Source: Candidatus Altimarinota bacterium
GTDB taxonomy: Bacteria > Patescibacteriota > Gracilibacteria > UBA1369
Direction: 5' to 3'
DNA: 32,000 bases
NCBI GenBank assembly: GCA_041659405.1
Contig: JBAZYK010000002.1
Coordinates: 1 to 32,000 of the forward strand
In this document: positions 1-32,000 of the stretch, one piece after another
Layout of the letters: every line of letters begins with the position of its first letter
Numbering within the stretch: position 1 is the first letter of the stretch
Program-made: the position numbers and the translations under genes
The notes under the pieces: model-generated
The model's input: the letters and a program-made list of their open reading frames with translations, nothing else
Databases searched by the model: none
Told to the model about the DNA's origin: nothing

Positions 1-130
1 TCTTTCAACCCATCAGGCAAAAGATCCCATAACAAGTCATGTTCCAACATAGCAATTTCGTTAAATGATAATTGCTATCATTAAAACTTGATTGCGTAAC
101 TTTTTCAAACTAATTATCTACTGATCCGAA

Positions 131-216
131 GAAAGGTTTGAGCAAGGCTGGAAGTTTTCTTTTGACGGGTCTCGTGGGCCCCGACAAAAGAAAATTGACG
201 CCGGCGAAAACCTTTC
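131..216. ncRNA. Candidate structured RNA or long nested hairpin (function and strand unknown)
   Basis: Nested perfect complementarity. Outer helix GAAAGGTTT (131-139) pairs with AAACCTTTC (208-216). Inner helix TTTTCTTTTG (155-164) pairs with CAAAAGAAAA (185-194). Apical CGGG (166-169) pairs with CCCG (180-183) around a 10-nt loop. The GC-rich apex sits in an otherwise AT-rich non-coding region. No match to SRP, 6S, tmRNA or RNase P signature motifs that I can recall. Confidence 0.3.
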
Positions 217-253
217 GAAGCGAATACAATACAGGGAAAAAGAGCACACGAGA

Positions 254-271
254 GAAAACCGTTAGGTTTTC
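254..271 (-). terminator. Possible weak terminator hairpin downstream of tRNA-Leu
   Basis: GAAAACC-TAAC-GGTTTTC, a 7-bp stem with a 4-nt loop, starts 13 nt after the tRNA 3' end on the minus strand. It is followed by TCTCGTGTGCTCTTTTT, so the T tract is not immediately adjacent. Confidence 0.25.
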
Positions 272-284
272 TTTCGTGATTACA

Positions 285-371
285 TGGTGGGCGGGGAGAG
301 ACTTGAACTCTCACTCCATTGCTGGAATGCGATTTTGAGTCGCACGCGTCTGCCAGTTCCGCCACTCGCCC
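285..371 (-). tRNA. tRNA-Leu (anticodon CAA), type II with long variable arm, CCA encoded
   Basis: The reverse complement folds as GGGCGAG-TG-GCG-GAACTGGCAGA-CGC-G-TGCGA-CTCAAAA-TCGCA-TTCCAGCAATGGAGT-GAGAG-TTCAAGT-CTCTC-CCCGCCC-A-CCA, 87 nt. Anticodon loop is C-T-CAA-A-A. The 15-nt variable arm has a TCCA/TGGA stem and the T-loop is TTCAAGT. There is a single A6:C67 mismatch in the acceptor stem. Confidence 0.9.
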
Positions 372-479
372 AACCAAAAAACGACCTTTTTTGCAAGGAA
401 TATACTAAAGATAAGAACTATCTAAGTCAACCCCGAAAGCTCTAAATTTATTTTACAGTGAAATTAATTTAAAAACGTG

Positions 480-485
480 TATAAT
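480..485 (+). promoter_or_regulatory. Candidate -10 box (TATAAT) for obg, positioned for a leaderless transcript
   Basis: A perfect TATAAT lies at 480-485. The A of the conserved obg ATG (492) is 7 nt after the hexamer, the usual -10 to +1 distance. No convincing -35 at 17-bp spacing (TTTACA at 452-457 is 22 bp away). Confidence 0.3.
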
Positions 486-491
486 AGGCGC

Positions 492-1841
492 ATGAGCATT
501 TTTTGTGACCTAACAATTGTGGAATTTATCGCCGGCCGAGGCGGAGACGGATCGGTTCATTTTCGTCGTGAAAAATATATCGACAGGGGCGGTCCCGACG
601 GCGGTGATGCAGGCCATGGTGGAAACATAATTCTGGTTTCCGACCCTAACATGAACACACTTAGCGACTTTAATACTAAAAAGTTATATAAAGCCGAAGA
701 TGGTGGTAATGGACAAAAAAAGAACATGCACGGCAAAGATGGCGACGATTTAACTTTAAAGGTACCTGCCGGCACGATTATTAAGAATGAAATAACTAAA
801 GAAATTATCGCGGATTTAAATAAGCCGGGAAGCTCATTCACAGTAGCTAAAGGAGGAAAAGGTGGTTTGGGTAACACTCATTTTAAGAGTAGCGTACACA
901 AAACTCCGGAATTTGCCGAAAACGGGGAAGCAGGTGAAGCAAAAAAGGTAGTCATTGAATTAAAATTGGTTGCCGATGTCGGAATTATTGGATTTCCTTC
1001 TGCGGGAAAATCGACACTGATCTCCAGAATATCAAAGGCAAAGCCAAAAATCGCCGCATATCCTTTTACAACTCTTATTCCAAATCTTGGAGTTGTAGAG
1101 ATGAGCCAGTTTGATAAGAAATCAAAAGATTCGTTTGTGGTTGCGGATATTCCGGGTCTAATTGAAGGTGCACACGAAGGAAAAGGCCTTGGCCATGAGT
1201 TTTTAAGACACGTTTCCCGCGCTGAAATTCTTGTTCATTTGATTGATCCAACCAGAGAAAATGTTAAAGAAGATTTCAAAATTATTAATCATGAACTTAA
1301 AGAGCATGATGAGAATTTGGCCAAGAAAGAACAAATAGTGGTTATCAATAAAGTTGATGCTGTTGATGAAGAAACGATCGAAAAAGATTTAAAATCATTA
1401 GTAAAAGCTTATCCAAAACTTAAAGGGAAGATCTTAAAAATCTCCGCCTTAACCGGAGAAGGACTTAAAGAATTGGCTTTTGTGATGCAAAAAGCCATTG
1501 GCGAAATGAGAAAAGAAAAGACTAAAACAGTTGCAGCACAGGAAAAACAACTGGAAAAGTCCGAAAAGGTTTTTAGACCTGATCTTGAAAAGAAAAAATT
1601 CATGACAGTATATCGTCGTGAAAAACTTGAAGCTTCAACCAAAAAGATGCGTAAAATATTTGATGTTGAAGGCGAGCGCATTGAACAGGTTGTAAAAATG
1701 ACCGACGTGGAGAATCCTGAAGGCCTGGAGCGCATTTTTCACTTTCTTAATAAGATGGGAATCAATCATTCTCTTAGAAAACAGGGAGCTCAACCCGGAG
1801 ATAAAATCCGCATTGCCGGAAAAACTTTCAGAATGCGCTAA
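492..1841 (+). CDS. obg: GTPase Obg/CgtA with C-terminal OCT extension
   Basis: N-terminal Obg fold (FCDLTIVEFIAGRGGDGSVHFRREKYIDRGGPDGGDAGHGG). G1 motif GFPSAGKST, G3 motif DIPGLIEGA, G4 motif NKVD. C-terminal TGS-like OCT domain (GERIEQVVKMTD...GDKIRIAGKTFRM). The ORF opens at GTG 477, but homology begins at ATG 492. Confidence 0.95.
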   Translation: MSIFCDLTIVEFIAGRGGDGSVHFRREKYIDRGGPDGGDAGHGGNIILVSDPNMNTLSDFNTKKLYKAEDGGNGQKKNMHGKDGDDLTLKVPAGTIIKNEITKEIIADLNKPGSSFTVAKGGKGGLGNTHFKSSVHKTPEFAENGEAGEAKKVVIELKLVADVGIIGFPSAGKSTLISRISKAKPKIAAYPFTTLIPNLGVVEMSQFDKKSKDSFVVADIPGLIEGAHEGKGLGHEFLRHVSRAEILVHLIDPTRENVKEDFKIINHELKEHDENLAKKEQIVVINKVDAVDEETIEKDLKSLVKAYPKLKGKILKISALTGEGLKELAFVMQKAIGEMRKEKTKTVAAQEKQLEKSEKVFRPDLEKKKFMTVYRREKLEASTKKMRKIFDVEGERIEQVVKMTDVENPEGLERIFHFLNKMGINHSLRKQGAQPGDKIRIAGKTFRMR

Positions 1842-1868
1842 TCAAAATGAGTTAACTTGTAAATTCGC

Positions 1869-2468
1869 ATGAAACTTATTATTGGTCTTGGAAATCCGGG
1901 CAAAGAATACGAGAACACACGCCACAATGCCGGGTTTATTTTGCTTGATTACGTACAGGAAAAATTAGGTTTTGAGAATTTTCATGAAGAAAAGAAATTC
2001 AAAGCTCTTGTTAGTATTGGCGAATTAAACGACGAGAAAGCCATTTTGGCAAAACCTCTTACTTTCATGAACCTTTCCGGTGAAGCTGTGCAGAAAATCA
2101 TGCAATTTTATAAAATTCCACTATCTGACATAATAATCGTTTATGATGATGTGGATTTACCGCTTGGAACAATCAGAATTCGTAAAAACGGCAGCCCCGG
2201 TACGCACAATGGCATGAAGTCGATTGTACAGACTATTGGAGACAATTTCCCCAGAATTCGCATAGGAATAGAGAGCAGGGGAGAAACAGCTCCGGAAAAA
2301 CAAGAAACTGTGTCCTTTGTTTTGGAACAATTCAAAAAAGAAGAACAGCTGGTCCTGGAAAAAGAGCTAAAAAAAGTCCTTGAAGCAATAAAAATGATTT
2401 TCACAGAAGGGCTGGAGAAAGCCATGAACACCTACAACCCAGGGCCAAACAAGGTTCTGGAGGCCTAA
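1869..2468 (+). CDS. pth: Peptidyl-tRNA hydrolase
   Basis: MKLIIGLGNPGKEYENTRHNAGF signature N-terminus, plus later LSGEAV, VYDDVDLPLG and IRIRKNGS.GTHNG motifs. Confidence 0.95.
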   Translation: MKLIIGLGNPGKEYENTRHNAGFILLDYVQEKLGFENFHEEKKFKALVSIGELNDEKAILAKPLTFMNLSGEAVQKIMQFYKIPLSDIIIVYDDVDLPLGTIRIRKNGSPGTHNGMKSIVQTIGDNFPRIRIGIESRGETAPEKQETVSFVLEQFKKEEQLVLEKELKKVLEAIKMIFTEGLEKAMNTYNPGPNKVLEA

Positions 2469-2539
2469 ATTTAAAAACAATACTTGCTTTTTATTGAAAT
2501 TTTCAGTAAATTTACCCTCGCACATTTACCAAAAAACTT

Positions 2540-2857
2540 ATGTTTGCTGTTGTAGAAATCGGAGGACGACAATACAAAGTCACTCCAAACGAAAAAATAG
2601 AAGTAGAAAAGCTTCCAAATGAAGCAGGTGAAAGCCTGGTTTTTGATAAGGTTCTCCTTATTTCCGATGAAAAAGGACAAGATGCCCAAATCGGCAAACC
2701 ATATCTTAAAGGCGCAAAGGTAGAAGCCAAAGTCGTTGAAAATTTCAAGGGCGATAAAATTATCGTTCACAAATTTATCGCAAAAAAGCGTTATTCAAAG
2801 ACAAAGGGCCACAGACAAAATTACACACGTCTGGAAATCCTGGAAATCAAGGCTTAA
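2540..2857 (+). CDS. rplU: 50S ribosomal protein L21
   Basis: MFAVVEIGGRQYKV... KFKGDKIIVHKFIAKKRYSKTKGHRQNYTRLEI is the typical bL21 sequence and length (105 aa). Confidence 0.95.
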   Translation: MFAVVEIGGRQYKVTPNEKIEVEKLPNEAGESLVFDKVLLISDEKGQDAQIGKPYLKGAKVEAKVVENFKGDKIIVHKFIAKKRYSKTKGHRQNYTRLEILEIKA

Positions 2858-2866
2858 TACCCTTTT

Positions 2867-3844
2867 CTAAACCTTATAGGTTTCGATACCAGTCAGAACA
2901 TTCATCAGATCATTCGAAAGGGTTGCTTCAAAAGCAACTCTTTTTTGTTGACCGGGAAGCGTGAAATCTATTTCCTGGGCATGTAAAAACTGACGCTCCA
3001 ACTGAAATTTTTCCTTAAAAAGAACATTCACTTTTTCTCTTCCATATAAAACATCTCCAACCAATGGGAAACCAATACTCGTAAAATGAACACGAATTTG
3101 GTGAGTTCTTCCGGTAATCAGCCCAACTTTCACTAAAGTATAATGTGGAGCAACAGAAAAAGGAGTCTTGTAATAGCTCAAAACCTCATAATTGGTAAGA
3201 GCCTTTTTGCCATGCGACAATGGAACAACCGCCATCTTCTTCCTATTAGCAGAGCTGCGACCAATCGGAGCCTCAATAGAACCCTTCTTAGGCTCTAAAT
3301 GTCCCACCAACAGCGCAACGTACGTTTTCTTGATCTCATGGTTTTTAAGCTGCAAAGCAAGGTCACTGTGAGCCTGGTCATTTTTAGCCACCAAAATCGC
3401 TCCGGAAGTATCTTTATCGAGTCTATGAACAATTCCCGGCCTTTGAACACCACCAATGCCACTTAAGTTGCCTTTGCAATGGTATAAAACAGCATTAACA
3501 AGACTATCTTCCGCATGGGTATCACCAACGCCCGGATGAACCACCAGCCCCGGCTGCTTATTAATGACCAAAAGATCTTTATTTTCAAAAATAATATCCA
3601 GTGGAATATCCTTTTCTTTCAGGTCCAAAGCCTTCGCCTCGGGAACAGTAAGCTCAACTTTTTCACCAAGCTTAAGCAGCGTGCGTGGCTTAGCTTTTTT
3701 ATTGTTAATCAAAATCTGCTCTTCTTTAAGCAATTTTTGAAGATATTGTCTTGTGAATTTCGGAAAACGCTTCACGAGTACCCGGTCTAAACGCAAATTC
3801 AAATCTTCCTCCTGCGCCGTAAATGATAGTTTTTGTGGTTTCAT
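2867..3844 (-). CDS. rluD: 23S rRNA pseudouridine synthase, RluA family with N-terminal S4 domain (RluD-like)
   Basis: S4-like RLDRVLVKRFPKFTRQYLQKLLKEEQILINNK. Catalytic motif HRLDKDTSG, plus GRTHQIRVH and FLHA motifs. The ORF extends to 3967, but homology starts at MKPQKLSF (ATG 3844). Confidence 0.85.
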   Translation of the reverse strand: MKPQKLSFTAQEEDLNLRLDRVLVKRFPKFTRQYLQKLLKEEQILINNKKAKPRTLLKLGEKVELTVPEAKALDLKEKDIPLDIIFENKDLLVINKQPGLVVHPGVGDTHAEDSLVNAVLYHCKGNLSGIGGVQRPGIVHRLDKDTSGAILVAKNDQAHSDLALQLKNHEIKKTYVALLVGHLEPKKGSIEAPIGRSSANRKKMAVVPLSHGKKALTNYEVLSYYKTPFSVAPHYTLVKVGLITGRTHQIRVHFTSIGFPLVGDVLYGREKVNVLFKEKFQLERQFLHAQEIDFTLPGQQKRVAFEATLSNDLMNVLTGIETYKV

Positions 3845-4006
3845 TCCGCGCCATTCTAGCAAAAATACGCGGAATACGCACACAAAAACAAAACATTGCA
3901 AAATTCCTTTAGCAGACGGGCTTAATTCCCAAGCATAAAAATCAAATTTCATTGTGTTGAAAGCCAAATAAGCCTAAGATGGAAACGATTTTTCTTTTTC
4001 AAAAAA

Positions 4007-5206
4007 ATGCCCAAATCAGATTTACAAAAAATTCATCACCTCTTAAATCACGGAACAGTTGAAGTAGTAGTCAAAGCGGAACTGGAAAAAAAACTGCTTT
4101 CCGGTAAAAAACTAAATATCAAATTGGGAATAGATCCAACCGGAGCCGACCTTCACCTTGGTCACATGGTGGTAGTTCGCAAATTAAAAGTATTTCAAGA
4201 ATTAGGCCATAATATTATTTTACTTTTTGGAAATTTTACCGGCCAAATTGGCGATCCAACCGATAAAAAAGAAACCAGAAAAGCAAAATCACAAGAAGAT
4301 CTGGAGAAAAATGCCCAGCATTATCTTGATCAGGTCAAAAAGCTGATCGACATCAGCAAAATTAAGATTGTTTGGAATGCCGATTGGCTTTCAAAATTAA
4401 ATTTTAGCGATGTTGTTCAGCTAGCCTCCAATTTTACGGTAGCTCAAATGCTGGAAAGAGACATGTTCCAGGAAAGAATTAAAAACAATGCCCCAATCGC
4501 CATGCATGAATTCTTTTATCCGCTGATGCAGGGTTATGATTCTGTAGCCATTAAAGCTGATGTCGAGCTTGGCGGAACAGATCAAACCTTCAATTTACTT
4601 GCAGGAAGAGTTTTGCAAAAAGCTTACGGCCAGGAACCTCAAAACATTATGACTGTTCCAATTCTTGAAGGATTGGACGGCAAAATTAAAATGGGCAAAT
4701 CAACCGGCAACTATATTGGCGTAAATGAAGAACCAAAAGTAATGTTTGGAAAAATAATGTCCATTCCCGACGAACTGATTATTCGTTACTTTGAACTGAC
4801 GACCGAGGTGAACATCGACCAATTAACTGCAATCAAGGAAAGGCTTACTAAAGGCGAAAATCCACGCAATCTCAAATTGGAATTGGCTAAAGAAATCGTT
4901 ACGGCATATCACAGCGCAGACCTTGCAGAAGGAGCCAAAAAAGAATTTATCGAAATTTTTAGCAACAAAGGCCTTCCAACAGAAATTGAACTTATCAAAA
5001 TTTCAGCAGATGAAATTGGAATAATTGATTTATTGGTTCAGGCCAATCTTTGCCCTTCCAAAAGCGAAGCGCGCAGGTTGATTACCCAGGGTGGAGTAAA
5101 AGTTAACAACGAAAAAGTTACCGACATAAACAATAAAATCGATTTAACTAAAGAATCAATTATCCAGGCCGGCAAAAGGAAATTTATTAAAGTAGTTAAA
5201 GCCTAA
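4007..5206 (+). CDS. tyrS: Tyrosine--tRNA ligase
   Basis: Class I signatures GADLHLGH (HIGH) and KMGKS (KMSKS), with a C-terminal S4 domain (SKSEARRLITQGGVKVNNEKV). Confidence 0.95.
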   Translation: MPKSDLQKIHHLLNHGTVEVVVKAELEKKLLSGKKLNIKLGIDPTGADLHLGHMVVVRKLKVFQELGHNIILLFGNFTGQIGDPTDKKETRKAKSQEDLEKNAQHYLDQVKKLIDISKIKIVWNADWLSKLNFSDVVQLASNFTVAQMLERDMFQERIKNNAPIAMHEFFYPLMQGYDSVAIKADVELGGTDQTFNLLAGRVLQKAYGQEPQNIMTVPILEGLDGKIKMGKSTGNYIGVNEEPKVMFGKIMSIPDELIIRYFELTTEVNIDQLTAIKERLTKGENPRNLKLELAKEIVTAYHSADLAEGAKKEFIEIFSNKGLPTEIELIKISADEIGIIDLLVQANLCPSKSEARRLITQGGVKVNNEKVTDINNKIDLTKESIIQAGKRKFIKVVKA

Positions 5207-5210
5207 TACC

Positions 5211-6251
5211 ATGAGCAAACTAAAACTAACCGATGTCATTTCGTTAAGAACTCTGCAGAAAATTCAGGATAGTTTCGCTGATGCCGCCGGAATGCCGGTA
5301 TCATTGCGCGATCTTGATAACGAACTAATCACCAACATCAGCAATAAAACTAATTTATGGAGAGTTATCGAAACAATCCCGGAAATGAAAGCGCTCTGGA
5401 ATGAAAAAAACCTTGAAGCACTTGAAGAAAGCGTCAAAACCGGAGAAGTAATTATTTATGAAAGACATGCTGAAACCTATACATTCGCTGTCCCGGTGAC
5501 CGTTAATGGCAGAAGTTTAGCCTATTTTATTGGAGGTTTAGTCAGATTCGGAAATCCGAATATAGAACTATGCAAAAAAGAAGCTGAATTATTAAGAATA
5601 AGCCTTGATGAATTTTTAGATCTATATTTGCAGGTGCCGTTAATAACCAGAAAAAGACTGGAAGCTGCCGGCTATCTTTTAAAAACAATTGCCAATACCA
5701 TTTCGAACCTGGAAATAGAATCTACTCAGGCAAAAGCCGAAACTAAGGCCATAATTCAAGATCATGAAATGCTTAAAAAGGAAATTGCCCATAAAAATCA
5801 GCTTTTAAATGAGCATAGCGTAAAATATCAAACACTTTTTCATGAGGTTCAGGATGGCATTTTTACGGTAGATATGGAAGGGAAAATACTTGATGTAAAT
5901 CCGGCGGGAGCAGCAATGCTTGGCCATAAAGTAAATGAGACTATTGGGACGTATACCCAAAATTATTACGTCCACCTTGCCGACAAAAAAAAATATTTAG
6001 ATAGTATTACCAGGTTTGAACACATCCAGAATTTTTATCCTGAGTTAAGAATAAAAGGAGGAGGAACGATAATTGTAGAGCTAAGCGCAGTCCTTATGAA
6101 GGACAAAAACGGCAAAAACATTGGAATACAAGGAATATTCCGTGATATAAGCTGTAGGAAACATCAAAAATTGGAAGATAACAGCCAAAACCATGTCACT
6201 GAACAGCAAACTATCAAATCAGCTCAAAACCACCAAGGGGCATCTAAATAA
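5211..6251 (+). CDS. PocR-like sensory domain + coiled coil + PAS domain protein, no recognisable output domain
   Basis: The N-terminus LRTLQKIQDSFADAAGMPVSLRDLDNELIT ... AVPVTVNGRSLAYFIGG resembles the PocR sensor domain but lacks its usual Cys residues. C-terminal PAS: YQTLFHEVQDGIFTVDMEGKILDVNPAGAAMLGH ... IGIQGIFRDIS. Confidence 0.6.
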   Translation: MSKLKLTDVISLRTLQKIQDSFADAAGMPVSLRDLDNELITNISNKTNLWRVIETIPEMKALWNEKNLEALEESVKTGEVIIYERHAETYTFAVPVTVNGRSLAYFIGGLVRFGNPNIELCKKEAELLRISLDEFLDLYLQVPLITRKRLEAAGYLLKTIANTISNLEIESTQAKAETKAIIQDHEMLKKEIAHKNQLLNEHSVKYQTLFHEVQDGIFTVDMEGKILDVNPAGAAMLGHKVNETIGTYTQNYYVHLADKKKYLDSITRFEHIQNFYPELRIKGGGTIIVELSAVLMKDKNGKNIGIQGIFRDISCRKHQKLEDNSQNHVTEQQTIKSAQNHQGASK

Positions 6252-8232
6252 GCTGCAAGGACTCGGTATTGAAACAATTAAAGACCTGCTGTTGTATTTC
6301 CCCAGAGTTTACGAAGATCGCAGTCTTTACACTTCAATTGCTGAACTTAGAACCGACGAAATTAACAATATTAGAGGTACGCTAAGTAACCTGTTTTTTC
6401 GCAAAACAAGAGTTGGTAAATGTCTGATGAAAGGGCGAATAACCGATCAAACGGGCTCAGTCGAAGTCATCTGGTTTAATCAGCCATACCTGCAAAGAAT
6501 CCTTAAAAATGGCCAACAGATAGTCGTTTCCGGAAAAGCAAAATATAACCAAGGCAAATTAAGTCTTTTGGGCCCGTCGTTTGAACCTGTAAAAAAAGAG
6601 CAAACACACGTGGGAATAATCATACCGGTTTATCATGAAACAGAAGGAATTAATTCTAAATGGCTGCGTGAAAAAATAAAGCCACTATTAAAAGAATGGA
6701 AAAGTTTTTTCAGCGAGTATCTGCCGGAGGATATAATCGAAAAATATCAATTAATGAGCTACTCAAATGCAATCGAGATTGTTCATTTTCCCAAAGACGA
6801 AGAAACACTTAATGAAGCCAAGAAACGCCTGAGCTTTGATGAGTTATTTTTACTCCAACTCAAAGCTCTTCAAAAAAAATGGCATTGGCAAAATATTGCC
6901 GAGCACGAAAAAAAGCAGATAGAGAAGGATCCGGTAATTGCTGATTTCATCAAGAATTTGCCTTATGAATTAACCAACGCCCAAGTACGAAGTTTGGAAG
7001 AAATCCTCTTCGATCTTCAAAAGCCATATCCAATGTCCAGGCTCTTGCAAGGGGATGTAGGCTCGGGAAAAACCGTTATAGCAGCCATTGCCGCACTTAA
7101 TGTTTTAAAAGCCGGCTTCCAGGTTGCAATCATGGCTCCAACCGAAATCCTGGCCAAACAACATTATCTGACAATTTATAAATTTCTAAAAAATCTAAAT
7201 TTTAATATTCAATTCATTGCAGGGAGTACACCGGACGGAATCAAAGAAGAAATAACTCAGAATTTGGCGTTAGGTACAATCGACATAGTCATTGGCACAC
7301 ATTCGTTAATACAGGAAAATATTCGTTTCAAAAAGCTGGGTTTAGCTGTAATTGATGAGCAGCATCGCTTTGGCGTAAAACAGAGAGAAATTCTAAAAAA
7401 TCACAACAGTCCACATCTTTTAAGTCTTTCCGCCACACCAATTCCACGAACCCTGGCCATGACCATTTATGGGGATCAGGATCTTTCAATCATTGACGAA
7501 ATGCCAAAAGGAAGGCAAGAAATCATCACCCGCATCGTTCCGGAAAATAAGCGCATGGACGCCTATCGCTGGATAGAAGATCAAGTTAAGAAGGGACGTC
7601 AGGCTTTTATTATTTGTCCATTAATTGATGAATCTGATGTACTTGAGGTTAAATCGGCTATCCAGGAATTTGAATATTTAAAAGAAGCAGTTTTTCCACA
7701 ACTTAAAATGGGATTGCTCCACGGAAAAATGAAACCAAAAGACAAAGAAGAAATCATGAATTTATTTTCCTTAAACAAAATTAATATTTTGGTTTCTACT
7801 TCGGTTATTGAAGTTGGAATCGATGTTCCCAATGCCAGCATTATGGTTATAGAAGGCTCTGAACGTTTTGGGTTGTCACAATTACATCAATTTAGAGGAA
7901 GAGTAGGTCGTGGAAACCATCAATCATACTGTTTTCTTTTCACTAAAAGCAGATCGGAAAATGGGGGAAACAGACTACAGGCAATGGTTAAACACACCAG
8001 CGGTTTTAAATTGGCCGAAATTGATTTAAGTTTAAGAGGGCCGGGCGAAATTTATGGCGTAAAACAAAGCGGCATTCCTGACCTAAAAATGGCCTCACTC
8101 AGCGATTCTGCAACCATTTACATTGCCCGTGAAGCTGCGCAAAATATAATTGATAAAGATCCTCAATTAAAAAACTATCCAAAACTAAAGGAAAAACTGG
8201 ATAAACTCCAGGAAGTTTTTGTGAACGATTAA
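6193..8232 (+). CDS. recG: ATP-dependent DNA helicase RecG
   Basis: N-terminal LQGLGIETIKDLLLYFPRVYEDR followed by a wedge domain. Helicase motifs: LLQGDVGSGKT (I), VIDEQHRFG (II/DEQH), SATPIPRT (III), QLHQFRGRVGRG (VI). Confidence 0.95.
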   Translation: MSLNSKLSNQLKTTKGHLNKLQGLGIETIKDLLLYFPRVYEDRSLYTSIAELRTDEINNIRGTLSNLFFRKTRVGKCLMKGRITDQTGSVEVIWFNQPYLQRILKNGQQIVVSGKAKYNQGKLSLLGPSFEPVKKEQTHVGIIIPVYHETEGINSKWLREKIKPLLKEWKSFFSEYLPEDIIEKYQLMSYSNAIEIVHFPKDEETLNEAKKRLSFDELFLLQLKALQKKWHWQNIAEHEKKQIEKDPVIADFIKNLPYELTNAQVRSLEEILFDLQKPYPMSRLLQGDVGSGKTVIAAIAALNVLKAGFQVAIMAPTEILAKQHYLTIYKFLKNLNFNIQFIAGSTPDGIKEEITQNLALGTIDIVIGTHSLIQENIRFKKLGLAVIDEQHRFGVKQREILKNHNSPHLLSLSATPIPRTLAMTIYGDQDLSIIDEMPKGRQEIITRIVPENKRMDAYRWIEDQVKKGRQAFIICPLIDESDVLEVKSAIQEFEYLKEAVFPQLKMGLLHGKMKPKDKEEIMNLFSLNKINILVSTSVIEVGIDVPNASIMVIEGSERFGLSQLHQFRGRVGRGNHQSYCFLFTKSRSENGGNRLQAMVKHTSGFKLAEIDLSLRGPGEIYGVKQSGIPDLKMASLSDSATIYIAREAAQNIIDKDPQLKNYPKLKEKLDKLQEVFVND

Positions 8233-8252
8233 GTCTTCAATTAAAGCATTTC

Positions 8253-9281
8253 TTACAAATGTCTTTTTTTACGACGAACAGTTTCCACCACAAAAGACAG
8301 CCAGTATTTTGGTGAAATAACATAATCCTTGGCATGAACATAGGCGTGCTCAGTACCGCCAAAACCGCGCTTAAACAAGGACAAACCGGCCCAAGGATGC
8401 TTTGAATTATCTTCGGGCGAAACGCCCCAGAAATCATAAAGTTTAAAACCACGCTTTTTCGCTTCCAAAATAATATGCCATTGCAGTAGGTAGGGAGCGG
8501 TTATTTTTGAATATTTGTGAGTTGAAGCTCCATGATGATAAAAAGCCGATCCATTGTAGAAAACAATTAAAGCCGTTGCGACCAGCTCGTTGTTATATTT
8601 TGCGAAGAAAAATAGTGCTTCATTGTTTTTCCCAAAGACCTCCATTTCGGTCTTTAAATAAGTCTTGGAAAACGGCGTAAAGTTTTGACGATCAACAGTG
8701 GTTTGATAAACTTCCCAAAATTTTTCGACATCATCCGGATTATCACTGGTAAAAACTTCAACACCATCTTTTTGCGCCTTACGGATGCAATAACGTGTTG
8801 TTTTACGCATATTCATCATCAAATTATCCTCCGGGGCGGAAACATCAAGAATCCACGCCAACTCGGGATGCTGCATATGAATAGGCGCCTGCCTAAAACC
8901 ATTCTTCAAAAAAAGCTCTTCGTTTTCTGAATTATTTTCCAGCAAAGGACTGAAGCGAATAAAAGCACATCGCTCTTCACCTGCGGCAATTTTAAGGTGA
9001 TCAAGCAGAACCTTTAAAGCTTCATTTTTATCTATACTATCAACAAAAACCGGGCCATGAGGACAAAACAAAAAGGCACCGCGACGTGCGGCAATCTTTA
9101 AAACAAGAACAACTCCAACCAGATTTTCCTGATCATATAGCCCAAAACGGAAGATCTTCGTGCCCATTTTTTCATTAAACTCGCCCCAAGACCAGGAATG
9201 CAAAAAAGTTTGCGGTTTGGCTTTTAAAATAAAGTTTTCCCATTCAGGCCTTGATTCAATTGTTTGGATTCGAAGTGACAT
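8253..9281 (-). CDS. FemAB-family peptidyltransferase (aminoacyl-tRNA-dependent peptidoglycan interpeptide-bridge formation type)
   Basis: 342 aa. FLHSWSWGEF near the N-terminus, then RKTTRYCIRKAQKDGVEV and AFYHHGAS...APYLLQWHIILEAKKRGFKLYDFWG, typical of the FemAB/MurM (PF02388-like) GNAT-tandem fold. Confidence 0.8.
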   Translation of the reverse strand: MSLRIQTIESRPEWENFILKAKPQTFLHSWSWGEFNEKMGTKIFRFGLYDQENLVGVVLVLKIAARRGAFLFCPHGPVFVDSIDKNEALKVLLDHLKIAAGEERCAFIRFSPLLENNSENEELFLKNGFRQAPIHMQHPELAWILDVSAPEDNLMMNMRKTTRYCIRKAQKDGVEVFTSDNPDDVEKFWEVYQTTVDRQNFTPFSKTYLKTEMEVFGKNNEALFFFAKYNNELVATALIVFYNGSAFYHHGASTHKYSKITAPYLLQWHIILEAKKRGFKLYDFWGVSPEDNSKHPWAGLSLFKRGFGGTEHAYVHAKDYVISPKYWLSFVVETVRRKKRHL

Positions 9282-10512
9282 AATTTTTTACAAATGAAAT
9301 AATCTTTTCCGCCTCATTTTTTGTGATCTGAATATTAGTTGGAAGATTAAAAGTTTCTCTGGCCAGTTTTTCCGCAACAGGACAGGTTGATGGAGTATAC
9401 TGCATCTTTTCATAATCAACACCTTCCGGGGCCAGAGAGGTTGTATACCAGTCACCAAGGAAGATTTTGTGCTTTGCCGCAGACTTTAAAATTTTATGCG
9501 CATGCAACATGTGGATTGTATACCGAAGATAAATCGAACGCGAATTATTTAGTTCCTTTTGGGCTTGTAGATGAGAAAGATCACTTTTATAAATTCCAGC
9601 TATTTCTTGACGATGCTGATTGAATTTATCCAACTTTCTAAATTGTTTTAAAGCTAATACCGCCAACGCATTGGGAAATTGCTTGAAAATAAATGGAGGC
9701 TTAAGCCCTTTACGCTCCTCTCTATAAACCGCTTTAGATAAAATTCCAAAACGCAAAGCTAAATGTTGAACAATCTTACCAATATAAATATTAAAAGTAA
9801 GCTTCACAAAAGCCATTATAACCGGATGAAGAAGCTGATGGAAAATCCACCCGGAAGAGGGAAGTGGACATATGCCCCAAAAGGCCTCAATTTTGGCTGC
9901 AATTTGCGGATTTTTAACAGACACAACTCCTCCAAAAACAGCTGAAATAACTTTATCACGACCAAAACTAAAAAAACTCGCGTCGCCAAAAGTTCCAACA
10001 AGTTTATCTTCATAAGTACTCCCAAGAGCATGCGCGCAATCTTCAATCACAAAGAGATTATGTTTTTTGGCAATTTCCAAAAGTTTACCAAGATCAGCCG
10101 GATAGCCAAAAGTATGTTGGATAATCAAAACTTTACTTTTAGCAGTAATTTTCTTTTCCAAATCAACAACGGACATATTGAAAGTTTCCTCATCACAATC
10201 CACATAAACAGGCTTTGCTCCGACCCATAAAATCGGCTCCGGGACTGCAATACATGTATATGCCTGCAACAAAACTTCATCATCATTTTTAAGATCAAGA
10301 ACGTTTAAAATCGCATATAAAGAAGTCCGACCACTCTCAAAAAAGAAAACATGTTTTGACGATAACCAATCTTGAAATTCCTTTTTCAACAAAGATAAGT
10401 GAGCGCCATTTTTCCATCGCCAAGGCCTAAACAATAATTTAAAAGCCAATAAAACGTCATCACGTTCAGTATTAGGGGAAAGAGCTGTGAAAATAGGCTT
10501 ACTCATGAACAT
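9256..10512 (-). CDS. DegT/DnrJ/EryC1/StrS-family PLP-dependent (sugar) aminotransferase
   Basis: FESGRTSLYAILNVL, IIQHTFGYPAD, EDCAHALGSTYEDKLVGTFGDASFFSFGRDKVIS (putative PLP-lysine in GRDK). An alternative start ATG at 10506 is possible. Confidence 0.85.
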   Translation of the reverse strand: MFMSKPIFTALSPNTERDDVLLAFKLLFRPWRWKNGAHLSLLKKEFQDWLSSKHVFFFESGRTSLYAILNVLDLKNDDEVLLQAYTCIAVPEPILWVGAKPVYVDCDEETFNMSVVDLEKKITAKSKVLIIQHTFGYPADLGKLLEIAKKHNLFVIEDCAHALGSTYEDKLVGTFGDASFFSFGRDKVISAVFGGVVSVKNPQIAAKIEAFWGICPLPSSGWIFHQLLHPVIMAFVKLTFNIYIGKIVQHLALRFGILSKAVYREERKGLKPPFIFKQFPNALAVLALKQFRKLDKFNQHRQEIAGIYKSDLSHLQAQKELNNSRSIYLRYTIHMLHAHKILKSAAKHKIFLGDWYTTSLAPEGVDYEKMQYTPSTCPVAEKLARETFNLPTNIQITKNEAEKIISFVKNYVTSNPNN

Positions 10513-11491
10513 TTTCAGTTAAACATTGAATCTCCATTTGAATCTCCTTACTTGCTGCCGCCGGCACAATTATTGGATTTTGCAAAATAGGAGCACGTAT
10601 TTTAAGATCATCTACAATTAAAGGCATATCACAGCCATAAGAAAAGATAACTCTATCACTCCCGACATAACCAAAACGACCAGATTTCTTTGTTTTTCCA
10701 AGACCAAAAAGCTGCTCCATTGATGGATCAACCGGAACCCACACACCATTTGGTAACATAAATTCAGCCCAAGCGTGCATGGAATTATTCTTGTATCCAG
10801 CCAAAAACCCGGAAACAACCCGTGCCGGAATTCCACAAGCTTGACATAAAGAAACAAATAGAGCGTCAAACCCACCACAATCAACCTGGCGTGTTTTTAG
10901 CGCTTGCTTATAGGAATAAAGATCAAGAATCGGATTCTTATATTCCAAAAAAGAAATCACAAATTCGTTAATTTTTTGAGCAATTTTAAAAACATCAGTT
11001 GTATTTTTCTTTATGTCCAAGGCAAAACTCTTAATTGCGGCATCCTCACCGGAAACAAAATTATTTGGTGAAGTATAGAGGCTATAAAGATCCGGATCGC
11101 ATTTTAAATAATCTTTTAATGTAAAATGGTGTTTTTTAATAGAAGGCGAGGCAGGGGAGACCTCTATCGTAAATTCTTCCTCAAACTTTTTCACTTCATG
11201 ATTCCCCAAATCGATTTGCCAAAATGTATATTTATTTTCATATAAAGAATCCTGAAAAATCCCACCGGAAATTGGATTTGTTTTAATTTCCGATTTCAAT
11301 TTTTGAGATTCGCAGTTACTTGGAATTGGCAAAATTAAATAAAAATTTTTCGCTAAAGAAGAGTTATTAGTTAAAGTAACAGAATACTTAAATCGATAAA
11401 CCTGTTGATGGGTGTAAAAAAGGAAAAGACGATTGTTTTCCAAAAAATAGATTAAAGGTCGACTGATTTTCCTAAGAAGTGAATTTTTCAT
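10499..11491 (-). CDS. Transglutaminase-like (papain-fold Cys-His-Asp) domain protein
   Basis: Core motifs QVDCGGFDALFVSLCQACGIPARVVSGF (Cys), MHAWAEF (His) and WVPVDPS (Asp). Confidence 0.8.
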   Translation of the reverse strand: MKNSLLRKISRPLIYFLENNRLFLFYTHQQVYRFKYSVTLTNNSSLAKNFYLILPIPSNCESQKLKSEIKTNPISGGIFQDSLYENKYTFWQIDLGNHEVKKFEEEFTIEVSPASPSIKKHHFTLKDYLKCDPDLYSLYTSPNNFVSGEDAAIKSFALDIKKNTTDVFKIAQKINEFVISFLEYKNPILDLYSYKQALKTRQVDCGGFDALFVSLCQACGIPARVVSGFLAGYKNNSMHAWAEFMLPNGVWVPVDPSMEQLFGLGKTKKSGRFGYVGSDRVIFSYGCDMPLIVDDLKIRAPILQNPIIVPAAASKEIQMEIQCLTENVHE

Positions 11492-11514
11492 TCATTTAGA
11501 CAAAAAGCCCTCGA

Positions 11515-11523
11515 ATTATAACA
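11515..11523 (-). promoter_or_regulatory. Candidate extended -10 promoter (TGTTATAAT) for the transglutaminase-like/DegT/FemAB operon
   Basis: The minus strand reads TGTTATAAT, matching TGnTATAAT, 23 nt upstream of the ATG at 11491. No clear -35. Confidence 0.4.
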
Positions 11524-11648
11524 TGCCAAGGGTATAAAAACACCCAAAAGGAACCAAAGACGCTATAAACGAAGATTCTAACCTAATGGCTAATCATAGG
11601 CAAAAATAGAACCAAGTGAGTATAACTTTTGTGCTCACCACCTGTTTA

Positions 11649-11672
11649 TTTGCACAAGATATATTGTGCAAA
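11649..11672. repeat. Perfect 9-bp inverted repeat TTTGCACAA-N6-TTGTGCAAA (operator or weak terminator candidate)
   Basis: TTTGCACAA (11649-11657), GATATA spacer, TTGTGCAAA (11664-11672). A third TTGTGC half-site lies about 20 bp upstream. Located between the stop of the 524-aa gene and the promoter of the downstream operon. No flanking T tract. Confidence 0.35.
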
Positions 11673-11726
11673 ATAGAAGATAGGTCAGAAAGAGTGAAAA
11701 TTTACCACTTCCCTACCAAGTAAATA

Positions 11727-13301
11727 CTACAAAGTTGTATCACGATATCCAATCTGTTTTAAAAATTCAGTAAAGTTAACACTGCTCAAATGATTTGGAT
11801 CAAAAGGTAAAGTTTCATCTTTAAGTGCTGTTTGAATCTTGCCAACCGTACCTTCTGATGACAATACAATCAAAGCCTTCGCTACCCTACTCCCAAAATC
11901 ATCAGTTGCAGGGCCATAAAACGTCGGATTCACATCAGGATTAACCAATATGTTCATAAATTTTTCAAACAAATGAATCTCTTTTTCAGTCAACGCAGCA
12001 TGATCTATAGAACGTCCAAAAAGCTTTGTAGAAAGATCAGCTAGTTGTGCATCATTCAACTCTTTATTATAAGCCTGATGAAATTGTGGCATCCTTCTAA
12101 GCAAAACGTCAGTAGCCAATGCATCCAAACGAATACAATTACCGGCAAGCCGTAAACTTCTTGGAGGAACAGTAACTTTTCCATGATCGGAATTTGAATC
12201 ATAAAAAGTATAACGAGCATTCTGATCAGAAAAACCTGAAGCTCCAATAGTATCAATCGACATCTCAACACGGACTTCCCCTGGCAAAACCAGTGTATAG
12301 TGACCATTTTCAGGATCATAAGATTCAACTCTTTTCGCCCCAAAACGCGCAGCCGCACCAGCAGAAGAAACTATTGGTTGATGAGATGGATCAATATTTT
12401 GAACCTCTAAATTTAAAGGAAAACCCTGATTTTCATTAGCGGCTGATTGATTTTCTTTATCAGCTTTAGCTTGCTCTTCTTCAAGCATCTGTTCCCATTC
12501 TTCATCACTAATCCCCTGCCCTTTTGCGTCTTCAATCTTATTCAACATTGCATGATAAGAAGAGAAATATCGCTGAGCTTCAAATGCTTGCGTTTGCAAA
12601 CTTTTCACCACATCCTCAAAAAGAACTTTAACATTACCTTCAGGCAAATTATCAAGACCACAAGTGGCCTTAAAATTTTGATACAATGCTAGCTTGGAAG
12701 CCTCATCCAACTGATCATAATGCAAAAGCTTTCCCGAAACTTTAGGATCACGAACATAATCCAAAACTCTTTTTGTTAAATCTTTTGGAGCTGAAGGATT
12801 TTCTTCCTGGAATTTTTGGACGTAAACTGCAAGTACGTTATCCAACAAATCACTTAAAAAAGTATAACCCTCTTTTAGAAAAACAGTATGGCTCTGTTCT
12901 TTGGAATATTCCTTTTGTTCAACTGTAAACTTATTTCTGGTCTTGCGATAAAACTGTTGAAAATGCTTAGGATCATCAATAAAACCACTAAGCATTCCAC
13001 GACACAACGCAGCTTTTTCCTTAACGGAAGGATGAGTAGATAACGTCAAAAATCCGGGATCAAAACCTATATTATCTGCAGCCTGAAGAACATAGAAAGT
13101 GTTAACTTTATCCTTCATCTCCTCTGCTGCAAGTTCCGCTCTCTGCCTTGAGCGCTCATCTATAAAAGCTGAACGCTCATCCATAAATTTAGGATCCTTC
13201 AGCTGCTTACTCAATGATTGTGGGACAGTACGAAGCTGCCCCAACCCTTCTTTGGAAAGTTTAGGCGATTCAAACGCTGGTTTTTCAATACTATCCGCCA
13301 T
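11727..13301 (-). CDS. Hypothetical protein, 524 aa, soluble, no recognisable domain
   Basis: Long uninterrupted ORF with ordinary codon and amino-acid composition. No TM segments or signal peptide by eye. Acidic coiled-coil-like centre (EEWEQMLEEEQAKADKENQ). Two TATAAT boxes on the minus strand (13325-13330 and 13333-13338) upstream of the ATG. Confidence 0.7.
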   Translation of the reverse strand: MADSIEKPAFESPKLSKEGLGQLRTVPQSLSKQLKDPKFMDERSAFIDERSRQRAELAAEEMKDKVNTFYVLQAADNIGFDPGFLTLSTHPSVKEKAALCRGMLSGFIDDPKHFQQFYRKTRNKFTVEQKEYSKEQSHTVFLKEGYTFLSDLLDNVLAVYVQKFQEENPSAPKDLTKRVLDYVRDPKVSGKLLHYDQLDEASKLALYQNFKATCGLDNLPEGNVKVLFEDVVKSLQTQAFEAQRYFSSYHAMLNKIEDAKGQGISDEEWEQMLEEEQAKADKENQSAANENQGFPLNLEVQNIDPSHQPIVSSAGAAARFGAKRVESYDPENGHYTLVLPGEVRVEMSIDTIGASGFSDQNARYTFYDSNSDHGKVTVPPRSLRLAGNCIRLDALATDVLLRRMPQFHQAYNKELNDAQLADLSTKLFGRSIDHAALTEKEIHLFEKFMNILVNPDVNPTFYGPATDDFGSRVAKALIVLSSEGTVGKIQTALKDETLPFDPNHLSSVNFTEFLKQIGYRDTTL

Positions 13302-13414
13302 TTTTATTTACAATTTTACAAAATATTATACAATTATACTCTTTTCTGGTGAAAACTTCAAACTGATTAGCTTAGGGGAAAGCGGACAAAGGTCTTTCTA
13401 AAAAGCCATTTTTT

Positions 13415-13423
13415 TGCTATAAT
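13415..13423 (+). promoter_or_regulatory. Candidate extended -10 promoter (TGCTATAAT) for the 1303-aa gene
   Basis: Perfect TGnTATAAT at 13415-13423, 26 nt upstream of ATG 13450, inside the 148-bp divergent spacer. Confidence 0.4.
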
Positions 13424-13449
13424 TAGGGGAATTTATTAATACCAACTCT

Positions 13450-16400
13450 ATGGGAGGCGACGCAAACAAGCCAAAAGGAAAAATCGAAAATGCAGAAAGG
13501 GCCAAGGATCAAAGAGAAATCACCCCCTCAGACGCAAGTAAGCAGGAACGAGCTTCCGTGGCGATTGATGTTACAAAGGGGAAATCTGAAAAAGAGATTG
13601 CTGCTAGGCTTGAAGAACACAAAGAAAAGGGCTCAGAAACATTAAGTACAATCAAATCAATAAATGTCTCAAAAGAGACAAAAGAGCAGTTGGAAGCAAT
13701 TAAACTACTTAAAGTTATAAGTTACGTTGTTTTTACTAAACTTTTTAATAAAGGGCTTAAATTCAAAGACGTAAAAGAATTATCATCCCTAACAAATGTT
13801 TCTACAAATTTAACAACAGAACTGGATAGCAATGAAAAAACAGCTTTTGAAAAATTAAAAGAAATTGCCGAAAACTCTAATTCAATCCTTTTTAAGGAAT
13901 TCACGCAAACAACGGAAAATACATTTAATTGGAGTTCATTTATTGAAGATGCACACGCACAATTCCAAGCCGTTGCATTTAAACCATCAATGCATGCACC
14001 GGAAACTGTGCCTTTAAAACCAACTGAAGAAAGTAAAAGTCCAGAAAAAGCCTTCCACGAAAGGGCCTTTGATTGGATCAAGGAAAACCCAGGTAAAACA
14101 GCACTCATAACCGCAGGAGTATTCATTGCCGGTTATGGCCTTTATGAATATTTCTCATCAGATGAGAATAAAGATGAAAAAAAAGAAGGAAGTAATATGA
14201 ATAAATATTTATTGGGAGGAGGTTTAGCATTATCAGGATTGGTTTTGGGAGGAATTTTAGGAAAAGATAAAGTTTTGGATTGGTTTAAGGAACATGAATG
14301 GATTTCAGATGAAAAGAAAGAAAAATTCCTGGCCTATTGGAACGCAGGAGAAAGGCTAAAAGCAATCGAAACATTATTTGAAAGTCCGGATCCAAACTGG
14401 GAAAAAGAAAAACAAATTGCCGAAAAAATTTCAAAAGAAACAGGTAAAAAAGTATCCGCACTTACTCTTAGTTCGATAGCAAATCTAAAATATGATGATT
14501 TTAGAGGAATGTCCGATGAAGTAAAAAAACTGGCAAGCTCATTACTGAAAACGGGTGGATTGAGTTTTCTTTCCAAATTGGTTGAAGAAAGCCCTATTGT
14601 AGTGCAAGAAGCAAAAGTCATAAAAGATTATTTAGCAAAAAAACAGGATAAAATTAAAGCATTGAACCTACCTGAAAACGTCACTGTACTAGAGGTATTG
14701 GGCAAATTGACTGAAATTCATGTCGAAGTTATCCCACAACCAGAAGAGGAAAAAAGCGTGATTGGAAAGGCGGGAAAAGCAGCAGGAATTGTCTTCGTAG
14801 AAGGAAAAGAGAAAGTTAGTGGGTTTTTCCAGGAAAGCTATGACGCAATCAAAAAAGAATTTGATGATATCCCTGAAATACAAGAAATTTTAAAAAAATA
14901 CGATAATGGAGAAGCCACTCTCCACCCTTATAATTTCATTACAGAACTTTTTAACGCCTGTACTAAAAATAAAGTGGATATTGTTTTAGGTATGGGAAAA
15001 GTTGCACTTTACCGTGGCGGAAAATTTATTTTCATTTCAAGTTACGAAACTTTATATAACACCGCAGTAGCTTTTGTAAAATCGCCAGGCATAAGTGCCC
15101 CAGTTCAAGAATATCTGATAGGTGCAACTCCATTTATTGCAGTTGGTAGTGCTATTGGAGGAATTATCAATTCGGTCCAAGGACATAGTTTTGTTGCCGG
15201 TGCCTTTAGGGGAGCCGCAAAAGGAGCGATTTTTCCTGTCACAATCGCAACTGAAACTGGAAAATTTATAACAAGAGGACCACAAAGAATTTATCGAACA
15301 GCGAAAGGAATGGAATATTCTGTAAAAGAAACATTTAGTTCCGAAGCAGGGAAACTGGCAATAATTGAAGAGGAAGCCAGATTCTATGCTAAAATTGCTA
15401 ACGGCTATGACGATTTAATCGTAAACAAAGATGGATTATCTATCATCAATCCAAAACGCTGGTATGCAAAATTAAGCAAAGCCCGACTTGAAGAGCTTCG
15501 CTTCGAATACATGAAAAAGTTTGCTATTGCCTACAACAAATTAAACAAAGGACCAGCACTAAGTATTGAAAAACTTAACGATACGGCAGAAATAAAAGAT
15601 GCCAGACAGAAGATATATGATCTTTTAAAAGATGCAGAAGCTAAGGATAAATTGAAGTCAACAGCGGCAAAAACAACTCCGGTTTTACCCCCAGAAGAAC
15701 CAAAACATCTTGGCTCAGAAGGCCCTAGTGGTCCTGATCAAAAGCATAAATATAAATATTTCAATGAAGAGGTTGAGCTACAACAAAAAAATATCGAAGC
15801 AAAAGCTGGCGAAATCGCAAAAACTGAAACACCTCCGACAGATCCTGCAGAACTGCAGAAATGGAATGATACAAACTGGAATAAAGCCATCAAAGCGCTT
15901 TGTGAAGAAAAGCTGCTTACTCCAACGCCAGTTCAAGGCAAAAAAGATGTTTATCGCTTTCAAAATAAAGAAATTACAATTCCAAAATCCGAAATTGAGG
16001 CAAAGATGAAGACTTCCGGAATATCCGAAATAGAGGCAACTAAAGCGCTTTGTTATGAAAAAGCTTTAGCTCACGTCACAGTCCAGGAAGTTAAAATTGT
16101 TAACGGCGAATATCAATACAAAATTAATGGAGAATGGGTCACACCAGATGATCCTAAAAATCCGGTTAAAGCCGCTGAAATTAAAGAAAAGTGGATGAAC
16201 GAAATGCAAAAGAAAGGTGTGAATTTTGATTTTCAGAAATTTGCCGGTGAAGCAAAATACTTCAAATATTTCTCTGCATTCGAAAAAGTTCTAGGTACCG
16301 CAGCTGCAGTTGGAATATTTTATCACCTCTACAGTGCACCAGATAAGAAAAAAGCCGTAGCGGAAACAACCGCAGGCCTAGCCACATTTATCACTGGAGC

Positions 16401-17361
16401 AAAATTGACTGAATGGAAAATAGGTAAGCACTTCAAAAATCCGATAGCAAAAGGAGTCATCGACATGATGGGTGGAGTTGCATTTGCCATGGGTTTCACC
16501 GAACCAATTTCAAAATTAGTTGATGATTTTATTGATGTTTTACCTGCCGGATATGGAGTTTCAAAAGAAGTGGCCGAAATAATGGAAAAAGCGGCAGCGG
16601 GCTCAATTGTTAGAACAGCTACTTTAAGTCTTGAAAAAGGAATCTTAAGATCAGCGGTTGAAAAAGGAGCAACAAAACTTGGATTCAAGGGAATAGAAAG
16701 AGTATTCGAGAAAAAAATTGAGAGTACGTTTCTCAAGAAAATAATGACGTTTAGCGCAGAAAAAGGATTTGGTAAAATCTTAAAAATGCTAGGCTGGAGA
16801 GGCGCAACCACCATAGCCCTGCTTGCCGACGACGCAACGGTAATAGGCGTTCTAGACGACGTAATCGCTTTAGGGTTTATTGTTTGGATGGGCATCGATA
16901 TCGTCGAAATTGTGATGTTGATGAGGAATGCATACAAAGTAAAAGAGCAAATGGCACAAAGAACAGGAAAAGAAATCACTGAATTTAAACCTGAACACGG
17001 CAAAAGCGAAGCTCTTATTCAAAAAGAACTGGCCAAATATGGTAAAACCATAAGCCAAATTCACGAATTGAGTGAAGACGATCTTTTCGCAATTTTAAAA
17101 TCCATTGATGAACCGGTAACATTCAAAATCAAACGAGCGGGAGTAGCCGGATATGAATCCTGGACATTAACTAAAGGTGAAGCAAGCGGAATTGCTATTT
17201 TTGACGACGCAGGAGGCAAAATTGCAGAAATCGAAGATAAAGATGCGGCGAAAATCGACAAGGCCGTTAAGGAAATGGAAGAGAAAGCACAAAAGGAAGG
17301 CAAAACCGGCAAAGTTGATGCTCCTTCTGAAGGCCAAACTCCAGCTGCCAAAGCCGCTTAA
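13450..17361 (+). CDS. Giant hypothetical polytopic membrane protein, 1303 aa, no recognisable domain
   Basis: K/E-rich N-terminal region of about 200 aa. Hydrophobic segment pairs near aa 216-272 (ALITAGVFIAGYGLY, LLGGGLALSGLVLGGILG), near aa 555-602 (LIGATPFIAVGSAIGGIINSV, FVAGAFRGAAKGAIFPVTIA), and a cluster near aa 947-1158 (VLGTAAAVGIFYHLY, GVIDMMGGVAFAMGF, VIGVLDDVIALGFIVWMGIDIVEIVML). Degenerate tandem repeats near aa 767-923. Confidence 0.8.
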   Translation: MGGDANKPKGKIENAERAKDQREITPSDASKQERASVAIDVTKGKSEKEIAARLEEHKEKGSETLSTIKSINVSKETKEQLEAIKLLKVISYVVFTKLFNKGLKFKDVKELSSLTNVSTNLTTELDSNEKTAFEKLKEIAENSNSILFKEFTQTTENTFNWSSFIEDAHAQFQAVAFKPSMHAPETVPLKPTEESKSPEKAFHERAFDWIKENPGKTALITAGVFIAGYGLYEYFSSDENKDEKKEGSNMNKYLLGGGLALSGLVLGGILGKDKVLDWFKEHEWISDEKKEKFLAYWNAGERLKAIETLFESPDPNWEKEKQIAEKISKETGKKVSALTLSSIANLKYDDFRGMSDEVKKLASSLLKTGGLSFLSKLVEESPIVVQEAKVIKDYLAKKQDKIKALNLPENVTVLEVLGKLTEIHVEVIPQPEEEKSVIGKAGKAAGIVFVEGKEKVSGFFQESYDAIKKEFDDIPEIQEILKKYDNGEATLHPYNFITELFNACTKNKVDIVLGMGKVALYRGGKFIFISSYETLYNTAVAFVKSPGISAPVQEYLIGATPFIAVGSAIGGIINSVQGHSFVAGAFRGAAKGAIFPVTIATETGKFITRGPQRIYRTAKGMEYSVKETFSSEAGKLAIIEEEARFYAKIANGYDDLIVNKDGLSIINPKRWYAKLSKARLEELRFEYMKKFAIAYNKLNKGPALSIEKLNDTAEIKDARQKIYDLLKDAEAKDKLKSTAAKTTPVLPPEEPKHLGSEGPSGPDQKHKYKYFNEEVELQQKNIEAKAGEIAKTETPPTDPAELQKWNDTNWNKAIKALCEEKLLTPTPVQGKKDVYRFQNKEITIPKSEIEAKMKTSGISEIEATKALCYEKALAHVTVQEVKIVNGEYQYKINGEWVTPDDPKNPVKAAEIKEKWMNEMQKKGVNFDFQKFAGEAKYFKYFSAFEKVLGTAAAVGIFYHLYSAPDKKKAVAETTAGLATFITGAKLTEWKIGKHFKNPIAKGVIDMMGGVAFAMGFTEPISKLVDDFIDVLPAGYGVSKEVAEIMEKAAAGSIVRTATLSLEKGILRSAVEKGATKLGFKGIERVFEKKIESTFLKKIMTFSAEKGFGKILKMLGWRGATTIALLADDATVIGVLDDVIALGFIVWMGIDIVEIVMLMRNAYKVKEQMAQRTGKEITEFKPEHGKSEALIQKELAKYGKTISQIHELSEDDLFAILKSIDEPVTFKIKRAGVAGYESWTLTKGEASGIAIFDDAGGKIAEIEDKDAAKIDKAVKEMEEKAQKEGKTGKVDAPSEGQTPAAKAA

Positions 17362-18941
17362 AGATACTTCACCATATACGTTCCTTCAAGTTCGTAGCCT
17401 AATTTTTTATAGTATTCGCGAACGCCGATTCCGCTGATTACGGCGAGTTTTTTATAACCGTTCTTTTTGCTGATCTCTTCGGCCTGAAGCATCATCCGTC
17501 TACCCAAACCGATGTGCTGGGAAGCATTATTTTCTCTTCTGGAAATCTCAACCTGCTCGCCATAAGTGTGAACTTCACGGACAAGCGCCGCGCCTTCCAG
17601 CTCTTTAATAAAGTGTTTTTTGCCCTTCAAGCTGTAAGAAGAAAAACGAAGTCTAAGCAAAGCACAAATTTTATCCTTCTTCAGATCATCATAAGTCACA
17701 AAAAATTCCTGTCCTTCCGCGGCTTCCATTGGCTTAATATTCAAGGTCAGATCATTAAAATTCACCTGTTCATCTTTAATTTCCCGACAACGGATACAAC
17801 GACATTCAAGTCCCCTCTTTTTCATTTCGACATCAACAAATTGGCGAAGATTGGACATTTTTGATCCACCCAAAATGGTTGGAGCCGGAATATCCCTGTA
17901 CATTCTTGTCACACGACAATACTCGGGAATTACTCCCGAAATTTTCACCATCAACTCTATCAATTCCGGATCAGAATAAGGCCTATGTTTACCTTCTTTA
18001 TGGATCTTTTCCAATTGTGACCATGGCACAACCATAGTTGGATAAATCTTCATCCAATCAGGACGATAAGCGGGATTAGCAAACATTTCCACCATATCCG
18101 CATAATCAATTTCCGGCGTACTGCCATAAAGATTCGGCATCATGTGGCAATTAATTTTATAAGCCGCATCACGCATAAGCTGAATAGCATGCTTAGTTTC
18201 CGCTATTCCATGGTCGCGCTTATTCATCTTCAAAACTCGATCATTCAAACTCTGAACGCCAATTTCAATTTTGGTACAACCAAGATTTCGCAGACGAATC
18301 AGCTCTTTTTCATCAATGTGATCAGGACGGGTTTCAAAAGACAAGCCAATACAGCGATGCTCAGCCGTTTCATTAATTTTTTGAGCTTCAGCCAAACTAC
18401 GTGATTTTTTTTGAGGATAATTCAAAGCATTAAAAATTCCGCGAGTAAATTCAGTTTGATAACGGTGCGGATAAAAAGAAAAAGTTCCACCGGAAACAAT
18501 CAAATCAATCTTATCGGTTTTATGACCGGTTTTATCCAGACTTTTTAAACGATTGAGTGTCTGTTTATATGGATCAAAATCATTTAAAATAGCCCGCATT
18601 ATAGCCGGTTCATTCGACAAATAACTCTTTGGCATTTCAGGTTCTGTAGGACAAAAAATACAGCGACCGGGACAAGGATAAGCCTTGGTTATAACGGTAA
18701 TTGAAGCAATGCCGGAAAGTGACCTTACTCCCCTTTTTCGCAAAAACTTTAAAAACTTTTCATCATCCGGCAACTCCCCTTCTTTTACAAGGTCACGATA
18801 GACCTGAATAAGCTCCGAGTTTGTCGGGAAACTTTTAACATAGTGGCTCGAAAATTTGCTCTTCAACTCATGCAAGAACTTAGCATCACGTATTTTGCGT
18901 TTATAAGCCTCTTTTACCAGTTGTTTTAGACCTTCCGACAT
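17358..18941 (-). CDS. elp3: Elp3-family radical-SAM/GNAT enzyme (tRNA U34 carboxymethylation type)
   Basis: 527 aa. Radical-SAM cluster motif in KAYPCPGRCIFCP, followed by a TIM-barrel-like region (IDLIVSGGTFSF, GLSFETRPD, CTKIEIGVQS). C-terminal GNAT (QHIGLGRRMMLQAEEISKKNGYKKLAVISGIGVREYYKKLGY). Domain order and length match archaeal and Dehalococcoides-type Elp3. Confidence 0.85.
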   Translation of the reverse strand: MSEGLKQLVKEAYKRKIRDAKFLHELKSKFSSHYVKSFPTNSELIQVYRDLVKEGELPDDEKFLKFLRKRGVRSLSGIASITVITKAYPCPGRCIFCPTEPEMPKSYLSNEPAIMRAILNDFDPYKQTLNRLKSLDKTGHKTDKIDLIVSGGTFSFYPHRYQTEFTRGIFNALNYPQKKSRSLAEAQKINETAEHRCIGLSFETRPDHIDEKELIRLRNLGCTKIEIGVQSLNDRVLKMNKRDHGIAETKHAIQLMRDAAYKINCHMMPNLYGSTPEIDYADMVEMFANPAYRPDWMKIYPTMVVPWSQLEKIHKEGKHRPYSDPELIELMVKISGVIPEYCRVTRMYRDIPAPTILGGSKMSNLRQFVDVEMKKRGLECRCIRCREIKDEQVNFNDLTLNIKPMEAAEGQEFFVTYDDLKKDKICALLRLRFSSYSLKGKKHFIKELEGAALVREVHTYGEQVEISRRENNASQHIGLGRRMMLQAEEISKKNGYKKLAVISGIGVREYYKKLGYELEGTYMVKYL

Positions 18942-18968
18942 ATCGTTGTCTTTTTGAGGTAATAACGG

Positions 18969-18974
18969 TATAAA
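18969..18974 (+). promoter_or_regulatory. Candidate -10 box (TATAAA) immediately upstream of the Trm9-like gene
   Basis: TATAAA ends 5 nt before ATG 18980, within a 38-bp divergent spacer. This implies a leaderless or near-leaderless mRNA if it is used. Confidence 0.25.
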
Positions 18975-18979
18975 CTAGA

Positions 18980-19759
18980 ATGAGCCATTGGCCAAAAACA
19001 AGTCATATCGCTCGCCCATTATACGAAAAAATGAGAGAAAATAAAGCAAAAAAGCTCCTTCAGGGCGTTAAAGAAACTTACAATACCATTGCGGAAGAGT
19101 TTTCTGACACACGCCATACCAACTGGGAAGAATTTGAGTTTTTTGCCAAATACCTTGAACCTGACTCGGAAATATTGGATTTAGGATGCGGAAACGGCCG
19201 CCTTATTAAATTTCTGGATCAAAAGACAGTGGGCTTTGAAAAACCGGCCTATCATTATGTTGGAGTTGATAACAGTGAAAACCTGCTTAAAAAAGCGCAA
19301 ACAATCCACGCCAAACAAACCTTTATTTTGGGCGACCAACTGGCGATTCCAATGGCCGAAAACACCATCGACCTTCTTTTCAACATCGCCGCTTTTCATC
19401 ATCTTCCAGACAAGAAATCACAACTTCAAGGTCTGGAAGAAATGAAACGAGTACTCAAAAAAGATGGCTATTTGTTTATTACCGTTTGGAATCTTTGGCA
19501 AAAACGCTACATCAAACCTATTATCAAAACCCTGCTTAAGTGTATCTTTACTTTAGGATATTACCGCTTTAATGACCTTTTTATTCCCTGGGGGAAAAGT
19601 AAAATTCCACGCTATTATCATGCCTTTTTACCATCAGAATTTGAAAAACGGATACAGGAATCAGGACTGGAAATCGTTGAGATTTTTGCAGTAAAAAACG
19701 GCCAAAAAGTACACCTGAAAGAAAGCAATAATATTTGTTTGATAGCGCGAAAAATATGA
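18980..19759 (+). CDS. Class I SAM-dependent methyltransferase resembling the Trm9/ALKBH8 tRNA (cm5U34) methyltransferase domain
   Basis: YNTIAEEFSDTRHTNW (compare ALKBH8 YEEIAGHFSSTRHTPW and Trm9 YNEIAPHFSQTRYKPW, recalled from memory). Motif I ILDLGCGNGRL. FNIAAFHHL...LKKDGYLFITVWNLWQ (compare ISIAVIHHF...GGKALIYVWAMEQ). LFIPWGK and PRYYHAF (compare VLVPW and HRYYHVF). Confidence 0.7.
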   Translation: MSHWPKTSHIARPLYEKMRENKAKKLLQGVKETYNTIAEEFSDTRHTNWEEFEFFAKYLEPDSEILDLGCGNGRLIKFLDQKTVGFEKPAYHYVGVDNSENLLKKAQTIHAKQTFILGDQLAIPMAENTIDLLFNIAAFHHLPDKKSQLQGLEEMKRVLKKDGYLFITVWNLWQKRYIKPIIKTLLKCIFTLGYYRFNDLFIPWGKSKIPRYYHAFLPSEFEKRIQESGLEIVEIFAVKNGQKVHLKESNNICLIARKI

Positions 19760-20520
19760 AAGAACGCATCACCATCATGAATGTCCCTTTTGATCGAGTA
19801 ACAGCCAAAGAGGCGCTGGCTATTACGTTAGAAAAACTCGACGGAAACAAACAAACCACAAACGGAAAACACCAACCTTTTTTTATTGCGACTCCAAATC
19901 CGGAAATGCTTTTGGCGGCCCGAAAAAATGAAAGGTTTTTAAAAATACTTCAAACCGAAACTGATCTAAATATTCCCGATGGAATTGGTATTATTTTCGC
20001 CTCCAAATTAAGTAAAAATTCCTTGCCACAGCGAGTTACAGGAACGGACTTAATGCAGGCCATTTGCCATTTTGCCCCCAAAGGAACAAAAATTTTTCTT
20101 TTAGGTGCAGCCGAAGGTGTAGCTGAAAAAGTTAAAGCAAAACTTCAAAAAAAATATCCCCAAATACAGATAGTTGGAACACACAGCGGATCACCCGCCC
20201 CCGAAGAAGCAGAAAAAATCAGGAATCTTATTCAAAAAAGTGAAGCTGACATTCTATTTATAGCCTTTGGGGCGCCAAAACAGGAACTTTGGTTATCCGA
20301 AAATCTTTCTCATTTAAAAAATCTTAAAATAGCCATGGGCGTTGGCGGAGCTTTTGATTTTGTTGCCGAAATTAGAAAAAGAGCACCCCGCCTTATGCGT
20401 AAACTTGGCCTTGAATGGCTCTTTAGACTTGTAATTGAACCAAGCAGGTTCAAAAGAATCTACAACGCTACAATCAAATTTCCTTTGCTATTTTTAAAGC
20501 AAAAAATCACCGGAAAATAA
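19756..20520 (+). CDS. WecB/TagA/CpsF-family glycosyltransferase (UDP-ManNAc(A) transferase type)
   Basis: IMNVPFDRVTAKEALA, FIATPNPEMLL, NIPDGIGI, GAPKQELW, MGVGGAFDF, RAPRLMRKLGLEWLFRLVIEPSRFKR. I prefer the start at ATG 19756, which forms an ATGA overlap with the upstream TGA stop. The ORF opens at 19735. Confidence 0.85.
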   Translation: MKERITIMNVPFDRVTAKEALAITLEKLDGNKQTTNGKHQPFFIATPNPEMLLAARKNERFLKILQTETDLNIPDGIGIIFASKLSKNSLPQRVTGTDLMQAICHFAPKGTKIFLLGAAEGVAEKVKAKLQKKYPQIQIVGTHSGSPAPEEAEKIRNLIQKSEADILFIAFGAPKQELWLSENLSHLKNLKIAMGVGGAFDFVAEIRKRAPRLMRKLGLEWLFRLVIEPSRFKRIYNATIKFPLLFLKQKITGK

Positions 20521-20531
20521 TAGCACTAAAT

Positions 20532-21797
20532 TTATTTGTCAGATCTTAAGGCTTCAATCGGTTGCAAACCGGCTGCCTTTCTGGCAGGCCCAACTCCAAA
20601 GACTAAACCGAATCCCAATGTTACAATAAAACCGATTAAAACCGAATAGGCTGAAACCACCATATTCAATTGCGTACCGGTCTGTGCCGCCACAAAATTG
20701 ATCAGGATACTCATCAAGAATCCAAGAAAAATTCCCAAAAGGCCCCCTAAAAGCGTTATTGTTAAAGCCTCGATCAAAAACTGAAAAAGAATATCTTTTC
20801 GGCGTGCCCCAATAGCCTTACGTAATCCAATCTCAGCAATTCTTTCCGTAACACTCACATACATAATATTCATAATTCCCACTCCCCCAACAATTAACGA
20901 GATCGACGCAATTGCCCCAAAAAGCAATGATACGGCAGAGAAAACCACCCCAATAATGTTCATGGCATCTTCCGAAGATTGCACCGTAAAATCATCTTTC
21001 TTAAGATCATTCCCCCGTATTCCATGCTGCCTACGCAAAAATCTGCGAATGTCATCCGAAGTTATATCGGTCAAAGTCGCATCCTTTAATTGAGCCACAA
21101 AATAAGTCATGTAATCATAGCCCAAAAGCGCTTTCTGCGCCGTTTTAATGGGAATATAAACATATTCATCATAATTTTGAAACATAGCGGCTCCACGCTT
21201 TTCCATTACTCCAATCACCTTAAAATTCAAATTCCGCACCCGTATTGTTTTACCAATCGGATTTTCACTGCCAAAAAGATCTTCTTTAATTGTTTGACCG
21301 ATGACAACAACCTTAGCCAAACTATCATTTTCAATATCATTAAAAAATCTACCTACCTGAAGTTTGCTTTTATCGATATTCATAAAACTTGCCATCGTTC
21401 CGGTTATCATGGAACTTCTGGATTTATCTCTATAAACAAGTTTCTCTTGGGCAAAAACAGCCCCATAACTATCTTTAACATTGGGAATCTTTTTTACTCC
21501 ATCCACATCCGCTATTTTTAAAGTTTTAATTTGAATACCGGTAGCAATAGCCGCACCTGAAGCCGCCATATCTGTATTTGGAACTTTCACCTCGACAAAA
21601 ACCGTATCAGAACCAAAAGAGGCCAACTGATCCCTAATAAATCCCTCGGCAGCATTGGAAATCCCTAAAACCAGAATTAAAGTTGAAATACCAATCACAA
21701 TACCCAAAACCGAAAGAATTGTTCTCATACGATTTTTTTTGAGAGCATCAAACGATAAACCAAACAAATCCTGAATGCGTAATGAACGTTTTTTCAT
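20532..21797 (-). CDS. MacB-type ABC transporter permease (MacB periplasmic core domain + FtsX domain), paralogue 2
   Basis: N-terminal TM helix (ILSVLGIVIGISTLILVL), a large extracytoplasmic domain, then a C-terminal FtsX region with the VTERIAEIGLRKAIGARRKDILFQFLIEA motif and three TM helices. Ends ...PIEALRSDK. Confidence 0.85.
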   Translation of the reverse strand: MKKRSLRIQDLFGLSFDALKKNRMRTILSVLGIVIGISTLILVLGISNAAEGFIRDQLASFGSDTVFVEVKVPNTDMAASGAAIATGIQIKTLKIADVDGVKKIPNVKDSYGAVFAQEKLVYRDKSRSSMITGTMASFMNIDKSKLQVGRFFNDIENDSLAKVVVIGQTIKEDLFGSENPIGKTIRVRNLNFKVIGVMEKRGAAMFQNYDEYVYIPIKTAQKALLGYDYMTYFVAQLKDATLTDITSDDIRRFLRRQHGIRGNDLKKDDFTVQSSEDAMNIIGVVFSAVSLLFGAIASISLIVGGVGIMNIMYVSVTERIAEIGLRKAIGARRKDILFQFLIEALTITLLGGLLGIFLGFLMSILINFVAAQTGTQLNMVVSAYSVLIGFIVTLGFGLVFGVGPARKAAGLQPIEALRSDK

Positions 21798-21805
21798 AAA
21801 ATTAA

Positions 21806-23050
21806 TTATTCGTAACGCAAAGCTTCAATTGCCGGCAATTTGGAAGCCTTGGAAGCTGGATAATAACCAAAAATAATTCCAATGACCTGACAAACCAAAA
21901 CCCCAACAACAATCGCAGTAATAGAAAAAGATAAATCCCAATAATATCCCATACTTCTAATCACCAGTGCAATGATGAATGTGATCAACATACCAAAGAC
22001 AATCCCAATCATTCCACCACAAGTCGTCACAAAAGCCGCTTCAATCAAAAACTGATTACGGATATGAAAAGGTTTGGCCCCAATTGCTTTACGCAAACCG
22101 ATTTCACGGGTTCTTTCTGTTACTGAAACCAACATTACATTCATGATCCCAATTCCACCAACCAACAAAGAAATAGCCGCAACCGCAGCCAACACAAACT
22201 TAATAATATTGGTGATATTTTGAATAGTCATGAGCGCTTGATTGGCACTAACAACCGTAAAATCATCATCATCCGGATTTTTTATGTGATGACGAATGCG
22301 CAAAGTCCTTTGCATATCGGCAATAACCTGATCAACATTTTCATCAGAATCAACTTTACCACGAATTATTCCAACATAATTTTCACCAAGCATAATCTTT
22401 TGTGCAGTACTAACAGGTATAAAAACCTGATTATCAAGATTTTGAAAACCGACTACTCCCTTTGGCTGAAAAACACCAATTACATGGAATTTTTCATTAC
22501 CAACCCGAATAGTTTTACCAATTGGATCTTCCAAACCAAATAAATCAGCCCTAACTTTGCTCCCCAAAACCACCACCTTTGAAAGGTTTTTTTCTTCTTG
22601 AGCATTTAAAAAACGTCCAAGATCGATTTTTTGATCAATTACTTTAGGATACTGAGCCATCACTCCAAAAAAAGGTACATTCACACTTTTATTAAAATAA
22701 GAAACCTGCTCCTGCCCACGAGCATAAGCAGAAATCGCCGTTAGATGCTGAATCGCATTTGGACCAGTCACCATTGCCACCGCATCTTCATACTTTAAAG
22801 TTGTAATCACAACGCCCAAAACCGCCGCCGGTGGCCCATTATCCCCACCTTTTCCCGGCAAAACTCCCACTAAATTTGTTCCCAAACTTTGAATTTGATT
22901 ATAAATAAGACTTTGAGCCCCACCACCTGCCGAAACAATAATAATCACAGCAGAAACGCCAATAATAATACCAAGCATCGTCATCAATGATCGACTTTTA
23001 TTAGTCAAAAGGCCCGTCCACGCTAGTTTTATGACATTTAATAAGTCCAT
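21806..23050 (-). CDS. MacB-type ABC transporter permease, paralogue 1
   Basis: Same architecture as paralogue 2: LMTMLGIIIGVSAVIIIV, VTERTREIGLRKAIGAKPFHIRNQFLIEA, ...AIEALRYE. Confidence 0.85.
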   Translation of the reverse strand: MDLLNVIKLAWTGLLTNKSRSLMTMLGIIIGVSAVIIIVSAGGGAQSLIYNQIQSLGTNLVGVLPGKGGDNGPPAAVLGVVITTLKYEDAVAMVTGPNAIQHLTAISAYARGQEQVSYFNKSVNVPFFGVMAQYPKVIDQKIDLGRFLNAQEEKNLSKVVVLGSKVRADLFGLEDPIGKTIRVGNEKFHVIGVFQPKGVVGFQNLDNQVFIPVSTAQKIMLGENYVGIIRGKVDSDENVDQVIADMQRTLRIRHHIKNPDDDDFTVVSANQALMTIQNITNIIKFVLAAVAAISLLVGGIGIMNVMLVSVTERTREIGLRKAIGAKPFHIRNQFLIEAAFVTTCGGMIGIVFGMLITFIIALVIRSMGYYWDLSFSITAIVVGVLVCQVIGIIFGYYPASKASKLPAIEALRYE

Positions 23051-23052
23051 TG

Positions 23053-23748
23053 TTAATTTAATACATCAGAAAGAACCTGACCATCACGAAGAGTGATAAT
23101 ACGCTTTGCACTCCGCGCAATATCCACCTCATGAGTCACAAGAATAATTGTTTTACCTTCGGCGTTAAGCTTTCTAAAAAGCTCAATGATTTCATGTGAA
23201 GCCTGAGTATCAAGATTACCGGTTGGTTCATCAGCCAAAATCAACTTTGGATTAGTTATTAAAGCTCGAGCAATAGCCACGCGTTGCTGTTGACCACCTG
23301 AAAGCTCATTCGGTTTATGAGACATGCGATCACCAAGTCCAACTCTCTTTAAAGCCTCTTCCGCCCTCTGCTTTTGTTCAAAAAATGGAACACCCTGATA
23401 AATCAGCGGCAAACGAACATTGTCTATAGCGGTAGTTCTTGGCAACAAATTAAAAGCCTGAAACACGAATCCAACTTTTTCACTGCGAATATCAGCCAAC
23501 TCATCCTCTTCATAAACTGTTGTATTGCGGGAATCAAAAACATAGTCACCTGTACTTGGAGAATCCAAAAAACCCAAAATATGCATCAAAGTTGACTTGC
23601 CTGAGCCGGATTGCCCAATGATCGCGACATAGTCACCTTCATTGATAGAAAACGAAACCCCTCGAAGTGCCTGTGTAACAATGCTATTTTCCCCCTCACC
23701 CATAAGGTATTCTTTACGAATATCCCGCAGTGAAATCAAAACACTCAT
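23053..23748 (-). CDS. ABC transporter ATP-binding protein (MacB/LolD-like)
   Basis: Walker A GQSGSGKST, Q-loop, signature LSGGQQQRVAIARAL, Walker B ILADEPTGNLD, H-loop VTHE. Confidence 0.95.
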   Translation of the reverse strand: MSVLISLRDIRKEYLMGEGENSIVTQALRGVSFSINEGDYVAIIGQSGSGKSTLMHILGFLDSPSTGDYVFDSRNTTVYEEDELADIRSEKVGFVFQAFNLLPRTTAIDNVRLPLIYQGVPFFEQKQRAEEALKRVGLGDRMSHKPNELSGGQQQRVAIARALITNPKLILADEPTGNLDTQASHEIIELFRKLNAEGKTIILVTHEVDIARSAKRIITLRDGQVLSDVLN

Positions 23749-23760
23749 AAATATAATTAA

Positions 23761-25299
23761 TTAATTCTTGGTAAACGTCACTACCTGCTCACCTTCATTC
23801 AAACCCGAAACAATTTCTACATTTTCATCACCCTGAATTCCTGTAGCCACATTGCGTTTTTCAACCTGTTCCTTGTCGGAAGAATCTTTTTTCAAAACCT
23901 GAACATAAGCCTGATTACCTTCATACTGGATTGCACGAACAGGAACCATTAAAGCATCCATCTTCGTCTTTGTCTGAATGGTTAAATTTGCCGTCATACC
24001 CGGCTTAATTTGTTCAGATGGATTTTGAATCAAGACCTTCACTTCATAATAAATTACACCTTGAACAACCGTTTCAGCCGGTGAAACTTCAATAACATTA
24101 CCTGTAAATTCGCTGCTTATATCCAAAGCATCAAAAGTCATCTTTACACTTTCATTTTTTTGAATTTTGGCGATATCCGCTTCAGAAACCAAAGCTTTTA
24201 CATTCAATCCATCACTATCCATCACAACAAAAGCCTGTGCTGAAGAAACGACTTCACCGGGATTATAATTGATTTTTGCAATCACGCCATTCGCAGGTGC
24301 CTTTAATTCTGTCTGACTAACCCTGTACTGGGCCAAATGAACTGAATCCCAAGCCTGATCAACTTGCGCCTTTAATGACGCCACATCAACGTTACGGGGC
24401 GTTGCCTGAGTCAAATTTAATTGTTCTTGAGCACTCTGAACGCCAATTCCAGCTTTATTCACGGTAGAATTAAGATCGTTGAGCTGTCTATTATAATCAG
24501 CTGCCGCCTTCTGATAATTATTTTGAGCCTGCTGCAAAGCAAGTTGAGCTTGTGTTAATGCACTTTGTGCCTCATCCATTGATCTTTGATTTTGCATTGA
24601 TTGTTGCTGAGCCTGACCGGCTAAATAATCATTAATTGGCTGAAACAAATCTCCAAAACCGGTTGCTGAACCTGACATTGATGTCGAATCTGGAAACATT
24701 GAAGCCGTGGAAGAAACTTGCCTTCCGGTTGTGTCATTATTAGCCAAGAAAGCCACTCCTTGCAAAGCGGAATTATAACTTTGACTGGCTTGATCAAGAG
24801 AAATCCTGGCAGTTTCCAAATTACTTCTTGCAATCGATATTAATGAATTTTGATTCTGAAGAGCACTATTATAATCCTGTTTAGCAAGATCAACTTTAAA
24901 TTTACCCAAATTTACTTCTTCGTTTCTTGGACCGGAAAGAGCTTTTGCCAAATTAGCCTGAGAAATATGTAAAGCTGAAGTTTGAGCCTGAAGTCCAATT
25001 GCCAAATCGCCACCCTCCAATTTTGCGAGTACGTCACCTAATTTCACTCTATCACCTTCATGCACTAAAACCGCATCAAGAGTCCCCATAATAGGAAACT
25101 GCAGTTGATAACGAACCTGTGACTCAGTTGTGCCAGTAACACTAACAGTCTGTGAAATAGTTCCCTTGGCCACTTGGGCTGTAACATATTCAGGCCCCTT
25201 TGTTCCTGTAAAAAAACGAGAAACAATGAACCCAACAATCACCAAGCCAATTGCTACATAAAGGACAATTCTTAAAATACGGCCATTTTTTACTGTCAT
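23761..25299 (-). CDS. HlyD/MacA-type membrane-fusion (periplasmic adaptor) protein with an enlarged Q/N/S-rich hairpin region
   Basis: N-terminal TM anchor (ILRIVLYVAIGLVIVGFIV). Lipoyl-like motifs (GTLDAVLVHEGDRVKLGDVLAKL; APANGVIAKINYNPGEVV). Beta-barrel and MP domains (GMTANLTIQT..., VPVRAIQYEGNQAYVQV). A central low-complexity coiled coil of about 115 aa. Confidence 0.8.
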   Translation of the reverse strand: MTVKNGRILRIVLYVAIGLVIVGFIVSRFFTGTKGPEYVTAQVAKGTISQTVSVTGTTESQVRYQLQFPIMGTLDAVLVHEGDRVKLGDVLAKLEGGDLAIGLQAQTSALHISQANLAKALSGPRNEEVNLGKFKVDLAKQDYNSALQNQNSLISIARSNLETARISLDQASQSYNSALQGVAFLANNDTTGRQVSSTASMFPDSTSMSGSATGFGDLFQPINDYLAGQAQQQSMQNQRSMDEAQSALTQAQLALQQAQNNYQKAAADYNRQLNDLNSTVNKAGIGVQSAQEQLNLTQATPRNVDVASLKAQVDQAWDSVHLAQYRVSQTELKAPANGVIAKINYNPGEVVSSAQAFVVMDSDGLNVKALVSEADIAKIQKNESVKMTFDALDISSEFTGNVIEVSPAETVVQGVIYYEVKVLIQNPSEQIKPGMTANLTIQTKTKMDALMVPVRAIQYEGNQAYVQVLKKDSSDKEQVEKRNVATGIQGDENVEIVSGLNEGEQVVTFTKN

Positions 25300-25330
25300 A
25301 GAAAATTCAAAAGTTATATTAAAGGATCAT

Positions 25331-25358
25331 ACTTTAATACTTTAACATAAAAAGTCAA
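25331..25358 (-). promoter_or_regulatory. Candidate sigma70-type promoter for the efflux operon
   Basis: The minus strand reads TTGACT (25358-25353), 16 nt, then TAAAGT (25336-25331), about 30 nt upstream of the adaptor gene ATG (25299). Confidence 0.3.
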
Positions 25359-25435
25359 GCATTTTAGGCTTTTATATCGGTTTAAACCACGAAAACCAAC
25401 TAAAAAATCAATAATTTGGAAAATTAGCCAAAACT

Positions 25436-25741
25436 CTACTTCTTATTTTTAAACTTACTGGCTGATTTCTGGACAATTTTACTCACATTATCTTCAAGCT
25501 GATGTCGTTTTTGCTGAATAGCATCAATCATCGGTTTCACATGTTCAACTACCTGACTTATTAAAGCCAAAGGTTGCAATACATAATCATTTACACGCTC
25601 CGCCGTATCACGAGCACTGTCAGTTATCTTATTAACATCACGCAAAATCTGCATGAAGTAAATTAAAGTTACACAGATAAAAATCACCAACAACAAAAAC
25701 CCCACACCAAGCGCAATGTAAAGAAAAGCCAATGGATCCAT
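25436..25741 (-). CDS. Small membrane-anchored helical protein (DUF948-like architecture)
   Basis: 101 aa. One N-terminal TM helix (FLYIALGVGFLLLVIFICVTLIYF) followed by a helical region (LRDVNKITDSARDTAERVNDYV...). The family assignment is from architecture and recalled pattern only. Confidence 0.4.
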   Translation of the reverse strand: MDPLAFLYIALGVGFLLLVIFICVTLIYFMQILRDVNKITDSARDTAERVNDYVLQPLALISQVVEHVKPMIDAIQQKRHQLEDNVSKIVQKSASKFKNKK

Positions 25742-25799
25742 ATTATTTATTTGTTAAGAATTAAATTTATTTTGATATTTTATTATTATTTTTAAAACA

Positions 25800-27236
25800 C
25801 TAAGCTAATAAACCGGACATAATTTCCTGAACAGCCTGAGCATTGGCCTGTCCTTTAGTCTGTTTCATCACCTGTCCCACCAAAAATTGCATAGCCGCCG
25901 CTTTTCCTTTTTTAAAATCTTCAACCGATTTTGGATTGGCATCAATTGTTTTTTTACAAACATCATTCAAGGCTGAAACATCACTCATTTGGGCAAGACC
26001 TTTTTCTTTCACAACCACTTCCGGATCTTTTCCATCGACATATACAGACTCGAAAACATCATTTTTAGCCATATTCATAGAGATTTGGGAATCATTCACC
26101 AGTTGAATAATTTTACCCAGATTTTGAGCGGAAACCTTATTTTCAGCCAAAGTAAGACCATCTTTATTTAAACGGCCAAACAAAATTGATGTAAAAAAGC
26201 TCGCAGCCTTTCTTGGATCGTTACATGCGGCAACAACTTCTTCAAAATATTTGGCAAAACTAACATCAGAACTAATAAGTAGGGCTTCAGCAGCCGACAA
26301 TTTCCAATCTGACAAATAACGATCCCGTTTTTGATTTGGCAATTCCGGCAACTCTGCTTTAAGTTTATCAATAAAATCCGCAGTTACTTCAATCGGTGGT
26401 AAATCCGGTTCGGGGAAATAACGATAATCAGAAGCCCCCTCTTTATCCCTTAAAAAATAGGTTTTTTGCTTATCATCTGTCCAACCAACGGTAATATCGG
26501 AATTTAAAGGATTCCCCTCTTCCCACAGAAATATTTGACGTTCAATTTCATATTCAATGGCAGCCTTAAGGGAATTAAACGAATTTAGATTTTTGATTTC
26601 CGCGCGTGGATTTAATTTTTTATCACCATGTTTTCTGATTGAAACACTGGCATCAAAACGCATCATGCCTTTTTCCATATCAGCTTCAGAAGAACCAACA
26701 AATCGCAAAATAGCCTGAATACTCTTGGCATACGCAACAGCTTCCTGACTTGTACGAATATCCGGTTCACTGACAATTTCCATCAAGGCAATGCCGGAAC
26801 GGTTATAATCACAAAGAGTTCCACCATCCACATGCGTTAATTTGCCGGCATCATCTTCCAAATGAAGTCTGGTAATGCAGATTTTCTTTTTGGTGCCTTC
26901 CACATCAATATCAAGCCAACCATTTTTTGAAACCGGCTGATCAAACTGCGAAATCTGGTACCCCTTTGGTAAATCGGGATAAAAATAATTTTTGCGATCA
27001 AATTTGGAAAAACCGGGAATTTCACAATTAAGTGCCAAGGCGGCCTTCACTCCCTTCAAAAACGCCTCCCGATTAATCACCGGCAATTGCCCCGGAAAAC
27101 CCATGCAAACGGGACAGGTATTAATATTTGGCTCTTGATCAAAAGAATAGCTGCTACATCCACAAAACATCTTTGATTTAGTAGCAATTTGAGCATGAAT
27201 TTCTAAGCCGATAATAACCTCAAAATCTTCGCGCAT
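25800..27236 (-). CDS. gatB: Aspartyl/glutamyl-tRNA(Asn/Gln) amidotransferase subunit B
   Basis: FEVIIGLEIHAQIATKSKMFCGC, NINTCPVCMGFPGQLPV, DRKNYFYPDLPKGYQISQ, NRSGIALMEIVSEPD, C-terminal YqeY-like tail (LVGQVMKQTKGQANAQAV). Confidence 0.95.
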   Translation of the reverse strand: MREDFEVIIGLEIHAQIATKSKMFCGCSSYSFDQEPNINTCPVCMGFPGQLPVINREAFLKGVKAALALNCEIPGFSKFDRKNYFYPDLPKGYQISQFDQPVSKNGWLDIDVEGTKKKICITRLHLEDDAGKLTHVDGGTLCDYNRSGIALMEIVSEPDIRTSQEAVAYAKSIQAILRFVGSSEADMEKGMMRFDASVSIRKHGDKKLNPRAEIKNLNSFNSLKAAIEYEIERQIFLWEEGNPLNSDITVGWTDDKQKTYFLRDKEGASDYRYFPEPDLPPIEVTADFIDKLKAELPELPNQKRDRYLSDWKLSAAEALLISSDVSFAKYFEEVVAACNDPRKAASFFTSILFGRLNKDGLTLAENKVSAQNLGKIIQLVNDSQISMNMAKNDVFESVYVDGKDPEVVVKEKGLAQMSDVSALNDVCKKTIDANPKSVEDFKKGKAAAMQFLVGQVMKQTKGQANAQAVQEIMSGLLA

Positions 27237-27283
27237 GTTTTTTTATAAAACAGTGCCTTAAATATAAACTAATTAAGAAAAAA

Positions 27284-27871
27284 TCACAATCTTGGCCTTA
27301 TATTTTCATCATAAAACGACTTAACCTGTTTTTTTAGATCTTTAAGATCACCATTATTCTTTATACTGAAGTCAATATGCTCAGGTTTTACCTGAATATT
27401 CCAAATTTTCTCAAAAAGATCTTTTTCGATTGGCCGCAGGCCCTTCACATTTTGATATGCAGTTTTTTTATCACAATCAACCCAAAGCAGCGCCGAAATA
27501 AACTGATGCAAATGTTTCTTTTCAAAGTAAGTCGCTTCCAAAACAATAAAATTATTATCCGCTTTATCGATTAGCTTCTGCACATGGGCCGTTACCAAAG
27601 GATGAATCAAGGTATTAAGAATTTTCAATTTTTTGGGATCATCAAAAACTATCTTCCCCAATTTTTTACGATTAAGATGCCCACTTTTTAAGATGTACTC
27701 ATCACCAAAAAAGCATTGGATTTTTTTTTGACCATCCTGTCCCGGCTGATAAAGTTCATCAACTATTTTGTCCGCATCAATATAATACGCACCAAGATCC
27801 TTGAAAAAGTTAGCTGCAGTGCTTTTGCCTGAGCCAATATTCCCCGCTATACCAAGTACAATTTTTTTCAT
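27284..27871 (-). CDS. coaE: Dephospho-CoA kinase
   Basis: MKKIVLGIAGNIGSGKST P-loop, DADKIVDELY, LNTLIHPLV. Length 195 aa. Confidence 0.85.
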   Translation of the reverse strand: MKKIVLGIAGNIGSGKSTAANFFKDLGAYYIDADKIVDELYQPGQDGQKKIQCFFGDEYILKSGHLNRKKLGKIVFDDPKKLKILNTLIHPLVTAHVQKLIDKADNNFIVLEATYFEKKHLHQFISALLWVDCDKKTAYQNVKGLRPIEKDLFEKIWNIQVKPEHIDFSIKNNGDLKDLKKQVKSFYDENIRPRL

Positions 27872-27873
27872 AA

Positions 27874-28275
27874 CTATAAAGCCTGTAAATCCTTAAAAGC
27901 TTTTTCAAATGAATTCAACGCTTGTTTGCCCTCCGATAAACTCACATGGAAATTCAATTCATGCGCGATTTTATTACGTAATTTGTGGGCAGACCAAACC
28001 GCATCAAGATGACTAAAAAGCTTAGCTGAAACCTTAAGCTTCTCCCCTAAAGTCCCCCTGTAACCCTTCTTTTCCAAAATCATATTCAAAAGTTTATCCG
28101 CCTCCAAAACCGCATGCTTAAGATCCGGCTGCTTTTTTATAATTTGCCATTGCAGATTAAAAAACCGTTTTTCCTGCTTACTAAAAACCCTTTTTCTTTT
28201 CAGGACGAACCAGACAAGAATCAAGCCACAAACAATTAAGACCAAAAGGGCAAAAAAGGCGATACTACTATCCAT
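27874..28275 (-). CDS. Membrane-anchored small protein with a HEPN-like Rx4H motif
   Basis: 133 aa. N-terminal TM helix (IAFFALLVLIVCGLILVWFVL) followed by an all-helical domain. It contains AVWSAHKLRNKIAHEL, that is R-N-K-I-A-H, matching the HEPN RX4-6H / RNxxxH signature. Confidence 0.45.
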   Translation of the reverse strand: MDSSIAFFALLVLIVCGLILVWFVLKRKRVFSKQEKRFFNLQWQIIKKQPDLKHAVLEADKLLNMILEKKGYRGTLGEKLKVSAKLFSHLDAVWSAHKLRNKIAHELNFHVSLSEGKQALNSFEKAFKDLQAL

Positions 28276-28285
28276 AAATTAAAAA

Positions 28286-28894
28286 TTACTGATTCTTTTG
28301 AGTTTGTGTAGCCGTTCCATTTTTCTTAGCATGATGTCTTAACATCACAGTTAAGAGATTCTTAAGAGAATCCGCATCTTTAAGATTCTGATCGGAAACG
28401 AAATGCTCCTGATTGGAAAGAACCAGCCTTTCAACTTTTGCAGGATTTGCCGCATCCAATAAAGTAATGGAAGTACTATTTGCGACCTGACCAAGTTGAA
28501 CATCACCATAGTTGAAAACAGTTCTTACAAAGCCACGAAGAGCATAACTGATACCATCAATATTGTGATACTCCAAACGCGAAGAGGCACGATCAAAAAA
28601 GCCATTCCACTCAACCTTCACCAAACTGATATTGGTAAGCAAAAGAGCATCATGGTACCAATTAAAAATCAAATAAAAAACCTTAATAGACCCTACCGCA
28701 AACCAAAGAACAAAAAATAATGAAAATTCCGGAAATAAATAATACAAGAATAATGGCACCAAAAAGCCAAAAAATGCAACGCGCAACAAGTCAGGCAAAA
28801 CCACAAAAATATGTCTATGACAAACATACAAGATTTCTTCACCCGGATCCAAATGAACATCAAACAAACGCTTAGCTATAATGGTCGGACTCAT
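28286..28894 (-). CDS. Membrane protein with two TM helices followed by a bacterial PH-like (bPH_2/DUF304, YdbS/YdbT-like) domain
   Basis: A cytoplasmic N-terminus, then a TM hairpin (LLRVAFFGFLVPLFLYYLF; FFVLWFAVGSIKVFYLIF), then WYHDALLLTNISLVKVEWNGFFDRASSRLEYHNIDGISY...GDVQL, typical of membrane-flanked bPH domains. Confidence 0.5.
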   Translation of the reverse strand: MSPTIIAKRLFDVHLDPGEEILYVCHRHIFVVLPDLLRVAFFGFLVPLFLYYLFPEFSLFFVLWFAVGSIKVFYLIFNWYHDALLLTNISLVKVEWNGFFDRASSRLEYHNIDGISYALRGFVRTVFNYGDVQLGQVANSTSITLLDAANPAKVERLVLSNQEHFVSDQNLKDADSLKNLLTVMLRHHAKKNGTATQTQKNQ

Positions 28895-29017
28895 GACGGA
28901 TTCATAACTTATAAAATCTTCATTAACAATACTATAATAAAATTATAATGTAAATGTCCACAAGATTGCAGGATGGCCTTTTTAAGAGTAGAGTCGATAT
29001 TGTTAACTTTTCTGATT

Positions 29018-29710
29018 ATGATCAAAAAAATAAAGCAATTATTCAACAAATATCCAGCCCTGGCCTTTATTGGGGACATTTTATTGAATCTGATCATTAT
29101 CATTGGACTCGTTTTTATTATCCGTAATTTTTTAATTTCACCTTTTGAAGTATATGGCCCTTCAATGTGCGACACACTAAATAATATAAACGGAGAATGT
29201 CAACAAGGACATGGTGAATACATAATTGTAAACAAAGCCATTTATGGCAATTTTTTGGGTCTTCAAGTCGGCAAGCCACAACGTGGAGATATAATCGTCT
29301 TTCACCCACCACTTAATAACAAAGAATTTTTTATTAAAAGAGTAATTGGACTCCCTGGCGAAACAATCAAACTGGTCAATGGTTATGTTTACATTATTAA
29401 CAAGGACAATCCTGAAGGTTACAAACTGGAAGAATCATATTTAAGCGCGGAAAATCTGGGAAACACGCATCCTGCCAGTCAGGGAGATACCGTTTTTAAA
29501 GTCCCTGAAAATAAATACTTCGCTTTAGGCGACAATAGACTCCACAGCTCGGATTCCAGAAGCTGCTTTAAGGAATATTCAAATCAGGACTGTGGCAAAC
29601 CCGGGGCAACTCCATTTCTACAACCATCTGAAATTGAAGGAAAAGCATGGTTAGTCCTATGGCCAATCAGCAAGATCGAAAGCCTAAAAAACCCTTCCTA
29701 CGGGATCTAA
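29018..29710 (+). CDS. lepB: Signal peptidase I
   Basis: TM anchor, Ser box GPSMCDTL, Lys box FIKRVIGLPGETI, box E GDNRLHSSDSR. The ORF opens at ATG 28973. I prefer ATG 29018 (MIKKIKQLF...) as giving a normal N-terminus. TATAAT boxes lie at 28933-28938 and 28944-28949. Confidence 0.9.
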   Translation: MIKKIKQLFNKYPALAFIGDILLNLIIIIGLVFIIRNFLISPFEVYGPSMCDTLNNINGECQQGHGEYIIVNKAIYGNFLGLQVGKPQRGDIIVFHPPLNNKEFFIKRVIGLPGETIKLVNGYVYIINKDNPEGYKLEESYLSAENLGNTHPASQGDTVFKVPENKYFALGDNRLHSSDSRSCFKEYSNQDCGKPGATPFLQPSEIEGKAWLVLWPISKIESLKNPSYGI

Positions 29711-29714
29711 CAAC

Positions 29715-29792
29715 AAAACAATCTGAATAAATTTTTAAAATACACAGGGCCCCTACCCCGGATGTATTTAAAAAATTTATTCAGATTGTTTT
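29715..29792. repeat. Hairpin 1: 30-bp inverted repeat (29/30 matches) with an 18-nt GC-rich loop
   Basis: AAAACAATCTGAATAAATTTTTAAAATACA (29715-29744) pairs with TGTATTTAAAAAATTTATTCAGATTGTTTT (29763-29792). The loop is CAGGGCCCCTACCCCGGA. It starts 5 nt after the lepB stop. Confidence 0.85.
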
Positions 29793-29917
29793 AACGTTTG
29801 TATCGTAGTTTGTCTTTAGCATCTAACTATTTGGTAGAATACATAGAGCTAAGCTAAACACCCTAAAAAAAACTTTGGGGAATGTTTATGAACACATCCG
29901 GGGTAGGGGCCCTGTGT
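29742..29917. repeat. Perfect 24-bp GC-rich inverted repeat pair flanking a 128-bp segment
   Basis: ACACAGGGCCCCTACCCCGGATGT (29742-29765) and its exact reverse complement ACATCCGGGGTAGGGGCCCTGTGT (29894-29917). Each copy sits at the apex of one of the two local hairpins. Confidence 0.85.
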
Positions 29918-29948
29918 GTGAAGAAATATTTCCCAAAGTTTTTTTTAG
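29863..29948. repeat. Hairpin 2: 17-bp inverted repeat with a 52-nt loop carrying the second GC-rich 24-mer
   Basis: CTAAAAAAAACTTTGGG (29863-29879) pairs with CCCAAAGTTTTTTTTAG (29932-29948). The right arm overlaps the TAA stop (29945-29947) of the 125-aa minus-strand gene. The A-run and T-run arms give a bidirectional-terminator-like look. Confidence 0.8.
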
Positions 29949-30322
29949 CTTTGTTCTTTGGCCATAAAATAGAATTCTACCAGGGTTATTGCCGCTATAA
30001 AGAGCAAACCGGACCACCAGGTCAACACTCCTAAAAGTTGAAAAGCTAAAGATCCCACCGCCAAAAAAGTCAAAAGGACTCCTTGTCTGAAGGCAATATT
30101 AATATGATTGTAGTAAATCTCGTTTTTGTTGAGCCAAACACGAAAATAAAAGCCAACAACCGTAAAAGTACAAATCAACGCTACAAAAAGGCTCAAGAAA
30201 AATAACCCCAACGACACCCCCGTAGAAGCAAAGGGATCAAGTTTATTTAGAACCACAATCCAGGCAATCCAGCTTAAAACACCTGCGGATCCTATAATGG
30301 CCAAATAACGATGATGTGACAT
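29945..30322 (-). CDS. Hypothetical small integral membrane protein (about 4 TM helices)
   Basis: 125 aa, almost entirely hydrophobic helices (YLAIIGSAGVLSWIAWIVVL, SLGLFFLSLFVALICTFTVVGFYF, VLLTFLAVGSLAFQLLGVL, GLLFIAAITLVEFYF). Confidence 0.6.
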   Translation of the reverse strand: MSHHRYLAIIGSAGVLSWIAWIVVLNKLDPFASTGVSLGLFFLSLFVALICTFTVVGFYFRVWLNKNEIYYNHINIAFRQGVLLTFLAVGSLAFQLLGVLTWWSGLLFIAAITLVEFYFMAKEQS

Positions 30323-30335
30323 TTTAAAAACTTAA

Positions 30336-31316
30336 TTAATATTTCTTTTGTCTTTTAAGTACAAACTGAATAAAGAACAGAAACGCCCCCAAGATCAAGA
30401 AAATAAAGGAAATCTTTCTAATTTCCGTAGTAAGAAAACTAAAAACATATTCCAAATAACGACCAAAATCTTCCGAATTGCCAAATGCCTGAAAAATATT
30501 TGATCCACCATCTTTATAACTGGAAAATATTACCGGGATCAAAGATTGTAAAAGAAAACTGCTCAAGAAGCCAAGAATTCCACTTACAATAAACGCTACA
30601 GATTCAAACCTTAGCATTAACGAAATCGGATAATAAATGATCAACGCAACAAAGAAAACCAAAGCAATCAAAGCAAAAAGTAAGTAAACTTTCAACCGAT
30701 CAATCCACAAAAACATATAATAAAAAGCCTGATTTTTGCTTTTTGCACTGCTTAAATCAATCTGAACCTGCTGCGGCAAAAATGCATAAACGGTCTTTTC
30801 AAACTGCTTCGAAATCGGAGCGGAAATATTTGCGTAATCCAAACCCTTTGGAACGCAGGTAGGAATCCCCTCCGCATTCACCTCAGGCAATTGATCTACC
30901 TTACAAACAGGTAAACTTTGAAAAAGTTTATAAGCCAAATTATGAGTTACCGTTAACAAACTATCCTGAAAAACCTTCAAGGAAATAGCTACGGGAACGT
31001 CAGGTTTCTCTTTCAAACTAGCCATCTCCTGACCAAAATCCCCGGTCAACTTTCGTAAAATATCAATTTTAAAAACATTCTGAACCTCTTTTTTTACATC
31101 AACCAACTTAAAATGTCCCTGCAGTGTTGGATCGGCCTGATAAATATGGATGGAAACAGCATTTACAAAAAAGTCATAAGAGCCATCAACCACAGGCCCG
31201 GTATAAAAACTTGGCGAAAAATAGGTTTTCGACAAAGCATAAACCAAAAAAGTCGGCAAAGAAATAGCTATAAACAGGAAGACAAAAAACGCAGCAATAA
31301 TCCGACGAATAATCAT
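30336..31316 (-). CDS. Hypothetical membrane protein (N-terminal anchor, extracytoplasmic domain of about 170 aa, C-terminal multi-TM region)
   Basis: The ORF opens at GTG 31352, with ATGs at 31340 and 31316. I prefer MIIRRIIAAFFVFLFIAISL (31316) as a canonical signal-anchor. A minus-strand TATAAT at 31344-31339 would put the transcription start between the alternatives. Confidence 0.55.
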   Translation of the reverse strand: MIIRRIIAAFFVFLFIAISLPTFLVYALSKTYFSPSFYTGPVVDGSYDFFVNAVSIHIYQADPTLQGHFKLVDVKKEVQNVFKIDILRKLTGDFGQEMASLKEKPDVPVAISLKVFQDSLLTVTHNLAYKLFQSLPVCKVDQLPEVNAEGIPTCVPKGLDYANISAPISKQFEKTVYAFLPQQVQIDLSSAKSKNQAFYYMFLWIDRLKVYLLFALIALVFFVALIIYYPISLMLRFESVAFIVSGILGFLSSFLLQSLIPVIFSSYKDGGSNIFQAFGNSEDFGRYLEYVFSFLTTEIRKISFIFLILGAFLFFIQFVLKRQKKY

Positions 31317-31387
31317 GGCAAAAAATAATAACTCACACATTATAGAGTACACTTGGAAAAAACAGAAATTTTTTATCTAATTTGAAA

Positions 31388-32000
31388 TTAAACCAGACTT
31401 TTTTTTGTTGATTCCGGAAAAGACAGCTTTACCAATTCAGATTCATTGCCCTGGTTTGCCGGAACAATTTTCCAATGAACTTCTTTTTGAAGTCTTCCCG
31501 GAATGCTAAATCCTGCGGCTTTTTTATGTCCTCCTCCTCCAAACTGACCTGCCAGTGCGGCTAAATCAACATCATCACGCTGCGTTCTAAACGAACCTTT
31601 AACATTACCATGCTCGTCTTCATTCAATAAAACTGTAAATTTAGATCCGGGTACGGAATTCAAGAAATCAACCACACCGGAAATTTCATCGGGACCCGCG
31701 CCACACTCTTTAAAATCCTTCCAGGTGACAACGGAAAGCGTAACACCTTCATCATTAACTCGCGCATTCTCTAAAACTCTTCCCCAAAGTTTTAAAGTTG
31801 AAACCGGATTGGTGCGAAAAAGATTTTTAGAAACCTGATGGATTTTTCCACCTTTTTCCATAAGTTTGCCGGTAATCTCAAAAACCTCAATTGTCGTATT
31901 GGAATGCATTAAACTGCCTGTATCATTATAAATTCCGCATAAAAGCGCAGTAGCAATACTTGGCGTAATGCGTAATCCCACAAATTCAAAAAATTTATAT
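31388..32000 (-). CDS. DHH/DHHA1-family phosphoesterase (NrnA-like), C-terminal part; gene continues beyond the window
   Basis: IATALLCGIYNDTGSLMH (DHH subdomain end) and DHHA1 motif GGGGHKKAAGF. The frame remains open upstream to position 32000. Confidence 0.75.
   Translation of the reverse strand, partial: YKFFEFVGLRITPSIATALLCGIYNDTGSLMHSNTTIEVFEITGKLMEKGGKIHQVSKNLFRTNPVSTLKLWGRVLENARVNDEGVTLSVVTWKDFKECGAGPDEISGVVDFLNSVPGSKFTVLLNEDEHGNVKGSFRTQRDDVDLAALAGQFGGGGHKKAAGFSIPGRLQKEVHWKIVPANQGNESELVKLSFPESTKKSLV

Follow-up and report, generated by a model that had tools for sequence, protein, structure and literature searches.

The window, i.e. the whole stretch of 32,000 nucleotides that was analysed, carries two divergent open reading frames separated by 38 bp. 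One lies on the minus strand (ATG start, TAA stop, 527 aa) and the other on the plus strand (ATG start, TGA stop, 259 aa). An earlier note on this DNA had given the same coordinates, strands, lengths, orientation and spacing, all of which we confirm. The features of the locus are:

17358 to 18941, minus strand: elp3, predicted 527-aa radical-SAM/GNAT tRNA U34 carboxymethyl-forming enzyme (TIGR01211, PDB matches).
17361 to 17744, minus strand: predicted KAT/GNAT domain of Elp3 (about residues 400-527), with E456, H458, QHIGLG (475-480) and Y510.
18651 to 18674, minus strand: radical-SAM [4Fe-4S] triad C90-x3-C94-x2-C97 (CPGRCIFC, residues 90-97), located as a motif in the sequence.
18735 to 18941, minus strand: basic N-terminal extension of Elp3, residues 1-69 with 16 Lys/Arg (alignment with the MinElp3 N-terminus).
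18942 to 19030, no strand: putative control region shared by the two divergent genes; it spans 38 bp up to the annotated methyltransferase ATG, or about 89 bp if that protein starts at Met18.
18980 to 19759, plus strand: trm9-like gene, encoding a SAM-dependent methyltransferase of class I that is predicted to act as tRNA (cm5U34) carboxyl O-methyltransferase (hhalign, HMM scores); probable start at 19031.
19112 to 19114, plus strand: R45 of the TR motif (HMMER against 5cm2; invariant in the family).
19178 to 19198, plus strand: SAM-binding motif I, D67-LGCGNG-73 (invariant in the family alignment).
19397 to 19402, plus strand: H140-H141, aligned with H115-H116 of ScTrm9.
19487 to 19621, plus strand: putative substrate-binding lid, W170, Q174, W204, R211, Y212, Y213 and H214 (VWNLWQ...IPW...RYYH).
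19730 to 19732, plus strand: N251 (hhalign places S-N-N-I of the window on K-D-N-W of Trm9).
19756 to 20520, plus strand: context gene, WecG/TagA/CpsF-family glycosyltransferase (Pfam PF03808, 202.7 bits).

By its sequence, the 527-aa protein is a complete Elp3, with the Fe-S cysteines and the residues of the acetyl-CoA pocket intact. TIGR01211 matches residues 8-527 with 543.5 bits (cutoff 350), which, together with the cysteine motif and the C-terminal GNAT domain (Pfam Acetyltransf_1, residues 475-516), bears out the architecture described in the earlier note. NCBI also names an identical protein Elp3. Like eukaryotic Elp3, the protein combines radical-SAM and KAT domains with a basic N-terminus. 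Its best PDB matches are MinElp3 of the archaeon Methanocaldococcus infernus (6ia8, 1e-119), the closest solved relative, and DmcElp3 of Dehalococcoides (5l7j, 6e-107), to our knowledge the only structurally characterised bacterial Elp3. MinElp3 shares the long N-terminus and needs it for tight tRNA binding, whereas DmcElp3 lacks such an extension (PMC6367351). We compared the locus with 80 methyltransferase loci from species genomes of CPR/Patescibacteria, taken with flanks of up to 10 kb. The alignment of CPR Elp3 matches begins within query residues 1-10 in 53 of 63 cases, and C90 and C94 are found in 62/62 and C97 in 62/63 sequences. Residues K144, K262, E456 and Y510, also conserved in this set, align with K150, K266, Q461 and Y517 of MinElp3, residues at which mutation causes a strong drop in acetyl-CoA hydrolysis (PMC6367351).

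Public records label the 259-aa protein merely as a generic methyltransferase or as UbiE (UbiE/MenG being the JGI label). Profile comparisons argue that it is a specific Trm9 homologue, and not a UbiE/SmtA-like enzyme. It aligns over its full length with a set of 20 fungal Trm9 sequences (hhalign probability 99.9, E = 1.1e-34, 205 columns), at 24% identity. The profile of its family ranks Trm9 (5cm2) first in the PDB, also over the full length (E = 9e-21), whereas rival PDB matches cover the Rossmann core only and leave the lid region unaligned. The fungal Trm9 HMM gives it 87.1 bits, against 40.5 bits for the best non-Trm9 methyltransferase of the PDB. The Trm9-like motifs cited in the earlier note do align residue by residue with the Yarrowia Trm9 5cm2 (sdTRhtnW/anTRYkpW, IAAFHHL/IAVIHHF, ITVWNLWQK/IYVWALEQK, IPW/VPW and RYYHAF/RYYHLY), well beyond chance (phmmer E = 2.5e-10). 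The UbiE identity was rejected, the best UbiE model reaching 55.8 bits for a cutoff of 216. UbiE/MenG C-methyltransferases resemble the protein in their Rossmann fold (class I) and in motif I, but the similarity is confined to this core and nothing in UbiE matches the Trm9 lid. The AF2 model of the protein has a pLDDT of 93.3 and suggests an extra helix (around residues 175-190) and a C-terminal hairpin, unlike fungal Trm9. A fold search placed Trm9 third, after two uncharacterised methyltransferases, so that Trm9 is not singled out by fold alone.

The comparison with ScTrm9 extends to the active site. R45, D67, H141, W170, W204, R211, Y213 and N251 correspond to R29, D72, H116, W145, W168, R241, Y243 and N271 (8/8), and in the lid Q174 also aligns with Q149 (HMMER and hhalign). 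Alanine mutants of these eight ScTrm9 residues cause zymocin resistance; that of D72 loses SAM binding, R29 is proposed to position the cm5U carboxylate and N271 to recognise O2/N3 of uracil (PMC4678810). The eight equivalents are near-invariant over the 80 CPR loci; the position of N251 has 33 Asn and 5 Asp among 39 aligned loci with a linked Elp3. In these alignments, the experimentally defined catalytic and substrate residues of Elp3 and Trm9 are all retained.

The methyltransferase probably starts at 19031 (Met18), leaving a gap of about 89 bp, because Met18 is the start in 30 of 31 aligned homologues and because the -10-like TAGAAT of a promoter-like element (TTGAGG-16-TAGAAT, 18954-18981, plus strand, a consensus match only) overlaps the annotated ATG.

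Linkage between the two genes holds in two bacterial phyla. Elp3 is present within the fetched flank in 63 of the 80 CPR loci, mostly directly upstream and divergent; it lies 1-1.6 kb upstream in five loci and is co-directional in one. The pair is kept even in loci where the remaining synteny is lost (L062, L066, L074, L079). A second set, of Dehalococcoides-type metagenome loci from a search started with DmcElp3, has 61 informative loci out of 80, and 49 of these have the Trm9-like gene upstream and divergent of Elp3. One of them (L081) encodes an Elp3 that is 100% identical to that of D. mccartyi. DmcElp3 and the window Elp3 have only about 40% identity, and Dehalococcoides-type loci share with the window no gene beyond the pair; Elp3 is the sole gene linked to the methyltransferase in both phyla. 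The adjacency, which the earlier note proposed to check in relatives, is thus conserved in CPR and also in an unrelated phylum.

We consider it likely, from the sequences, that the pair is a two-gene Elongator-type wobble-uridine pathway, where Elp3 would make cm5U34 and the Trm9-like enzyme would methylate it to mcm5U34. Those checks suggested in the earlier note that we ran all favoured its reading, which the present results support and extend. The stand-alone Elp3 would use its basic N-terminus and a central cleft to bind tRNA, and would cleave SAM at the [4Fe-4S] cluster; its GNAT domain would take a two-carbon unit from acetyl-CoA to be added to C5 of U34. The methyltransferase would then use SAM to form a methyl ester on the cm5U carboxylate, and should the organism thiolate U34 as well, mcm5s2U34 would result. 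We infer this chemistry, as well as co-regulation from the shared intergenic region, Trm112-independent activity and the target tRNAs.

It seems improbable that the pair modifies U34 but ends in something else, i.e. that the methyltransferase acts on another carboxylated nucleoside (such as a CmoM-like conversion of cmo5U to mcmo5U), or that the Elp3 product stays ncm5U or cm5U and the methyltransferase serves another RNA. NCBIfam CmoB models do give weak, sub-threshold matches (about 22-23 bits), and in 49/49 Dehalococcoides-type methyltransferases Asn takes the place of the Asp of motif I, a hint of some divergence. However, neither CmoM nor CmoB structures are among the best 60 PDB matches of the family profile, which Trm9 heads, every residue with a proposed role in binding uracil or the cm5U carboxylate is conserved (the N251 position is Asn in 45/45 aligned Dehalococcoides-type sequences), and the one gene linked to the methyltransferase in both phyla encodes the cm5U-forming enzyme.

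The downstream gene suggests another partner. The glycosyltransferase ATG overlaps the methyltransferase stop codon (ATGA), the gene follows the methyltransferase in 67 of the 80 CPR loci, a tighter linkage than that of Elp3, and in about 10 loci the two occur with no Elp3 nearby. Since most CPR loci have long-range synteny in common, the adjacency of Elp3 is partly inherited. The methyltransferase could then work with this TagA/WecG-like enzyme on an envelope glycopolymer, for instance by methyl-esterification of uronic acids, and the position of Elp3 would reflect inherited gene order. We regard this as very unlikely. A deep CPR clade lacks the glycosyltransferase after the methyltransferase, and yet Elp3 adjoins; none of the 80 Dehalococcoides-type loci has it, including the 49 with the pair. 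The methyltransferase also keeps all eight Trm9 residues, some of which are proposed to read the uracil ring or to stack on a neighbouring nucleotide (PMC4678810), and these are equally conserved without Elp3: H141 is His in 63/63 Elp3-linked and 12/12 Elp3-less CPR loci, and the N251 position is Asn in 11/11 aligned Elp3-less loci. These loci, about 12 with no Elp3 in the available flank (up to 10 kb), fall essentially into a single clade, suggestive of one rearrangement. The glycosyltransferase is probably an operon passenger outside the Elp3-methyltransferase module.

Elp3 was once proposed to be a histone acetyltransferase and the gene order of the CPR region is generally conserved, with RecG on one flank and GatB and CoaE on the other. 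The least probable reading of all, that of two independent housekeeping neighbours with Elp3 perhaps having a function unrelated to tRNA, for example protein acetylation, is opposed by the recurrence of the divergent pair in Dehalococcoides-type contigs that share no other gene, by the finding that tRNA, and not peptides, triggers acetyl-CoA hydrolysis by Elp3 (PMC6367351), and by the consecutive steps that both enzymes catalyse in eukaryotes.

The U34 pathway proposed here has known counterparts. Eukaryotic Elongator (Elp3) and Trm9-Trm112 (ALKBH8-TRMT112) use the same two catalytic families in consecutive steps, which makes the pair a bacterial member of an already known pathway. Unlike Elongator, it is a compact divergent gene pair with no Elp1, 2, 4, 5 or 6 subunits. 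Eukaryotic Trm9 requires Trm112, whereas a weak motif screen revealed no Trm112-like ORF in the window, in line with the earlier note, or within 10 kb in the 80 CPR loci. The methyltransferase is therefore either autonomous or served by a Trm112-type partner encoded elsewhere. The mcm5U modification is regarded as absent from bacteria, and we found no published report of a bacterial Trm9. The conservation of the pair across CPR and Dehalococcoides implies that some bacteria probably make mcm5U. In Archaea, Trm9 has been described from two orders only (Sulfolobales and Halobacteriales), whereas the host is here bacterial; the Haloferax protein has been described as partnering with Trm112, and the Elp3 and Trm9 genes are clustered in Sulfolobus solfataricus (PMC6144793, PMC5372719). 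The bacterial MnmE/MnmG(/MnmC) system, with no MnmE or MnmG encoded in the 32-kb window, has the same target, C5 of U34, and probably the same decoding purpose, but its chemistry is unrelated (a GTPase and a FAD enzyme using glycine and methylene-THF, against radical SAM and acetyl-CoA).

Two statements of the earlier note need revision. Dehalococcoides Elp3, cited there as a stand-alone example, is a bacterial stand-alone Elp3 like that of the window and is only weakly active in vitro (PMC7663514), but a Trm9-like gene lies beside it, upstream and divergent. Unlike in CPR loci, the methyltransferase with Asn in motif I is there followed by a small zinc-ribbon ORF. Bacterial Elp3 was also said to be rare, whereas at least 474 stretches from species-representative genomes carry the Trm9-like family, and Elp3 adjoins it in the majority of the 80 loci that we inspected. 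The pairing of Elp3 with the methyltransferase is peculiar neither to this genome nor to CPR.

The two genes singled out by the earlier note were recovered at exactly the positions it gave, divergently transcribed and with 38 bp between their annotated starts. Together with the gene that follows them, they are arranged as below.

17358..18941, minus strand: elp3, 527 aa (ORF call).
18980..19759, plus strand: trm9-like methyltransferase (hereafter MT), 259 aa (ORF call), divergent from elp3.
19756-20520, plus strand: WecG/TagA/CpsF-family glycosyltransferase, whose ATG overlaps the TGA stop of MT as ATGA (19756-19759).

The pair is identical to NCBI entries MFA5829077 and MFA5829078, which come from a 160-kb contig of a CPR/Patescibacteria MAG labelled "Candidatus Gracilibacteria". 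UGA recoding (code 25), which might have undermined the gene predictions, was rejected: stops in the 25 genes of the window are TAA (18), TAG (4), and TGA (3), with all long ORFs unbroken, and the genetic code is standard. The true start of MT is probably at 19031, since Met18 is the first residue in 30 of the 31 aligned homologues and a -10-like hexamer, read in the intergenic sequence, overlaps the annotated ATG. The region common to both genes would then span about 89 bp, from which they might be co-regulated. On the other side of MT, the ATGA overlap suggests translational coupling with the cell-wall glycosyltransferase.

The assignment of the 527-aa protein to Elp3, made earlier with a proposal to check it against TIGR01211, was confirmed by an end-to-end match to this model (residues 8-527 on model positions 2-522) with 543.5 bits, well above the curated cutoff of 350. 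Its nearest solved relatives are the archaeal MinElp3 from Methanocaldococcus infernus (6ia8, 1e-119), the bacterial DmcElp3 from Dehalococcoides mccartyi (5l7j, 6e-107), and eukaryotic Elp3 (around 1e-99). The CxxxCxxC motif that binds the radical-SAM [4Fe-4S] cluster is present as C90, C94, and C97 in CPGRCIFC. Among the aligned orthologues from the CPR loci, i.e., the 80 Patescibacteria-type stretches found with MT, C90 and C94 are cysteines in 62 of 62 and C97 in 62 of 63. Alignment to 6ia8 and 5l7j also identified the acetyl-CoA pocket of the KAT/GNAT domain, made of K144, K262, E456, and Y510 (K150, K266, Q461, and Y517 in MinElp3; K77, K193, E386, and Y441 in DmcElp3), all four being conserved across the CPR orthologues. 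Mutation of the pocket residues of MinElp3 strongly lowers acetyl-CoA hydrolysis (PMC6367351). Finally, the window protein has a basic N-terminal extension of 69 residues (residues 1-69, window 18735-18941, minus strand). Such long basic N-termini are typical of archaeal and eukaryotic Elp3 and confer tight tRNA binding on MinElp3, whereas DmcElp3 lacks the extension (PMC6367351). Because this tRNA-binding element is kept, CPR Elp3 may surpass DmcElp3 in activity as a bacterial model enzyme.

The identity of MT required more discriminating comparisons. The protein has the class I SAM-methyltransferase fold with its motif I: it matches Pfam Methyltransf_11, _25, and _31, and its AF2 model (pLDDT 93.3) has Rossmann topology. 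Pfam and NCBIfam return only generic class I models, which is uninformative since the authentic Trm9 of Yarrowia likewise matches only generic Pfam models. The UbiE/MenG identity implied by a JGI label is not supported by the curated models, as the scores are 55.8 bits for NF001244 (cutoff 216) and 50.1 for TIGR01934 (cutoff 158). In a single-sequence search, MT aligns to Yarrowia Trm9 (5cm2) across residues 42-239, a stretch that contains every one of the Trm9 motifs listed in the earlier note. When a family profile built from 32 members was compared with the PDB, Trm9 ranked first over its full length (9e-21), and the runners-up (3l8d, 1ve3, and 6uak) aligned only through the Rossmann core, without the HH, VW..Q, PW, and RYYH elements. 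Conversely, an HMM of fungal Trm9 gives 87 bits to the window MT and a median of 83 bits to the CPR family, and no PDB chain other than Trm9 exceeds 40.5 bits. Direct comparison of the MT family with 20 fungal Trm9 by hhalign gave a probability of 99.9% and an E-value of 1.1e-34 over 205 columns. The homology to authentic Trm9 is thus full-length and stronger than that to other methyltransferases. Two other comparisons were set aside. A Foldseek search of the PDB was dropped as a discriminator as it placed Trm9 third, behind two uncharacterised methyltransferases, even if 5cm2 had the best target-normalised TM-score (0.80). Chain 6f5z, considered as an archaeal Trm9, was rejected because it is Hvo_0019, another Trm112 partner.

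The residues needed for catalysis lead to the same assignment. In yeast Trm9 (ScTrm9), alanine mutants of eight residues abolish or cripple activity: R29, D72, H116, W145, W168, R241, Y243, and N271 (PMC4678810). All eight are matched in the window MT, respectively by R45, D67, H141, W170, W204, R211, Y213, and N251, and they are near-invariant over the 80 CPR loci. H140 and Q174 of the window protein are also present at the aligned Trm9 positions. These comparisons of sequences and profiles support MT as a specific relative of Trm9. The automated JGI pipeline labels several members of the family "TRM9".

We then analyzed the linkage of the two genes. When each species was represented by one genome, relatives of MT turned up in at least 474 stretches, and the best 80 of these, all from Patescibacteria or unclassified MAGs, were examined. 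Elp3 lies inside the fetched flank in 63 of these 80 best loci, with 39% to 77% identity to the window protein. It is mostly directly upstream of MT and divergent, although it lies 1-1.6 kb upstream in five loci and is co-directional in one. Most CPR loci share the gene order from RecG to GatB, and part of the adjacency is inherited, since most of them have long-range synteny with the window. The glycosyltransferase follows MT even more often than Elp3 accompanies it (67 of 80 loci, against 63). Inherited synteny as the sole cause of the adjacency was, however, rejected, given the persistence of the pair outside the syntenic loci. A deep-branching CPR clade, with members labelled Saccharibacteria, Campbellbacteria, and others, has kept the Elp3-MT pair with neither the glycosyltransferase nor any other synteny, and the same is true of the loci related to Dehalococcoides described below.

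In a neighbor-joining tree of the methyltransferases rooted on fungal Trm9, the loci lacking Elp3 form essentially one clade (L024, L027, L028, L032, L034, L049, L052, L060, L064, and L072, to which L054 and L073 can be added). The full Trm9 signature is retained in these proteins. Elp3 was not found beside MT in this clade within the available flank of up to 10 kb (under 1 kb on the upstream side in L024, L034, and L052). Either Elp3 was relocated in these genomes or MT works without it.

A second search, started from the crystallised DmcElp3, retrieved 80 Dehalococcoides-type loci, 61 of which were informative because they had enough upstream DNA. Of the 61, 49 had a Trm9-like gene upstream of Elp3, in every case on the opposite strand, and one of these paired loci encodes an Elp3 100% identical to DmcElp3. 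These loci have no further gene in common with the window, not even the glycosyltransferase, with Elp3 identity to the window protein at only about 40%. Hence, the adjacency that the earlier note had proposed to look for in relatives was observed both in the CPR loci and in this second group. Given that the deep CPR clade and the Dehalococcoides-type loci keep the pair without the glycosyltransferase or other synteny, the Elp3-Trm9 pair is the sole linkage common to these two unrelated bacterial phyla.

The Dehalococcoides-type proteins have some features of their own. The motif I aspartate (D67 in the window, D72 in ScTrm9) is replaced by asparagine in all 49 Trm9-like proteins, for example in that of locus L081 (9280-9960, minus strand), and the other active-site residues are all retained. 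The alanine mutant of ScTrm9 D72 loses SAM binding (PMC4678810). In 19 of these loci, the Trm9-like gene is closely followed, on its own strand, by an ORF of about 74 aa encoding a zinc ribbon:

L081, 8417-8716, minus strand: zinc-ribbon ORF, CPxC-X18-CWKC plus C-terminal helix.
L119, 844-1068, minus strand: zinc-ribbon ORF of the same type.
17 other loci: zinc-ribbon ORF of the same type.

This ORF nearly fits the published zinc-knuckle signature of Trm112, the obligate activator subunit of eukaryotic Trm9, although Pfam does not call it Trm112. It may be an analogue of this activator. We found no homologue of it in the CPR loci by tblastn with the Dehalococcoides ORF, and a weak motif screen revealed no Trm112-like zinc-knuckle ORF in the window or in the 80 CPR loci. 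The CPR enzymes might be independent of Trm112, or their partner might be encoded elsewhere.

The reading with the best support is a two-step pathway. Elp3 would form cm5U34, the modification of the tRNA wobble uridine, from acetyl-CoA by radical-SAM chemistry, and the Trm9-like protein would then methyl-esterify cm5U34 to mcm5U34. We infer this chemistry and the target tRNAs; archaeal Elp3 has been shown to make cm5U34 from acetyl-CoA by radical-SAM chemistry (PMC13315578, PMC7663514). The wobble-modification module proposed in the earlier note is thus supported, and its scope widened, by the homology, the intact active sites, and the linkage in two phyla. It adds a bacterial member to a pathway already known and is not a new type of system: the Elp3-Trm9 pathway is well known in eukaryotes, and there are proposals or partial demonstrations of it for archaea, with the two genes clustered in Sulfolobus (PMC6144793). 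The specialist literature on bacteria is contrary to the gene pair found here, since reviews describe the Trm112-partner methyltransferases, Trm9 included, as having no detectable homologues in bacteria (PMC5372719), and DmcElp3 was termed "a rare example" (PMC6367351). No bacterial Trm9 is described in the literature searched on Elp3 with CPR/Patescibacteria or on Trm9 with Dehalococcoides, Glatt 2016 (PMC5018218) being outside this scope. The similarity to Trm9 was caught by machine annotation (JGI), yet it is undiscussed in the literature searched.

Bacteria with the pair should make mcm5U34, a prediction that can be tested; it rests on the intact active sites of both enzymes and on conservation of the pair across two unrelated phyla, among whose members is the source of the crystallised Elp3. 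The modification mcm5(s2)U34 has hitherto been ascribed to eukaryotes and to a few archaea. With only two proteins, the pair would also allow a minimal reconstitution of the cm5U to mcm5U pathway, possibly dispensing with Trm112, and offers a natural test of Trm9 function without this partner. In addition, it corrects the widespread mis-annotation of such proteins as "UbiE" or "class I methyltransferase" in CPR genomes. A more ambitious reading, to which we give slightly less than an even chance, is that hundreds of species of Patescibacteria, together with Dehalococcoidia, use an autonomous, Trm112-free, two-gene Elp3/Trm9 module that makes mcm5(s2)U34 and replaces MnmE/MnmG, the usual bacterial route. 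This module would be an ancient minimal form of the Elongator pathway or the result of inter-domain transfer of the whole module, and the CPR Elp3 with its long N-terminus would be a better model than DmcElp3.

The other genes of the window encode ordinary housekeeping functions (Obg, Pth, TyrRS, RecG, GatB, CoaE, and signal peptidase), plus a MacB-type efflux cassette. The sole RNA gene is a tRNA-Leu(CAA) (285-371, minus strand), whose C34 would exclude it from the substrates of the Elp3/Trm9 module. Convergent with elp3, and overlapping its 3' end by 4 nt, an ORF of 1303 aa (13450-17361, plus strand) has no Pfam or NCBIfam match; it has only weak homologues (23-33% identity), in seven related loci. 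A protein with PocR-PAS sensory domains (5211-6251, plus strand) is encoded between TyrRS and RecG, its ORF overlapping the called RecG ORF (6193-8232, plus strand) by 59 nt, and it recurs in 7 of the 80 related loci. Finally, the efflux cassette (MacB-MacB-ABC ATPase-HlyD, 20532-25299, minus strand) separates the glycosyltransferase from GatB. Complete only in the closest relatives of the window (L012, L020, and L038), with a truncated copy ending the short contig L006, it looks like a lineage-specific insertion in an otherwise conserved gene order.

Follow-up and report, generated by a model that had tools for sequence, protein, structure and literature searches.

Organization of the lepB spacer

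The DNA analyzed here, referred to as the window, is a stretch of 32,000 nucleotides from an uncultured CPR bacterium of the Peregrinibacteria/Gracilibacteria type. Toward its right end lepB, which encodes a signal peptidase I, converges on a gene encoding a predicted membrane protein of 125 aa with no assigned function. The lepB product has 877 homologs, all of them with PF10502 and some annotated as the signal peptidase I of Peregrinibacteria. The 125-aa product gave no match in a Pfam search and none of its 173 homologs has a Pfam domain; a protein identical to it (P0121) is named 'hypothetical protein WC843_01150 [Candidatus Gracilibacteria bacterium]'. An earlier note on this DNA had singled out the spacer between the two genes as unlike those of the other convergent pairs, and this holds for all four of them, which are spaced by 9, 20, -4 and 11 bp and contain no comparable hairpin. 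The features of the locus are as follows.

28973-29710, + strand: lepB (signal peptidase I, Peptidase_S26), left convergent gene, an ORF with a TAA stop at 29708-29710
29711-29944, no strand: spacer between lepB and the 125-aa gene, 234 bp
29715-29792, no strand: hairpin 1 (H1-type stem), 30-nt arms with one mismatch, AAAA and TTTT at the flanks
29742-29765, + strand: invariant 24-mer ACACAGGGCCCCTACCCCGGATGT, i.e. ACA-CAGGGCCCCTACCCCGGA-TGT, at the tip of hairpin 1
29793-29799, + strand: AACGTTT, directly 3' of the lepB-proximal hairpin, forming a T-rich tract with the TTTT of the stem
29793-29862, no strand: middle segment, 70 nt, the first 28 nt common to allele L042 and the remainder only in the window allele
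29821-29948, no strand: 128-bp block comprising hairpin 2 and the right-hand part of the middle segment, missing in allele L042
29832-29840, + strand: extended -10-like box TGGTAGAAT, directed toward hairpin 2 and present in no other allele
29863-29948, no strand: hairpin 2 (H2-type stem), 34-nt arms with 29 of 34 positions paired, A8 and T8 at the flanks
29894-29917, - strand: second copy of the 24-mer, at the tip of hairpin 2
29945-30322, - strand: gene for the 125-aa predicted membrane protein, right convergent gene, an ORF

Hairpin 1 has the anatomy proposed for it in the earlier note, namely an AT-rich stem of 30 bp with one mismatch (arms 29715-29744 and 29763-29792, 97% complementary) around an 18-nt loop. 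Hairpin 2, which had been described as a 17-bp stem with a 52-nt loop, proved to be longer: those 17 bp are only its perfect outer stem, and the full arms of 34 nt (29863-29896 and 29915-29948, 85% complementary) also leave 18 nt between them, the inner 17 nt of each arm pairing with 5 mismatches. Its T-run supplies the stop codon of the 125-aa gene (29945-29947). The 24-nt inverted repeat is perfect, 29894-29917 being the exact reverse complement of 29742-29765, and even allowing 3 mismatches the window contains its 18-nt core just two times, with no match in 100 shuffles. The 24-mer is itself non-palindromic and appears in its C-rich form on the + strand of hairpin 1 and in its G-rich form on the + strand of hairpin 2. 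On the G-rich strand (UC-CGGGGU-AGGG-GCCCUG) six more pairs extend the helix and a 4-nt loop closes it; the middle of the tip on this strand contains GTAG, and the paired arms are AT-rich and variable.

That the spacer is strongly structured, with a folding z of about -9 on both strands, is borne out by comparison with shuffled sequences (z = -9.0 and -9.5 on the two strands for the whole spacer, and -4.4 to -10.8 for the hairpins folded singly). As RNA hairpin 1 has a dG of -34.3 on the + strand and -40.7 on the - strand (z = -9.6 and -10.8), and hairpin 2 of -45.2 and -31.3 respectively, so that the G-rich forms fold better by 6-14 kcal/mol. A third pairing postulated within the middle segment, 29812-29820 with 29853-29861, is present in the MFE structure (8 of 9 positions) but finds no support from other alleles, the segment being private to the window. 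Likewise the -10-like box lies where it had been reported, but what it faces is the 3' end of one of the convergent genes, and the pattern to which it belongs, TGNTANAAT, is not enriched (10 occurrences in the window against 8.7 expected). A second copy of TGGTAGAAT lies on the - strand within the 125-aa gene (29974-29982). Two occurrences of the TGNTANAAT pattern, at 11515-11523 (- strand) and 13415-13423 (+ strand), are 24-27 nt upstream of gene starts, and a promoter of the extended -10 type is plausibly in use in this genome. The 128-bp block is devoid of terminal inverted repeats and is bounded by a 6-nt direct repeat, TTTAGC (29815-29820 and 29943-29948), which may have arisen as a target-site duplication or may have provided the microhomology for a deletion.

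Alleles of the spacer in related strains

Two outgroup lineages, L034-L037 (125-aa protein 86% identical) and L043 (85%), show the same gene order and no spacer, their lepB and 125-aa genes overlapping by 4 nt at the stop codons. This implies that the 234 bp are a clade-specific gain. Within the clade, whose members diverge by 3-10% at the nucleotide level in a neighboring gene, we recovered six further alleles. They include alleles with just the first or just the second hairpin, forms in which one or the other is flipped, an H2-type hairpin at the position of hairpin 1 and deletion derivatives. Every clade contig reaching the spacer retains at least one hairpin with an intact tip. The H1-type hairpin is also found in L042 in the same orientation and in L039 with its tip flipped, with compensatory changes in the stem. 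H2-type hairpins are oriented as in the window in L032, L041, L044 and L045, and the whole hairpin is inverted and placed directly after lepB in the allele represented by L033 and L040. In L044 the first 17 nt of the spacer (CAAC and the outer 13 nt of the left arm of hairpin 1) are fused to hairpin 2; this allele is recombinant across the spacer, with a window-like lepB end and a 125-aa gene from the other sub-cluster. Each lepB-proximal hairpin carries a non-palindromic tail, and alignment shows AACGTTT to be kept in all four alleles with a hairpin in this position, regardless of stem type or orientation.

The arrangement with both hairpins is known from a single contig, ENA ERZ27249449 k141_661276, which corresponds to the window and begins at its left edge; indirect support comes from L042 for the left part, from L032 and L045 for the right part, and from L044 as a deletion derivative. 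The same L032 and L045 extended the source sequence rightward by about 9 kb, and a homolog search with the solute-binding protein of L032 led to a cluster representative on a contig of 2.4 kb. These alleles also bear on what had been proposed for the pair of repeats. A single MITE ended by the 24-mers is not supported: hairpin 1 occurs by itself in L042 and L039, and hairpin 2 by itself in the allele of L033 and L040 and in L044, which identifies the hairpins as separate units. A 24-bp long-range helix between the two copies cannot be the conserved function, since most alleles have a single copy. The suggestion that transcripts from both convergent genes would carry the same motif at a hairpin apex applies to the window allele only, as the alleles differ in how the tip is oriented with respect to the genes.

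Covariation of the stems and invariance of the tip

Covariance analysis of the related spacers, which the earlier note had recommended, showed that the stems do covary: 92% of the cells are paired and 12 of the 30 pairs are changed on both sides, a result equaled in none of 500 shuffles and compared with 35-53% in slid controls. The tip behaves differently, with 0 of 48 variable columns as against 19 of 108 in the arms (Fisher p=5e-4). Between the H1 and H2 types 24 of 54 arm positions differ and 0 of 24 in the tip (p=2e-5), and homology between the two kinds of arms is undetectable, the sequences not being alignable (p=0.44). Thus the special status accorded to the 24-mer is upheld: it is unchanged in 7 independent occurrences (9 contig sightings) while stems and flanks diverge. 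The tip is probably under purifying selection beyond the needs of pairing, as a nucleating cap or as a site read by a factor.

Mismatches of the transition type, at four independent stem positions and two in the tip, without exception take the form G.T when the G-rich strand is folded and A.C when the opposite strand is, an asymmetry based on 4-6 positions with p about 0.02-0.06. Together with the better folding of the G-rich forms as RNA, this suggests that what is kept is a single-stranded, probably RNA, fold of the G-rich strand.

Searches for further copies and known families

No extra copy of the 24-mer or of the hairpins was detected in about 41 kb of clade sequence and 131 kb of related loci by exact search, by search with 4 mismatches or with a covariance model. 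The model, built from six hairpins, found no new member; a weak match in the outgroup L043 (34.5 bits as against about 100 for true members) lies in-frame in a glycosyltransferase gene and is probably due to chance. In the GTDB representative genomes (596 Gb) the exact 18-mer has 17 matches, all in unrelated contexts, which is the chance level (596e9 x 2 / 4^18, about 17); JGI metagenomes yielded 14 matches, again in unrelated contexts, and IMG/VR none. These matches are mostly in GC-rich coding contexts. Rfam 15 at the gathering threshold recovered only a tRNA-Leu in the window, and in permissive mode the spacer matched generic hairpins of miRNA precursors at 13-33 bits, the thresholds being 39-219. 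BLAST searches of the spacer against phages and plasmids returned just matches to the AT-rich arms with E of about 1. The earlier note had advised looking for a recombinase or RAYT-type transposase; transposase, RAYT (TnpA_REP) and recombinase domains are absent from the Pfam matches of the window and the neighboring loci. A search of the literature on Peregrinibacteria and Patescibacteria for palindromic repeats or MITEs found nothing relevant.

Several other identities were considered and set aside. Comparison with the known anatomies of dif/Xer sites, parS, integron attC sites, SRP RNA and DNA-uptake sequences speaks against each of them, as the 24-mer has no dyad and just two copies in 32 kb; they are further disfavored by a GC skew without a turn and by the lack of an Rfam match to SRP RNA. 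If the middle segment were derived by inverted copying from the end of the 125-aa gene or of lepB, this would rest on matches of the 9-mer TGGTAGAAT and the 7-mer ATCTAAC that are not significant (p=0.04 and 0.27, uncorrected), and shuffle tests detected no relation of this segment to the tails of L039 and L040 or to the ends of the flanking genes (p=0.04-0.9).

Terminator-type cassettes as the preferred explanation

We tentatively favor, with confidence a little short of even, the proposal that the spacer holds independent, selectively maintained hairpin cassettes of the terminator type, whose palindromes drive local rearrangement. The clade-specific insertion would thus contain two independent copies of one kind of cassette, comprising a long AT-rich stem with free sequence and conserved pairing, the invariant 24-nt GC-rich tip, and brackets of an A-run and a T-run. 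The predicted function is factor-independent termination in both directions, along with protection of the 3' ends, for lepB and the 125-aa gene, two convergent genes that ancestrally overlapped at their stop codons. The bidirectional terminator was among the options listed in the earlier note, and both hairpins have the matching succession of A-run, stem and T-run (A8...T8 in hairpin 2, and AAAA...TTTT followed by AACGTTT in hairpin 1). Their RNA dG ranges from -31 to -45 kcal/mol, and each begins at most 4 nt from a stop codon. The tip and the T-rich arm that follows it register by themselves as a terminator-like site.

The same palindromes may destabilize the locus. Interiors could flip through recombination or template switching between a hairpin's own arms, segments could be lost between short direct repeats (TTTAGC, T-runs, AACGTTT), and spacer alleles are likely to have been exchanged among strains. 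The window allele would then be the form that keeps both cassettes, the direction of change being, in this reconstruction, one of deletions from a two-hairpin ancestor and not of successive insertions. The TTTAGC repeats around the 128-bp block, the 17-nt remnant in L044 and the T-run junctions also fit as signatures of deletion. The spacer looks like a lineage-specific hairpin cassette of the terminator type that flips, duplicates and is deleted, rather than like an invertible switch.

Certain features do not sit comfortably with termination as the sole role. The four other convergent pairs of the window do without a hairpin; hence a terminator is no general need in this genome. The size of a canonical terminator is far exceeded by the AT-rich arms of 30-34 nt and by the 18-nt tip, where the GC-rich part is located, and a scan with a terminator consensus flagged only sub-parts of the hairpins. 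Nor do the alleles agree in the way the tip is oriented toward the two genes, and the presence of an invariant 24-mer on two non-alignable stems is unexplained by a purely structural role.

Alternative explanations

The best surviving alternative, which we nevertheless regard as rather unlikely, is a multi-copy, non-autonomous family of mobile palindromes akin to MITEs, REP/BIMEs or REPINs. A transposase or nuclease encoded elsewhere would recognize the tip, the stems would need only to pair, any terminator activity would be incidental, and the window would show two subfamily members inserted side by side. Such a family would account for the missing spacer in the outgroups, for the variation of close strains at one site in presence or absence, orientation and stem type, and for the 6-nt TTTAGC repeat bounding the 128-bp block. 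Unrelated stems with an identical tip are most easily understood if both descend from an older, diversified family. The G-rich strand of the tip contains GTAG, a tetranucleotide conserved in REPs, and the clusters of alternately oriented units resemble BIMEs. However, no extra copy was found in about 41 kb of clade sequence or 131 kb of related loci, the 18-mer matches in GTDB are at the chance level and those in GTDB and JGI are in unrelated contexts, with none in IMG/VR, and the sequences seen are free of transposase, RAYT and recombinase domains. Moreover, the inserted DNA lacks terminal inverted repeats and has non-palindromic tails, and known families conserve their ends or stems and not the center. 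Retention of a copy by all clade members is likewise unlike a transient selfish insertion.

It is also conceivable, if quite unlikely, that the tip, shown on a cruciform or a single-stranded hairpin, is recognized as DNA in a sequence-specific manner, with a recombinase, HUH-type nicking enzyme, primase or nucleoid protein as the possible reader, and that the enzyme causes the flips, cassette swaps and deletions. Consistent with this, the 24 nt are constant amid changing surroundings, flipped alleles persist as though function were independent of orientation, and the origins used by HUH enzymes likewise display a conserved loop while their stems vary. Furthermore, five Logan contigs from four runs end within 1 nt of one base past the tip (...CCCCGGATG|T), and a sixth begins 4 nt before that base; the 24-nt repeat is shorter than the Logan k of 31. 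One possible reading of these ends is a site-specific discontinuity or heterogeneity. Models invoking a branch in the de Bruijn graph (inversion, H1/H2 chimeras or strain SNPs) all failed to hit the observed base. Against a DNA site, the breaks may be technical, owing to low coverage or to sequencing errors at long GC-tipped palindromes, and the Logan contigs L039 and L044 pass through the tip unbroken. No candidate enzyme is present in the sequences seen and no second locus is known, and the G.T/A.C asymmetry favors a single-stranded, probably RNA, fold. In a more general form of this idea, to which we attach only a low probability, the 24-mer would be the recognition site of a dedicated unseen factor, either a nicking or recombining enzyme or an RNA-binding protein, that reads it at the tips of any stem; the flips, the exchange of stem types, the paired cassettes and the repeated assembly ends past the tip would be the footprints of such a factor.

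We consider it highly improbable that the 128-bp block is a small RNA gene, in which TGGTAGAAT would start a transcript of roughly 100 nt, made up of hairpin 2 in its most stable, G-rich form and ending at U8, with the tip as the working loop of a regulatory RNA. The box does lie in intergenic DNA, with the same promoter type before the two gene starts mentioned above; of all the folds, that of hairpin 2 read on the + strand has the greatest stability, at -45.2 kcal/mol, and T8 follows it, and the wobble asymmetry favors the G-rich strand. Yet the promoter segment is present only in the window allele, the hairpin elsewhere directly following a stop codon or an unrelated tail, the -10 pattern is not enriched, no Rfam match was obtained, and the alleles differ in which way the G-rich form faces with respect to possible promoters.

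Finally, hardly any credence can be given to the inverton raised in the earlier note, in which a recombinase acting on the 24-bp inverted repeats would switch the 128-bp segment with its promoter-like box, since, although the geometry of the window allele fits (128 bp with a -10-like box between perfect 24-bp repeats), single-hairpin alleles are common and the pair is therefore not the unit, an inverted 29766-29893 junction is found in none of 7 alleles or 10 clade contigs (only the interiors of single hairpins flip), no contig joins the left arm of H1 via the 24-mer to the reverse complement of the left arm of H2, no recombinase lies nearby, the convergent flanking genes mean that a switched promoter would yield antisense RNA only, and the Logan contigs end 1-2 nt short of the expected inversion branch.

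Significance

The genomes of CPR/Patescibacteria are extremely compact, and the convergent genes of the window are otherwise 0-20 bp apart. To our knowledge almost nothing is known of the terminators, small RNAs and repeat elements of these bacteria. A structured insertion of 100-230 bp that is retained clade-wide, with covarying stems and a 24-nt tip that stays frozen while coding sequence diverges by 3-10%, is a clear candidate for functional non-coding DNA. Should some factor read the tip, this would represent a new recognition logic, in which a tip sequence is combined with any stem; with a dedicated factor, CPR bacteria would have a hairpin element of a new kind, defined by its tip. If only a terminator cassette is involved, the locus would offer a natural example of long palindromes flipping, swapping and decaying in a wild population. 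In practical terms the locus breaks short-read assemblies and could be used as a strain marker.

Relationship to known systems

Among known systems, bidirectional intrinsic terminators share with these hairpins a stable fold between an A-run and a T-run, a position a few nt from both stop codons, and pairing upheld by compensatory changes. Canonical intrinsic terminators have a short GC-rich stem by the U-tract and a loop of 3-8 nt. Their stems are of about 5-14 bp, whereas those described here are of 30-34 bp, and their GC-rich part is at the base by the U-tract and not at the tip; in addition, 18-24 nt of the tip are invariant here, and the other convergent pairs of this genome are terminator-free. 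Small inversions of hairpin loops ('flip-flop') are well documented for the intergenic spacers of plastomes, and there too the loop and the asymmetric inner stem occur in either orientation among close relatives with unchanged flanks. This is a mutational phenomenon without a functional family, and it accounts for the flips and not for the invariant tip.

The proteobacterial REP/BIME/REPIN sequences are likewise extragenic palindromes at the 3' ends of genes, often paired in alternation with a linker, polymorphic in copy number between strains, and with GTAG in the conserved part; they act as terminators or mRNA stabilizers, to which the hairpins of this spacer may be likened. Unlike the latter, REPs are themselves palindromic, rich in GC and 20-40 nt long; they number in the tens to hundreds, and GTAG marks the foot of their hairpin. 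Here conservation falls on the tip of a long AT-rich hairpin, a tip that is not palindromic and has GTAG in its middle, only one locus is known, and no RAYT is found in the sequences seen. Bacterial MITEs such as Correia, RUP and ERIC resemble the cassettes in that they are 80-130 bp long, fold back on themselves, are polymorphic in presence and absence, have a short direct repeat on one side and may act incidentally as promoters or terminators. Their copies, however, share terminal inverted repeats, whereas here the arms are wholly different and the center is common, the inserted DNA includes non-palindromic tails, and no evidence of multiple copies was found. Stem-loop origins and nick sites of HUH enzymes (rolling-circle plasmids, CRESS-DNA viruses, IS200/IS605 ends) have loops of 9-13 nt with a defined nick motif and adjoin a Rep or transposase gene, none of which is seen here; with the hairpins of the lepB spacer they have in common a conserved sequence at or near the loop, carried on stems that are variable but paired.

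Two hairpins sharing one tip

The 234-bp spacer between lepB and the gene for a predicted 125-aa membrane protein holds two hairpins, H1 and H2, arranged as follows:

28973-29710, + strand: lepB, left side of the spacer
29715-29744 and 29763-29792: arms of H1, 30 nt with one mismatch, enclosing 18 nt
29863-29896 and 29915-29948: arms of H2, 34 nt with 29 paired, enclosing 18 nt
29945-30322, - strand: 125-aa membrane-protein gene, right side of the spacer

The 18 nt enclosed by H1 are CAGGGCCCCTACCCCGGA (orientation F) and those of H2 their exact reverse complement (R); with the closing ACA/TGT they form a GC-rich 24-mer, the tip. The arm coordinates and this exact complementarity confirm the two hairpins with inverted copies of one 24-mer described in the earlier note, and most nucleotides of the 52-nt loop it assigned to H2 are paired. 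The 18-mer has no other match in the window at up to 3 mismatches and none in shuffles, and both strands of the spacer fold with a z near -9. As previously noted, the window's other four convergent pairs are closely spaced (9, 20, -4 and 11 bp) and have no hairpins. Since 4-nt stop-codon overlaps of convergent genes recur in the lineage (window 17358-17361; 6690-6693 and 9461-9464 of the outgroup contigs L034 and L043), a 234-bp convergent spacer stands out as unusual.

Separately, two short terminator-like hairpins at 155-194 and 247-278 (TTTTCTTTTGACGGG...CCCGACAAAAGAAAA and CACGAGAGAAAACC...GGTTTTCTTTCGTG), beside tRNA-Leu(CAA) (285-371, - strand), resemble H1 and H2 in miniature, their stems likewise being extended by A/T-runs.

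Origin and alleles of the spacer

By its LepB and 125-aa protein sequences the window, the start of ENA contig ERZ27249449 k141_661276, falls among the Peregrinibacteria/Gracilibacteria within the CPR. Two outgroup lineages, represented by contigs L034-L037 and by L043, have the same gene order without the spacer, the stop codons overlapping in both; the spacer was therefore gained in the clade to which the window belongs. The outgroup 125-aa protein is 85-86% identical to that of the window at about 27% nucleotide divergence; inside the clade the gene diverges by 3-10%.

Besides that of the window, six further spacer alleles were recovered within the clade. L042 has only H1(F) and a 28-nt tail; missing from it is precisely the 128-bp block 29821-29948, which has the direct repeat TTTAGC at its boundaries. 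In L039 an H1 variant carries its tip flipped (R); AACGTTT comes next, and then a 52-nt tail with no relation to the middle segment of the window. L033 and L040, two contigs of one run joined via the tip and a common compensatory TTTAGG/CCTAAA variant, carry an H2-type hairpin inverted as a whole, arms and tip together, directly 3' of lepB at the usual position of H1; next come the same AACGTTT and a homologue of the L039 tail. In L044 the opening 17 nt of the spacer (CAAC and the outer 13 nt of the H1 left arm) are fused to H2(R); it derives by deletion from an allele with two hairpins. At the 3' end of lepB it resembles the window (9 differences over 153 nt), and its 125-aa gene groups with L039/L040 (15-16 differences, versus 33 to the window), which makes it a recombinant with a breakpoint in or beside the spacer. 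L041 has an H2(R) variant adjoining the gene, its inner stem carrying the TGTGTTCAG also present in L044. L032 and L045 have H2(R) of the window type, which adjoins the gene just as it does in the window. The two stem types are each represented in both sub-clusters of the clade, and at least one hairpin is kept in every clade contig reaching the spacer.

Five independent Logan contigs from four runs (SRR6484324, SRR22388057, SRR18595301 and SRR22388063) end within 1 nt of one base, all crossing the 18-nt tip and stopping 1-6 nt into the second arm:

L032 6428, L033 2799, L045 11343: contig ends, ...CCCCGGATG
L041 2251: contig end, ...CCCCGGAT, one base before the preceding three
L040 2751: contig end, reverse complement starting CACACAGGG

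The two SRR22388057 halves, L033 and L040, overlap by 24 nt only. Logan assemblies use k=31, longer than the 24-nt repeat, and at that k the repeat does not explain these ends. The branch models applied (inversion, chimeras, strain SNPs) all fail to place a branch at the observed base. The ends may have a technical cause, for instance low coverage or sequencing errors at a GC-tipped palindrome, or may reflect real heterogeneity at the tip; the Logan contigs L039 and L044 continue through it.

The single-hairpin alleles imply that H1 and H2 are separate units. Hence the two 24-mers do not serve as terminal repeats of one element, which a single MITE would require, and the long-range 24-bp helix that the earlier note set against the local hairpins cannot be the conserved feature. 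Its inverton finds no support either: in no allele is the segment between the 24-mers inverted, and neither the window nor the neighbouring loci encode a recombinase or transposase domain, RAYT-type included. Where inversion does occur, it is the interior of a single hairpin that is flipped between unchanged flanks; intergenic hairpins are well known to behave in this way, those of plastid spacers being one example.

For several conserved ORFs of the window, two of them 1303 and 524 aa long, there is no Pfam domain at E<=0.01:

13450-17361, + strand
11727-13301, - strand
30336-31352, - strand
28286-28894, - strand
27874-28275, - strand

Conservation of the stems and the tip

In an alignment of six complete hairpins in common orientation (78 gap-free columns), 92% of pair cells form pairs and 12 of 30 pairs have changed on both sides, which no shuffle equals; partner-slid controls pair at 35-53%. 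Stem pairing is under selection. Within stem types, variable columns number 19/108 in the arms versus 0/48 in the tip (p=5e-4), and between H1 and H2 differing positions number 24/54 versus 0/24 (p=2e-5), the two sets of arms showing no alignability beyond AT-richness (p=0.44). The 24-nt tip is constrained beyond the needs of pairing.

Transition-type mismatches, counted over four independent stem and two tip positions, read without exception as G.T on the R strand, the G-rich one, and as A.C on its complement. Folded as RNA, the R forms gain 6-14 kcal/mol in stability, since the tip then extends the helix by a six-pair stem with an AGGG loop and a UC bulge. This modestly favours (p about 0.02-0.06) selection acting on the G-rich strand as a single-stranded fold, probably of RNA.

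Proposed terminator-type cassettes and their possible history

Each hairpin consists of an A-run, a stem and a T-run and starts at most 4 nt from a stop codon, the layout of a two-way intrinsic terminator, and the element is kept throughout a clade whose coding sequence diverges by up to 10%. Based on this anatomy, the selected pairing and the clade-wide retention, we read the hairpins as maintained terminator-type cassettes and the window allele as the form keeping both. The terminator and special-motif readings of the earlier note find support in modified form.

Extended -10 boxes TGTTATAAT and TGCTATAAT at 11515-11523 (- strand) and 13415-13423 (+ strand) lie in the window's few intergenic gaps, 24-27 nt upstream of gene starts, suggesting that the genome may use -35-independent promoters. 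With the same box, as TGGTAGAAT, at 29832-29840 (+ strand), a small transcript specific to the window allele and ending at the U8 of H2 is conceivable, although that segment is private to this allele and the pattern is not enriched. An exact inverted copy of TGGTAGAAT at 29974-29982 (- strand), over codons L-V-E-F at the 3' end of the 125-aa gene, is preceded at 16 nt by TTTATA and resembles a promoter reading into H2; the match between the two copies is possibly a coincidence (shuffle test p=0.04).

The simplest history of the cassettes would be a single acquisition of a composite spacer, H1-AACGTTT-...-H2-AACGTTT-tail, which would then have undergone flips of hairpin interiors, deletions between short direct repeats (TTTAGC, T-runs, AACGTTT, A-runs) and exchange of alleles between strains. 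The opposite course, with insertions arriving one after another, is possible too; should more copies exist elsewhere, it would make the hairpins a small mobile family. The search for such copies, by exact, 4-mismatch and covariance-model matching over the window and all related loci (about 131 kb, including about 41 kb of non-redundant clade sequence), returned none beyond those in the spacer and its alleles. Exact 18-mer matches in GTDB representatives (17, equal to chance expectation) and JGI metagenomes (14) all lie in unrelated contexts; there is none in IMG/VR, and Rfam, phage and plasmid searches were negative.

A 34.5-bit covariance-model match at L043 2276-2357, an 18-nt A/T-rich inverted repeat around a GC-rich centre whose CCCCTACACCGAATG agrees with CCCCTACCCCGGATG of the tip at 13/15 positions, is in-frame coding sequence of a glycosyltransferase gene and probably a chance match. 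The JGI contig Ga0265295_1026132, unrelated and of 53% GC, has the exact 18-mer twice in direct orientation, 159 nt apart (809-826 and 968-985), inside an apparent tandem repeat and with no hairpin context.

Neither composite acquisition nor successive insertion explains the freezing of the tip on unrelated stems. A 24-nt non-palindromic sequence so preserved points to sequence-specific recognition by a putative factor. The element itself belongs to a kind already known, the palindromic terminators or repeat elements of intergenic DNA, and its pattern of conservation is unusual.
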